Assembly: GCA_003971905.1 (NCBI GenBank)
Contig: RSEE01000086.1
Coordinates: 62,001 to 126,000, forward strand
Origin: Moniliella sp. 'wahieum'
Taxonomy: Eukaryota
DNA length: 64,000 bases
Direction: 5' to 3'
The notes under the pieces were generated by a model, which had not been told where the DNA came from, did no database searches, and saw only the letters and a program-made list of their open reading frames with translations. The position numbers and the translations under genes are program-made. Shown in pieces: positions 1 through 64,000 of the stretch; the stretch's first letter is position 1; each line of letters begins with the position of its first letter.

Positions 1-3000
1 ATCTAACCTCCGACTTGGTCCCGTTGCTCCTTTCGTTTCACCCTACTGTGTTCTCTGCCCTCCTGACCACCCTTGAGAACGTTCTCTTCACACCTCTTGA
101 GCATGCCGCCGAACAGGTTGCGCCTGCCACAAGGGTTGCCCTCGATCGCCCCCCACTGGATCCTCGATTGGAACTCCAAGCCGTATCTCGCTATGCCGTG
201 ACGTTGACTTGGCCTCCGGGCCCCGCATCCGAAACCCTGGTCCGAGTGCTGAGCTGATCGCGGCCGTAGCAACGGCGACACTGAGCTCACCTCATAGTCA
301 GGAGGACCTTCCTGCGCCCCAGGATGAGGAGGTGCGGTTGTTGCGCAAGCGCACTGTCGACGTCCTCTTGGCCTGGCACCGCGCTCAATTGGCCGCGATC
401 GACCTGCTCGCTCCCGGCTGAGGAAGCGTCGGTGGTCCGGGAGGAGGCACTTCAACTCCTCCACGCATGGAAGCGTTTGTCAATGTCGGAACCCTTGATG
501 GCCAAGGGCCAAGCGCAAGCGACCGAGGCACGCACGACGCTTGCACGCCTCCTTGTCGCCGCCCGCGACACACCCCGGCCATGCGCAAAGCCGTGCTGGC
601 GGCCCAGGTGGCCCGTGTGCGCGATGCCGCTAGTGGCCAGGAATCTGGGGCGCCACCGGATCGGTGGGCGACAGTCTCCTCAATGCTGTCTACTTCGACG
701 GCTGTGTACGCATCGATCGGTGCTCCGCCTCTGGCGCTCCCCGGCTCAGAGTTTGACACGAGCAGCAATCAAGATTTTGCTACGCCCTTGGCTCAGCCCA
801 CCACTCCTGCGGGCGTAGAGGACCCCAGCCCCTTTCGGCAGCACGTGGCATTGCCCGTAGCGGACGCATGGTCTCCAGCGCCAGCGCCATCGCCATCGCC
901 GACGCCGGCAGCGAGCCTGGCCCCTTCCAACTCCATCGGAACGGGGATGGCGCGGGGAGGACGGAAAAAGCTGGCGGCGCGCCGAATCCCAGCGCAGGCC
1001 CAGCTGGGTTCGGGCCCGTTCCCTTCGACGAGATGCGTGGGGGCTGGAAGAACCCCGCTTCCGGTCCCGGCCAAGCCTTCGTCCGTTCGCTCTTCCAGCG
1101 CCCTGTCCAGCCGCGCCCTGCCCTCGCGGCTGGGCCAAGTCCGCTCCTCCTCGGCGCGGGCGCGAGTGCAGGCGCAGGCACAGGCGCGCGCGCGCTTGGG
1201 CCCGGCCTGGGCCTCGCTGGCACCAGCTTGGGCGGCAGCATGGCCGGCAGCGTGTCGGGCAGTGTGCGGGCAGCGTTGCGGGCAGCGCGGCGGGGAGTCC
1301 CCCGTTGCGCCCGTCGCCCAGCCCGGTGCCCGTGCCCGTTCTGGGGTCCGATCTGGGCTCCAGCGCGCTGCCCTCGTCGCCGCGCCCGGTAGTGGCCAGT
1401 CCTCCTCCGTTGCCCAGCACGCTGTCTACGTTGGGGCACAGCCCTGCCTTGCCCTCGGCGCCCAGCCCGTCCTTGGCGTCCCCGCCGCTCCCCGGCCCTC
1501 TGGCGGGCTCGTCATGGGCAGGACTCGCTTCGGCCGCCACCAGCCCGCCGCAGGCACCTGCGCTCGCCCTGTCCCCGCGCCGCGCCTATTCCCCCTTTAG
1601 TCTCGCGCTGCCCCGCAAGCGCACGCGCGCATCCCCCTCCTCGGCCCCGCGGCGGCCCAGTGCGACGCTGAGCTCCCACATGTCCCTCTCCCCGCGGCCC
1701 ACCTCGAGTCTGTCGCGCACGTCGTCACAAGCGTCGGTCCGCCCGGAAGAACGTGGGTTAGGGGACGCTTGGGACTTGGCTCCAGAGTCGGTTCCCTCAG
1801 AGAGCGCGAGTGCTGCTCCCACGCGCGTCGTGTCTTTGCCCCCCATTGCTTCGCCCCCGCCTCCGCCTACCGCCCCTTCCCCGCCCCTGGGCAAGGCGAG
1901 CGAGCCGAGGAGTTGGATGCACTTGGTTTCTGCTGCATCTGCAGCGCTGGCTGATCATAGTTCGCCTGGTGAAGATGCCTGGGACTTGGGCGACGACACG
2001 TTCCGCCCGAAGGAGCCAGCGGTTTCGCGCCTGCCTGCGACTGAGAAGGCTGGCGTACCAACCTCTACGCCTCCGTCGGGGCTCTTGCGACGCGGCGGAC
2101 GAGTGGGATTTCTCAGGCGAGTCATCTGCGGCAGTGCCCGCGCCGGAGCCGGTCGAGCGTCTGCGTACGCCTCCTGTTCCTGCTGACGAAAGCTTCTCGC
2201 GTACGGCTAACGAGCTGGAGATGGTCACGCCGTCGCCATCTCAACAGGGCGGGTGGAAGCACGAGGCTCCTCCTTCGCCATCGCCGTTGCAGCACGACGC
2301 GTGGGACCTCGAGCTGCCCTCATCGTCGGCGCCTCGAGCTTCTTCGCCTCCGCCCTCCATCCCAGCTGCCCCGTCTTCCCAAACCTTGCCCGTCCTGCCG
2401 TTGTCCTCGGAAGCTGCCTTGCCTACTTCCCGCCCCGGCTCTGTTGCCAGCATGGATGCCGTGGCATCGCCTGACCACGCCGGGTCGCCCAGTCCTGCTG
2501 AGCCCGGTCTGGGTCTGGCCTCCCCCCCAGCTACAGCGGCCGACACGCTCGTTGTGAACCCGCAGCTGGCCGACCAAGCTAGCTTGGCCTCTCCCCCCTG
2601 ATCACGGACGATCAAGAGGGCGCCCGAACCCCCCGCCCGCCCGAGGGGCTAGTCCAGCCCTCTACTGCTTTCTACACCGCCACTGGCCCCGTCTGCCGCG
2701 GCGGACCAAGGAAGCGAGGCGGGCGGATGGGACCTCTCTTCCCCTACGCGCCCTGCTGCGATGGACGGTTCGGTCGCCAGCTACGCCCGTGCCGTTCTTG
2801 GAGAATGCGATGCCGGCCCCACCCCGGTCGTCTGCCGCTGCGCACAACGCGCATCTCACCCTCCCCGCTGGGCACGACGACGCTGGCACGCAGGCAGGCC
2901 CCGCGCTGGGCGGATGGGACAACGGCACGGAAGGGTGGGACTTTTCGTCGGATGACGCTCTGGATTCCTATGACGGCACGGCGGAGGACCATCCTGCCGA

Positions 3001-6000
3001 TATCGACAGTCACGCTGCTGTCCGTCGTGGCTCGGACACTGTTGCGCCCATGCCAGAGGGAAGCACCGCTGAGCGCGAAGGATGGTGAGGTGGGCTCGTT
3101 GGTTTCGGACGGAGGGGTAGTCGCCGTCGACGCCGCTGGGCCCCTGCCGTCTGCCTTGCCGCCCACCCACCTGGCCGGTCTCAACCTGGATCAAGGGGAG
3201 CCCCTTCCGCCCCCGATCGGCCGGTGCGCTTCTCCCGCCAGTGCCTGCGTCTACGCAAAACACCCTTTCTCCACCCTTGGAAGCGAGCCTGCCGGAGCAT
3301 GGGGCACCCGAACCGGTGGAACCCGCCGGCCCAACGAATGGGACTTCTCGACACACCAGACCCCTGGCGGCGATACTGTGCCAGGGCCGACTGAAGAGCC
3401 GCCGGCGCTCACTTCGCCTCTGCCTGTTGAGGACGAAGGATGGGACCTTTCGCCTGAGCTGGCGCCGGCGCCATTGCCAGATACGCTGGTGGATCCGGAC
3501 GCGGGGCAGGTGGTGGACGCGGGTGCCGAGGAACATGTCTTGCCGCCTCTGACGACCCAACCCTCGGCGGTGCACGTCCCTCCGCCCACCTCCTCCATCC
3601 GGGACGGAGGAAGGTCAGCCGCTAGACATCACCGAGGACGACGGATGGGACTTTTCACCCAAGAGGTGCCTGCGTCTTGCTCTCGCCAGAGCAGGTACAC
3701 AGGAAGGCCAACCGCTGCATGAGCATGGTCCCCATGAGGCGCATTCTTTGCCTGGCCCGACCGCATCCCCCCCGTTCTCTTCTCCGCCCGGGCGCCGGGA
3801 CCGGGGAAGGTCAACCTCTGAACGTGGATCAGCATGGTGCATGGGGGGCTTTGCCCGACCTGGTATCAGCGCCTCTTGATCTCGACACGAAAGCGGGTAC
3901 GCAGGAAGGCCAGCCACTGGATGTGAAGGATGTGGAGACTGGGAGGTAGGCCATGCCTTGGAACGGGAACCGGAGACCCTTGCCACGCAGGACGAGCGTC
4001 TGTCGTCGGCTCCACCTCACAGGGGGGATGATGCGCATATCGAACGGACGGGGAGGATGCGTGGGACTTGTCGGCCAAGGCGGCGTCTCCGCCCCTGGCT
4101 TTCCCCACTCACGCGGGTACCGAGGCGGCCCAGGTGGGCGCTCCGGCCGAACAGGAGCAGCCTCTAAACGATACGGGCGATGATGCATGGGGTTTCTCGC
4201 CCGAGCTGGAACCTGCGCCCTTCCTCTAACCTCGCAGGCAAGTACGCAGGAGAGGCAAGCACTGGACGTGAACGTGAACGTTGGTCAGGCGGACTCGACC
4301 GAGGCACCTGAGCCTGAGCTCGTGACGGCCCAGAACAAGCACATTGCCTCTTTGGCGTTGAGGTGGAGGAAGAGAAACTTCAGGACATCCCTGGCGATGC
4401 TGGATGGGACTTCTCGCCCGAGCTGGCACCTGCGCTCTTCCTCTATCCACTCAGGCAGGTACGCAAGAGGGATACCGCTGAATGTGCCGGTGTTGGTCCA
4501 TGCCGTCCTTCGCGCAGCGAGCGTGCCGTTGGTAGCTCCGACGCTGGGACGGAGCAGGCGCATGCTCTTGATACTGATATGCTGAGGACGATGGATGGGG
4601 ATTTTCGCCCGAGTGGCCCCCGCGGATCTTGCTCAGACACCCAAGCAGGTACCCAGGAAGGCCAACCGCTGGATGTGGATGTTGGCCTTGCCTTTGCCCC
4701 TGGCGCTCCGTCCGCCACGGCGCCTGATGAAGCTGTTCCCAGTGCCGATAGGGAGGATTATCGGCAAGTCAGTGCTGACGCAGAGGATGCGTGGGACTTG
4801 TCGCCGGTGCTGGCCCTGCCACGCATCTGCCCAGCCACAGCGAAGCCGGCGCGAAGAAGGAGGCGACGCTGTTGGAGCCTGCGGGATCTGCCACAGCACC
4901 GCTCTCACCCCCTGCTGCTGATGCGCCTCTGCCCGTCTCTGGTGCTGGAGCGGAGGAAAAGGCGCTCGACATTGCCAGTGATGAGGGTGGGATTGTCTCC
5001 GCCGCTGGCACCCGCGCCCCTGCTCCCCACCGAAGCGCACGCAGCAGAGGAGGATCAGCCCGGGACATGAATATGACCAAGCATTTCTGCCAACCCATTT
5101 CACGGTCGACGACAAGGCGCTGCACGCGTCTGGCGTTGCGACCGAGGAAGGGCCGTCTCCACGTGGCTGGTGATGACGGATGGGGCTTCTCGCCGGAGAT
5201 AGCACCAGTGGCCCTCCCTCCCGACACCCCTGTCGAAGCGGAGACGATCCAGCTGCAGCAAGACGTTGGCCATTCTGGCGTGTCAGAGACAAGGCCGTTT
5301 GTCGCTGGAGACGGTTGTTATTGATCTCGGCGCTGGGACGGAGGAAGGGCAGCCCCTGGATGTGGGAGGGTGATGGATGGGGCTTTTCTCAAGACGTTCC
5401 ACCTGAGGCCCTTCTGGGATGATGTCCAAGCCGGAACAGACGAGGGCCAGCCATTGGATCTGGACAATGGCCGCGTATTTGTGCCCGAGACCGAGATCCA
5501 CTCCTTCACCGCCACGGATGAGCATCTGCTGGTCCGGCTGCTGGCCCGAGGAAGGACAGCCCCTGGACACGGCAGCGAGGATGGGTGGGACTTGTCACCC
5601 AAATACTTGCGTCCATTCCCTCTCATGCTCAGGCCGACCAGGAGCCTTCTTTCGCTGGGTGACAGAGCCGCACGGACATACAGGCCATGATGGGGTGGAT
5701 CTACCTCGCTTGAGGGTGCGTTTGGACTTCCTTGGTGGCATCTTGAGACTGACTGTGGAATGCTCTCAGAAAACACGACCGACGAACATGAAGACGATTT
5801 TGCCCCCTTACCTCCACAAGGATCTGATGGCAAAACTCAGGCGGCCTTCTTCTTAACGAAGACGAGTGCCTCTACATTTGACACCAACCTACCAAGCGGT
5901 CGTTCGCAGACATGACAGCATCTACGAGGACACCCCCGCTTCACGGCGTTTCGGATACGGTCGTCAGTCAGGCGGATGCTGAGCTCGACACGGATGGTTG

Positions 6001-8482
6001 GGATCTCCCCGTTCTTGCCCTGCTCTGTCCTGCCCCTCTTCTGCTCTGCCCTGTGCTTGCTTCCCAGGCTGTGGCAAACCCGGCCCAAAGCCCCGCTATG
6101 GATGAAGGACGCACAAGCGGACGAGTGGGACTTTGAGACGGATCCGCTGGCGGGAACCCAGGAAGGGCAGCCTCTCGACTTGCGTTCGAGTCCTGACCTT
6201 CACCGTTCTCAACCGCAGGACGAATGCTGGGACTTGTCCCCCCGCTCGTTGGTGCACCCTCGCCGCCCTCGAACATGCTTCCTGAAACTGGGCCTATTCA
6301 TCTCCAGCACGCACCTCTACCCAAAAAACACGCTCACCGCCACTACAGCTGAGAGAGAGCCCAGCGTTGATGCTGCCCCGAGGGGGCAGCAGCTGACGTG
6401 GTGCCCGAGCGGTTCGAGGCAAGTCCTGGACCGACGGCGCCTACACCTGATCAAGCCGAGCAAACGTCCTTTACGTTGCACGAAGAAGAACCACATGCCG
6501 GACCTGAATCGAGTGCGATGGCAGAAGACGCCTGGGATCTGGATCTCGATGCGGATGACGATGCTTCGAGTCCTGCTGCGCCCCCAACCACAGATGCGAG
6601 GAGGAGGGGGTCCAGTCACCGGGTCGCTCAGACTCCTACGCCAACCACACGGCTGCTGCCCCCCCACCCAAGGGGAGCGAGGGCACGTCTGGCAGTTCGT
6701 GGGACGCGCTCAGTCGCAATTCCTCTCCCTTTGTGCACGCCTCGCCTCCTTCGTACGGCCGGGGTCAGGGCGGGAGGTACGCCATGCAAGCGCGTCCCCC
6801 GCTGCCAACCCGCCGCCGCCCGAGGCAGATGCCCCCTTGCTGTTGTGGAGGAGAAGGGGGCCGAGGTAGGGTCTGGGGCCGAGCCGCCGTACCCAAGCGG
6901 CGAAGGCAGTTCGGATCCGTGGGACCTTTCCTCTTCGCCCTCGCGGGCGCACAGCAACGACGAAGATGATAAGGAGGAGAGGGCGAGGTGGACACGCTCC
7001 TTGGGTCTCGCCCGCCCCGCGCAGCGGACCAACCGCATGTGGCGCCTCCCGCCCACCCTTCCTCAGACTTGCGCATGCGGCCCTGAGTCGAACGGCGGGT
7101 GCCGAGGCGGAAGCACATACCCCTTCTGCGGCTGCCACTGAGGCACGTGAAAGAGGGGTGCCGTTGTTGACTGTCGCACCTGCCGCCGCCGCCGCGGAAG
7201 AGGAGGGTATGTGGGGGTGGGGCGAAGAGGGTGACGGGTCGATGGCCGTGGCGGGTATGCCATCGTCGCAGGTGCGCTCTGCGCCCACCCCACCCCCGCT
7301 CGCACCCGCGCTGCCGACGGAAGAGGCGTATCAGATCTCGGTCCGTACCGAGTCGGTGCGGGCGCAGCTGGAGGAGCTGGTTGCGCTGTACGAACGTGCT
7401 ACCGCGGCGGATGGTAGTGGTGCGGGAGGGTTGACCTTGCCGAGCTCGCCGAGCTGGCGGGAGTGGAAGAAGTGAAGGAGGTTATGGAGCTGGCTGGTGC
7501 GCACGAATCCGTGCCGTCTGGCAGCACGCTTCCCGCCCTGTGCAAGCCAGCGTGGTGGACGCGGTGGACGTGTACATTGCCACGCTGCCCGCCACGTATG
7601 GGGCCGAGGCGAGCAGTGTGCCTGCGCTGGCCGGGCAGTACGCCAACGACTGTGCGACGATGGCCGCGTGGGTGCAAGCGGCTGCGATGCGCATGGGCGA
7701 GGCGGTGCAGGAGCGCTGCACGAGCGAGCCGAGCGTCTGGGCATGATGGGTCACGAATGCTTTGAGCATCAATTGGTACGTTGCGATCGCCGCCTCATCG
7801 ATTCATCGATTCATCCTGTCCTTCTTGTTGCGACTGAGCGGACTGACTAACCACCTCCCCTCTGTGCGAATGGAATGACAGCGTGTGCAAGAAGGCCTCG
7901 TGTCCCGCAGCTTGCTCTCGGCCGGGGGCTTTGGGGCTGGCGAATGTACATCGGTTCGGAGCGGCAGAGAAGGCGGTGGCGCAGGTGGTGGGCACGCTGG
8001 CGTCGCTGGCACGTGCATGGCAAGGCGTTGTGCCGGCGAGCGCGACGGCGCGTGCGCTGGGCCGCCTGGCCAACCTGGCGCTGGCCAGCGTTGTGGGCCA
8101 GATCGAAGCGCTGGAGGACATCTCGGACAACGAGAGCCGGCGCTTGGAGCAGCTGTGTTCGCAGCTGCGTCGCCCGCTGGGGCGCATGGTGGCCGCGGCG
8201 GCGCTGGGCCTGGACGCGGGCGCGGCCGCCGACGCGGCCCAAGCCGAGGCGGCCGGGTGACGGACGAACGGGCGTCGGCGGTGGCCGCGCCGTTTGTGCC
8301 ACCTGGTTCAAGGCGACTACTTGGCCGATGTGCTGACCGGCTCGTTGGCCGACATTGCCTTTCTCTGGGGCGAAGCAGGCGCGTTGCGCGACTTTGCCCC
8401 GCCGAGCTCACCCAGCTCCTCCGCCCTCTTTTCCGATTCGGCCAAGCGGGCCGAACTGATTGCGCGCATCGAGCGCAGCTAA
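1..8482 (+). CDS. DSL1/ZW10: ZW10/Dsl1-family tethering subunit (5' end outside window) with a giant acidic-Trp repeat insertion; multiple apparent frameshifts; intron 7776-7881
   Basis: C-terminal motifs read across frames: EEAYQISVRTESV (post-lasso), QYANDCATMAAWV (ZW10 NDC/NNC motif), VVGQIEALEDISDNESRRL, LADVLTGSLADIAFLWGEAGALRDF...ELTQLL.ALFSDSAKRAELIARIERS* (TAA 8480-8482). Helical N-terminal part 1-650. Intron GTACGT(7776)...GACTAAC(7845)...CAG(7881). Confidence 0.8.
860..7230 (+). repeat. Coding protein-level repeat: about 25-30 [DE]x(G/A/E)W[DG][FL]S(PE) motifs, with about 12-15 AGT[QE]EGQPLD motifs interleaved in 3690-6180
   Basis: Trp motifs near 1764 DAWDL, 1974 EDAWDL, 2098 DEWDFS, 2296 DAWDL, 2931 EGWDFS, 3433 DEGWDLSPE, 3637 DDGWDFSP, 4397 DAGWDFSPE, 4589 DDGWGFSPE, 5173 DDGWGFSPE, 6120 DEWDFE, 6525 EDAWDLD, 7209 MWGWGEE. 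GTQEGQPL-type motifs near 3691, 3794, 3893, 4645, 5331, 5430, 6150. Confidence 0.9.
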
Positions 8483-8823
8483 CATGCAACACAACGTCGA
8501 AACCCACGCGCCGCTGCCGGCTGTCGGGGCGCGGGGTCTGGCATCTATCAAGGTGTACCTACCACCACCACCATCGTTCTCACATTCTCACCTTGACACA
8601 GTCATAGTATGCATAGCAACGACAATCGACGGATGGTAAAAGGCGGAAGCAGAGGGCGCTCGTGAAGGAAAAATGAAAAAAGGGTAGGTAACCACGACAG
8701 AAAAGAAAGACAGCGAAGCGAGGGACAAAACGTACGCGTAACGGCACAAGTCGACGGCAATGGGGGCTGCCGAGCTGGCGGGTGAGAGCGGGGTAGGCCG
8801 GAGGGCGAGGGGCGAGAGGGCGC

Positions 8824-11800
8824 CTACTGGTTCGCCGCCCAATTGCCTGCCTCGCCCAATGTGAGCGGGGTGGTGGATCGGGAAGTGGGCTCAGCTGTGT
8901 GCCGCGGACGGGCGGGGGCGCCCGCATAGGCCGAGGAAGGCAGCGAGGGTAAGCTGCTCCGGCACTCGAGATCGAGGTCGAGGTCGAGGTTGAGGCCGTG
9001 TGGGAGCTTGCGTGCGGAGGAGGAGCGGGAGCGGGAGCGGGAGAGAAGCGGTGGGTGGGAGACAAGGCCGCCTCCACCCCGGAATCGGGCAGGCCAGGGT
9101 ACATTTGACCGGCGCTGGCTCCGGTGCTGGTCCCGGCCAGACCGAGCCAGGTGGGTGGGGGCGAGGAAGGCGCGTGGGACGTCAGCGACGGCGCGGCGGA
9201 GGACAGGTGGGAGAGGGAGGAATGGGAGGCGGACGAGGAGGAAGGTAGCGGCGACCCAACCGGGCTCCACGATTGGCCCAATCCAGTCCGCCACGGCTCG
9301 GCTAGGGTGTTGCTCAGCGGGGCAGGGTTGCGGGAGGCAGAGGCCCAGGCCGATCCCAAGGCGGATGCCGACGCGGAGGTATAGGAGGAATACGCGTAGG
9401 AGCCTGAAGCCGAAGCGAAGCCAGGGCCGAAGTAGGCGTCGCAAAGCCAGACGAAGAAGAGCCGAGCCCAGGCGTGAGCCCCGGGACGCCCGCGACAGAT
9501 CCAGTCCCGGACGAGGGCAAGCTAGGTGGGAGATGCACATGTCGGTGCTCGGTTGGGGCGAGGTGGTGAGGCCAGGAGCAGCCGAGGCAAGCGCGGGAGC
9601 AAACGCATGTCCATCCCGCGGTGAAGAGGCAGTCGCGGAGTGGGTCGGCGTGTCCCGAAGGGAGGCAGAAGCGAGGGCGGACGTGAGGGCGGCGGGCGGG
9701 CCCCTCTTGCGGCCGAGCGCGTGGGGGGCAAAGCCCGACGGCACGGCCGAGGCATACGCGGACGGAGGCGAGTGGAGCGAGAGGGGCAGTGGGCGTGGGC
9801 GGGCGGAAGGCTGGGTTGCGACACGCGTGATGGCCGCACCCGTCCCCGAGGCAACAGGGGGATGGGTGGGCGCGTGGGCACGGGTCGGGCTCGGGCGGAG
9901 GCCCTAATCCGAGCCCCGAGAAGGGCTGCGTAGAGGGAGGGGGTCGGGGAGGGGCGGGGAACTGAGGCTGCCATCGAGCGACGGGACGCCCGTCCACGGC
10001 GACGCCAATGGCGCGCCCAACGTCGGCACCGGGAAGACCAGGGCGGTGTGGGTCAGCAGCAGAGGAAACACATCCCGCACGGGCAGCCCGACCGACCACA
10101 CAATCATCAAGTTCTGCATCGTCATCCGGTTCACCCTGCTTGCCGCCAGCACACGGGCGAGGTGCGCGGCCAGCGTGCGGAGCAGCGCGTAGTTCGCCGG
10201 CGGGAGGTTGGCACGGAGGATCTCGCCCACCAGACGGGCGCGGGCCATGGTGCCGCGCACACGAGGACGCACCGCCGAGTGGCGCAAAGCAGAGGAGCCG
10301 CCCATGGCCAACCCCAGGGCAGGGTGAACAGCCGGGCTTGATCTTCGTCTTGCCTCATGGTGGTGTCCTCGTCTTCTTCCTCCTCTCCTTCTCTCTCGTC
10401 CCCTTCGTCCTCCTCGTCCTCGTCTCTTCGGGCGGTAAGGCGGCCAAGGCTGACGAGGCAGATGGCGTTAACACGCCCTGTCCTTCAGGAAGGAAGCGCA
10501 GAAACGCCTTCAAAAGTCCCGCAATAGCATGTACGTCCCAATAGAACCCCAGTCCCGCCGAGGTATCCAGTCGCTCGTCCGTCTCCTCCACCGCGGGCGG
10601 GGAAAAGTGTGAGGAGGACCCTGTCCATGGTGTGGTGGGGGAAGAAGGCAACGACGGCAAAGAGCGTTCATCTTTCGCGGTCGAGCCAAGGCGGGTGGAA
10701 GCGGCAGCCCAGGCGGCGCCGAGAGCGGTAGGGCGACGGCGGGGGACACGTTGCGCAAACGAGGCGACTGGTGTCGCAACTTGGCAGGACGAAGGAAAAC
10801 TCTTTCCTTGGCGTCGCCGCATCATCTTCTTCGGCCGGCGGCACAGTGACCCCGCCGGGGCGTGCGACCGTTCCCTAATCCAAGCTTGGACCACATGCGA
10901 AGAGGGCCGAGCAGGGACGCGTCGCCAAACGTATCGAAATACGCTTGCAACGATTTGATCAGTTCGGCCGAGCCGGATTGACGATAGATACCTTCCTCGT
11001 ACTGAGCCTTGCGGCGCTCCAAGTATTCTATGCATCGGAACACCAACGCCGGCACAGCGTACTCGTCCGGGCTGGCGCCGTGCCCTTGTGTCACGTAGGG
11101 CAGCGCCGTCGCCCCCCCCTGGCACAAAGGAGCACGCAAGTCGATCAGCACAGCGGATCGTGCGACAGAGGTCGACAGAGGGACGCCCATCACCGCATGC
11201 GCTCGGGTATCGTTCCACCATGAGACAGCGAACGGAAATGCGAAGCGCGCGAGTGGGAGCGTTGGCGTGCATGCGAAAAGGAAGGTGAGAGAGGAAGATG
11301 ATGCGCAGGGGGATCAGCGGGACGCGGGTCCCTATCCTTATCCTTGTCTTTGTCTTTGTCCCTGTCTTTGTCTTTGTCGGCACGATTGCGGTGCCAGAAC
11401 CTCCGACGAGTCGGCCCTTCTTCCTGCGGCGGAGGGACAAGTGGCATGCTCGGGTGCGAAGGCAGGCCCTCATGGGTAGCAGCCATACCCGTTGCTCCAT
11501 GCAACGTCAAGGCCGTTGACAAGCTGGCCGAGTGGCTGAGAAGCGAGGCGATCGCCCCGCCGGCGCTTGTCGCAGCAGCCGAAACGATAGCGGACCAAAC
11601 GCAGTGGGGGCAGAGGAGGATAAGACACTTGACGAACTGGTGCGGCCAAGGAAGGACTTGATTCTCCATCCATCATCCAGCCAGCAGGATCACCGCGCAC
11701 CGGAAGGGGTGGGACGGATGTGGCGGCGGTGGGGGTACGGTGTTGACAGCGGTGGCGGCGTTAGCTCCGCCCGTTCCGAGGGAGTGTCGATACTCCCACC

Positions 11801-13551
11801 CCGTACAACCGGTCCCGCAACCGGCTGCCACTGATCGTACGTGGACTAGAGAGCAATCGCGGAGACAGAGGGGCCGTGGGCGCTGTCCCAGGGGCGGGGC
11901 CACTGGCGCCCGCGGGCGCAACCGGGACATCACGCAGACGAGGTGGTGGAGAGGCGACCCCCCACCGCAAAGAGGAAGTGGAAGAGTAGGAGGAAGGCTG
12001 GAACTCTTTATTGACATCCCGACTCAAAATCTCATCCTGCCGCCGGGAAGGGTAGGGAGCCTGTTCCCGTTCCCGACCCAGCACCTCGTCCTGTCGCCTG
12101 GTCGGGATCGCCCATGGATCTGCACCGACAGAAGGGGGTGACATGGACACAACGCCCTCGCTTTGCGCCAGCGGGGAATGTGCCGAGATGGGGGGCAGTG
12201 CAGAGACGCCGGGAGGGGCGGTGCCGGGGCGGCGGGTAAGGCAGGGGCAGGAGAAGGCTCACCAAGCGCCAGGGCCCGTACCCGACGGCTGAAGCTGGTG
12301 GAGTGTTTGACGCGTCCAGGGGACTGCGGCGGCGTGGAGGCGGTAGAGGTGCGAGAGTAAGAACGGGAGCGCGTGCGGGAACGCTGGGTGGTGGCGTTAG
12401 GGTGGTGCGCGGGGAGGAAGAGGGGGAGGGGGAGGGGAGGAAGGGTGTGGGAGTGAGGGGGTGGCGGCAGGTGCAGGGGACCGATGCGAGAGCAATGCAG
12501 CCAGTGCGCTTGTACTGGCACTGGTGGACATGGCCTGGAGGCGCGGCGAAGGATGCGGGACGGGTGCAGACGCGGGATCGGGATGGGGATGGGCGAGAGC
12601 AAGACGGGACCCCGTCTCGGTCAAGGCGGTGATCCAAGCGTCGCGCTCAGCCCCATTGTCGGCGCTGAACAGATGAGGGCCGCCGGGTATGGTAGGCACG
12701 GTGAGGCGGATGCAAAAGGGAGGGACAAAGCCATGGACGTCCGGTTTGGGATGCTCCTCGCTCGTGGCCGCCGCACCTACCAGAGAGATGGAGTCGAGGA
12801 AGCGGCAATCGGGGCCATAGCGGTCCAGACGGTCGGTACGCAAGACAAACAGCTCGGGGAAAAAAGTGGAGCGCGGCCCAGGAAGCTTCGCACAGTCGGG
12901 GTGCCGGTCGCGTCGCGGGCAATCCAGGCGGGTGGTTGGTCGGGAGACACCAAGTTGGCGGTGAGGAAGGCATGCATGATGTTCTCAGGCGCAACGCGCT
13001 GCAGCGCATCTAGGAAGCCTGGACGGCGTGCTGGGGCAGAGGATGGTCAATGGAGGGCCGAGGGGAGCGAGGGGGAGCGTACCTTGCGTGCCGCGATACG
13101 GGCAGGACTGTGGTCGATGAAGAGGGCGGAGGAGGGGAGGGAAGGAAGCGAGGGCGGAGGGGCGTGGAGGTGGCGGCGGTGGCTTGGGCATGGAGGCGGA
13201 CCAGGTCGGACCAGGTTTTGCGGATGAGCCACGAGTGGGAGGGGACGGCGACGCGGACATGGTAGACGTAGGTGTGGGGGCCGGGCGAGGTGGTGAGCAA
13301 GACGCCGGAGGGCACCGCGATGGACCAGGGGGAGGGCAGACGCGGATGCGGATGCGGGGGCGGGCGAGTGGCGGCCGGTGGGGGCGGCGAGGGCGGGAGG
13401 ATGGTGGTGGCGGCGGGGGCGGCATGGGTGGGGCGAGGGCGGCGAGGCGGGCGCGGAGGGTGGCATTGTCGGCGGCCAGCGCATCCCGCTCGGCGCGCAC
13501 CGCCGCCAGCCCGTCGGCCGCGACGTCGGCGTCGGGGTCGCCGTCGGGCAT
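8824..13551 (-). CDS. BEM3: PX-PH-RhoGAP protein (Bem3-like Cdc42/Rho GAP); frameshifted; 3' end approximate
   Basis: N-terminal coiled coil (AVRAERDALAADNATLRARL); PX-like YVYHVRVAV..WLIRKTWSDLVRLH; PH-like HLFSADNGAERDAWITAL; RhoGAP VPALVFRCIEYL..EEGIYRQSG (Arg finger intact), DVHAIAGLLKAFLRFLP, LPPANYALLRTLAAHLARV..NRMTMQNLMIVWS. Confidence 0.8.
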
Positions 13552-13990
13552 GGAGGGGGGGGGGGGGGGCGGAGAGCGGATGGGGCGGGGATGGAGGCGG
13601 TGGAGGCGGTGGCGACGATGGAGGCGATGGCGATGGCGATGGCGATGGCGATGGCAACGGCAACGGCAGCGTAGATGCGAGGCGCGGCGATGCTGAGCTC
13701 AGCAGGGCTGGAGCAGCGCAGGCACGGCGCCAGCCACGGCGGCTGCCTCAGCACGTGCGGCCATTCGGGCCAGAAAGCTTAACACGCTTAAGCTCCCTGG
13801 CTGCTCGTCACATGTCACATCCCATCACACATCACACCTGTCACATTCACAGCCCGCCTCCTCGCCAGGTAATCACCAGGCACCGCGGCCTGTATATAAT
13901 GGATCGCCTCTCCTGCCTCTCATCGGCTCTGTGCGGTCATCGACATGTCATTTCCAGTTGTGCGTGTCCTCCAGTCGCACTCCTGACCAT

Positions 13991-15653
13991 TCAACCGTCC
14001 CACAGCACCCCATCGCGTCCTCCTCCGCCCGTCACACGTTCCGTGTCCCCACTCGCTTCCCTCTCTGCGTCTCGTCCATCGCCCCTGGGCTGCCTTGCTG
14101 CCACCAATCCAAGCGCGCACCAGCCCAGCTCCGCCCCCGCCCCAGTGGGATGCTTCACGAGCACCGCTCTTCCGGTCCCGGTCCCGAGCCAACCTGGTTG
14201 CGCTTTGCCGCCGCCTCCTGGCCCGCTCGGTAGGCTAAGCGGGCCCAGGCTACAGTGTCGGTGCCTGTGGGGGAGCCGCGCGCCCGCTGGAATTCGGAGC
14301 CGTACTAGGGAGGGGGGTAGGGCGGGATGCAGAACAGGAAGGAGAGCAGGCGGTGGTGGCGAGGGCGAGGGCGATGGAGATGTCGATGGAGAGGGCGATG
14401 GCGATGGTGGCAGGGACGGGGGCGGCAGTGGGGAGGAGGAGGATCGGGGGGCTGGTCCTTGAGGTTGGGGAAGAAGATAAGGCAGGACAGCAGGAGTCAA
14501 CATCAGTTTCCCTTCTGGGAAAAATACGGGGGCGTTGGCACGAGGCGTGGCCTGGGTCTTGTGAGTGCCAGCCGGTTGGTCCCGCGGGGGCGTGAGAGGA
14601 GTCATTGCAGCGGCGCCACCCGGGAGAAGAGGGAGGGGCATGTCCGAGTTCCCCGGTGGGATGGGTGGGGGGAAGAGGGCACGGTGGAGCGCCTGCAGCA
14701 GCGCGGTCGAGGTGGATCGGGCGCACGGGCTTGGGGATGAGGCCATCTAGTTGGGCTTGGCGTACCTAGGCCAAGTGTCTTGTCCTGCTTCCGTGGTTAA
14801 GGCGACAATGGGCGCGTGCTGGTTGATGTGGGTCGCCGGGCCGGCTGGGAGAAGACCGGCTCGAATGGTGCGGGTGCAGAGCAGTCCGTCGGGCCCAGCG
14901 GGGGGCGGCATGTGGATGTCCATCAGGATCAGATCAAAGCGATGCATAGCAGCGAGCGCCAAGGCGGACGCGCCGGAAGTGGCGTAAAGTGCACGTGATG
15001 CGCAAAGGAGATGAGAGAAATGAAGGTGGAGGATGCGCATGGTAACTGTACAAACAAGACGATTAGAGGAAAATGCAAAATCAACCAAATCAGTTTCCTT
15101 TCCCTCTCTCTTTTTTCTCGTGCTCACTGCAGGAAAGCGGACGAGGAAGCTCGTGTATACATGATCAAACAAGATATACGATGCGGGGGGCACGTACCAG
15201 CCAATTGGACCACATTGTCGTCGACCACCAATACCGTCAGCCCCGGACCCTGGGATGGACGGGTGGTGTAGTATAACTTTGTGGATTGAATAGGCGTTCC
15301 AGAGAAGGGGAGCGGAGTTTCTTCCGGCGCAGGGGAGGGGTATCTGAGGAAGGCGCAGCAGGGTGGGCGGATGAGGTGCTGCTGCTGTCGAGGGTAGAGG
15401 AGGAAGAGTGGCCTGTGCTGCAGCTGGAGCCAGAGCTGATGGAGCTGGTGCGCAAGCAGCCACATGCGCCCCCCTCTGATGGGTGCTGGTCAATGGCGTT
15501 GGGGAGGGCCTTCCGTGACGGGCTGTATTCTTCTGCCGCAGTAGTATTGGGGGTGTTCATCACGTTCATCTTGGTGGAGGACTTGTGGTGTTGCAATTCC
15601 GTGGGAGTGCCACCGACAGAGGCCATGGAGCAGAAGCGGTGAGAGGATTGCAT
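13991..15653 (-). CDS. Response regulator with a single receiver (CheY-like) domain; both ends approximate; intron 15046-15197
   Basis: Splicing GTACGT...CTAAT...CAG gives LTVLVVDDNVVQLAVTMRILHLHF; then FDLILMDIHMP (phosphoacceptor Asp), PIVALTT and, after a 1-nt frameshift near 14755, LDGLIPKPV (conserved Lys-Pro). Confidence 0.8.
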
Positions 15654-17899
15654 GTGGTGGTGCAGCCCCAAAAGGTGCCGGTGTGGCAACGGTGCGGTAT
15701 GTGGGGGCCTTTTGCGGAGAGTTGCCGAAGAGGAAGAGTAGGAACGGAACGGTGTCTGGCATATATGACTCGAAACCATAATACGGTTTGCCCATCTGCC
15801 CTCGGTCCTCTTCGGGACTCCGACAGGCGACAGGCCAGAGGGCGCCGCGAGAGACAGTTGGTGGGGCTCGGACTTTGGACAGGCCAGCGCCACAGCCATC
15901 GATCGAGTCTTGTTTTTGCGGTTGGGGGTCTCCTGTGGATCACTTTCGCCTCAGTTGCATACTATCCACCACGCACAGACACACCAACTACGAACTAACG
16001 TCTGTTGCACATATGCACCGCCAGTCACAGCTGCCACCCCAATCCCCGCCGGCGCTCGGGCCTCTATATAAGCATCGCCGGCACCGCCTACGTCGGTGTG
16101 GATACAGACCAGCCCCGCCCCGCATCCCCCAGAGCTCCGGGCCACATAGACACCGTATAGACACCACTAGAGGGGCTGTCGTGGCAATAAGTATAACCCT
16201 TCTGTGGTTATGCCGAGCTTACGAATCCTAGTGATCGAAAACAACTCACCACTGTGGAGAGATATATGCAACACCCTCTCTCCGCCTCCTGCGCCCTGTG
16301 GGACCACCCACACCCGCCTAATCCGCTCGAGCTATCCGGTTGCACACCCACGGTGCCTTCTCATTCCCTGTATTATATACAGTTGCGCTACAACTCAGGC
16401 GCAAGAATATTATAGTGTAGCAATAGCAGGATATAGAGTTTTACAGTAGGTTGCCGGCCGACACAACAACTTTTGGTACATGCAGGACAGTCACCAGTCC
16501 ATACTTCTATAGGAACTCAGGATGGGTGAGCTAGTCAAGCTCCACGGAGGCCGCTCGTCCCACCCGATCCACCTGATCGAGAGGCGGAGAAACGCTGCCG
16601 GAGAACGGATTGGGGTTTGCATTGTAGAATGTACGTTCTCTGGTGTGTATCGCTACAGCCCTCTGTTATTACCCCTTTCTCCTTCTACTGCAGTTGACGA
16701 CCGGCTGTGCAAGCCAGTCATTAATCATTTTGGGCGCTGAACGAACGTGGAACGTAGGACGTTGGACGTTCATGCAAGGCATATGCATCCAGAACGCTTA
16801 CAACCGCTGGTCGACGGCCATCGATGAGAAAAACGTATATGAGATGCTCAGGGGCGGACCACCTGCAGGTGTGGGGGGGGTTCAACGTTCAACGTCCACC
16901 GTTCACCGTTCAACTGAACGTTCAACCTCGAATAGGCCAAAGTTCCCACCTACGTGCGTGTACGAAAAGCCCCTAAAGCTTATACCGACGCAGCGCCGGC
17001 CCGTGGCGTCTGGGAAGGACCGTATCTCCGACGGATTATGCGTGCACCAGTGCACCAGTGCACTCTCCTTCGGCGGTTAGTAGCTGTACTAGTAGGAGTA
17101 GGAGTAGGGCGAAGAGGAGGGTCAGTGCGGCCAGACCGTGCCGGACGGAACTTAAGCTACTGGCTGTATCAGCCCAAAGCAAAGCAAACTAGCAACACGC
17201 AGAGAAGCGCAGCCGCGGCACTAGCGCCACAGCAACACAAGGGACCCCCAGCCGACGAGAAAACTGAACGGGTCACGACAGGGGACTCGGGGTGTGGAAG
17301 ACAAAAATACGACACAGATGTACCACCCTGGTGCTCTCAGGCCTCAGGGACGACTGAGGGACGCCTCTTCAGCATCACTGCAACAGCCTGGTAGTCATGG
17401 CTAAACCTACCCTATATTCAACTGTACAACACTGAGGTTCTGCTCCCTTGCTCCCGGGGGACTATATGTTGCTTGCCCATACACACAGCAGAGATGGAAT
17501 TTGGATGAGACGGGTCCAATCGCAATGGGGACTTGAGGCGAGAAGGCAGAGTGTACCGGCACTAAAGGAAAGGGGTAGCCAGCATGCTGGAAAGCAGCAT
17601 GGGCAAGTAGTAAGGTCGAGGCGGCGAGGGTATCAAGGCAAAAGGAAGGTGGGCGGCGAGATCCGCAGGGTGGTGAGGGGGCAGGATCAGACAAGCGCAG
17701 AGCGCAAGCGGTAGAGCCAGCAGAGAAAGACGAAGAGGAAGAAGAAGAAGACGTAGAGGAAGAGGCAGAGGCAGAGGTAGAGAGAGACAGGGAGGTAGAG
17801 GCAGAGACTCACACAGACACAGAGGGGCGAACCAAATGTACCAACAGGCATGCCATCCTACTACCCCCTCACCTCTCCCGTCGGGCCCTTGCGCGCAGT

Positions 17900-20800
17900 T
17901 TAGTCCGACTTGTGCTTGTTAGCGTCGAGAAAGAGGGTGAAGCGACGCATCTTGTTGCCGCGTTTGGGCGTATCTTTCTTATCTGTGTCCGAGGCAAGTG
18001 GGCTGGACGGGCCCGGGGGTTGCGGCGACGAAGGAGGCCCAGACGCAACTGCGGCTGCCTTTCCCTCGCCTTCGTCCACCTCCAAGACCGAAGGCACACT
18101 TGGTCCGGCCGCGCGGTCCGTCGCGTCTCCGACCCAATCCGGCGGCTCAGACGGTACAGTCCGCGTTTCCGGCCCGACGGCGGCGGAGACCGCGCCGGGG
18201 ACCGCGCCGGGGGCACGACTACCGCCACCTCGGGCACTGCGTTCCATCTTCGTTTTTTCGACTCGTCCGTGCTAGCCTCTTTGCCACTAGGTTCGGACCC
18301 CGTGTCTTCCTCCTGAATGGCGGGAACATCCGACTTGCGCGTGAGCAGACGATACTTGTCGTCCATGTGGGGCACAAAGGTGCGGCGGCGATGGGCGGCG
18401 GCGGTGAGTGCACGACGGGATTTGCGCAGCGTCCGGGCCGTGGAGGAGTACACGCGGGGCGGGAGAGCGGCCAAGCCTGAACCTCCATTCCGTTCCGAGT
18501 CGGCCGCGACAAGCAGATCGGTATTGAGGTCGTCAATCATGTCCCAGTCCTCTTCTTCGCTTTGCTCACCCTCCTGCTTGAGCGCCATCGAGGCACGGCG
18601 CGCGGGGGGGGCAATGGACGCGCTGGGGACCACGTTGGGGTTGGCAATCGTCGCTTGGGCTGCTGCCGCAGCAATCGAAACGATATCCGTGGGACGACGT
18701 TGGCTCGAAGAGGAGTGTTGGGCCTTGTGTGCACTTGGTTTGACCAGCCCCTCGGGCTCGGCGGCTGGATTGGTACCACGGGCACGAGCTAAAGAGCCAA
18801 TGCCGCGTTGAGCGATGCCGTCTTGGACAACGTGGGTGCAGGGGTGGTTTGCGCAGTGATGCTCCCTGCAGTATTGGCAGTGGTGGCGGTGGTGGTGGTG
18901 GTCGTGTTGCACATCGACTGATCCGGAGCATCGAGACTAGCAATGGAGCCCGAGGTGGCCATAGCTTCGGGTACGCTAGTCGGGATGGAAGAGGCCTGGC
19001 GCTCATTGAATCCTGGTGATTCCAGGGTGAGCCCGGCCACGTCCTTCTCCGTTTCCGTTTCCGTCTCTGTCTCGGGCGGCTCCGTGGCAGAAGAGCCAAC
19101 GTCAGGCAAGCTGACCACTTCGGGGTTAGAGAAGCTTGACTCATTCGCCTCTCGCTCCAGTTCTTCCAACGTCGCATTCGCCAAGAAAGCAGCTGCTTCG
19201 TACTCTTCAAACTCGGCTGCCTGAGCGCTGGAAAACTGGACAGACAAAGGACGGGAGGTGGGGCGTGCCCTCGGAACCGAGTGAAGAAGTTGGTGGGACG
19301 GTACCGAGGCGTGGAAGGGGATGACAACGACTGTTCCATCGTCCGGTCCGCCCGTGAAGAAGAGATGATCCGTACCGTTGTGCCAGGGGGCGCAGGAGCC
19401 CACGCAGGTTGAACGGGCGAGGGCAGCGGTTGCTCCACCACGGGTGGACTAGGCTGAGGCTCGGGAACCACATCCATAGGCGTCAATTCCGGTTCGGCGG
19501 CCGGGGCGGGGGCAGAAATGGCCAGTTCTGGCCCAGCGGGCGTTGAACTGTTCTCCTCTGCGACATGAGATGGGCTGGGAGTGACTTCCATCGCTTCGGC
19601 GTCCACGGGCGCCTCCCGTACTGGCATCGCCTCCACCACGGGGGAAGATTCGACCGGTTGGTCCGAAACAACGGTTGTGTCGACTTTCGGGCTCGAGGGT
19701 GCTGCTGGTGAAAGAGAAGGAAGAGCAGATACATCAGCGGTAGATGAGCTGGATGAACGCGCCGCTGGGGACCGGGAAGTAAGGGGAGTGTGCTGGAGCC
19801 GCTGAGGCTCTTGTTTAGCCGCAATGGCCGCACCGTAGGTGTGAGCAATCTTGCGTGTCGGCTTGTTGGGCAACAAGGGCGCAGCCCCGATTTTTTCTGC
19901 GCTGCCTCCAACGCAGCCAAACGTGCCTTAACGCTCCCTGGTGGATAGCGTTGTGCGGGGGCGGGCTTGGGTGGAGGGGGTTGTGGCTCTACCGGAGCAG
20001 CAACAGAGGCAGCAGCAGTGGGAGTGGCAGTCGGAGCGGCAGTGGGAGTGGCAGCGGCAGCGGCAGGAAGACCGGAAGGAACACTGGTAGGGACGGCGGG
20101 GATGGCGGGGACGGCGGGGATGGCGGGGACGGCGGGGACAGTGGGGGGAAGCTCCTGAACAGGGCTCGGGGGAGCCGGAGGCGCTGACGCCACCGGCTCG
20201 TCCGGAAGCTCGGAGGAGGAGGGTGGGACCAAGGCCGGCTCGAGGGGAGCGTTCACAGGAGAAAGTTGGGGGGCATTCCTGCTCTCTTGTGGGACTGGTC
20301 CCGACGAGCTAGAAGGCAGCCCATCGGCACTACCAGACGTCGTGTCCCATGCACTCGTCGTATCCGGTAGACCCGCCGCCGGGCCTGGTGCAGGAGAGGG
20401 CGTACGTTCCCGCATCGCAGTGTCTTCATCATGTGTGTCGTGCTCCTCGGGCGAGGGTGCGTCAACGTCCATCCCATGACCATCTTCTTCCTCCCCCTCG
20501 GCAGGAACAAAAGAGAAGGTGGAAAAGTCGTAGCCTTCAAACAGGCTTTGCACGTCATCCTGGCCCTGGGCCTTGGCCACACTCCGGACCTTGGCCAAGA
20601 GACGGGTGCGTTCGGCCTCAGCCGCAAGTTCGTCCTTTTCCCTGCGGCGGCGTGCACGGTCCTTGGACGACTCATGCGCATGCTGTGGATCGTCTTCGTC
20701 CGAGCCCTCGGGTTCGTCTGATTCGTCATCGTCAAACTCCAAATTGGGCCGCAAGCCGAGGAAGGTTTCATCAAAGTTGCGCGTGTCCTCTTGGTTGTGG

Positions 20801-21916
20801 GGATCAGTGTGGGGGACATAGGGGGGGATGTAACGGCGGAAGTGGATGTGGTCCCACTCAATCATGCCAAAATAAGGATGCTTCTTTAACCGGGGCTCCT
20901 GCAACCGCAAGCCTGGGTCCTTCTGCAACAAGCCACGGAGAAAGCCGCGCGTGTCCTGGTCCCAGGCTGTTGCATCGTAGCCGCGCGACAAGGGATCAGG
21001 GAAAGACAACGGCTCCCGCAACACCCGCACGTACATCTCCGTGTGACTCTCACCGGCAAAGGGCGTGTAGCCTGCCAGCATCTCGTACAACATGGTACCA
21101 AAGCTCCACCAGTCCACCTCGTAACTGTAACGCCTGGCCCGAGATGACCTCGGCGAGAGGTATTCGGCTGTTCCGCAAAAGGTGGTGGTGGCATCCTGGC
21201 CAGCGAGTTTGGCTAGCTTCTCAGCCTCGGCCAGGCTCTTGCTGCTCGAGGCGGAGGGGAGCAGCCAATGGGGGAGCGCGCCTCGATCCCGGGCGCGGGA
21301 ACTCTTTGAGAGGCCAAAGTCAGAGAGGACAATGTGTCCATCCTGTCCGATCAGTACGTTCTCTGGCTTCAGGTCGCGGTAAATGATGCCGGCCGCATGG
21401 AGCGCCTCGACACCCTCGGCGATCTCGGCAGCATAGAAACGGGCACGGTCGGTGCCCAGGCGGCCCCAGCGGGCGAGCTGGGTGGCGAGGTCGCCGCCAG
21501 GATGGAAGTCCATGACGAGGTACAGGTTGGTGGCATCGTGGAAGCTGTACCAGAGCTTGACGATGAAGGGAAGTCCGGTCTCGCCGGGGGCGGCGTGGGC
21601 GGCGGAGGTGCGGGCAAGCACGGCCTGCTCGGTGAGGGTGTGCTGGAGCTCCTGGTGGGCGAGCACGTGGCGCTTCTGGATGGTCTTGAGGGCAAAGATG
21701 GACTTGGTGGCGCGCTGGCGCACGAGGAGGACCTGGGGAGGGAGGGGTTAGAGGAGGGAGGAGGAGGAGGAGGAGGAGGAGGAGGAGGAGGAGGATGGAG
21801 ACCTCGCACCTTGCCAGCGCAGCCCTTGCCGAGACACGCAGCAGGTCAAAGTCGGCGATGGTGGGCGCGCGGCCGGGGCGCGGGGGCCAGCCAGTGGCCG
21901 GCGGGGCGCTGGGCAT
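17900..21916 (-). CDS. AGC-family Ser/Thr kinase (Ypk/SGK-like) with N-terminal kinase domain and long low-complexity tail; intron 21733-21809
   Basis: DFDLLRV.GKGCAGKV|LLVR, FALK, YRDLKPEN, DFGLSK, TTTFCGTAEYL (PDK1 site), VDWWSFG, AGC tail PPYVP..DTRNFDETF and hydrophobic motif FSTFSF. The 3' end is inferred from ORF 17900..18247. Confidence 0.85.
21758..21793. repeat. (GAG)n microsatellite, about 12 units, inside the kinase intron
   Basis: Directly visible; reads as a (CTC)n pyrimidine tract on the minus strand. Confidence 0.9.
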
Positions 21917-23591
21917 GGCGGACAGAGGACGCGGCGGGCGGCGGGGAGAAGGCCGGGGAGCCGCGGGAATGGTGGAGGTGGAGGCGCAGACTGGCCCCTG
22001 GCGGCGGCCGGCGAGCAGCGGCGTTTGCGGTGGGTTGGTGGGGTCCTGCCGCCCCCCGCCCCCCGCGCCCAAGCTATGGGTTGCGCCGCCACTGCCCCTG
22101 TGCCCAGCACCGCCTGCCCCACCCCCTGCCCCCGCGCCGGCCCGTCTCGCCCGCGCGCGCGCCGCACACCGCACACTCGCGCCACGCCACACAACCCTAG
22201 CGTCCCGCTCGGGCGCTCCACTGGCGCCGCGCCACAGCGCCTCGACACTCACGCATCGCAAGCGGTGATGTGTGATGCTTTATGCGCCTGCCGCCGCGCC
22301 CTGCTCATCGACCAGCCATCAACCCATCGTCCACCGTCCATTCTCAACACCACGCGCCCACCACATCCACCAACCCAGCCCAATCCAACGCACATTCCCC
22401 CGCCCCTTAGTCCTCCTCCTCGTTGTCTCTTGGGCTCCTCGCTCCCACCGTCGCCCTCCAGCACATGCCCGCCGCCCCCCCATCCGCCCATGCCGGCCAC
22501 GTGTACAGTACGCCATTTCACCCCGACCAAAACGTATATATTTGGAGCCGCAGCAGACAAGCCCTGCGTCCCTCTCGGACACACCCTACTCGGCCCAAGC
22601 GCAGGAAGCAATGTGTCAGTAGAAGAGGTGAGACTAATGTCCGTCGCCTGTGTTGGTGGTGGGCGCCATCGTCGCGCACCCATCCTGAACCACAACAGTC
22701 GTCCAATTACTACTCTAGCTGCCCTACAGTAGAACACTGGCTGCAGGACACTCCGTTCACCTCGTATATACACGCGGTATACTCCCCAGGCTCCCCTACA
22801 CGCCACATGACACTGTCAAGGGACACGGTGGTAAAATCCGGTTTCAGAGGGAAGAGTGGCTGTTGTCTGCAAAGTCGCGTAGTAGCGGTGGGCAGTGGTG
22901 CTCCAGGTGACCCATCAATCAATTGAACGTGTTGAGCCCGGATCCGAGGAAGAGAGGAGAGACGGAGCGAGAGAAACGGAGAAAGAGAAACCGAGAGAGC
23001 GGAGGAAGAGAACGAGAACGACAGAGGGAGCATGTTTGCCTTGACTTGTTTGTTTATACGTGAGCATAGCCTACTTGCACGTACTGCCGTGGTCGCACGC
23101 GCCTGCAGTGCAACCGGGACTTCTACAGCGCCTGGCCCCAACCTCGTCGGGTCCACGCAACATGTGAGAGTGAGAGCGCCAGATACGGCATTGGGGCCGG
23201 GGGAATGGGCCGCAAGGCTGGGGAGAACAAGTGAAGGGCACAGACAAGTCAAAAGATGGGGAGGGGAACGAGGAGAAAGATGAGATGAGACGAGACATGG
23301 GAAAGGGGAGCGGTGAGGTGGGGTATACAGTGAGGGTAGAGCCAGGTTGGGACGGAGCCCCGGCTGGGCTCAACGGTCTACCATAAGGGCGAAAGAAGGA
23401 AAACACAGCGAGAGGGAAGAAGAGACCGAGACCGAGGACCGAGACCGAGACCTAGACAGAGAAAGAGAAAGAGACCGAAATGAGAAAGGGAAAGGGAAAA
23501 AAAGCGGGCGCAGTGCGAGGGCCAAAAGGAATGTGAGGCCAAGGACAAGGACAAGGGAGGAGAGAGCAGAAGAGAGAGAGCAAGATCGGTT

Positions 23592-26500
23592 TCACCGTGC
23601 CCGTGTTGGGACGGGCAGACCGGACGCCCGCAGCCGGCTGGGCGTCTTGGCCGAGGCATCGGACGAGGTCGAGGGGCGGCAAGCGCACGGGACGGGATTG
23701 GTAACCGGAACCCCGCGCGGGGCCGAGGCGCGCGGGAGAGAGCTGCCGGTCTCGGTACGCATACTGGAATCAGAAGGACGAGGCAAGGTGCTGTGACTGG
23801 GACGGGGGAGTGCACCTTGGCGTCGTCTCGCTACGCAAGGAGCTGGTTTCCGGACGGGGCAACGAACTGTCGCTTGGTCGCGGAAGTGCACTGCGGCCAA
23901 ACCGACACTTCGGGGTAAGGAGCTGCGCCCGCCGGGGTAGGGAGCAAAGAAACAGGTGGCTTGCCCCCGTCACCGTGCAGGATCGGGGATGCTGCCCTAT
24001 CTTCTCCCTTGTGGCGGCGGCAAGCCGACTTTCATCCGTCGGCGCCTTTGGGCTGTGGAGAGAAGGGGGCACGATGCGCGAAGCGGAACGGGGAGAAGGG
24101 GCACTTGATCCCAGTGTCTTGATCCCTGCAGCGGGATGCGAGTTGGGGGCAGGAAGCTTCCTAAAGAGGAGGAATCGAGGACGTGCGTGTGGTGGCGGGT
24201 GCATGTCGGGACCAGGTAAGGTCCCATCTCCTCCTCCTCGTCCTGCTGCGACCAGAGGAAGAAGAGTTGGGTTTGCGCGAGCGGGTAAACGACAGGGTAT
24301 CGTCTTCGATCGGAGAAGGGCCTACCGGCGACGAAGTAGGCAACTGGGTTGGTGTTTGTCGCGGTGTCGTATCCTCCGCCTCAGGTAGAGGGATTGGTGG
24401 GCCACGAGTCAAGGCCAGGACCCGCCCGTGAATCCGAGATGGGTTCAGGACTACCGCGCCGAGGAACCTCCGAGTCCCCTGATCGATCGTCCACCGGGGA
24501 AGACACCTCGTCCTGGCCCTGGCTCTGGTCAGTTCGAGATGGTGGTCGTGACTGTGGCTCTGGTCCTGGCTTTGTCCCTGGCTTTGGTCTTGGTCTTGAT
24601 CTTGCTCTTGGTTTTGGTTTTGGTCTTGGTGCGTTGGTCCTCCTCCTCCCAGGATGGTTCCTCCTCGCTCGGGTTGGACGACTCTTCCCAAGCCTCAAGC
24701 CGGGCAAGAGACGCTGAGGCAGCCTCCATCTGGCGCTCAAACCAAGGGTCCTCCGTGAGGAGTTGGTCGTCGTCCAAGTCCTCCTGCTCCCAGTCCGTAG
24801 TCTCCGTCTCGTTGGTCGGGGGGAGGGGGAAGGAAATGTCGGGAGCGAGCACGAGGGAGGGATGTTTGCGCGGCAGCCGGGGTGCCACACTGCACTGGAC
24901 GGCATGCAGGCGAAGGTAAGTCCCTCCCGCCAACGGCGGAGAGGCAGGGGAGAAGAGGGAGCCAAAGCGGCTGGTCGCCCGGGGACGGACGACGCGGTTG
25001 GTTAGCGGCGTGGATGGGTACACGTTCTTTTCCTGCCCGGGCGACCACTTGCGTTTCTCCCCGCGCGCAGCGGGCACCGCAAAACCACCCACTTCTCTCT
25101 GCCAGCTCGTCCAGGTCCGCACCCACGTCCAAGTCCGAGTCGGAATCGCTTAGTTCCAGCTGGTAAGCGACGATACTGGGACGATCGGTCATCCGATGGC
25201 TCCAGCCCGCCACGCCGACGAGCATACGCGATCGCCGTGCGATACATCAAGCTTGTCTTTGTCTGTGAGCGTGGCCCAGGATTGCGGCTCGGAGTGGGCC
25301 TCGGACTGGACCGAGGGCGGAGGCGAAGGGCGCGGTGAGGTCTGCAGAGACACTTCCACATAGCGCTTTTCCGGGGATGTTGGAGGAAAGGAGGGATGAA
25401 CGGCACGTATCCTTCGGATTGGATGAGACGACTGTACCCCCTCCCCATCTACCATTTCTGGTGCAGCATACAGGTCCGGTCTGCCGATGTCCCCAAGGCA
25501 GACGTTAGCGAGGCCGAAGTGCGATTGGTGGCTGTCGTGCGAGTAACGTCCGAGATGCGTGAAGCGGCGCGCGACAGGTCGGTCGCCCCAGAGGAGAAGG
25601 CATGGAACACGTGGATCGGAGGCGAGACCAAGGTGCTGCGCTACATGTTTCTCCAAGTCGGCCGGGTAAGATGAAGATTCGCAAGCAGCGTTTGCTGCAC
25701 TTCTATCCTCGCAGCGCGTTCTTGTTGCCGCCTCGTTGCCTCCGCCACGGCACGCATTGACAAATCGTGGGTCTCGGTCACCGCCGAAAAACTCGACAGA
25801 GCGGTACCGGGCCGGTCAAACGAGCTAAGACGCTGTCGAGTGCCGTGCACTCCCAAGCACCGACCCTCCATCCTCGGCACGCATCGCATTGAGCCCGGCT
25901 CGAGCTACGAGCCCGGCCCAGGTGCCTGCACCCGTCAGGTCGCGGGACGCAAGCCCTTGGCAAAGGGGGGCAGGTCGGGGCTAAAGTCGTAGTAGTTGAA
26001 CGCGTCGGTACCGAAGGTGGGCGAAGGGCTACGTGGGCTTGACGGTTTTTGATCCTGGCCCTCTGGGTCAGGGGGCAATGACCAGGGGTTCGCTTGTGCC
26101 GGTCAACAGGCCCGAGTCCTCCTTGGGGGCGGAAGAAGGGGCGCGCTTATGTTTCCTCCGCAGGCGCGATAGGGCGGCTTTGGTCACGCCGGCCGAGAGG
26201 GAGCGAGCAGAGGCGAGGCGGAACGCGGGGTGGATGTCCTCTGTCGATGTGCCCGCAGTGGCACGCAAGGCAGGGAGGGTGGAGACGCAGCTTTTGGGGG
26301 CCTACCGACTGGTCAAGCGGGGGGCTTTGGATCGTTGTTCGGTAAAAGAGGTCAACTTGGGGGGGGCAAAGTGGGGGGGGCGCATCCGCGGAGGGACGTG
26401 TTGCTTGCGTGGGGTTATGTCGGGTGGTGCCTCTTGCAGCTGTGGCGTCCGGTGCATGGGGGGTGGTATCGGGCGCCGGGAAGGCCGATGCAATCGCGGT

Positions 26501-27517
26501 GGGGTAGGGTAGTAGTTCGGAAGAGTCAGGGAGCAGGGGAGGAAAGGGAGCGGTCATGCTCCTGCTCCGCTCGCTTTCGGGCAGGACATCGAGTTCTGTG
26601 CTGAGGGCTGAGCGCGGAGCGTGCGTGGCCGGCGGGCTCCTCTTCGGCGGCGGCTGCGGGCCGATCCCAGGGCGCGCCAGTCGACCAGTTCGGACTCGAG
26701 TGCGTACAACAAGATTGAATGCGGGCGGGGGTCCATGTTCTCGCCGGGACACGGCGCGGGGGCGCAGAGGGGGTTTGGGTGGCAGTGGAGGCAGTAGGGG
26801 GGTGGGCTAGGGGTTGTGGCATGGGGGGTGGGAGTCGAGGATGCGGATGCGGACGGGATGAGGAGAGGGAGAGGGCCGGGAGGGCGAGGGGGGGTGCTGG
26901 ACGGGACGAGGCTGTGGTCGGCAGGGCGGCGGGGCGCCGGGGGGGAGGGCCGCGCTCGGGGAGGCCATGCGGGTGCGGGTGGGGGCGGAGGCGCGCGATG
27001 GAGGAGAGCGTCGTCGGCAGCGAGGACGGCGGCGGCAGGGGCAGGCGGGGGGTGCTGGGGGGCGGGCCCATGGGGGAGACGGTGCGGAGGGAGGAGGAGA
27101 CGGAGGAGAGCTGGCCGGGCAGGCGAGGGTGGCGGAGGGGGTCGCCGGCGGAGCGGCGACGCTCGAGGTCCTGCTGGAGTGGTGCAGCAGCAGCGACGGG
27201 TCGGCAGGGCGAGGCGAGGCCCAGCGTGCCACCGAGGGAGGCGCGCTGCGGGGGTGGCGGCGACACGGATGCCGGCGCCACGGACGCGCGCAGGCGGCGG
27301 CGAGTAGGGCCGGCTAAAGTTGCGCGTGTGGCCGAGCACGGCCGGGGCGGAGGCGGGCGCGGGCGCGGGCGGGGCAGCGCCGGTGGGTCGGCGGAGAGGT
27401 GGAGCGCGGGGCGGGCGGGGCCGGGGCCAGGCGCGGAGAGGGCGACGCCGACGGGCTCGGCGGGCGTGGACATCGATCGCGCGCGGCGGAGGACACGGCG
27501 GGCGCGGCGGAGGACAC
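23592..27517 (-). CDS. Hypothetical protein; Pro/Ser-rich N-terminus, possibly folded core at about 24700-26000; boundaries uncertain
   Basis: Chain of overlapping minus-strand ORFs with protein-like segments (DAFNYYDFSPDLPPLP; AVAEATRRQQERAARIEVQQTLL; ETTDWEQEDLDDDQLLTEDPWFERQ). No family recognised. Confidence 0.35.
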
Positions 27518-27714
27518 GGCGGTGGCGACGGCGGGGCGCGGCGGTGGCGGTGGTGTGGGCTGGCTGCTACGGCCTAAGGCGCGGTGGAGCAGCGCGGCGG
27601 CAGCGGAGCAGCGGGTTGTTAGGTAAGCGTGCCTTCCCGGCGCGTCGGGCGAGAATCTCTACGATCTAAGCCAAGCCCAGTTCGCTCGCTTGCCCACCAC
27701 CACCGCCTGCGCCG

Positions 27715-30700
27715 ATGAGCCACCGTGTGCCCGCCGACGAGGGCGCTACGCCTCGCCTTTGTCGGCCGCCGTCGCCACCACCGCCACCACCACCACCAAA
27801 GACGACGCCGCGCGCATCGCCCACACCCACCACATCGCGCCACCGCACCCCCACACCCGCACCCACGCCCCCGCCCCCCGCCGCCCCCTCCACCGCCCGC
27901 CGCCGACCCCTCGCCCCCGCCGCCGCCCTCGCGTCCCCTCGTGCCCTTCCCCTCCGCCCTCCCCCGCCCGCCGCCGCACGCCCCCCCCAGCACGCCCCCC
28001 CACCCCGCCCAGCCCGACGCAGCGCCCACGCCCCACACCGTCTGGCAGCTCGCCGGCGCTCCTGCCTCTGTTGAGGCAGCCCACACCAGCATCCTCCGTG
28101 ACGCCGCCCAGCACGCCTCGGCCGTCGTGCGCGTCCCCACGTCTATCCTCCTCCCATGCCGACTCGCCGCGCGTCCGCCCCACCGTCCAGCACCGCATCG
28201 ACGCCATTGCCCACGCGACCGCGCCAGTTCCAGGTCGTCCACCGTGTCCCCCGCGCGCTGCCTCGGCCGCCGTGGCCGAGGTCGAGACAGAGTTCGAATC
28301 CGAGGTGCGCCTCAGCGGCCACACGGGACATGGTGGACCTGGCGCGCATCCGCGTGCTTGCGCTGATTGACGAGCTGGTACGTACCCCCCCCCCCCCCCC
28401 GTGACAAGCTCGTGCCTTGATCTGCTCTCCCCCCTGCTTACCACCCTCCTTTTTCTTCAGAACGGGCTCGATTCAGACACGTGCGAGCTGGAGAGCATCT
28501 GCACCATTGTCGGGGCCGCACAAGCGGTGTGTGATCCAAACCATCCAGACTGAAACTGCCACATCCATTTACCTTTGCCCCGGAACCTTTGGCTGGTTGC
28601 GCGCCGAGCCCGAAGCGCCCCTCGCCTCCCTGGCCAACACCATCCTTATCACCGGCCCCCGCCCGGGCGTGCAGCGCGCCAAGGAAATGCTGCTGCAGAT
28701 CGCAAACCCACAAGACCAGCGTGCTCCTCCACAAGCCTGCCGATCTCCCGCCTGGCAAGCGCGACTGGCTGTGCTCCACCACTCACTCAAGCTCGCCGAA
28801 ATCGCACGGGACAATGCCACTCTTTCTCTCCCCCCGTTGGGAAGTGACTCGCCTCGTCTTCTCGTCTGGGGCGACAACCGCGCTTCGATCGAACGCACAC
28901 TCCGTGCCGTTATGGCCTTGGCCACCGAACTCTACCTCGCCTCGATCCAACTTGCCCCGCCGCTGCCTCGCGTGATCAACCCGGGCTTTGAGGCGTTTTC
29001 TACCCCGGCACGGCCCGTGGAAGCCTTCCCTTCCATGGCGCGCCAAGTGACGGTAGGGGATGTGATCCAGGCCACGGCAGCCGCCTCTGGGGCCGAGGTA
29101 GGCGCCCAGCAGCTTGCGTCGGGCGTGTGGGGAATGGAGCTTTCGGGCACCGCGACCGAGGTCAAAGCGGGACTGGCGACGGTGCTGAGCACCCGTGGAC
29201 CCAGTCGTTCGAGTGCCATGTATCGGTCTGTCTTGAGCTTGCCGCGGAACATCGTGACTTTTTGTCGGGAAAAAAGAACGGCAAGGTGAACAAAATTATG
29301 CGCTTGTCCAACGTCCAGATCGTCTTTGAGGAGGGGAACGAGTACAACTTTATTATTCGCCTCTCTGCTAGCGGCCGCGGGTGGGACTTGGCCGACCCCA
29401 ACCCGGGCCCTCTGGAGGGAATGGACCGGAGCAACGTCCTGCTTGGCCTCACCTACCTCCAAGAGGAGCTGCCGGCCGAAATTGCGTTCTATGTGCCCGA
29501 GGCGTACCACAAACGCATCATCGGCGTCGGGGGCAAGAACATTCAGCGTATCATGAAGCGGTACGGAGTGTACGTCAAGTTTCTTCGGCTGAAGAGGCTG
29601 CCTGGGGAGGCTGTCTGCCCACCGAGGACAACGTCGTGGCCCGTACGCCTGCCAAAAATGCCAGTGCGTCTCTTTGCCGCTAAGGCGACCGTGCTGGAGA
29701 TGGTGGCGCCAAAGACCGGGACTTCACGACGCTTCAAGTGCCCTTGGCTCGGGGGCAGCACCGCATCTTGGCCTCGGAACGTGCTTTGGTCCTGCACGAC
29801 GTTGAAGCACGCACATCCTGCAGCATCACCTTCCCTCCGCGCGAGAGTGGGGACGAGACGATTACGCTGTATGGTCCGAGCATGTCGCTGCGCTTGTTGC
29901 GCATGTGGTTTGGACCAAGTGCCTTACCGTGCCAGCTTGCAAATCCGTCCGCCCAACCGATGCTGCTGCAAGACCGGCTGGCCAGTGCCGAGTTTGGTGT
30001 GCTGCTGGAAGTGCTGCGGCGCGAGTACAGTATCCGCACCACGGTGTGGCAAGCGCCGTCGGATGCTCCTCCCTCGCCTCCTTCGGACAAGACCGAAGCA
30101 GGGGTACACTTTCAACTGCTCACCACGCGTGCCCACTCAGATTGGGTACCGATTGCCAAAAAATGCTTACTACGTTTTTTCTCTTCGGGCTCGCACCCGC
30201 CCACGCAGCCTCGGTTTCCACCCCGCTCGTCTCGCCCTCGGTGCGCACGATGGGCCTCCTTCGCGCTTCAGCACGCCGGCCTCCCTCCCCGATTCGCCCA
30301 TCTACCGCTCCAACCCGCACGTGGCCGTGGGCGCCGGCGCGGGCGTGGGCGTGGGCGTGGGCCCGGCGCACCACTGCCCCCGCACCCGGCACGGTACGTG
30401 CACGGTTCCTTGCCCGACGGGGACCGGCACGCGCGCTGCCCCCCTAGCCCATGCACGCCACGGCTCCCACGCCTCGCACCGGTCCTTTGGCTCAGCGGGA
30501 TCGAACGTGTCGGGGGAGGTCCGTTGGCGCCGGTGCAGGGCAAACGCTACCCGACCCACACCCACACCCTCTCGGGCAACCTCTTGTGGGGCAAGCCCGG
30601 GGAACGGGAATGGTCGTCGGGGTGCGTCCGCGCGGCGCAATGGAACGCTGGGACGGACCGGGCGCGATCGCGAGCGCTAGCTGGGTGCCGACGATGGAAC

Positions 30701-31233
30701 CGAATGTGCCGAGCCCAGGTCCGAACCCTGTGGGCTCGCCCGTGTGGACCACGTCGGGGCGGAGCGAACGGGCGCATTCGCTCGATTACCGGCTCCCGCC
30801 GCGCCTGGACCGCGTAGACCGCATGGACCGCATGGCCGCATGGACCGTGTGGACCGGTGGACCGTGTGGACGGGTGGACCCAGTGGACCGCGCGCGGGAG
30901 AGGTACGATGGCGCTGTGGACCTGCGTTCGACCCGCCCTTGGATCCTGCCTGGGACAAACTCAATACTCCCTTTGTACCGCCCCACGCGCACTCGGCTTG
31001 TACGAGCCCGACCCCTCACGTACACCGACCCGCTCCGTAGCGAGCCCCTGGGAGACCGACCCGTACGACCCGTCGCTCCAAGATGCTCGCATGGTACGTG
31101 TTTTCTGGTGAAGGTGTTCTTCTTGATGTTCTTCTTGGTGTTCTTGCTCGTGCGCGTGGTCCTGGGCTACTCGCATGTGCCGTCGATGCAGTCGGATATG
31201 AACCGTGCGATGCAACTGTGGTCGCTGCAGTAA
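27715..31233 (+). CDS. KH-domain RNA-binding protein, Mug60/YLL032C-like; intron 28378-28460; ends approximate
   Basis: RIRVLALIDEL|NGL..., HRDFLSGKKNGKVNKIM, ELPAEIAFYVPEAYHKRIIGVGGKNIQRIMKRYGVYVKF (KH GxxG loop), NVVARTPAKNA. Confidence 0.8.
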
Positions 31234-32173
31234 CCTCACTACATCACTGATTCCCCCCACCTTTAACCCTCGCTATGCATCGGTTTCACCAACAAAACGC
31301 CTGCCCCCGATACCTGGGTCTTTGTCTTTGCGCAGCCCCCGAGGGAAGGCGGTCACCTCGCTCGTCTCGTTCGTCTTGTTACTCATCTCGCTTCCTCGCC
31401 CGGTCTCGTCTCTGCTCCCACCTTGTCTGCTCCCCTGGGTGCCCGGGTGCCCCCCTGGGTACCCCTCTGGGTTCCCCCCTGGGTTCCCCCTGAGTTCTTT
31501 CGGGGAGGGCGAGGCGCTGGCCCACATGGTTTTCTCGTCCACGATCATGAGGATCGATCATCGATCACGGCTGTATACTCCCCCCCGCGTAACTGTTTCT
31601 CTTGGAGGCTTGCACGCTCCTGCCTATTCTATTCCTGCCCCCGCTGTGCTCTGATTGGATTTGCATTCGTTCTGTCGACGCCCGAGGTGGGTGAGGAGGA
31701 GAGGAGGGAGGGAGTGGCGGGAAGGACGATGGAAGGACGATGGGAAGGACGATGGGAAGGACGATGCGAGTGGCGATGCGAAGGAGATGGCCACTTGGAA
31801 CCCAGCTCGCTTGCTATAAACCCGATCGAAGCGGCGGATGGCGGGTGTGGGATGGGTGATATGCGAGGGTGATGCTTCCTTCGGGAGGCGGCAGAGGGGC
31901 AGTGTAGCTGGCACAGCGCCCCCCTGCTGCAGCTGACAAATAGTGATATTGAAACATGCGCCTGCAAACGCAAAACAGTTGCACCGATCCCCTCCTGCGG
32001 CTGCCCTGCCCCAGCAGCAGCCTGTCTTTGCCACTGGCCTGCGCCTGGCCCCTCCACTGCGGTCTCCACCTTTCTCCACCACCGCCACCGCCACCTCCAC
32101 TGCCACCGCCGCCTTCGCCTTCGCCTTCGCCGCCACCTTCCCTTTCTCACCCACCTTGCTTGCCTGCCCGGCC

Positions 32174-33465
32174 ATGGTCTCCAACGGCATCCGCCTCCTC
32201 ACGGGCAACGCCCACCCCGAGCTCGCCAACCTGGTTGCCGAGCGTCTCGGCATCCAGGTGACGCCGTGTGTGCTCAAGCGCTTTGCCGACCAGAGCATCG
32301 ATGTGCGCATCGGCTCGAGCGTGCGGGACGAGGACGTGTTTGTGATGCAGACCTCGTCTGGCCCTACGACGGATACCAACGACTCGTTGATGGAGCTTCT
32401 CATTCTTCTTTCGGCGTGCAAGACGGCGTCGGCGCGGCGCATCACGGCCGTCATCCCTTCCTTCCCGTACAGCCGCCACGACAAGAAGGACAAGTCGCGG
32501 CAGCCCATTACGGGCAAGTTGATTGCCAACATGATCACCACCGCTGGTGCGGACCATGTGATTACGATGGACCTGCATGCGGCGCAGGTGCAGGGATTCT
32601 TTGACATTCCCGTCGACAACTTGGTTGCCGAGCCGTCGGTGAGCCGGTGGATTCGTTCGCACGTCCGCGGCTGGCGCAACGCCATCATTGTCTCTCCCGA
32701 TGCCGGTGGTGCCAAGCGCGCGACCGCGGTGGCCGACGCACTCGGATTGGACTTTGCGCTGATCAACCGCAATCGGAAGCGCGAAGCGAACCGTGCCCGT
32801 GCCAAGGCCAAGAACAAGTACACTGACCCGACCCAGACGCCGTTGACGGGCAGCTTGATTCTGGACAACCAGGACGTGCCTCCGCTTGCTGCGTCGTCGG
32901 ACCCGCACCCGCTCACCCAGCTCACGCCCATTGCCAACGGGGTGCAGGTCAAGCCGTCGGGCGACTGGGTGATTACCGACGACGACGGCACGCTCGTTTC
33001 GAGTGGCGGTTCGCGCAGTGCGACGCGCCAGCGCGTGTGCCTGGGATGGAGAGTGCGGCTGCGTCGGACGCCGAGTCGGCCGCATCGGACGGGAGAGGAG
33101 GAGCACAGATGGAGATCTTGGTGGGCGACGTGCAGGGCCGCACGGCGATTTTGGTGGACGACATGGTGGACACGGGTCGCACGCTCGCCCTGGCTGCCAA
33201 GACACTGAAGAACGCCGGGGCCGAGGCGGTGTACTCGATCAACGTGCATGGCCTGCTGAGCGGCAAGGCGATGGACCTGGTCAATGCGTTGCCGCTCGAG
33301 AAGCTGGTGGTGACCAACACCGTGTCGCAGGCCGACAAGATGGCGCAGTCGTCCAAGTTGGAGGTGATGGACATCTCGGCGCTCCTGGCCGAGTCGATTC
33401 GGCGCACGCACAATGGCGAGTCGATCAGCGCGCTGTTCCGGGAGGATGCGGCGATCATGTTCTAA
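32174..33465 (+). CDS. PRS1: Ribose-phosphate pyrophosphokinase with an internal insertion (Prs1-type); frameshift near 33030
   Basis: [105 protein letters not shown]. Paralogue number is tentative. Confidence 0.95.
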
Positions 33466-33998
33466 GGCCGTGCGACGATCGGTCGCTCGCGCTCGCGCTT
33501 GGAAGAGTGGGATGGGGGGGGTTCTGCCTGTGCCGTCTAGGTGGTGTGGCGGCGGGGAGAGCAATGCACGCTGTAAACCTGCATGGTGGGGGAGTGGGGG
33601 AGGCAGGCGGTTGGTTATACCATCGAGTAGTTAGCGAGCAAGCAAGCGGGGCTGGGCTAAAAGGGGATGGGGACGCCCAGAGGATGGGTAATGGCCTGGG
33701 CCATGGGTAACGCTTAACGAAGGCCATGGGCGTGAATTGATACTTTCATTTTCCCATCTGCCAATTGGAATCCAGCCAGCCCCAGAAAATATTCCGCCCT
33801 GCATCTCCGAGCGGCGACGCTCGCCGTCTCGGACGTAGCCGGGCTTGGGCACTGGGAGCGCCGGTGGCAATCTCCTCGGACACAGGCAGCGGCGCTATGG
33901 AAGCAGAAGCAAACTAGCACCCCCCCCAACGCAACCCAGAAACGGGGCGAAACATGTATCGAAAACAGTGAAGGACAAGGGACACAGCGGGGGAAGGC

Positions 33999-34509
33999 TC
34001 ACGCATCGCTTGGTGGCTCGCGCGAGGCAGTGAAGACATGCGGCTCCTCCACCACCAGGCTGTCGACGGCGTACATGCGATTGACAATGGCCGCGCGCTT
34101 GAGGGCGTGGAGATCCTTGGATGCCGTGTCGTAAAAGTGGCGCAGGTGCGCGACCTGGTCCGCGGCAGACGCCTGGCCCTCGGGGGCGGCCTTGGCGCGC
34201 GCAGCCTCCGGAGGCTGGGCCACCTGGGCGGTGGCAGCAGTGAGCGACTGGGGCGCGACGGGCGTGGTGGTGGCGCCCACCTTGCTGAAGGGCGACGAGG
34301 TGGCAGCGGCGGCAGAGGGATACAGGTTGGCGCGGAACATGTCGCGGGAGCGGCGGAGGAAGTAGGTGCGGAACGAGTAGGCCGACTGGGCAGAGGGGTC
34401 AGCGAGGCGGAGCGGATGGGGGGAGGAGACGTACGAAGGACTGGGCCGTGCGCAGGTAGTCGCGGTACAGGCGCGTCCAGGCCTGGCGGGTGGGGGCAGC
34501 AGCAGACAT
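33999..34509 (-). CDS. ISD11: LYR-motif protein Isd11/LYRM4 (Fe-S cluster assembly); intron 34386-34434
   Basis: MSAAPTRQAWTRLYRDYLRTAQSF|SAYSFRTYFLRRSRDMFR ... DLHALKRAAIVNRMYAVDSLVVE; intron GTACGT..CTGAC..CAG. Confidence 0.85.
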
Positions 34510-34758
34510 GCTTGCGGGGGTGGGCGGGAGGATGGCGGTGGTGGGCAGGGGGATGACTTGAGCTTCGCTTGAAGCTTCACTGGAAGGCCGATGGACGCCG
34601 CGGGGGCAGGGCGGTCAGGTGACCGGGGCCACCAGTCAGCGCGTGCTGAGCTCAGCGGGGCATGCGATGCCGGGGCGGAACGGGGGCGGAGCAGGCGAAC
34701 GTTGAAACTTTGCGGCGCTGGACGGTGCAGGACGCGTCACCGGCTCACTCCCGGACGA

Positions 34759-34791
34759 GTGACGTCACGGGTGGGTGACCCGGTGACGTGG
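34759..34791. promoter_or_regulatory. CRE/ATF palindrome GTGACGTCAC (34759-34768) and UPRE-like TGACGTGG (34784-34791) in the divergent ISD11/CDC48 promoter
   Basis: Motifs are directly visible; function is inferred. Confidence 0.4.
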
Positions 34792-34972
34792 CCTGTGCGC
34801 GCCCACCGCCGCACAGCGGCAGTGTGCGGGTGGCACTGGCGACGCGTGAGCGTTCCGAACGTTCCGCCTGCTTCCGCCGCCCGCAACGCGTCAGCCGGCC
34901 GGCGATATAGAACAGAGCGCCGCCGCCCCTGCTGCCCCCACCACCCCCCACCCCACCATCCCCCCGCCGACG

Positions 34973-37534
<2,562 letters not shown>

Positions 37535-38048
37535 GGCAAAGAAAGCATTGTCAGAATTGTCGCTTGGCCTTGACTTTTGCTTGGCTTTGGCTTTGGCCCC
37601 GCTGGTTCCATCCTAGGGAGGGAAACGCATCCCTGTAATCTTCTTCCCTATGTGGTTTGAATTGAACGTTGAACCGAATCCATGTGTTCCCGAATCTAAA
37701 GGCGCCCCAGTACAAGGATTCCTATAGCATTCCTATAGAATAGAGATGCCGCGCCATGGACCTGGGGTCTGGTGGGAATCCGACGCGACGACCCACCAAG
37801 GACAAACAGGGACCGGCACAGTATCTACATGCGAGAGAACCAACCCTGGGTACCCTGGGTGGCACTGGGTGGCACTGGAGCCAGTAGGAATGTTTTGGTT
37901 GGGGAGGGATACAAGGCGATACATAGCGCTGACAAAATGAATCCAGCTTGGCCGCCAACAACGAAGGACAAGATATGTGGGGCAGGTGTGTAAACGAATG
38001 CCCAACGCGCCTGCCGCCTGGGGGCAAGGTCCAAGTCCAAGGTCCAAG

Positions 38049-39336
38049 TTACTGCGCCGGCACAGGGTCTTGAGTGGGGGTCTTGTCAGTCTTGGCCTTG
38101 TCAGCCTTGGCCTTTTCCTTCTTGGCCTTTTGCTTCTTTTGCTTCTTGTGCTTCTTTTCCTGCTGCTCCTTCTCCTTGTCCTGGTCCAAGTCGGCCCAGG
38201 ACCAGACGGCGGACCACTCGCCGCGCACGGCGGCCGTCATGGCCAACGCGCCCACGCACGCTGGTGAGAGGTAAGCAGCGCGGGCTGGGCGGCCTTGAAG
38301 AGCGTCATGACAGTCATGGTGACCACGAGGCCAATGACGTACGCAACCAAGGTCGCGGTGACGTACGGGAGGCAAAGCGGGTTGCGGGCCGTGAACCGAC
38401 GGAGAGTCTGTGGTGCAGCGCGTACCGCAGCTTGTGCTGGTCAAAGCGCAACGCCAGTGCAACAAAGCACCCGGGCACCACAATGTCGCCCAAGCCGAGC
38501 ATAGCTAGTTCCCACTTAGCCGGCAGCGCTTGGTGCGTCACGTACGCATGCAGCATCAGCGGGAGGTTACGTGGCCAAGTAATCTTGATGGGAGCATCAA
38601 AGTTGCGCGCAACGCTGACCATGACGTTGGTGCCAAATACCCAGAAAATGTCGTACAGGAACAACCCGCCCAGCACGATTGACCCGTGACGAAACCGGTC
38701 CAGCTCGACGAGCGCGACGGCCTGCCACGCAAGCGCCGCGGCATCACGTTGGATGCGGCCCAGTGGCGTGCGCACGTACGTGCTCACCACCCCCACCGAA
38801 AGGGCAGCAGAACCCCAGTCCAAAACGTGAGCGTGCGCACAAAGTGCTGCGTACACGCCACCCAGTGCTGCACCACCTCTTTGTTGATAGCTCTTCCTCC
38901 TCATCGTCATCGTCCTCGTCCTCGTCCTTTCTTCGCATCTTTCGCATCCTTTGGACCGTTTGCGGCGGCACTGTCCTTACCGTTTTCCCCAGTAGTTTCT
39001 TCTTGGACGGGAGCTTGGGTGCTGGCGGGCGGCGGACGCGTCACGACCAACGCAGCAAGGGAGCGGAGGCACTGCGTACGAGAACCACAGGGGAGGGGGT
39101 ACAGAGTGAGCAGGGGTTAGGGAATAGACATGACATGGTTTCTGTCGCAAAACAAAAGGCGCCCAACGTACCTGGAAGACGGCGGCGCTGCCAATCAGGC
39201 CAAAGTACGCGCTGAGCAGCGCGTTGAGCGCAGCGGGTCCAGGTACTTGAACGCGAGGTACATGCTGAACAGCACGCCCGAGCCCAGAATGGGGAAGAGC
39301 CACGCATCAGCAGCAGTGACCTTGTCGCTGTGGGCA

Positions 39337-39369
<33 letters not shown>

Positions 39370-39553
39370 GTGGCGCCGGGGAGGTGGTGCCAGTCGGGGG
39401 CGAGGCCGGCGGCGAGGTGGGCCTTGCGTGCCTTGCGGGTGGCGAGCGGCGTGCGCAGCGAGTAGAAGCGCCGGCGTAGATGCAGAGCGTGGCGGTGGCA
39501 AGCAGCACCGCGTATGCCTGCAGCTGGCCGGCATCGACGAGACGGGCAGGCAT
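38049..39553 (-). CDS. SPP1: Signal peptide peptidase (A22B intramembrane aspartyl protease); frameshifted
   Basis: AWLFPILGSGVLFSMYLAFKY, GLFLYDIFWVF (YD), LGLGDIVVPG (GxGD), AQPALLYLSPAC (PAL); Lys-rich tail. Confidence 0.93.
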
Positions 39554-39606
39554 GGTGGAGGCGATGGAGGGGGGGGACTAACGCTCCCTCGCGCCGCACG
39601 CCTTCC

Positions 39607-39616
39607 TGCCACGTGG
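39607..39616. promoter_or_regulatory. UPRE-like TGCCACGTGG about 55-65 bp upstream of the SPP start, in the 170-bp divergent SPP/DCTN4 gap
   Basis: Exact motif seen; resembles the CCACGT core bound by Hac1/XBP1-type bZIP factors. Confidence 0.45.
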
Positions 39617-39722
39617 AGCAGGCGGAGGGCGCCGGGCGGAATTGTGTGGCGCGCACGGCGGGACGAGGGCTGCCTAATGGACAGCTGGACGAGTGTAACC
39701 GGTAACCACCCCCACCTCCACC

Positions 39723-42169
39723 ATGCCTCCGCGCGTGCTCTACCTCTGCCCCTGCACGCTCACCCGCCTCAACGTCCCCCCGAGCACGCCGTCTCCATCG
39801 GGGACGACGATGTGCCCGCGTTTGTGCCGCCCGTGCCCTCGGCCGACGCGGCGGCGGCGTACGGTATGTGCCGCTGGACTACCTGTACTTTTGCGAGGAG
39901 TGCTCGGCGCTGCGCTGTCGGCGGTGCACGACGAGCGACGTGGCGTCGTTCTACTGTCCGCTGTGCATGTTCGACATGCAAGCAGTCAACGTCAAGGCGG
40001 ATCGGAACCGGTGTCCGCGCAGCTGCTTTGTCTGTCCATCTGCACGCATGGGCTCACCATCTCCGCCACGGACCCGAGCCACGCCGCCGACCCACTGACG
40101 CAGGCGGCCAGCGTCGGACAGCCACCGTACTACCTGTCCTGTTCTTCTGTCGCTGGGACTCGAAAGAGATGGGATCAGCTTTGACAAGCCGACGGCCTGG
40201 CGCTGCAGCTGCAAGCCACCGAGGAACATGCCCCCGACATTCTCGAGTACGAGCGACTTGCGCACCTCGAAACGCCGCTTCGCCAACGCCCTCGGTCGCC
40301 GCACACGGCATTTATGCCTTCCCGTTCAGGCCCTGGCGCCAGCCCGGCCTCCTCCGCATTCGTCCCGGCTGCCGGGTCAAAGTTGCTTCGTGACCTTCCG
40401 TTTTTGGCTTCGCCCTCGGCGCACCTGCCGCCCAGTGGGAGCGGGTCGGCACAGACGGAAGCGGCGTGGGACGCCCTCCCGCCCTACGCCGCCTTCACCG
40501 CCTACACCTCGGGGCAAGACACGAGCGACCGCACGTCGCTGGGGCCGCTCGCGTCCAAGGCTGAGTATTCGGCGCGGGGTGGGCAAAGCGCTGGGCGCGC
40601 CGGTGGCTGGGCCAGGGTCAGACGCGACCGAGTTGGGTTTCTATGCATCTTCGACGCTGGAGCAAAAATGGGCCAATGGGTGGGACCACCGGTACGGGCC
40701 AAGGCGCTCATGCCGCCGGGCACCACTCAAGACCAAGGTCACCCGCCGCTGCGGCGTCTGCTCTCACATTCTCGTCCGGCCCGACGGGAAAACGACAATG
40801 ACCAAATTCAAAATCAAGTTGCTAGCCAACGCCTACTTGCCTCTATTGGATTGCCGCCCGGCCCATCCGCAACCAGCATGGGCCACGACGCTCAACCGGG
40901 ATCGCGACCGGGCGCTGCGCGGCTACCCGCTCCACACGCCCGGAGCACACACCCTCTCCGTCGGTCATGGTCATGGTCATGGTCATGGTCTCGATCCGCC
41001 CGAAGGACGAGGAGACGCGCGGCCCGACTGGCAAACGGGCGAGCCACCTGACCCTGAGCCGGAGACAAGAGGAGGAAGGCGTGCTGGACACGAACCGGTT
41101 GCTACCGGGCCATACGTATGTGTTTGAGCTGACGCTGACCAACCCGCTGGAGGATGGGATGAAGGTGCGTTTGTATGTCGGGCCGGCACCGTCGACGAGC
41201 GTGACGGTACCGGTGGAAGCGCACGCCCAAGCCCAAGCCAGGCCCAAGCTCAACCGCAAGAAGAAGGAGAACCGTCGCCGGAAAGGGTAACCAAGCAAGT
41301 GCGTCTCTGGCGTTTGGCACCGAGCACTACCTCGTTTGAGTTGGGTGCGGCCAGCATGTTGCCGTTGGACGATGAGGATGAGCTGTTGGCGCCCGGGCGC
41401 GGCAACGAGTACGACCAAGATGCCGCCAGTGGCGATGGCTCGCTCTCTGGCTCGGGCTCCGACTCGGAGTCGGAGGACGACTATGCCTATTCCAACCGGT
41501 ACGACGCCGAGGCGCACGTGGGCAAGCGCGAGCGGCTCATAGGGCCAGCCGGTCCGGCAGCCGGGGACGAGAAGAAGAAACGGCGGACAAAGGGCGGGGA
41601 AGGGGGGCATTGTGCGTCGCGCGAGCGAACGCGACGACGATTGCGCTGGAACTGTCATTGGGCAACATGCCACCGGACCTATCGAAGCTGCGGTCCGCGT
41701 CGCCTTCTCCTACACCCCCGACGGTACTGCTGCGCCCCCAACGCGCACCCCCACCCAGCCCGACGCGGCCGACTCAGACCAACGTGCACTCAGTTTCTGG
41801 ACCAGCATCTACCTCGGCCACTGTGCGCCCCGCCCACACGACCCGCTGCCCGGCGGAACAGCTTCCTTGGCCTCGGCCCACTCTACTCGCCCGGCTTCCC
41901 GCATCGCATCTCCCACCCCGGCCGCAGCCAGCGCGCCAGAGCGCGGTACGCCGACGCCCAGCACACCCACTGCCGATGAGGACGCGACGGCGAGAACGGG
42001 CGCGGCGGACGCAGTGGACACGGCGGACACGGCGGGGGCGGGACCGCTGCCGCGCCCGCCTCCGATCACCGTGACGGGTGTCTCGTCTTCGTCTGACCCG
42101 TCGAGGCGGAGGAAGAATGAGCGGAGGGGGGGGGCGAATGCATGCATTCCGTTGCAGCAGACACGATAG
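39723..42169 (+). CDS. DCTN4: Dynactin subunit p62; frameshifted; 3' end approximate
   Basis: LYFCEECSALRCRRC..FYCPLCMFD..NRCPRSCFVCP, YLSC.FCRWDSKEMG, PLKTKVTRRCGVCSHILVRPD..KFKIKLLANAYLP, FELTLTNPL. Confidence 0.9.
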
Positions 42170-42556
42170 ACGGAGAGACGGAGGGAGCAAGCGAGGGATT
42201 GTTACGACGGAGGGACAGCGAAAGCACATCACGTGACGCACGGGGGGGGTGCACGTTGAGATGGTAGGCACGGGGGCAGTGTCGCCACGGGCGCTGGGCC
42301 TCGATCGGACGGGCCAGAGGGCACGGGGGCAGTGAGATGCATTAAAATACCCCAGCTGCCGGGGCTGCCACATGTCAGCTCGATCGCATTGCCCATCGCA
42401 GCCATGCGCCTCAGCAGCAGCTCGGGCCACCACCTTCCCGCTGGACAGACTGTCCTCAGCATCCCCAGCGCCATCCTCAGCTCCATTTCCATCGCCACTT
42501 CCATCTCTACTTCCATCTCCACTTCCATCCCATCCCGCTTCCCCCCCACCACCACC

Positions 42557-43538
42557 ATGCCCGCCACTCCGCCCAGCAAGCCCTCCGCTTCCCTGCCTAC
42601 CCCTGCGCCGTGCGGCCCGCCGCCGCCTGCCTCCTCCTCGTCCACCTCCAGCGGCCCCGCCGTGCCCTCCGCCTGCGCTACATCTCTGCCCAAGATGCAG
42701 CGGCGATTGACCAGGCGCTGATGGGGCCGCGCCACAAGTTTAGCCTCGACCAGCTCATGGAGCTGGCCGGCCTGGCGTGTGCGCAGACCGTGTTCGAGAC
42801 CTACCCGCCGCCCCACTTCCCTACCGTTCTCGTTGCCTGTGGGCCTGGCAACCAGGGAGGCGATGGGCTGGTGGCCGCGCGCATCTGCACCATTTCGGGT
42901 ACGAGGTGCAAGTGTGGTACCCCGTCCGAAGCAAGCCGAGCTATTTGAGCGGCTGCGCACCCAACTCGACGCGCTTCACATTCCCATCTTGGCACGGACG
43001 AATTTGAGGATGCGTACAACCAGTGTGACGTGGTGCTGGACTGCATCTTTGGGTTCTCGTTCCACGGCGCGCCGCGCGATCCGTACAAGCACGCAATCGA
43101 CCTGCTGACCAACGAATCGATTATGGAATTCGAGCAGCGCCGCCACCGGCCGCCGATCGTGTCGGTGGACTTGCCGAGCGCGTGGGACGTCAACCAAGGC
43201 ATGTCAACCACACCTTTGTCCCACAGGTCTTGCTCTCCCTTACGGCGCCCAAGCTCGGCGCGCAGCTCTTCCACGGCCAGCACTTTCTCGGCGGCCGCTT
43301 TGTCCCCGACGACCTCGACCGCCAATTCGACCTCTTCCTGCCTGCCTACCCGGGCGCATCCCAGATTGTGGATGTGACGGGGGCGCACGCCCTGAGCGAC
43401 CAAGACGTCGCCGCGCTTCGAGCGAGGCCCCGCGCGGCTCCACCGCCTCGCCGCGCCAGTCGCCCGAGGCCTAGCGCGTACATAGCACAGACCGCGCAAT
43501 TCAGTATGCTACACTCGGATCATACCGCCCGTCGATAG
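42557..43538 (+). CDS. NNR1: NAD(P)H-hydrate epimerase (YjeF N-terminal domain); alternative upstream ATG at 42404
   Basis: [96 protein letters not shown]. Confidence 0.93.
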
Positions 43539-43599
43539 AAGCTAAGGGAGTGGACAGCGTGGTTGACGGATGGAGGTGCGGTGTGTGTGTGTGTGGTTG

Positions 43600-44999
43600 G
43601 GTGGGTTGGAGGGGGCGAACGCAGTTGGGGGTCGGCTCGCGGCTTCTCTCTGCTTGGAGCGCAAGATGGCTACGCCAAGCCAAAGCAAGCTCCAGGAGCA
43701 GGAGCGCGGGGGGGACACTGGCCTGCTGCGAGCAACGGCAAGGCAAGCGCACAAGCAACGCACCTCCGCCCGCCCCGCTCCGCCACAACGACGGCCAGAG
43801 GGAGCTGCCACCGGCACGCGCCACTGCTCCGGCCGCCATGCCATGCCCAGCCTCGTGCGGCGCACCTTGAAGCGCATCTTCAGTTCCCGCCGCCTGCGCC
43901 GCCCCGCTCCCCGCCTCCTGTCCCCGTCAGTCCTGCCGACGGCCATCCGAGCGGCCCGTACGCGTCCAGGCCGAACCAGAGCCGCAGTTGGACCCAGCTG
44001 CCGACCCAACCTCCCACGCGAGCCCGACCTGGGATGGCCCCGCGCCAGGTCCCACCAGCGCTCCTGCGCCTTCGTCCTACGCCGCTCGACCGCCGCCGTC
44101 GTCCTTCCCGATTGGAAGAGGGGAGGCCAAGTTCGGCCTCGGCCTCAGCCTCGTCTGCCTGCAATGCCTCGTCGGTTGCCCTGCCTATACCAGGCACCAG
44201 TCCTGCCCCGCCGCGCGCGTTCACTGCCTCGGTCGACTCGGTTGATATGATCAATCCATTTGATGGCTGCAGCTGGGCCGGGTGCCTGCTGTGCTGGCCC
44301 AGCAGCGCGAGCGGGCAGGCAGCTTGCCCTCTGGCGCTGGGATCGCCACTGCACCATACGCCCATGTACCACATACGACACACACAAGCGACGCGCGGCT
44401 TCCACCGCCACTGGCGCCTCTTGTGCGCCCCGCCCACTGCCCCGCCCCAACCGGCTGGTAACCGCGTTGGACTGGAACGACGCGATGCAGAATCGGGTGT
44501 GGGCGCGGCGGCGAAGCTGCGCCACCCTACCCAGAGCAGCTCCCAGTCCCGCCCACCGTGGACCAAGCCCATGCCGCCACCGCCGTCCGCACGGCTGCAT
44601 TCCCATTCAGTCCTCGGCTTCACCTCCTCCCAGACGGCGCTGCACCAGCGTGCGGTGCAAAAGATCCATGCGTACCAGGGCATGTCATCCCCACGCGCTC
44701 CTTCGCCCGGGGAGAAGCCGAAGCAGAGAAGCAGAAGAAGCGGCAGCGGCGGAGGCACTGCGGTCGTCGGCGTGGCCGTTGCGCCGGCCCCGGCGCAGGG
44801 GGGGAAGCAACGACGAGCGCGCGGTCCAAAGCGGCGCGACGGACCACGCCAGGGCCGGGAACGAGGCGCGGCAGTCGCGCTCGTCGTCGACGCTGTGCTC
44901 GTCCCGCAGCGAGCGGGACCACGTGGCTGGCGAGCGCGGGGCGTAGCGGAGGGGATGGGGGTGGGGGAGCAGCGGGGGCAGAGGCAGACTGACAGACAA
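43600..44999 (-). CDS. Hypothetical protein, possibly membrane-associated; boundaries uncertain
   Basis: Minus-strand frames give LLLLLCFGFSPG..DDMPWYAWIFC and ATDEALQADEAEAEAELG..SWVQLRLWFGLDAYG. No family recognised. Confidence 0.3.
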
Positions 45000-45244
45000 T
45001 GTTCGTATTCACCTGAGCCGCAACCTCCCATTTCATAGCACTCGCACTGCAATTTCAAACAGGTGTCGCATCTCAGCTGAGTACTAGGTAGCGCACGCCA
45101 CACACTGCCCCCCTGCGCGCATCGGCGCGGCGGTTGGCTGTCGCCACGTCGCACCGCAGTCACCTGACCTGACCCAGCCGACTGCCCAGCAGCACCACCT
45201 GCACTTCCACCACCACTTCCACCACCCCCATCGCCCCCCCGGCC

Positions 45245-47079
45245 ATGCTCGACTTCTTCGGCGCCCCCAGCGGCAGCAAGGAGCCGCGCAAGCCCCACCC
45301 CCGCGTGCCAGTCGTCAAGACCACCACCGTCAAGCGCCGTGCTGCTCCGGCGCCTGCCGCGCGTGCCCCCGCCCCCTCCGCCCCGCCACCACCAACGCGC
45401 TCTCTGCCGACGTGCGCGCGCGCCTGGCACGGGAGCGCGCCGCCCGCACCCCGACCCCCGCTACGGATACCAGTTCTGACCGCCCGCGCAAGCGCCCCGT
45501 CCTTCCCAGCGCAGCAAGCAGCCTTCGCCCACCCCGCCTTCCACCCCCTCCCAGTCGAGCGAGAGCGAGCAAGAAACCGACACGGGAAACGAACACAGCA
45601 GCCACCATGATCACGAGAGTAGGAGCGGGAGCCAACGTTCGCGCCGTCGAACGTCGAGTCCGCGCCGGCGCAGGGACACAGCCTCGGTCTCGAGTCCTGT
45701 GCCGAGCGGGATGGCGCGTCTGGGCCGGAGCGGGGTTGCGTCCGAGTACAATGTGCCGCGTAAGTGTGGTGGAGGCGGCGTATGAGCGTAGCAAGTACCC
45801 TGTGCTGAGTTCGCGCCAGCTGGTGCGGCAGACGGGGTCGCAGGCGTTCCAGCCGTTTTTTAAGGACTTGGCGCCGGACACGGTGGCCACGCTCGAGTAC
45901 CCGGCTATGGATGCGCAGGAAACTTTCTGCTCGTCTCGCCGCGTTCGGAGGAAGAGTACGACCCGATTGCTGAGCTGCTGCGAGCAGTGTATGCGATGGT
46001 GGCAGCCTACGTTGATCCGGCTGTGGCGAGCGAGAGGTTTGGGTCGCTGGACGATCTCGAGACGGGACCTACGTCGCTGGCGCCTCGGTTGCGGATTCAC
46101 ACGCCCTCGGCACCCGCTACGCCCAACCACGTCCCGCCTTCCTCCTCCTCTTCCCGCCGCAGGAGGAGCCGATCCTGCGCTCATTCACCAAGGCGCGCAA
46201 CCGGCGCGACGGCACCCTCTTCCTCCACACTCTCGACCGGTTCAACCACACCTTGCGCGCACTCAAGGCGTCCGGCTCGGTGCTGGAGGTGATGCGGCGG
46301 CAGACCGAGACCGAAGGTGTGCCTGAGGTGGTGTGGTCGGTGATCCAGGCACAGTGCTACGCGCGCGCGGTCGGACCGCACGTAGAGGGCTTGGCGGAGT
46401 ACCAAGCGTTTAGCGATAACGTCTATGGCGAGCTCTTGCCCGTGTTTATGAGTGAGATTGCGCAGCTGACCCAGCTCGGTCCGGGCAAACACTTTCTCGA
46501 TCTCGGCAGCGGCGTGGGCAACCTGCTCGTCCAAACTGCCATCCAAACGGGCGCGCGGGCCGACGGGGTAGAAATCATGAAGAATCCCGCGGCGTGCGCC
46601 GAGGCGCAGTTGGCCGAGGCGCGATCCCGGTTCCGCATGTGGGCACTCGAGGCCGGACCAATGCAAGCGTGGCGCGCAGACTTTTGCGACGACAGCCGCG
46701 TGCGGCGCGCATTGGCGTTGGCAGACGTGGTGTTGGTCAACAACTATGCGTTTACGCCAGCCACCAACGAGACCTTGTCGCTACAGTTTCTCGATTTAAA
46801 AGACGGGGCGCAAATTGTCTCGTTGCGCCGTTTGTGCCGCACGACTTTAAACTGTGCGAGCGCACCTTGTCCTCCCCGCTGGCCATCTTGCGCGTCGAGG
46901 AACGCGAACACGCACGTGGCGCCGTCTCCTGGGCCGAACGGTCGGGCAAGTACTACATTCATACCGTCGACCGCTCCTTGGTACGCACCGTCGCCTCGGC
47001 CCTGGCCAGCTCGCCGCAGCGCAAGCATCGGCCCAAGTACCGCCGTCAGCCCGACGAGTCGGACGACGAAGACAGTTGA
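45245..47079 (+). CDS. DOT1: Histone H3K79 methyltransferase; frameshifted
   Basis: TLEYP, QCYARAVGP..LAEYQAFSDNVYGELLP, FLDLGSGVGNLLVQTA, ADVVLVNNYAF, FLDLKDGAQIVSL, VSWAERSGKYYIHTVDR. Confidence 0.93.
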
Positions 47080-47584
47080 GCGCAGAGTGCTGAACGCGGA
47101 GCACTGAACGCTGGACGCTGGACGCTGAATATGCGGAGCATCAAGCTCAGAGCTGCTGATTCCCCCCCCCCTCCCATCCAGGAGCGGCGGCTGGCTGGAC
47201 CCAATGCGCGAATCGAATGATACCAGGCGACTCGCCTCCTTGCTGGGTCCCCTGGCTTTTTTGCCCACCCATCCTATTCCCTATTCACCCACCCTCGATG
47301 CTTAGTCTGGGAGTCTGGTCTGCGACCAATAGAGTGCCATATATTTTGGGGGGCGGGGGCAGTACGTACAAAGTACGAAGTACGAAGTCCTAAGTACGCT
47401 CCCAAGGCGAGGCCGGGGCCAATTGGATGGCCTTTTGCAAGGGGCGCCCTGTGACATGCGACATGGGCCGCCCCACCCATGGCCGTATACGAATGCGCTG
47501 CCCTAGGAGGACGGTAGCTGCCCCGCGTCCCTAGTAGCCATCGGCCTGGTCCTAGCCAAGATCACGGCCATCGCCATCGCCGTA

Positions 47585-47630
47585 GGAATCGGATTCGGAT
47601 TCGGATTCAGATTCAGAATCAGAATCAGAA
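47585..47630. repeat. Hexamer microsatellite grading from (GGATTC) to (AGATTC) to (AGAATC)
   Basis: Directly visible. Confidence 0.8.
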
Positions 47631-48507
47631 ACGGGTTAGCCAGTGGCCATCCCCGATGCGTAGCGACCAACTGGATCGCTGCACCAGCTTGACTTGAATC
47701 TTATGCGGCAACTGGATCGCGCCACCCGCTTGCTTGATCTTGTACTCGGCCGCGGCCGAGACACGGAGCACCCCGCACGACACGCGACGCACCACGCGCC
47801 ATCACCACCACCACCGTCTGCGACGCCAACCGGGTGGGACGCCGAGGCACTACACGCCAACCCTACTCGGACGGGGGAAGCAGCTCGCACGCCTGCTCCG
47901 CCCAGCCCCCGCCCAGCGCCACTGTATCCTCGCCGCAGCCGCCTGTGCTGCCCCCTAGGGTTATGCGGTGCCTGCAGCGTCCGCCGGGATACAGCTCAGT
48001 GACAGGGTGGTACATGTGACGGCTGTAATACAGATGACGTCATAACGACACGTGACATGTCACACGAAGCTCGCCAATGAATGAATGAATGAACAGCTAC
48101 TGTGACTGCGTCCTGACGGATGGAGACCCGATGCGTTCACGGCGGCCTACGGTGGCTCGCTCGCTGCGTTCGGCCTTAGCCTAAGACGTTAGGGCCACCG
48201 CCGCCCAGCACCAGCCCGAGCCGCGTCTAGCAACCAACCAACCAGTACGACAGGGGGAATCGACATTCATAAAAACATAGCCAGCTTCGCCAGCTTCAAA
48301 TCATGGGCCACATATGGGGATCTGGGAACGTGTATAGGATCGCTGCGCCTCTCGGGCGCAGACGTAGCACGGATGAGGTGGGGGGGGGGGGATCGAACGG
48401 TCCAGAAGACCAGGCATAAGGCCTAAAGGCCAGACACAAACACAAACAGAAACACAAACACAAAACAAAACTATGCCGGACGAGGCGGCACGGGTGGTAG
48501 GGTGGTA

Positions 48508-50208
48508 TTAGCTGCGCCCCGCCGTCCAGGGCTCGTGCAGCCGCGCGCGCGGGCGAGCATGCGAAGCGCGGGAGAACGAGGAGGCAGGCGCAGAAGCTGA
48601 AGACGAAGTGGGAGCTGAGGCCGAAGCAGAAGCAGAAGCAGAGGCCGTCGAGCGGAACAGCAGGGACATCATCCCGGCACCGAGCGCCATAGCCACGGCC
48701 CCAGGCGAGGGGAGGTAGTAGTAGCGCCGGTTTCCGAGCCGAAGGGGGCGGGCGGTCGTGGCTCGGAACGTCTTTGGGCGGTGGATCTGGGCAGGTATCC
48801 GGGCAGGCGTCCGGGCAGGCGTCCGGACGAGGATCTGGGCGGGGACACGACCGCGAGTGGAAAGGGAAGGAAAAGCGGCGAGCGAGGAAAGGGTGGTAGC
48901 ACCCCACGTCGTAGCTGGTCCCACTTTATCTTTGCCCCAGCGCAAGCCATCTTCGATGCTCGTCTTTGCGCGCGACGCGGCCGAGTGCAGCTTTCGACCG
49001 CGGGCCGATGCATCGTCGTACGCTGTGAGGAGGTAACTGAGACTCATCAGCACGCCCAGCGCCAGCAGCGCAGCCGAGCTCAGGCTCGCGGCAAACCCAA
49101 ATTGAAGCAACGGTTTGATCGAGTGGGAGAGCGGGGCGGGAGGACGCGGGAGCGCAGGATCAGTGTCAGTCCCGGGGGGACGAGGGGGCGCCGACGTGAA
49201 GCGATGCGTGCGGCGATGGTGCGTGCCTGGCTGGGGCGACGGTCGTTCCTGCGAGAAAGAGGTGCGACGGGTGGGAAGAGAGGTGGTGCGGGGAGGGGGA
49301 GGCGGGTAGGAGAGAGACTGCGAGAGCGAGTGCGAGTGCGAGTGCGAATGCGAATGCGAATGCGAGGGGGTCGCGGTTGAGGGTGCGAGTCCAGTGGCAA
49401 CGGTGCATGCAGAGGCGTGTCGACGGAAACCGGGCGGGAAGAGCGGCCGCGGGCAAGCTCCCAGTCGCTGCAGTCGGTCTGGCGAGGAGGGACGAAGGAG
49501 ATGGGGGTACTGGTGGTGCGAGAGCGGTGGTGGGCGCTGGAGTGCGCTCGTGGAAAGGGTGGGAGAGGGAGAGAAGAAGTGTCCTGCGCACGGGGGAAGA
49601 CGCACCCCGCTCTCTCGAATCAGAATCCGTGCCGAGCTGGAAGCTAGTGCGGAGGAGGGTGCTGCTGCGCGTCGGAGGCGGACGAGGATACGAGACGCGC
49701 GGGATCGCATCGGGGGGCGAGCGTCCCCCATCGGAGGGGAGACGTGGACGGGGTAGGTCCACTGGGTGGAGCTGGTGGAAGAAGCGGAAAAAAAGGTACG
49801 AGCCGAGTCGTAGCTGTTATGCCGGCGGTGCCCGCGCGCCGAGGCAGGCGCCGACGAAGCCGGCGGCACATGCGAACCATTCGCGGCATCGGTACCGACA
49901 AGGCGGGGCGTAGGCAGCGGCACGGGCAGCTCGGCGCTGGACATCGCGTGGTGCTGCGCTTGGCGCAGCTCGGCGCGCGCAAAGAGCAGCTGCTCAGAGG
50001 GCGTGCTGGGGCGTTCGTAGAGAGGTGGGCATGGCCTAGATGCTGGGGGGAGGTGTTGCACAAGTGCAGACGCAAGGGCAGCCGGGCATGCAGATGGCGG
50101 TCGGCGGCGGAGCTGGACAGCGGAAGGAGGGAATGGCAGGCAGGAGACAGTGCGGGGGACGGGGTGGCGGGACGGTGCGCAAGAGGCAGCTGTGCGGTGT
50201 ATAACCAA
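48508..50208 (-). CDS. Hypothetical Ser/Pro-rich protein with 1-2 C-terminal hydrophobic segments
   Basis: 566-codon ORF; LLQFGFAASLSSAALLALGVLMSLSYLLTAYDD and YYYLPSPGAVAMALGAGMMSLLFR; (SH)n run encoded by a hexamer repeat at 49326-49365. Likely start is MSSAELP near 49944. Confidence 0.5.
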   Translation of the reverse strand: MVIHRTAASCAPSRHPVPRTVSCLPFPPSAVQLRRRPPSACPAALASALVQHLPPASRPCPPLYERPSTPSEQLLFARAELRQAQHHAMSSAELPVPLPTPRLVGTDAANGSHVPPASSAPASARGHRRHNSYDSARTFFSASSTSSTQWTYPVHVSPPMGDARPPMRSRASRILVRLRRAAAPSSALASSSARILIRESGVRLPPCAGHFFSPSPTLSTSALQRPPPLSHHQYPHLLRPSSPDRLQRLGACPRPLFPPGFRRHASACTVATGLAPSTATPSHSHSHSHSHSHSLSQSLSYPPPPPRTTSLPTRRTSFSQERPSPQPGTHHRRTHRFTSAPPRPPGTDTDPALPRPPAPLSHSIKPLLQFGFAASLSSAALLALGVLMSLSYLLTAYDDASARGRKLHSAASRAKTSIEDGLRWGKDKVGPATTWGATTLSSLAAFPSLSTRGRVPAQILVRTPARTPARIPAQIHRPKTFRATTARPLRLGNRRYYYLPSPGAVAMALGAGMMSLLFRSTASASASASASAPTSSSASAPASSFSRASHARPRARLHEPWTAGRS

Positions 50209-53200
50209 CCAGAGAGAGGCAGTCCTGGCCGGTGGCGGCGAAAGGAGGAATGAATAATCGGAGCTGGACAGTCGGGCGATTGAGCCACACTAGCCCTCTG
50301 CCGGGGGGGCGTGTTGGCCCCGCCGTTTTCACGCTGACACTCGGCCCTTTCCCCTCGGCCCGACGTCATCGATCCGTCATTAATCAGTGTGCGCGTCATC
50401 AATGGATCCTGCCGGGTGGGGGCGTGTGGGTGCTAGGGTGCATTATGAATGGAGCCAACACACGGCACAGTCGTGGGCAGCGGGTACGCAGGACGACCGC
50501 GGGGCGTACGGATGGGATACCTAGAGTACTCCACTGAGTCTCAGTACTCCGACTGAGTGCCTAGTGCTCCGAGTAATCGATCTGATCAAGATCATATCCA
50601 GGCCGCAGAGCGAATCGGATGGAATATGGAGCGCTGCGGACGGCTGGCGGCCGCGGTAGCTTTGGGTGCCTTCGACTGGCCACTTGCCTCTTGCCTGGTG
50701 TTGCCACCGGCCACCAGCCACTTGCCGCCGGCCCAACGCTTTCACAAATCGGCCCCAGCACACGTGAGACGCGTGACGCTCTTCCTCTCCTCTCCGCGGC
50801 CGCCCTCGCGCTACGTCGTGCCCTATCGATCCTATCTGCACCACCTGCTCCAGGCCAGTAACTAGTAACATGTAACACCCTCGACGTCTCAGCTCAGCAT
50901 GCGCCACAGCCATCAGAGACTGCCGCACAGGAGGATTCTACTGGTGCCGGCTACGTAGAACATCGTACTTACTAATGACTACCATGCGTAGGCACCGAGT
51001 CACCGGTCACCACCTCCCGTCTCGGGCGTCTCCAGCCTCCAGCATGCTTGCTTCTTTGTCCGGCCCCGGCCAACGACCCCGGCTGTCCGACGATCTCCTC
51101 CGAGCGGCAGAAGAAGCTCGCGAAGCGCGTCAACGTTCAACGTACATGGTGGACACAGAACAAAGAACGTGTAAACTCTACGATATGGCCAAGCTAACCG
51201 GAACCTTCCCCCCCGGCCTATAGTCCCGACTACCGGTGAAGACGTGACGCGTGACTGACTACCGGGGCACTCCCTGACTCGGGGTGATGGTGATGCTGGT
51301 TGGTCGCTCCAGGATATACTGTGTACACGACGTCCGGTAAAAGATCGATCAGATCCATACGTAGTACGTTGAACGTTGAACGTTGAGTCGGTGAGTCGGT
51401 GAGATCCGAGAGAGATCAATCTTCTATTACCATATGGCAGGACCCAAAGAATCCGCCAACAACCCTACTGCTCCCGACCTGAACCCTACTGCTCCCCCAC
51501 CTGCACGTGACGGGGGGGGGCTGCCGACTATCGGGCATATGACGGAGTCGCGTCGACGCGTCCCTCCACTCCCTTACAATGCCCCCCACCCGTACTCACC
51601 GCCGGTGCCCCCATTGCCGCACCAACGACCACACTGGCACACGGTGCCCCTTCAATCCACTCCCACGTTTGTGCCCCCACTGCCGTCGACCTGGCTACAA
51701 GGCTGCCGCGGAGCGGTGGAGCAAGGAGGAGATGTGGAAAGCAATTGGGGTCTTTGCGACAAAAATAAGGTGGGGGGGGAAGGACAAGAAGAGGGGGGCA
51801 GGACAAGAAGAGGGGGGGCAAAGGGGATTGGTGGTGGAAGGATGGAGCAGGATGGTCAATGCTCCAGAGGTGGCCGGCTCCATCCATTGTAACGTGAATT
51901 ACGTCGACCCTATACGCCGGCTGGAGGGTAGTAACGTGTCTGAAGCCTCCGGGGCTGAGCGACGGTAGATGCAGTGGAACGGACAGACACTTCCAGGTCT
52001 GAGGCATGGCAGTGGCTGTGAAAGGAACCCACGCGACACGCTGTGGTACGGAGAACCGACGCGGCTGATGGAAGGCTCGCGCGACTGGGCAGATGAAAAG
52101 ATAGAGTGCGACTTGGGAGCACTCGCGATCCTATGGATGAGCTGCAAAGCAGCCTTCAGACAGGCGTGAAGGCAAAGAGGTGAGCCACAAGTCTTCAGGC
52201 AACATCTCAATTGAAGGGAAGGAGACAGGAGAGAGAGAGGGGCATAAAGCGAGCAGGGCGCGCGCGCCTGCGAGCGAAACTCTTCCGCCCGGTTAAGTGA
52301 GCGTCACCGATGCACCGAGGGCCGTGCAAGGGAACCTCAGCACTCCCCTCCTACAGAAGCAAGCGGAGGCTGCGAAGGCACTAAGGATGTCATCCGATAG
52401 CACTTCCTCGTATTCCATGGGCAAGTTTCTTTAGCATGCTGAAGTCAGGCCCAGGCCTGAGGCGTAGCAACGTGCAACGCAGAGCTGCGCAACTCCTTCT
52501 CGCCAGTCCATCCTCTAGCCGCTAGAGACGTGTCCATTCTTCAATTGTCCAGACTACCCACAGTTGATCGTTGATGTACGCTCCCCCAGCCCCACCGACC
52601 ACCACCTCACACGCAAAACCAGCACCGTGTGGCCCATGCTGTGTCACCTGTGACAGGCATTACACTATTGGCTGAAAGAAGGGGGCTAGGGCGAAGCACT
52701 AGACTATGGGCGATCAATGGGTGCGCGATAAATCGGTCAAACCAGTGAGAAAGCCCAGAACCGCGGTTGTCCGTTAGCGCGTTAACGTTTAACGTTCAAC
52801 GTTCAACTGAGAACTACGCTACCAAGTAAGGACGATTGTACTGTGCAGGGTGGGAACAGTCAGAGATAGCTTCTGGTAAGTTACGGACGCTAGTACAACC
52901 TTTTGTGCAACAGAGAGAAGAGGAAGGAGGGGAATGATTAATGAGGGCGCGACGGCAACCAATCCGGGGCGGGGCGAGTCGCGGAACTATATAGCGAGTT
53001 CCTGCCAGCGACAGGGTACATGCAACATGGCCGATCTAGCCATCACACCAAGTGGTGCCACATGCCACCACACTCCAACACTGGCATCCACAATTCACAT
53101 CCCTGATCTTCAGCTTCAAGCTTCAAGCTCGACGGTTGAACGGTTGAACTGGACGTTGAAGTCGCTGGCGGTATAGATCTAGCTTAAACTTAACGCAACA

Positions 53201-53531
53201 GGAGGACGCGACAGGGCATAGGGTGGGTGCCTTTCATGCAGCGCATGGTGATTGGAGTGCCGAGAGCAGGTCCCAGGGCGATGAAAGGCTTGCGTTTACG
53301 CGTTACGCCGGGTGGAAGATGGAATGAGATCCACCATAACCCTTACCCTCCTCGGCATTGACTATTGAGGAAGAGAGGGATGGGATTTGCCTTTGGCCCA
53401 CATCATGTGATGCAGATGCATCCGGGCGAGTGATGCGGAGGGTCGTGGGTCGAGTGATGCAACCGTCAATGGCACAGGCGGAAGAAGGCGGAAGAAGCAT
53501 GACGAGCAGAAAAGAAGGATGGTAGGATGAA

Positions 53532-54450
53532 CTAGATTGGCTCGGAGGCAGAGCACCATCGCCCGGATGGCAATGGCGTTGAGGAGGCGGTCATGGGGTT
53601 CGCGCGGTACCATCTGTCCCGGTGGCAGCAGCTGTGGTTCCAACGCCAAGGCCAACGTCTCGACCGGGGGCAAGTGAGGTGGGCCAGGCGACAGCATCCA
53701 TCGCAGTGAGGTACCGATCGTCGTACCCTTTGCCATGCCCAACCGGCCTGCGTGGTGATCAAATGCCACGCCTGGCACGACGATTAGGTCCAGCCCTTGA
53801 CCAGTGCGCTGGGAAGCAGTGGGTCGTCCCTCTTTACCAGCTTGGGGCCGTCAAGGTGCACGGTGGGATGGGAATGAGCGCATAGTGTTCCCCGGTTCGC
53901 GGATCCCCCACTGTTGGGTTGGAGCGCATGAAATTCCTCCTCAGTGTGGATGTGAAGCATCCTCATTTCCCCCATCTTGTCCCCCGATCCAAACAGCGGC
54001 ACATGAGCCTCTTGCCTGTCGCAGCTACAGTCAGCGCTCAGCTCGCCCCCCCGAAACGGAAGCAGCAGCAAGTAGCAAGTAGCCAGTAGCAAGGAGTATG
54101 TAGCAAGAGGGGTTAGGGGGACGGAGAGTACGACCTTGCCCCAACGCCGCGCGGCACAGACTGTCGTGTACACTTCGCCTTGTCCATGTTGACGTAGATG
54201 CTGATGGCGTGGGCGGCCTTCCATAGAGGCGGGCCAAGACCAGTTGCTCGACCGTGGCGCTCTGGGCAGTAAGCTGCTCCTTGGTCATGGCATCCAGCGT
54301 GCGGGCCATGGACTTGCGCAGCGTGCGCTTCTGCTGCCGAAGCGAAGGAGGAGGGGCAGGCGAGGTGGCCGCATCAGCAGCCGAAGCGGTGGCCATGGTG
54401 CGCACCACACCGACGGCACCAGGCAGGGCAAAGGCACGCAGGGTAGGCAA
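53532..54450 (-). CDS. FAU1: 5-formyltetrahydrofolate cyclo-ligase (MTHFS); intron about 54017-54134; frameshifted; ends approximate
   Basis: KRTLRKSMARTL, ISIYVNM..EV, MRMLHI, PGVAFDHHAGRLG.GKGYD, LALALEPQL..VPREPHDRLLNAI. Confidence 0.88.
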
Positions 54451-55682
54451 CGCGGGCGAGCATGCTCATCGAACCCACGGCTTGCGTGTGGCTGGCGCCT
54501 TACAGGTGGCTGAGAGAGCGGGGTGCGTACGTAAGCGGCATCGAGGGGAAGGGCCGTGCCTTATGTCATTTCACGTGCCCGCTGCTTGCTCACCTGGGCG
54601 ATGCGTGGCCCGTGCACAGCAACACCATGCCTCCGCGTGGGCCGCCAAGGCGACCAGGAACAGGCGGTGGCAGAAGCGAGCAGTGTGCCTTGCCCACTGG
54701 CCCCTTGTGCGCATGGCACCATCTCCATCAGGCAGCGGCAAAACTGGGCGCACACACGCATAATCCAACCCATTTCTTAGATACAAAAACACATCGTCGG
54801 GTAACCTTATTATATGCCAGCCTACTCGTGTTTATCCCCGGGAACAACGGCAGAAGACCCTATCAAGCAAACACGCACCTCACCTTTTCCGGCTACGAGC
54901 GGCGGCGAAGGATCGATGGATTGAGCAGATGATGGGGGCGGCAACACCAGACAAAAAAGGGAGCTGGGTGGGATGAGCTCTGCTGGGCTTTTGGCGTGCG
55001 GTCCAGTCCAAAGACCACATGCGTATGAAGCTTATTGAGTTCGCAGCCCAAATGGCCCCAAAGCCTTGCCCTGTTCACACCACACGATTGGCCGCACACA
55101 CCCGCACAGCCATCCTTAAGCCCCCGGCCGCCGCGCAGTGGCAAAACACACCCATCAGGGGGCGGCGAAGTGTATCTGGGTGGAAAAGCGCTATGAGATC
55201 GCAGTGCGGGTGGGAGGGCCGAGAGAGGAGCGGCTCATCTCATGCGTCGGTGCGTGGCGCGGAGTGGTGAACAGGCTCGCAGATCGCTTCGTCAACCCTT
55301 GCAGCGGCACACACACTCCCCAACTGGCCGCATCAGAGGGGAAGGCGGTGCTCTGGGCTGCCATGCGTCCTCGCGGCAACCCCTATGCCAAGGCGTTCGG
55401 CTGCCATGGGAGCAGATCCTGCTGCTTTTGTCTACTGTGCACCAGTGGCAGTGCGGTGCACTGGTGCTGGTGGTACCAAGGCGTAGATCCTGCCACTCCA
55501 TCTTCTTGCCCATTCATCCCAGTCTCGGTTCCCTCTCGTTTTTGTCGCGCCATGGCCAACAGCAGCATCGCCGTCCGAGTCCTTCCGTGGGGAGCCGGGC
55601 GCACCGGCCGGAGCTGCCGTATTCCCCTTGCGGCCGCACCCACGACCTCTGTGCCTTCGTTACCGGCCCAAGGCCTCCTCGT

Positions 55683-57746
55683 ATGATCCTCTTCGTCCTC
55701 CTGCTTCTCTCTGTCTTTCTGCTCTTCGCATCGGCCAACGTGTGGCTCCGACGCCCCCCAGCGCAACACCGAGCGCCCAACATGCCCCCGTTTTCGATAC
55801 CAAACACAGCTGGCTCAAGCCTCGCAGCGGCCCCGTCTTCTGCGACACTGCGTCCCCGCCCTTGATACCACACTCACTGCTACCGCTACCAGCAGCCTCG
55901 ACTGGCGCGCCTCCATCCTTTCTTCCCTTTCAGCCGCTGCTTCGTCTTCCTTGCCGTCCCCATCTTCCACTGCGGTCTCTGCCACCGCCGTGTGCACTTC
56001 GGCTGCAACCGTCCTCGTCCGCTTCGCTCTCCTCTTCGGCTCTACCGTCCTTTGCTAGCAACAGTATTAGCTACATTGTCTCCTCTTCCTCTTCCTCAAC
56101 TGCAACCACCGCCGACACGGCGCAACCACGACGCTTCCGCGCCCAACTCGCTCACTACGCGGCCCGCCAACAAAACTGGCCTATCTGGTGGACGTCTGGC
56201 CGGAGTGCTGGTCGGATCGATCATAGGTGCCGTCTTACTCGGCGCCCTTCTCACGATAAGCCTGTTGTGGTGCTTACGCCGTCATCGACAGAGAAGCTCA
56301 CGCTCGCCGCGGCGACACCAGCCGAGGCCGACGTGGAGGGGACGCCGTCTGCGCGCGAAACTGTCCGCGCAGCAGAGAGGGGGGACGCAAGCCTCCTTCC
56401 CGAGCGGTGCATACCAACAAGCCCCTTCCAGTCTCGCCGTGCCCTCGTTGGACCCTCCGACGGGACGCGGCCATCTTCTTGCCATCCGCTCCTGCGACGC
56501 CGTCCACAGCAGAAGACGATGCACGGCAGCGTCCTCGCCTCTGCACACCCTCCCCCCTTCCCCGCACACAGCACCACGCCACCCAACGCCCCCGCCTCCC
56601 ACCCGCACCCGCCTATGCCCACGCCCATGCCCACGCCCACGCCACTCGAAAGCCCACCTCCTCCTCGTCCCAGCCCACTGCCTGCCTCTTCCCCCTCCGC
56701 GCACCGCCCCCGCCCCCGCACCAGCCTCGCACCCCGCGCACACCACCTTCCCCCACGCGCCTAGCCAACGGGGACACATCTGTCTCCTCGTCGCTTGCTA
56801 CCCTTGACCCGACCTCGCACCTGTCCCATTCCATTCCCATTCCCCTTGGCCCCGTCCCACCTCTCTCTCCTGTGCAGCAAGCACCTCATCCGGCGATACT
56901 GCTGTGCCCCCTGCGGGCATGTGGGTGGGCCTACGCCCGCCCACCCCTCGCCCGCTGCCCTCCCCACCCCACGGATGCAGGACGGTGCCCACGCCCATTC
57001 CTACGGACCCCCGACCGCGTACACCCCCGCCGACTGCTGAGCCAGAGTGCCGCCCGAGCGGACCTCCCAACGGGCCGGGTGCTAGTTCCGGGCCCACCTC
57101 ACCCACGGTCTCGTCTCGCCCACTGGGTCCGACCTGCCCATCTCTTCGCCCGGTACGACGGTGGGGGAAGTCAGAGACGTGTACAGTGGTCAACTGATTC
57201 GCGGCCGGAGCAAAGTGGTGGCCGTGTACCATTACGCAGCCCAGTTGCCCGATGAGTTGACCTCCACCGCGGAGAGGTGGTGACGGTGTTACGGCTGTAC
57301 GACGATGGGTGGGCGTTGGGCCAGACGGCTGCGGGCCGGCGGCGGTGGTGGGACGAGGTACGCCGGTTCGGTAGTTCCACCAACCGCCCCACCATCATCG
57401 GCAGCATCAGCACCAGCAGCAGGACCTGGACCTGGACCGAACGGGAGCGTTCCCACTCGTGTGTTACCTTGCTCGTCCCTTGTCGGCTACGAGCACAGGA
57501 ACAGGAGGAGGCAATGGAGCTGCGCTGTTGCTGCGCGCGAATGCGAATGCGAATGCGAATGCGAATGCGAATGCGAATGCGAATGCGAATGCGATGCGGG
57601 AGGACAACAGCTATCTACGCTTGGGTCCACGCCAGGTACTTTGCTTCTGGCGAGCCTCGCGGCCGCCGTCGCGGCCGACCTTGGCCCGTGCGCCCGGCGG
57701 CTCGGCAATTCTCGAAGCCGAAGAAGGCACCGAAAGCTCGTCGTAG
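55683..57746 (+). CDS. Type I membrane protein: signal peptide, Ser/Thr-rich ectodomain, TM helix, Pro-rich linker, C-terminal SH3 (Fus1-like architecture)
   Basis: MILFVLLLLSVFLLFASA; GVLVGSIIGAVLLGALLTISLLWCLRRHRQR; SH3 VVAVYHYAAQLPDEL..GEVVTVLRLYDDGWALG..GAFPLVC. Confidence 0.75.
57537..57594. repeat. (GCGAAT)9 microsatellite
   Basis: Directly visible; encodes (AN)n in the SH3 gene frame. Confidence 0.95.
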
Positions 57747-58062
57747 CAACCACACCCGTTTCTTCGCTACCATCCTGCGCTCTTACGCTCTTGCGTTCTT
57801 CTTGGCGTTGCCTCTCGTCTAACCGGGGTTGGTATATTGTATCTTATCCACTCGTTCGCTTATCGGAGGCCTGCGGGAGGAAGCTCTCCTGCCCACCACC
57901 CACCACCGACTACCCACTACCCACTACCCACATTATCCCTCACCCCGCTCGATCGTTACCGTGCGCCCGACTATAGATCTTGTTGACGTGGTTCGGGGAC
58001 TCGGCTCGTGCGTTTCCTACCGCCCAGTCGCTATAGAGTCGAGGCCCAGGTCCCGCTTGCCC

Positions 58063-60208
58063 CTATGAATGATCCATTGGTGAAGCGGTGGGTGGTGCCA
58101 GGGACGAGGGGATGGGGATAGGGTGCGTATAACAAGACAAGACACAGGGCAAGAACGCCTGCACCGTAGAAGGGTTATAACCGCTACTAGTTAGGTTAGG
58201 TGGGAGCGTTGCCCTTGCCCTTACCCTTGCCCTTGCCCTTAGCTTGGTTGGGGCCTTGCCGTTAGTCTTGGCTGGGGCTTTTCCTTTACCCTTGGGGTTG
58301 GGGGGGGGTGGGTGGGGACGTGGATGTAGACAGAGATGGGTTGGATGTGGATTCCTTAGCTCGAGTTGGAGCCGACTGGGAGCCAGAAGGGTTCGAAGAG
58401 CCCGGCGTGGCAAAGTGCGGCTCCACCACGGGGGGAACAATGTCCTTGCCTTTAGACCAAGCGAAGCGGTCTTTTGCCTTTCTTGTTCGGCATCCTGTCC
58501 GTGTGAGTCGGATTCGAGATCAGACTCTGGCTCAGACTCGGACTCTACCTCTTCCACCGGCACGCCCGCCTGGACCCACGCACTCCAAGCAGGCGCCCTC
58601 CACCTGCCTCGCTCTTCGGTGCGATAGAGTACATCGGCCTCCTCTTCCCCGCCACTTGCCTCTTGGGTGGTGCCCACCTGCGCTCTGCCCTCGGCACCGT
58701 CCGCTCCACCCCGCCGCGAAGCGGGTTGGTTCGACCCAAGTCATACGGTCGGCTACCAGAAGCTGGTCTGCTTGGTCGGGCTCCTCGTCCGAGTCACTCT
58801 CAATCACCAGAGCCGGCTTGGGCGCGAGGCGGAAGAAGCAGAGGAAGCCTGCGCCGGAGCTGGAGCCGGGGCCGCGGCGGCGCGGACTTTTCGTACCTTG
58901 CGCTCGCTCGTCATCTTGTGGGTCGTCGTATTGAGCCGGAGAACGCGGTGGTTTTTTCGCGCACCGCCTCCGAGGCTGAGGAGCTTTGCCACGAGATTTG
59001 CCCGAGGGCAGGTCAGGGAAGAGATGGTCCAGCGCAAGTTCTTGACCGCGTTGCTGGGCAATCAATTGGGCCTGGGCACGTTGCCGCTCCAACAACAGTT
59101 GTCGCTGCACCTCCTTCTTCGTTCTTCCTTCTCCTGCTGCACCTCTTGTGCACACTGCTGTTCATATTGGTCCAGCACCAGCGTGTACACCCCCTGCCGC
59201 ACCAAACTTGCTCGGACTCGTGTCGTTGCGCTTGCCTTGGCCTTGCCTCGCCTCCCCACTCTTCCTCCTCGTCAGCGGCAAGGTCGGCGTGCCGCAGCTG
59301 GGACACTGCCCGCCGGGCGCAAGCGGCGACGGCCGGAGCGCTGTGCAGAACACGAGTTGACACTGCGAGCAGAGGGATCCACTTCATTGGCCGATGCACT
59401 TGGCCTGCACAAAAGCATCGCGTCTGGGCCACCGCGGCAGCAGGATGCGGTACACGTAGCAGGCCAATGCATCCTCCATCTCCACCAGCTCGGACGTCGG
59501 TTTGCCAGGCCGCTCGAACTGGGGAAGAGGGAGCAACCCGTCTTCCTGCTCGTCTGGGTCGTCCGGCGCACGCGCTGCGACCGAGGTGAGGCGGGGTCAG
59601 GGAGGAAGTGGGGATGGAGATGGAGGTGGGGATGGGGGTGGGGGGGGTCTCGGGCGTCAGCTCGGGTTCCGGCGTGGCCGGAGCCGAGGGGAGGTGGCCA
59701 GGGCGGGGAGAGGAGACCGAAGGGGAGGCGGATGTGCTCCGTGCGGCGTGGGTGGATCCCGAATTAGAAACGGGCTTCTTCTTGCCTCCGTACTGCGCTC
59801 CAATCGCATCGAGCGCATTCTCCTTCTTGTACACCATCCCGGCGGTGGGCGCAACGGTGCGCACAGCACGGGGCGCAGGAAGGTGGCCCTTCTTGGTATG
59901 CGCCAGGCCAGGCTGCGTTTTCTTTTGCTTCTCCCTCCGGGGCCGGTCGGGGGTGGGCGGCGCGGTGTGGGTGTGGCGGGCAAAGCCTTCCCAGCAGCGA
60001 GTCGGCCGAGGGCAGGGCGGGGAACTTGGTGGCGGGCGAGAGCAGCGCCACCACCTCTTCCACCGGCGCGCCGGGGCCCAACATGGAGCGCAGGTGCTCG
60101 CCTGCTCGGGGCGCGGGAGGCTGCGAGGTAGGGCAAGAGCTGCTCCTGCACTCGGCGGGTCGAGCCGGTGAGGCCAGCAAGACGCGCAACGGCCTCCTCG
60201 TCGGCCAT
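58063..60208 (-). CDS. RQT4: Rqt4/TRIP4 (ASC-1)-like C2HC5 zinc-finger protein; frameshifted; 3' end approximate
   Basis: N-terminal MADEEAVARLAGL..EHLRSMLG; zinc finger RCFC...H...C..C..FC...QCPSCGTP followed by a coiled coil. Confidence 0.65.
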
Positions 60209-60475
60209 GGCGGGGTGGGGATGCGGGTGGTGGTGGCGTGGTGTGGAGGTGGAGGTGATGGGGCGGCGGGCGACGCAACCAGCGGCTGGCTGGATTCGCG
60301 TGGCGGTGATGCCTGTGACGTGACAGCCACTTGGTTTGAATTTGATTGTTCACTTCCTCGTGCTCGCCGGCGGAAATGCATTCCGCCTCGCGCGTTCCGC
60401 GGGCGGCAGTTGCCACCTGCCTCTCGCTCGTCGGCCGTCTGCTCTGTCCCCCCCACCACCAGCATCTACGCCCCA

Positions 60476-61414
60476 TGTCGACACTGCTTGCCCCGCCGTT
60501 GTCCCCGCCGTTGTCCCCGCCGTTGTCCCCGCCGTTGTCCCCGCCGTGTCCCCCACCATGGCCGCCGGCATCGCGACGAGGCGGTGGCCGCACAGCGCGT
60601 GCGCGCCTGCCTCGCCCGCTTGGGCCAGGGCTCGTCGCCCGTGTGCCTCCGGCTGCCCTTCCTCTCCCACACCCTGTCTGTTTCCATGCCTGCCAACACG
60701 ACTGCGGGCGAATGCTGGACGCATTGGCCCCGCTGAGCCCACGGCGCATGCGCATCGTTGCCTTCCCCTCGGGTCGTGCCGTGGCGGAGGCGACGTGCGT
60801 GCCCCCCCTGGAGGAGGTGAGTGTGTTGGCTCCTCTGCCGGGTGGCAAGGGTGGGTTTGGCAGTATGCTTCGTGCCCAAGGCGGCCGCATGAGTGCCCGT
60901 CGCCGTACGGGAAGGGGAAGATACGAGTGCGTGTCGGGACCTGTCGGGTCGTCGGCTAAGTGTCAAGCGCGATGCCCAACGTCTTGCCGAGTACCTCCAA
61001 GCCGAGCCGGAACGACGAAAGCAGTTGGATGCGCGGCACCAAGCGCGGATCAAGCGGACTGGAAAAGATGTTGGGCCGGACACCCAAGACGGAACGTGAC
61101 CTGCAAGAGGCCGCGGAGAAGATGGTGGCGTCCGATGCCGCGTTGGCAGAGGCCGTCGAGTTTGATTCGGAGGAGGAGCAGGTGGCCACCACCTCGGCTT
61201 TGGCGTCGGCGTCGGCGTCGGCGTCCACGCCCGCACCTGCTGCGCTGGCGAGGGATCGTCCAAGGCGCGCATCAACGACCACCAGTTTGTTGAGGACAGC
61301 CGGGCGGCTGTGGCGGGCGCACGGAATGCGGTGGCGCTGGCCATGGCCAAGAAGAAGAAGAAGGCCAAGGGTGCGGCAGCCAGCCAGGCGTTGCCGTCGC
61401 CTTCGCACCTGTAA
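60476..61414 (+). CDS. SDE2: Sde2 ubiquitin-fold splicing/replication-stress factor; start approximate
   Basis: LPGGKGGFGSMLRAQGGRMS, SACRDLSGRRL..AQRLAEYL; Lys-rich end KKKKAK; TAA 61412-61414. Confidence 0.9.
60491..60546. repeat. 12-bp tandem repeat (CCCCGCCGTTGT) x4
   Basis: Directly visible. Confidence 0.9.
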
Positions 61415-62028
61415 TCGGACACGTGACATCTGATATGAGTGTGGAGTGGCTGAGGCGCGTGCGATGGGTGCGGGCGGTGATAAAGGGGGGGGGCGGCTGT
61501 AGCGGAGAGAGAGCGGGGCTAGCGGGGCGCAGACAAGGCGCAGGGGAGGCTGTGGGGATGGGGGGGGGCGTGTACGTAGGGGGGCGAGGGCGGAGGATGG
61601 GCTCGGGACGCAACGGGCCGGAGCCGACCAGGGTTTGTTTTCCAGAGAAGTTGACCCCTGGGAAGGACGGGCGTGGCCGGGTGGCGCTAATCATGGGCGA
61701 CAAGCGTGGCCCCTGGCATGGGCCGCACGTGACGGGCGCCTGCTGGCAGCTGGGCAGCGGCGCGCACAGACCGCCGGCGCTCTCCTGCTCCTCCTCGTGC
61801 CGCCCGATCTGCTCCGACGGGGCGCCAGGAGCATCGGCTGGCGCGTCGGCCTCAGCCAGCCGCACCCAACACCCACCGCAAGCTTCGCCTCTTCCACGCG
61901 GGGCGGCCCGCAGCCACCCCACCCTCAGCCGGCGATCCCACACCCGCGGGGTATATAGCTTCGTATATAGCACCCACCCCCGTCCCCCCCAGGCGCGCTG
62001 CTGCCCCCCCCCCCCCACCCACCCCGCC

Positions 62029-63935
62029 ATGACGTCGCCCGGAAACTACCACGGCGAGCTGCCCACCCACAACCCCGAGTACAAGCTGCTCGGCCAGAAG
62101 CTGTCCCTCGTCTCGGAGGCCGGCGTGGACCTGAACCGCGTCGCCATCAAGCGCAATGCCGCCATCGCCATCCTGTACGAAGAGGCTGTGCGCAAGGAGG
62201 GTGCTGTTATTGCCCGCTCCGGCGCCTTGATCAACTACTCGGGCAAGAAGATGGGCCGCTCGCCCAAGGACAAGCGCATCGTCTACGAAGAGACGTCCAA
62301 GGACGATGTCTGGGTACGTCTTTTTTGTTCTTTCCCTTCCCTTTCCCTTTCCCTTTCCCTTTCTCTTTCCCTTCTTCTTGGCTGTCGTTGCCTGGCCCCT
62401 CTTTGCATTGACTTCCCTTGGCTCACACCCTGCTCTCGGCTCTCTCTTTTTCTACACCACAGTGGGGGCCGGTTAACATCAAGATGGACGAGCACACCTT
62501 TGAGATCAACCGTGAGCGGGCGATCGACTACCTCAACACACGCAAGGATGTGTATGTGTTTGATGGGTATGCTGGCTGGGACCCCAAGTACCGGATCAAG
62601 GTGCGGGTCATCTGTGCGCGAGCGTACCATGCGCTGTTTATGCACAACATGCTCATCCGTCCCACGCGCGAAGAACTGGAGAATTGGGGTGAGCCCGACC
62701 TGACCATTTTCAATGCCGGCCAGTTCCCTGCCAACCGGTTCACTGCCGGCATGACCTCCAACCTCGGTTGAGATCAACTTTAAGCGCAAGGAGATGGTCA
62801 TCCTGGGTACCGAGTACGCTGCGAGATGAAGAAAGGTGTGTTTACCTACATGCATTACCTGCAGCCCGTCAAGTTTGGCCAGCTTTCGCTCCACTCTTCG
62901 TGCAACCAAGGCCCCAAGGGGGATGTGACGCTCTTCTTTGGTCTTTCCGGCACGGGCAAGACGACGCTGTCGGCGGACCCGGCCCGGTTGCTCATCGGAG
63001 ACGACGAGCATGTGTGGTCGGACGGGGGTGTTCAACATTGAGGGAGGCTGCTACGCCAAGTGCATTGATCTCAGCGCTGAAAAGGAGCCCGAGATTTACA
63101 ATGCGATCCGGTTTGGCTCGATTCTGGAGAATGTGGTGTTTTCCCGCTTGGGGCGGCAAGAGCTGTACGACGATGCGAGTTTGACGGAGAACACACGGTG
63201 CGCCTATCCCATTGAGTACATCCCCAATGCCAAGATCCCGTGCATCGCCGACGCACCGCCGAGCAACATTGTGATGCTCACCTGCGATGCATACGGTGTT
63301 CTCCCGCCCGTGTCCAAGCTGACCACCGAACAGGCCCAGTACCACTTTATCGCGGCTACACGTCCAAGACGCCCGGTACCGAGGATGGCGTGGCAGAACC
63401 GCTGCCGACCTTCTCCACGTGCTACGGACAGCCGTTCATTGTGCTCCACCCGGGCCGGTACGCAGCCATGCTGGCGGAGCGCATGGCCAAGTACAACGTG
63501 GACTGCTGGTTGGTCAACACGGGTTGGACGGGGGGCAAGTTTGGGGTGGGCAAGCGGTGCCCGCTCAAGTACACGCGTGCTATCATTGATGCCATTCATG
63601 ATGGCACGCTGGCCCAGGCCGAGTACGAGACGTTGCCCGTGTTTAGTCTGCAGGTGCCCAAGGCGGTCAAGGGGGTACCGTCGGTGCTGCTCAACCCGCG
63701 CAACGTCTGGCCGGACAAGTGGGAGTTTGACTTGGAAGTGAATGCGCTGGCTCGCAAGTTCAACAAGGCGTTTGGCAAGTACGCTGCCGATGTCCATGAA
63801 ACGGTGGCTGCCGCAGGGCCTAGGACGCAGTTTGTCCGCCCCAAGTGGCTCACTGCAACCAATGTGCTTTCGGCAGTGGGCTTGCTGGCCATTGGCGGCG
63901 CGGCCTGGCACCGTTTCAGGCAAGCAAACAACTGA
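62029..63935 (+). CDS. PCK1: Phosphoenolpyruvate carboxykinase (ATP); intron 62314-62462; frameshifted; C-terminal hydrophobic extension
   Basis: [89 protein letters not shown]. Confidence 0.97.
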
Positions 63936-64000
63936 GCCACCGAGGCTGGCCGCCTAGAGGCTCCCGATGACCTTCCTCTATCGGTCGTCGAAGGAGGCTG

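Follow-up and report, generated by a model that had tools for sequence, protein, structure and literature searches.

We describe a locus that is likely to encode a Dsl1/ZW10 protein with a giant lasso. It lies on the + strand of a 64,000-nucleotide stretch of DNA, hereafter the window, and all features given below are on that strand. That the locus specifies one continuous protein, and that this protein binds COPI, we infer from sequence and by analogy. Sequence comparisons support a ZW10/Dsl1 identity with an enormously expanded, multivalent acidic-Trp lasso, based on a C-terminal Pfam match, 54% identity to the closest relative (P0001), an anchor at the start of the lasso, and a terminal W-x-W that is common to 25 of 58 homologues.

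The predicted product would be a subunit, Dsl1/ZW10, of the Dsl1/NRZ complex, a tether that resides at the ER. Its lasso, a putatively disordered loop that separates the N-terminal half from the CATCHR domains at the C-terminus, appears to have grown to roughly 2,100 residues, in part presumably because a module of a few dozen residues (AGTQEGQPLD...DDGWDFSPELAPAPL) was amplified in tandem. As read here, the loop is acidic, has a high content of Pro, Ala, and Ser, and carries D-(G/A)-W-(D/G)-(L/F)-S-P-E some 23 times, with a W-G-W at its end. If the Trp motifs act as they do in yeast Dsl1, they would contact two parts of the COPI coat, the mu-homology domain of delta-COP and the C-terminal domain of alpha-COP, and the loop could thus catch COPI vesicles arriving at the ER over a long reach and with high avidity.

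Flanks and anchors of the loop

The original prediction placed ZW10-like blocks on both sides of the loop. On the C-terminal side, this assignment held. The helical C-terminal half (ZW10_C region) begins with Y-Q-I-S (7329-7340) and occupies 7329-7775, where it is spread over three frames. A 103-aa piece of it gives a weak match to Pfam ZW10_C (PF20666; E 0.023, with 15.1 bits where the cut-off is 25.8), and ZW10_C was not found in the remaining frames of 7329-7775. The reading of this segment, '...SVPALAGQYAND...', was judged by eye to be collinear with '...SVPAIGMQFAND...' of the giant homologues described below. It is followed by a probable fungal intron of 106 nt (7776-7881; GTACGT...ACTGACTAAC...ACAG; GC 0.54), and P0001, a protein called from open reading frames, starts just upstream of the point that matches this intron. 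The last exon (7882-8482, stop codon TAA at 8480-8482) contains the ZW10_C2 helical domain and at least two further frame breaks. Pfam ZW10_C2 (PF22766) matches 7847-8257 with 40.1 bits (cut-off 27, E 5.1e-10), and positions 99-152 of the same profile match 8261-8479 with E 0.056. In tblastn searches with the C flank, the identity to P0001 extends over 197 aa (E 4.7e-51), and P0023 is 33% identical (E 1.9e-13). P0001 in turn matches residues 587-777 of human ZW10 (PDB 7qpg) with E 2e-16.

On the N-terminal side, the claim was not confirmed. We presume that positions 1-946, which are of low complexity from about 650, are the end of the N-terminal Dsl1/ZW10 half, the part that interacts with Tip20/RINT1, and the gene probably starts at or past the left edge of the window. 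Pfam has no match in 1-946, and neither Pfam nor HMM searches have one in 1-650. Weak and individually non-significant matches, collinear with the giant homologues, occur at 186, 314, and 557-643. Pfam likewise misses the N-termini of all five full-length basidiomycete homologues that were scanned. HMM searches of the two flanks thus recovered ZW10 in the C flank and tied the N flank to Dsl1 only through the anchor at the start of the lasso.

This anchor, R-K-K-L-A-A-R-R-I...Q-L-G-S-G-P-F, is located at 947-1021 and was detected by both tblastn and HMM. Its tblastn matches are the Dsl1 proteins of Testicularia, Moesziomyces, Ustilago, and Pseudozyma flocculosa (best E 3e-4), in which the counterpart lies at residues ~340-365 of Ustilaginomycotina Dsl1, or 609-634 in P. 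flocculosa. The HMM detects it with E 5.7e-4 among 1,478 six-frame pieces from the whole window, and the match of the lineage HMM spans 911-1024 only. Microbotryomycetes have K-R-G-K-L-G-A-A-R-I at the corresponding place. At the opposite end is the acidic di-Trp element E-E-E-G-M-W-G-W-G-E-E-G-D, whose M-W-G-W is encoded by 7209-7220, about 37 residues ahead of the C-terminal domain; an acidic W-x-W is found 3-114 residues ahead of this domain in the homologues that have one. A W-G-W at 7209 followed by the Y-x-I-S that opens the C-terminal block had been predicted, and is present.

Acidic Trp motifs and composition of the loop

Between the anchor and Y-Q-I-S, the lasso amounts to about 2,100 residues. 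We defined a strict motif as W-[D/G]-[F/L] with D or E at most two residues ahead of it. By this definition, region 650-7320 has 21 sites on the + strand and none on the - strand, and the remaining 55.4 kb of the window has two (+) and none (-). In 300 dinucleotide shuffles, the mean was 0.19 sites and the maximum was 2, so the motif field is strand specific and roughly 100-fold enriched over shuffles. Two relaxed sites (GGWDL at 2728 and AGWDF at 4405) raise the count to 23, and an acidic context surrounds 30 Trp codons; the 25 to 30 motifs of the original prediction are therefore a fair estimate.

The 23 copies were located at 1038-6931 by a motif scan of three frames. Their Trp codons are at 1038, 1770, 1980, 2104, 2302, 2728, 2936, 3339, 3441, 3646, 4062, 4188, 4405, 4596, 4792, 5181, 5378, 5586, 5999, 6126, 6228, 6533, and 6920. 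The consensus is (E/G)(D/E)-D-(G/A)-W-(D/G)-(L/F)-S-P-(E/D). Of the 23 copies, 18 have G or A at position -1 and 3 have E there; 18 have D at +1, and position +2 is divided between Leu (13 copies, W-x-L) and Phe (10 copies, W-x-F). Synonymous codons vary across the motifs: Asp is encoded by GAT 10 times and GAC 7 times, and Leu and Ser by four codons each. Nucleotide identity around the motifs averages 0.40. Conserved motif residues, varying codons, and low nucleotide identity together are what is expected of a translated, selected peptide motif.

The W-acidic motif of kinesin-1 light chain has an acidic residue directly before and another directly after the Trp. This pattern does not fit the copies in the window, because position -1 is acidic in only 3 of 23, alongside the D at +1 in 18 of 23.

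A central array (3601-6190) contains E-G-Q-P-L nine times, as part of a lineage-specific module that consists of A-G-T-(Q/E)-E-G-Q-P-L-D, a few residues, and then D-D-G-W-D-F-S-P-E-L-A-P-A-P-L. EGQPL was absent from all 70 homologues of 1,000 aa or more. A composition-guided reading of the loop yields P 14.3%, A 14.7%, S 10.3% (P+A+S 39%), D+E 14.9%, and K+R 4.4%. These figures agree with the predicted Pro/Ala/acidic character but are partly circular, as the scoring was trained on acidic lassos and favors acidic frames.

Broken reading frames

The original prediction presumed one ORF. In the sequence as given, no ORF is continuous: the motifs fall in all three + frames, and at least 15-41 frame corrections, depending on the method, are needed across the loop. 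Guided readings require 21-41 corrections in 6.4 kb, or about 3-6 per kb. Counting the frame switches that a stop-free reading requires does not discriminate in such GC-rich DNA. The loop needs 15 on the + strand and 22 on the - strand, other 6.3-kb stretches need 12-42, and the antisense strand of CDC48 needs none.

CDC48, an essential gene in the same window, serves as a control. It requires 5 frame corrections in 2.4 kb (about 2 per kb) and leaves no room for introns. At each of the four junctions inspected, the break is a deletion of 1-2 nt in a short run. Because CDC48 is broken in this way, the frame breaks are best attributed to assembly error, and not to introns or gene decay. The comparison points to small deletions in the assembly, as opposed to biology, as the source of the breaks in the loop.

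We also considered that the 6.7 kb might not belong to one functional gene: it might have decayed into a pseudogene, hold a separate gene flanked by two fragments, or stem from misassembly of a repeat. Frames that are broken throughout would fit such a situation, as would an N flank that is not identifiable and a correction density above that of CDC48 (~3-6 versus ~2 per kb). However, an essential gene is broken in like manner, Dsl1-specific anchors are present at both ends in the correct order, and the motif residues are kept over diverged DNA. No array of period greater than 12 nt was reported by Tandem Repeats Finder, which makes collapse or inflation of a repeat unlikely. Moreover, when 74 ORF pieces of at least 70 aa from both strands of 1-7750 were searched against Pfam, none matched at E 0.01 or better, and thus no other gene is recognizable between the flanks. 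Homologues of like architecture, moreover, are intact ORFs. We therefore regard a locus other than a single gene as very improbable.

Lassos in other organisms and putative COPI binding

According to the original prediction, no lasso on this scale is known to have been described. We found no paper describing such giants, but the proteins themselves exist: in public databases, 19 Sporidiobolales proteins (Rhodotorula, Rhodosporidiobolus, and Sporobolomyces) of 2,854-3,206 aa have lassos of 1,866-2,239 aa in intact single ORFs of 19 assemblies, and are labelled hypothetical or misnamed. Examples are Rhodosporidiobolus poonsookiae GAA6011922.1 (2,987 aa), Sporobolomyces koalae XP_076531643.1 (2,914 aa), and misnamed Rhodotorula toruloides 'ytm1' entries. 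Their N-termini are collinear with ordinary Dsl1/ZW10 proteins of 833-1,082 aa, which indicates that they are not fusions. In an architecture that corresponds to the one presumed for the window's gene, they combine an N-terminal half, a K-L-G-A-x-R/K-I anchor, and an acidic, Pro/Ala-rich lasso of ~1,900-2,200 residues with W-[DG]-[FLW] motifs, ending in G-W-G-W-D and then ZW10_C2/Dsl1_C (PF22766/PF11989). They differ in that their C-terminal domain is only 30-33% identical to the window's, their ORFs are intact and not broken, and they have 6-11 strict motifs versus at least 21 in the window, the highest count among the proteins compared. Their modules are also their own: Y-E-P repeats, V-Q-H...H-T-F-S-P-P, and R-L-R-G-G (20 of 70 homologues), with AGTQEGQPLD in none.

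In a CDC48 tree, the nearest named lineage is Ustilaginomycotina, and the Sporidiobolales giants belong to a different subphylum. The window's gene is from a high-GC basidiomycete, probably in Ustilaginomycotina. Dsl1 proteins of this lineage (Ustilago maydis UMAG_05371, 1,166 aa; Moesziomyces, 1,220-1,223; Testicularia, 1,087; Pseudozyma flocculosa PFL1_05344, 1,631) share the anchor, as K-L-G-A-R-x-I-R-P-Q-D-Q-L-G-S-G-P-F, with an acidic W-G-L motif within about 10 residues after it. Unlike the window's gene, the named relatives have lassos of 353-634 aa with 2-5 strict motifs, and those examined have no W-x-W ahead of the C-domain. Equally long lassos occur in Sporidiobolales but not among these nearest named relatives, and the lasso in the window is probably an independent expansion. 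More tentatively, two or more basidiomycete subphyla may each have extended the lasso to some 2,000 residues on their own, with modules particular to each and with the acidic Trp motif and both anchors kept. If so, a very long, high-valency brush for COPI binding would seem to have been selected repeatedly, and it might serve at ER arrival sites as a net for capture or as a condensate, and not as a simple tether.

The expectation of COPI capture, uncoating, or condensation by the loop derives by analogy from yeast. Published accounts describe the Saccharomyces cerevisiae Dsl1 lasso as a disordered segment (residues 378-488) inserted in domain C that captures COPI, with Trp motifs that bind delta-COP and alpha-COP. 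ELM has a delta-COP class (LIG_deltaCOP1_diTrp_1) whose Trp motifs have negative charge around them. The resemblance of the yeast lasso to the window's loop lies in a disordered acidic loop in the C-terminal half with Trp motifs that include W-x-W. The yeast lasso has 111 residues and a handful of Trp, versus ~2,100 residues, about 23 stereotyped motifs, and W-G-W in the window, consistent with the roughly 20-fold difference predicted. The window's motifs are mostly W-D/G-L/F-S-P, and the loop is partly a tandem array of modules. According to a review, the lasso is missing from homologues outside Dikarya. Metazoan ZW10 (human, RZZ complex, PDB 7qpg) has a homologous C-terminal helical domain, but is 779-859 aa long, and none of three animal representatives that were tallied has an acidic W[DGE][FLWI] motif.

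A giant-lasso Dsl1/ZW10 might also use its motifs mainly for a role other than direct COPI capture, which we consider unlikely. The motifs might be bound by another Trp-motif reader (kinesin light chain, adaptor ear domains, or a GW/WG-binding protein), or the loop might act as an acidic entropic spacer or a condensate scaffold at ER arrival sites. Consistent with this, D-G/A-W-D/G-L/F-S-P-E exceeds a simple Trp in acidic surroundings in both length and regularity. The 13 copies with Leu, not Phe or Trp, at +2 may not fit the di-aromatic delta-COP motif. The coupling to AGTQEGQPLD in the central array hints at a partner specific to the lineage or at an interface of larger size, and the Sporidiobolales giants have other modules of their own. 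Nevertheless, Dsl1 homologues that vary widely in length have acidic Trp motifs, including the terminal W-x-W, in the same position, the yeast counterpart of the loop is described as a COPI-binding element, and the scarcity of acidic residues at -1 weakens the kinesin option.

COPI capture by the loop would also accord with published accounts of other ligands: singleton-Trp motifs bind the alpha-COP C-terminal domain, and the mu-homology domain of delta-COP binds the WxxF motif of Gcs1 with low micromolar affinity. ArfGAP1/Gcs1 resembles the window in using a short Trp motif, but has a single C-terminal copy of W-x-x-F in place of about two dozen internal copies of W-x-F/L. Multivalency would be expected to strengthen weak single sites like that of Gcs1.

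Acidic tryptophan motifs of the lasso

The Dsl1/ZW10 locus (1-8482, + strand) lies within the high-GC first 12 kb of the window (57-76% GC). A three-frame scan of its predicted lasso, the disordered loop between the N-terminal half and the C-terminal domains, found acidic Trp motifs spread over all three + frames. We defined the strict motif as D or E within two residues before W, followed by [DG] and then [FL]. Between 650 and 7320, 21 strict sites are on the + strand and none are on the - strand, and the remaining 55.4 kb contains two (+) and none (-). In 300 dinucleotide-preserving shuffles, strict sites averaged 0.19 and never exceeded 2. The acidic Trp motif proposed in the original prediction is real. 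The terminal WGW said to lie just before Y-x-I-S is also in place: M-W-G-W occupies 7209-7220, and Y-Q-I-S, where the C-terminal block begins, follows at 7329 after a gap of about 37 residues.

With relaxed copies at 2728 and 4405, the aligned set comprises 23 motifs and has the consensus (E/G)(D/E)-D-(G/A)-W-(D/G)-(L/F)-S-P-(E/D). Acidic-context Trp codons number 30, a few of which are probably off-frame. Although the residues are kept, their synonymous codons differ: D at position -2 is encoded by GAT (10) or GAC (7), L by TTG (6), CTC (3), CTG (2) or CTT (2), F by TTC (5) or TTT (5), and S by TCG (9), TCA (3), TCT (2) or TCC (2). Around the motifs, mean nucleotide identity is 0.40 (highest value 0.75), and Tandem Repeats Finder reported only short simple repeats (periods of 6-12 nt), so that the array of protein modules was not found at the DNA level. 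Such a pattern is that of a peptide motif that is old, translated and under selection.

Within a central array (3601..6190, + strand), the Trp motif is preceded by A-G-T-(Q/E)-E-G-Q-P-L-D. Nine copies of E-G-Q-P-L occur between 3610 and 6162, and this element is absent from all 70 homologues at least 1,000 aa long. From the motif that opens the lasso (947-1021; hereafter the anchor) to Y-Q-I-S, the window spans 6,361 nt, or roughly 2,120 residues, with a net charge near -200 (approximate, from a guided reading). The stretch at 5690-5990 has lower GC (~0.57), lacks Trp motifs and shows no convincing frame; it may contain a small intron (5716-5769) or be a poorly assembled piece within the lasso. 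A search of the ESM Atlas with a two-motif piece as query gave no usable match.

Gene identity and reading frame

The original prediction had placed ZW10 sequence on both sides of the lasso, and this assignment held for the 3' flank. There, the Pfam ZW10_C2 profile is matched with 40.1 bits (cut-off 27; E 5.1e-10), and the last 3' piece aligns to the end of the same profile; a match to Pfam ZW10_C is weak and under its cut-off. An exhaustive phmmer search with 7847-8257 retrieved 59 proteins with E values no higher than 1e-3, and a word-index protein search with this query returned no match in its "longer" band. The best match, P0001, is the closest relative by C-terminal domain (tblastn, 54% identity over 197 aa, E 4.7e-51), and itself matches human ZW10 in structure 7qpg (E 2e-16). 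These matches identify the 3' flank as ZW10.

The 5' part of the assignment was not confirmed. No Pfam match was found in 1-650, nor in other N-flank pieces or alternative C-flank frames, and tblastn with the N-termini of giant homologues yielded only weak collinear scraps in the 5' flank. However, the N-termini of intact basidiomycete homologues are likewise missed by Pfam, so its silence here says little. The sole significant N-side link is the anchor, R-K-K-L-A-A-R-R-I...Q-L-G-S-G-P-F, which matches the lasso-opening motif of Dsl1 from Ustilago, Moesziomyces, Testicularia and Pseudozyma flocculosa (tblastn E 3e-4). Among lineage HMMs of the pre-lasso region, applied to 1,478 six-frame pieces, the anchor alone scored (E 5.7e-4), and the Microbotryomycetes HMM matched nothing in the gene. 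An acidic W-G-L lies shortly after the anchor (1038), as it does in P. flocculosa, the one relative in which this could be seen. Other domains were sought between the flanks on both strands, and none of 74 ORF pieces contained one.

More generally, the Dsl1 lasso of both Ustilaginomycotina and Microbotryomycetes starts with the basic motif (K/R)-(K/R)-x-K-L-G-A-x-(R/K)-I (homologue residues ~340-620). We found no described partner for this conserved linear motif.

A single ORF across the lasso was among the points to confirm in the original prediction. In the sequence as given, no single ORF spans 650-7320, where the stop-to-stop frames of the + strand are short and overlapping and the motifs fall in all three of them. 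Introns were ruled out as the source of this frame hopping, because the frame changes within tens of bases, too close for an intron, and because the same hopping occurs in the CDC48 gene of the window (~35,133-37,528, + strand), whose homologous protein is contiguous. A scan for intron signals found only one convincing fungal intron, at 7776-7881. CDC48 matches p97/Cdc48 structures without gaps while its reading frame changes; for example, a 12-residue piece lies in another frame midway through a continuous alignment. Relative to its 93%-identical relative, this gene needs five frame changes over 2.4 kb, and each of the four junctions inspected is a 1-2-nt deletion in a short run. Since an essential gene is broken in this manner, the assembly must contain frequent small deletions, and it is likely that the entire assembly is unpolished. 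ORF-based annotation of so error-ridden a window is unreliable. The antisense strand of CDC48 carries a spurious 845-aa ORF (35078-37612).

Within the 6.4 kb of the ZW10 region, 21-41 corrections are required, according to the scoring used. This density (~3-6 per kb) is higher than, but of the same order as, that of CDC48 (~2 per kb). A codon-usage Viterbi reading missed known motifs, and its correction count is therefore a lower bound only; GC3 periodicity was too weak as a frame guide. We also counted minimal stop-avoiding frame switches as a coding test, and dropped this test because it did not separate coding from noncoding sequence here (15 switches on the + strand, 22 on the - strand and 12-42 elsewhere). 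ORF continuity is thus not demonstrable from this sequence, and the poorly assembled window is insufficient, alone, to prove one ORF.

Homologues and origin of the expansion

Lasso length and motif number differ widely among homologues. Animal ZW10 proteins (779-859 aa) have none of these motifs, and those of Malassezia (899 aa) and Exophiala (847 aa) have two or three each. In Ustilaginomycotina, where the proteins measure 1,087-1,631 aa, the lasso takes up 353-634 aa and includes 2-5 strict motifs. In another lineage, two homologues of ~1,460 aa (P0032/P0082) carry 33 acidic-context Trp in a lasso of 665 aa (46 Trp in the whole protein). This lasso is much shorter, with a far higher Trp density, and across fungi valency appears to vary independently of length.

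A search limited to homologues of 1,642-5,228 aa returned 28 proteins: 19 giants from Rhodotorula, Rhodosporidiobolus and Sporobolomyces (2,854-3,206 aa), seven from other Microbotryomycetes (2,034-2,429 aa) and two further proteins of 1,844 and 1,859 aa. In the 19 giants, 1,866-2,239 aa separate the anchor from the C-terminal domain; this stretch holds 10-19 acidic-context Trp, and its strict motifs number 6-11. Of 58 homologues, 25 have an acidic W-x-W placed 3-114 residues ahead of the C-terminal domain, among them 16 of the 18 listed giants.

Public records call these proteins "hypothetical" or, wrongly, "ribosome biogenesis protein ytm1". Fusion of the giants to a Ytm1 gene was ruled out: the name is also on ordinary-length homologues, and the giants' N-termini are collinear with those of ordinary Dsl1/ZW10 proteins (E 1e-11 to 1e-5), which makes them true giants. 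The label ("YTM1_1" in some records) is carried by P0005, P0022, P0055, P0103, P0106, P0108, P0109, P0117 and P0118, and looks like a misannotation propagated through ordinary and giant homologues.

The original prediction knew of no example on this scale. This stands for the literature we searched, in which we found no account of giant lassos; Schmitt 2010, which may discuss lasso lengths, Suckling 2015 and Travis 2019 were outside that search. It does not stand for sequence databases, which contain lassos of equal length in proteins annotated as hypothetical.

The window has more strict motifs than any protein compared with it (21 versus 6-11 in the giants), and adds a distinct repeat module and a second, probably independent lineage of giant lasso. 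Its CDC48 piece, 93% identical to the closest protein, is 83-86% identical to CDC48 of Tilletia, Kalmanozyma and Ceraceosorus versus 81-82% for Microbotryomycetes. A maximum-likelihood tree of CDC48 (28 rows) groups the window with five Ustilaginomycotina rows at moderate support (88/83), apart from a Microbotryomycetes clade (97/87). The Q-L-G-S-G-P-F of the anchor is common to the window and Ustilaginomycotina only, and Microbotryomycetes have K-R-G-K-L-G-A-A-R-I at that position. The Sporidiobolales giants have their own modules, R-L-R-G-G among them, none of which is in the window. Two independent expansions of the lasso are the simplest reading of these sequences. A giant ancestor is a less simple explanation, involving repeated subsequent reductions and module turnover.

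One or two copies of R-L-R-G-G, a sequence identical to the C-terminal tail of ubiquitin, occur in 20 of 70 homologues, in the lassos of Sporidiobolales giants and one rust homologue (P0023, P0045, P0047, P0097-P0111 and P0024). Downstream of each copy come an acidic stretch and the first Trp motifs.

Putative role in COPI capture

In yeast, the Dsl1 lasso is the textbook example of vesicle recognition by a tether through the vesicle coat. It is still argued how weak, micromolar contacts of Trp motifs sum into capture and uncoating. The giant lassos are natural variants in which the loop is about 20-fold longer and bears roughly 10 to 25 motifs. The giant form exists in Rhodotorula toruloides and other genetically tractable yeasts, and an intermediate form in Ustilago maydis; together they offer an existing range of valency and reach on which avidity models could be tested.

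According to published accounts, the yeast lasso (residues 378-488) is disordered, is inserted in domain C where this forms the tip of a ~25-nm complex, and captures COPI vesicles; its Trp motifs bind delta-COP and alpha-COP. Published accounts also describe the ELM delta-COP class as Trp motifs with negative charge on their flanks, a low micromolar affinity of the Gcs1 WxxF motif for the delta-COP mu-homology domain, and binding of singleton-Trp motifs by the alpha-COP C-terminal domain. By analogy, the roughly two dozen motifs of the window are putative weak COPI-binding sites, whose number and spacing on a chain of ~2,100 residues could confer higher avidity and a larger capture radius. Another or additional partner, or a role as spacer or in condensates, is a possible alternative: position +2 is Leu rather than aromatic in 13 of the 23 motifs, and the additional conserved element of the central module hints in the same direction. 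Standard polymer scaling gives an estimated radius of gyration near 18-19 nm for a disordered chain of 2,100 residues versus ~3 nm for 111 residues, which would be comparable to the ~25-nm height of the whole Dsl1 complex.
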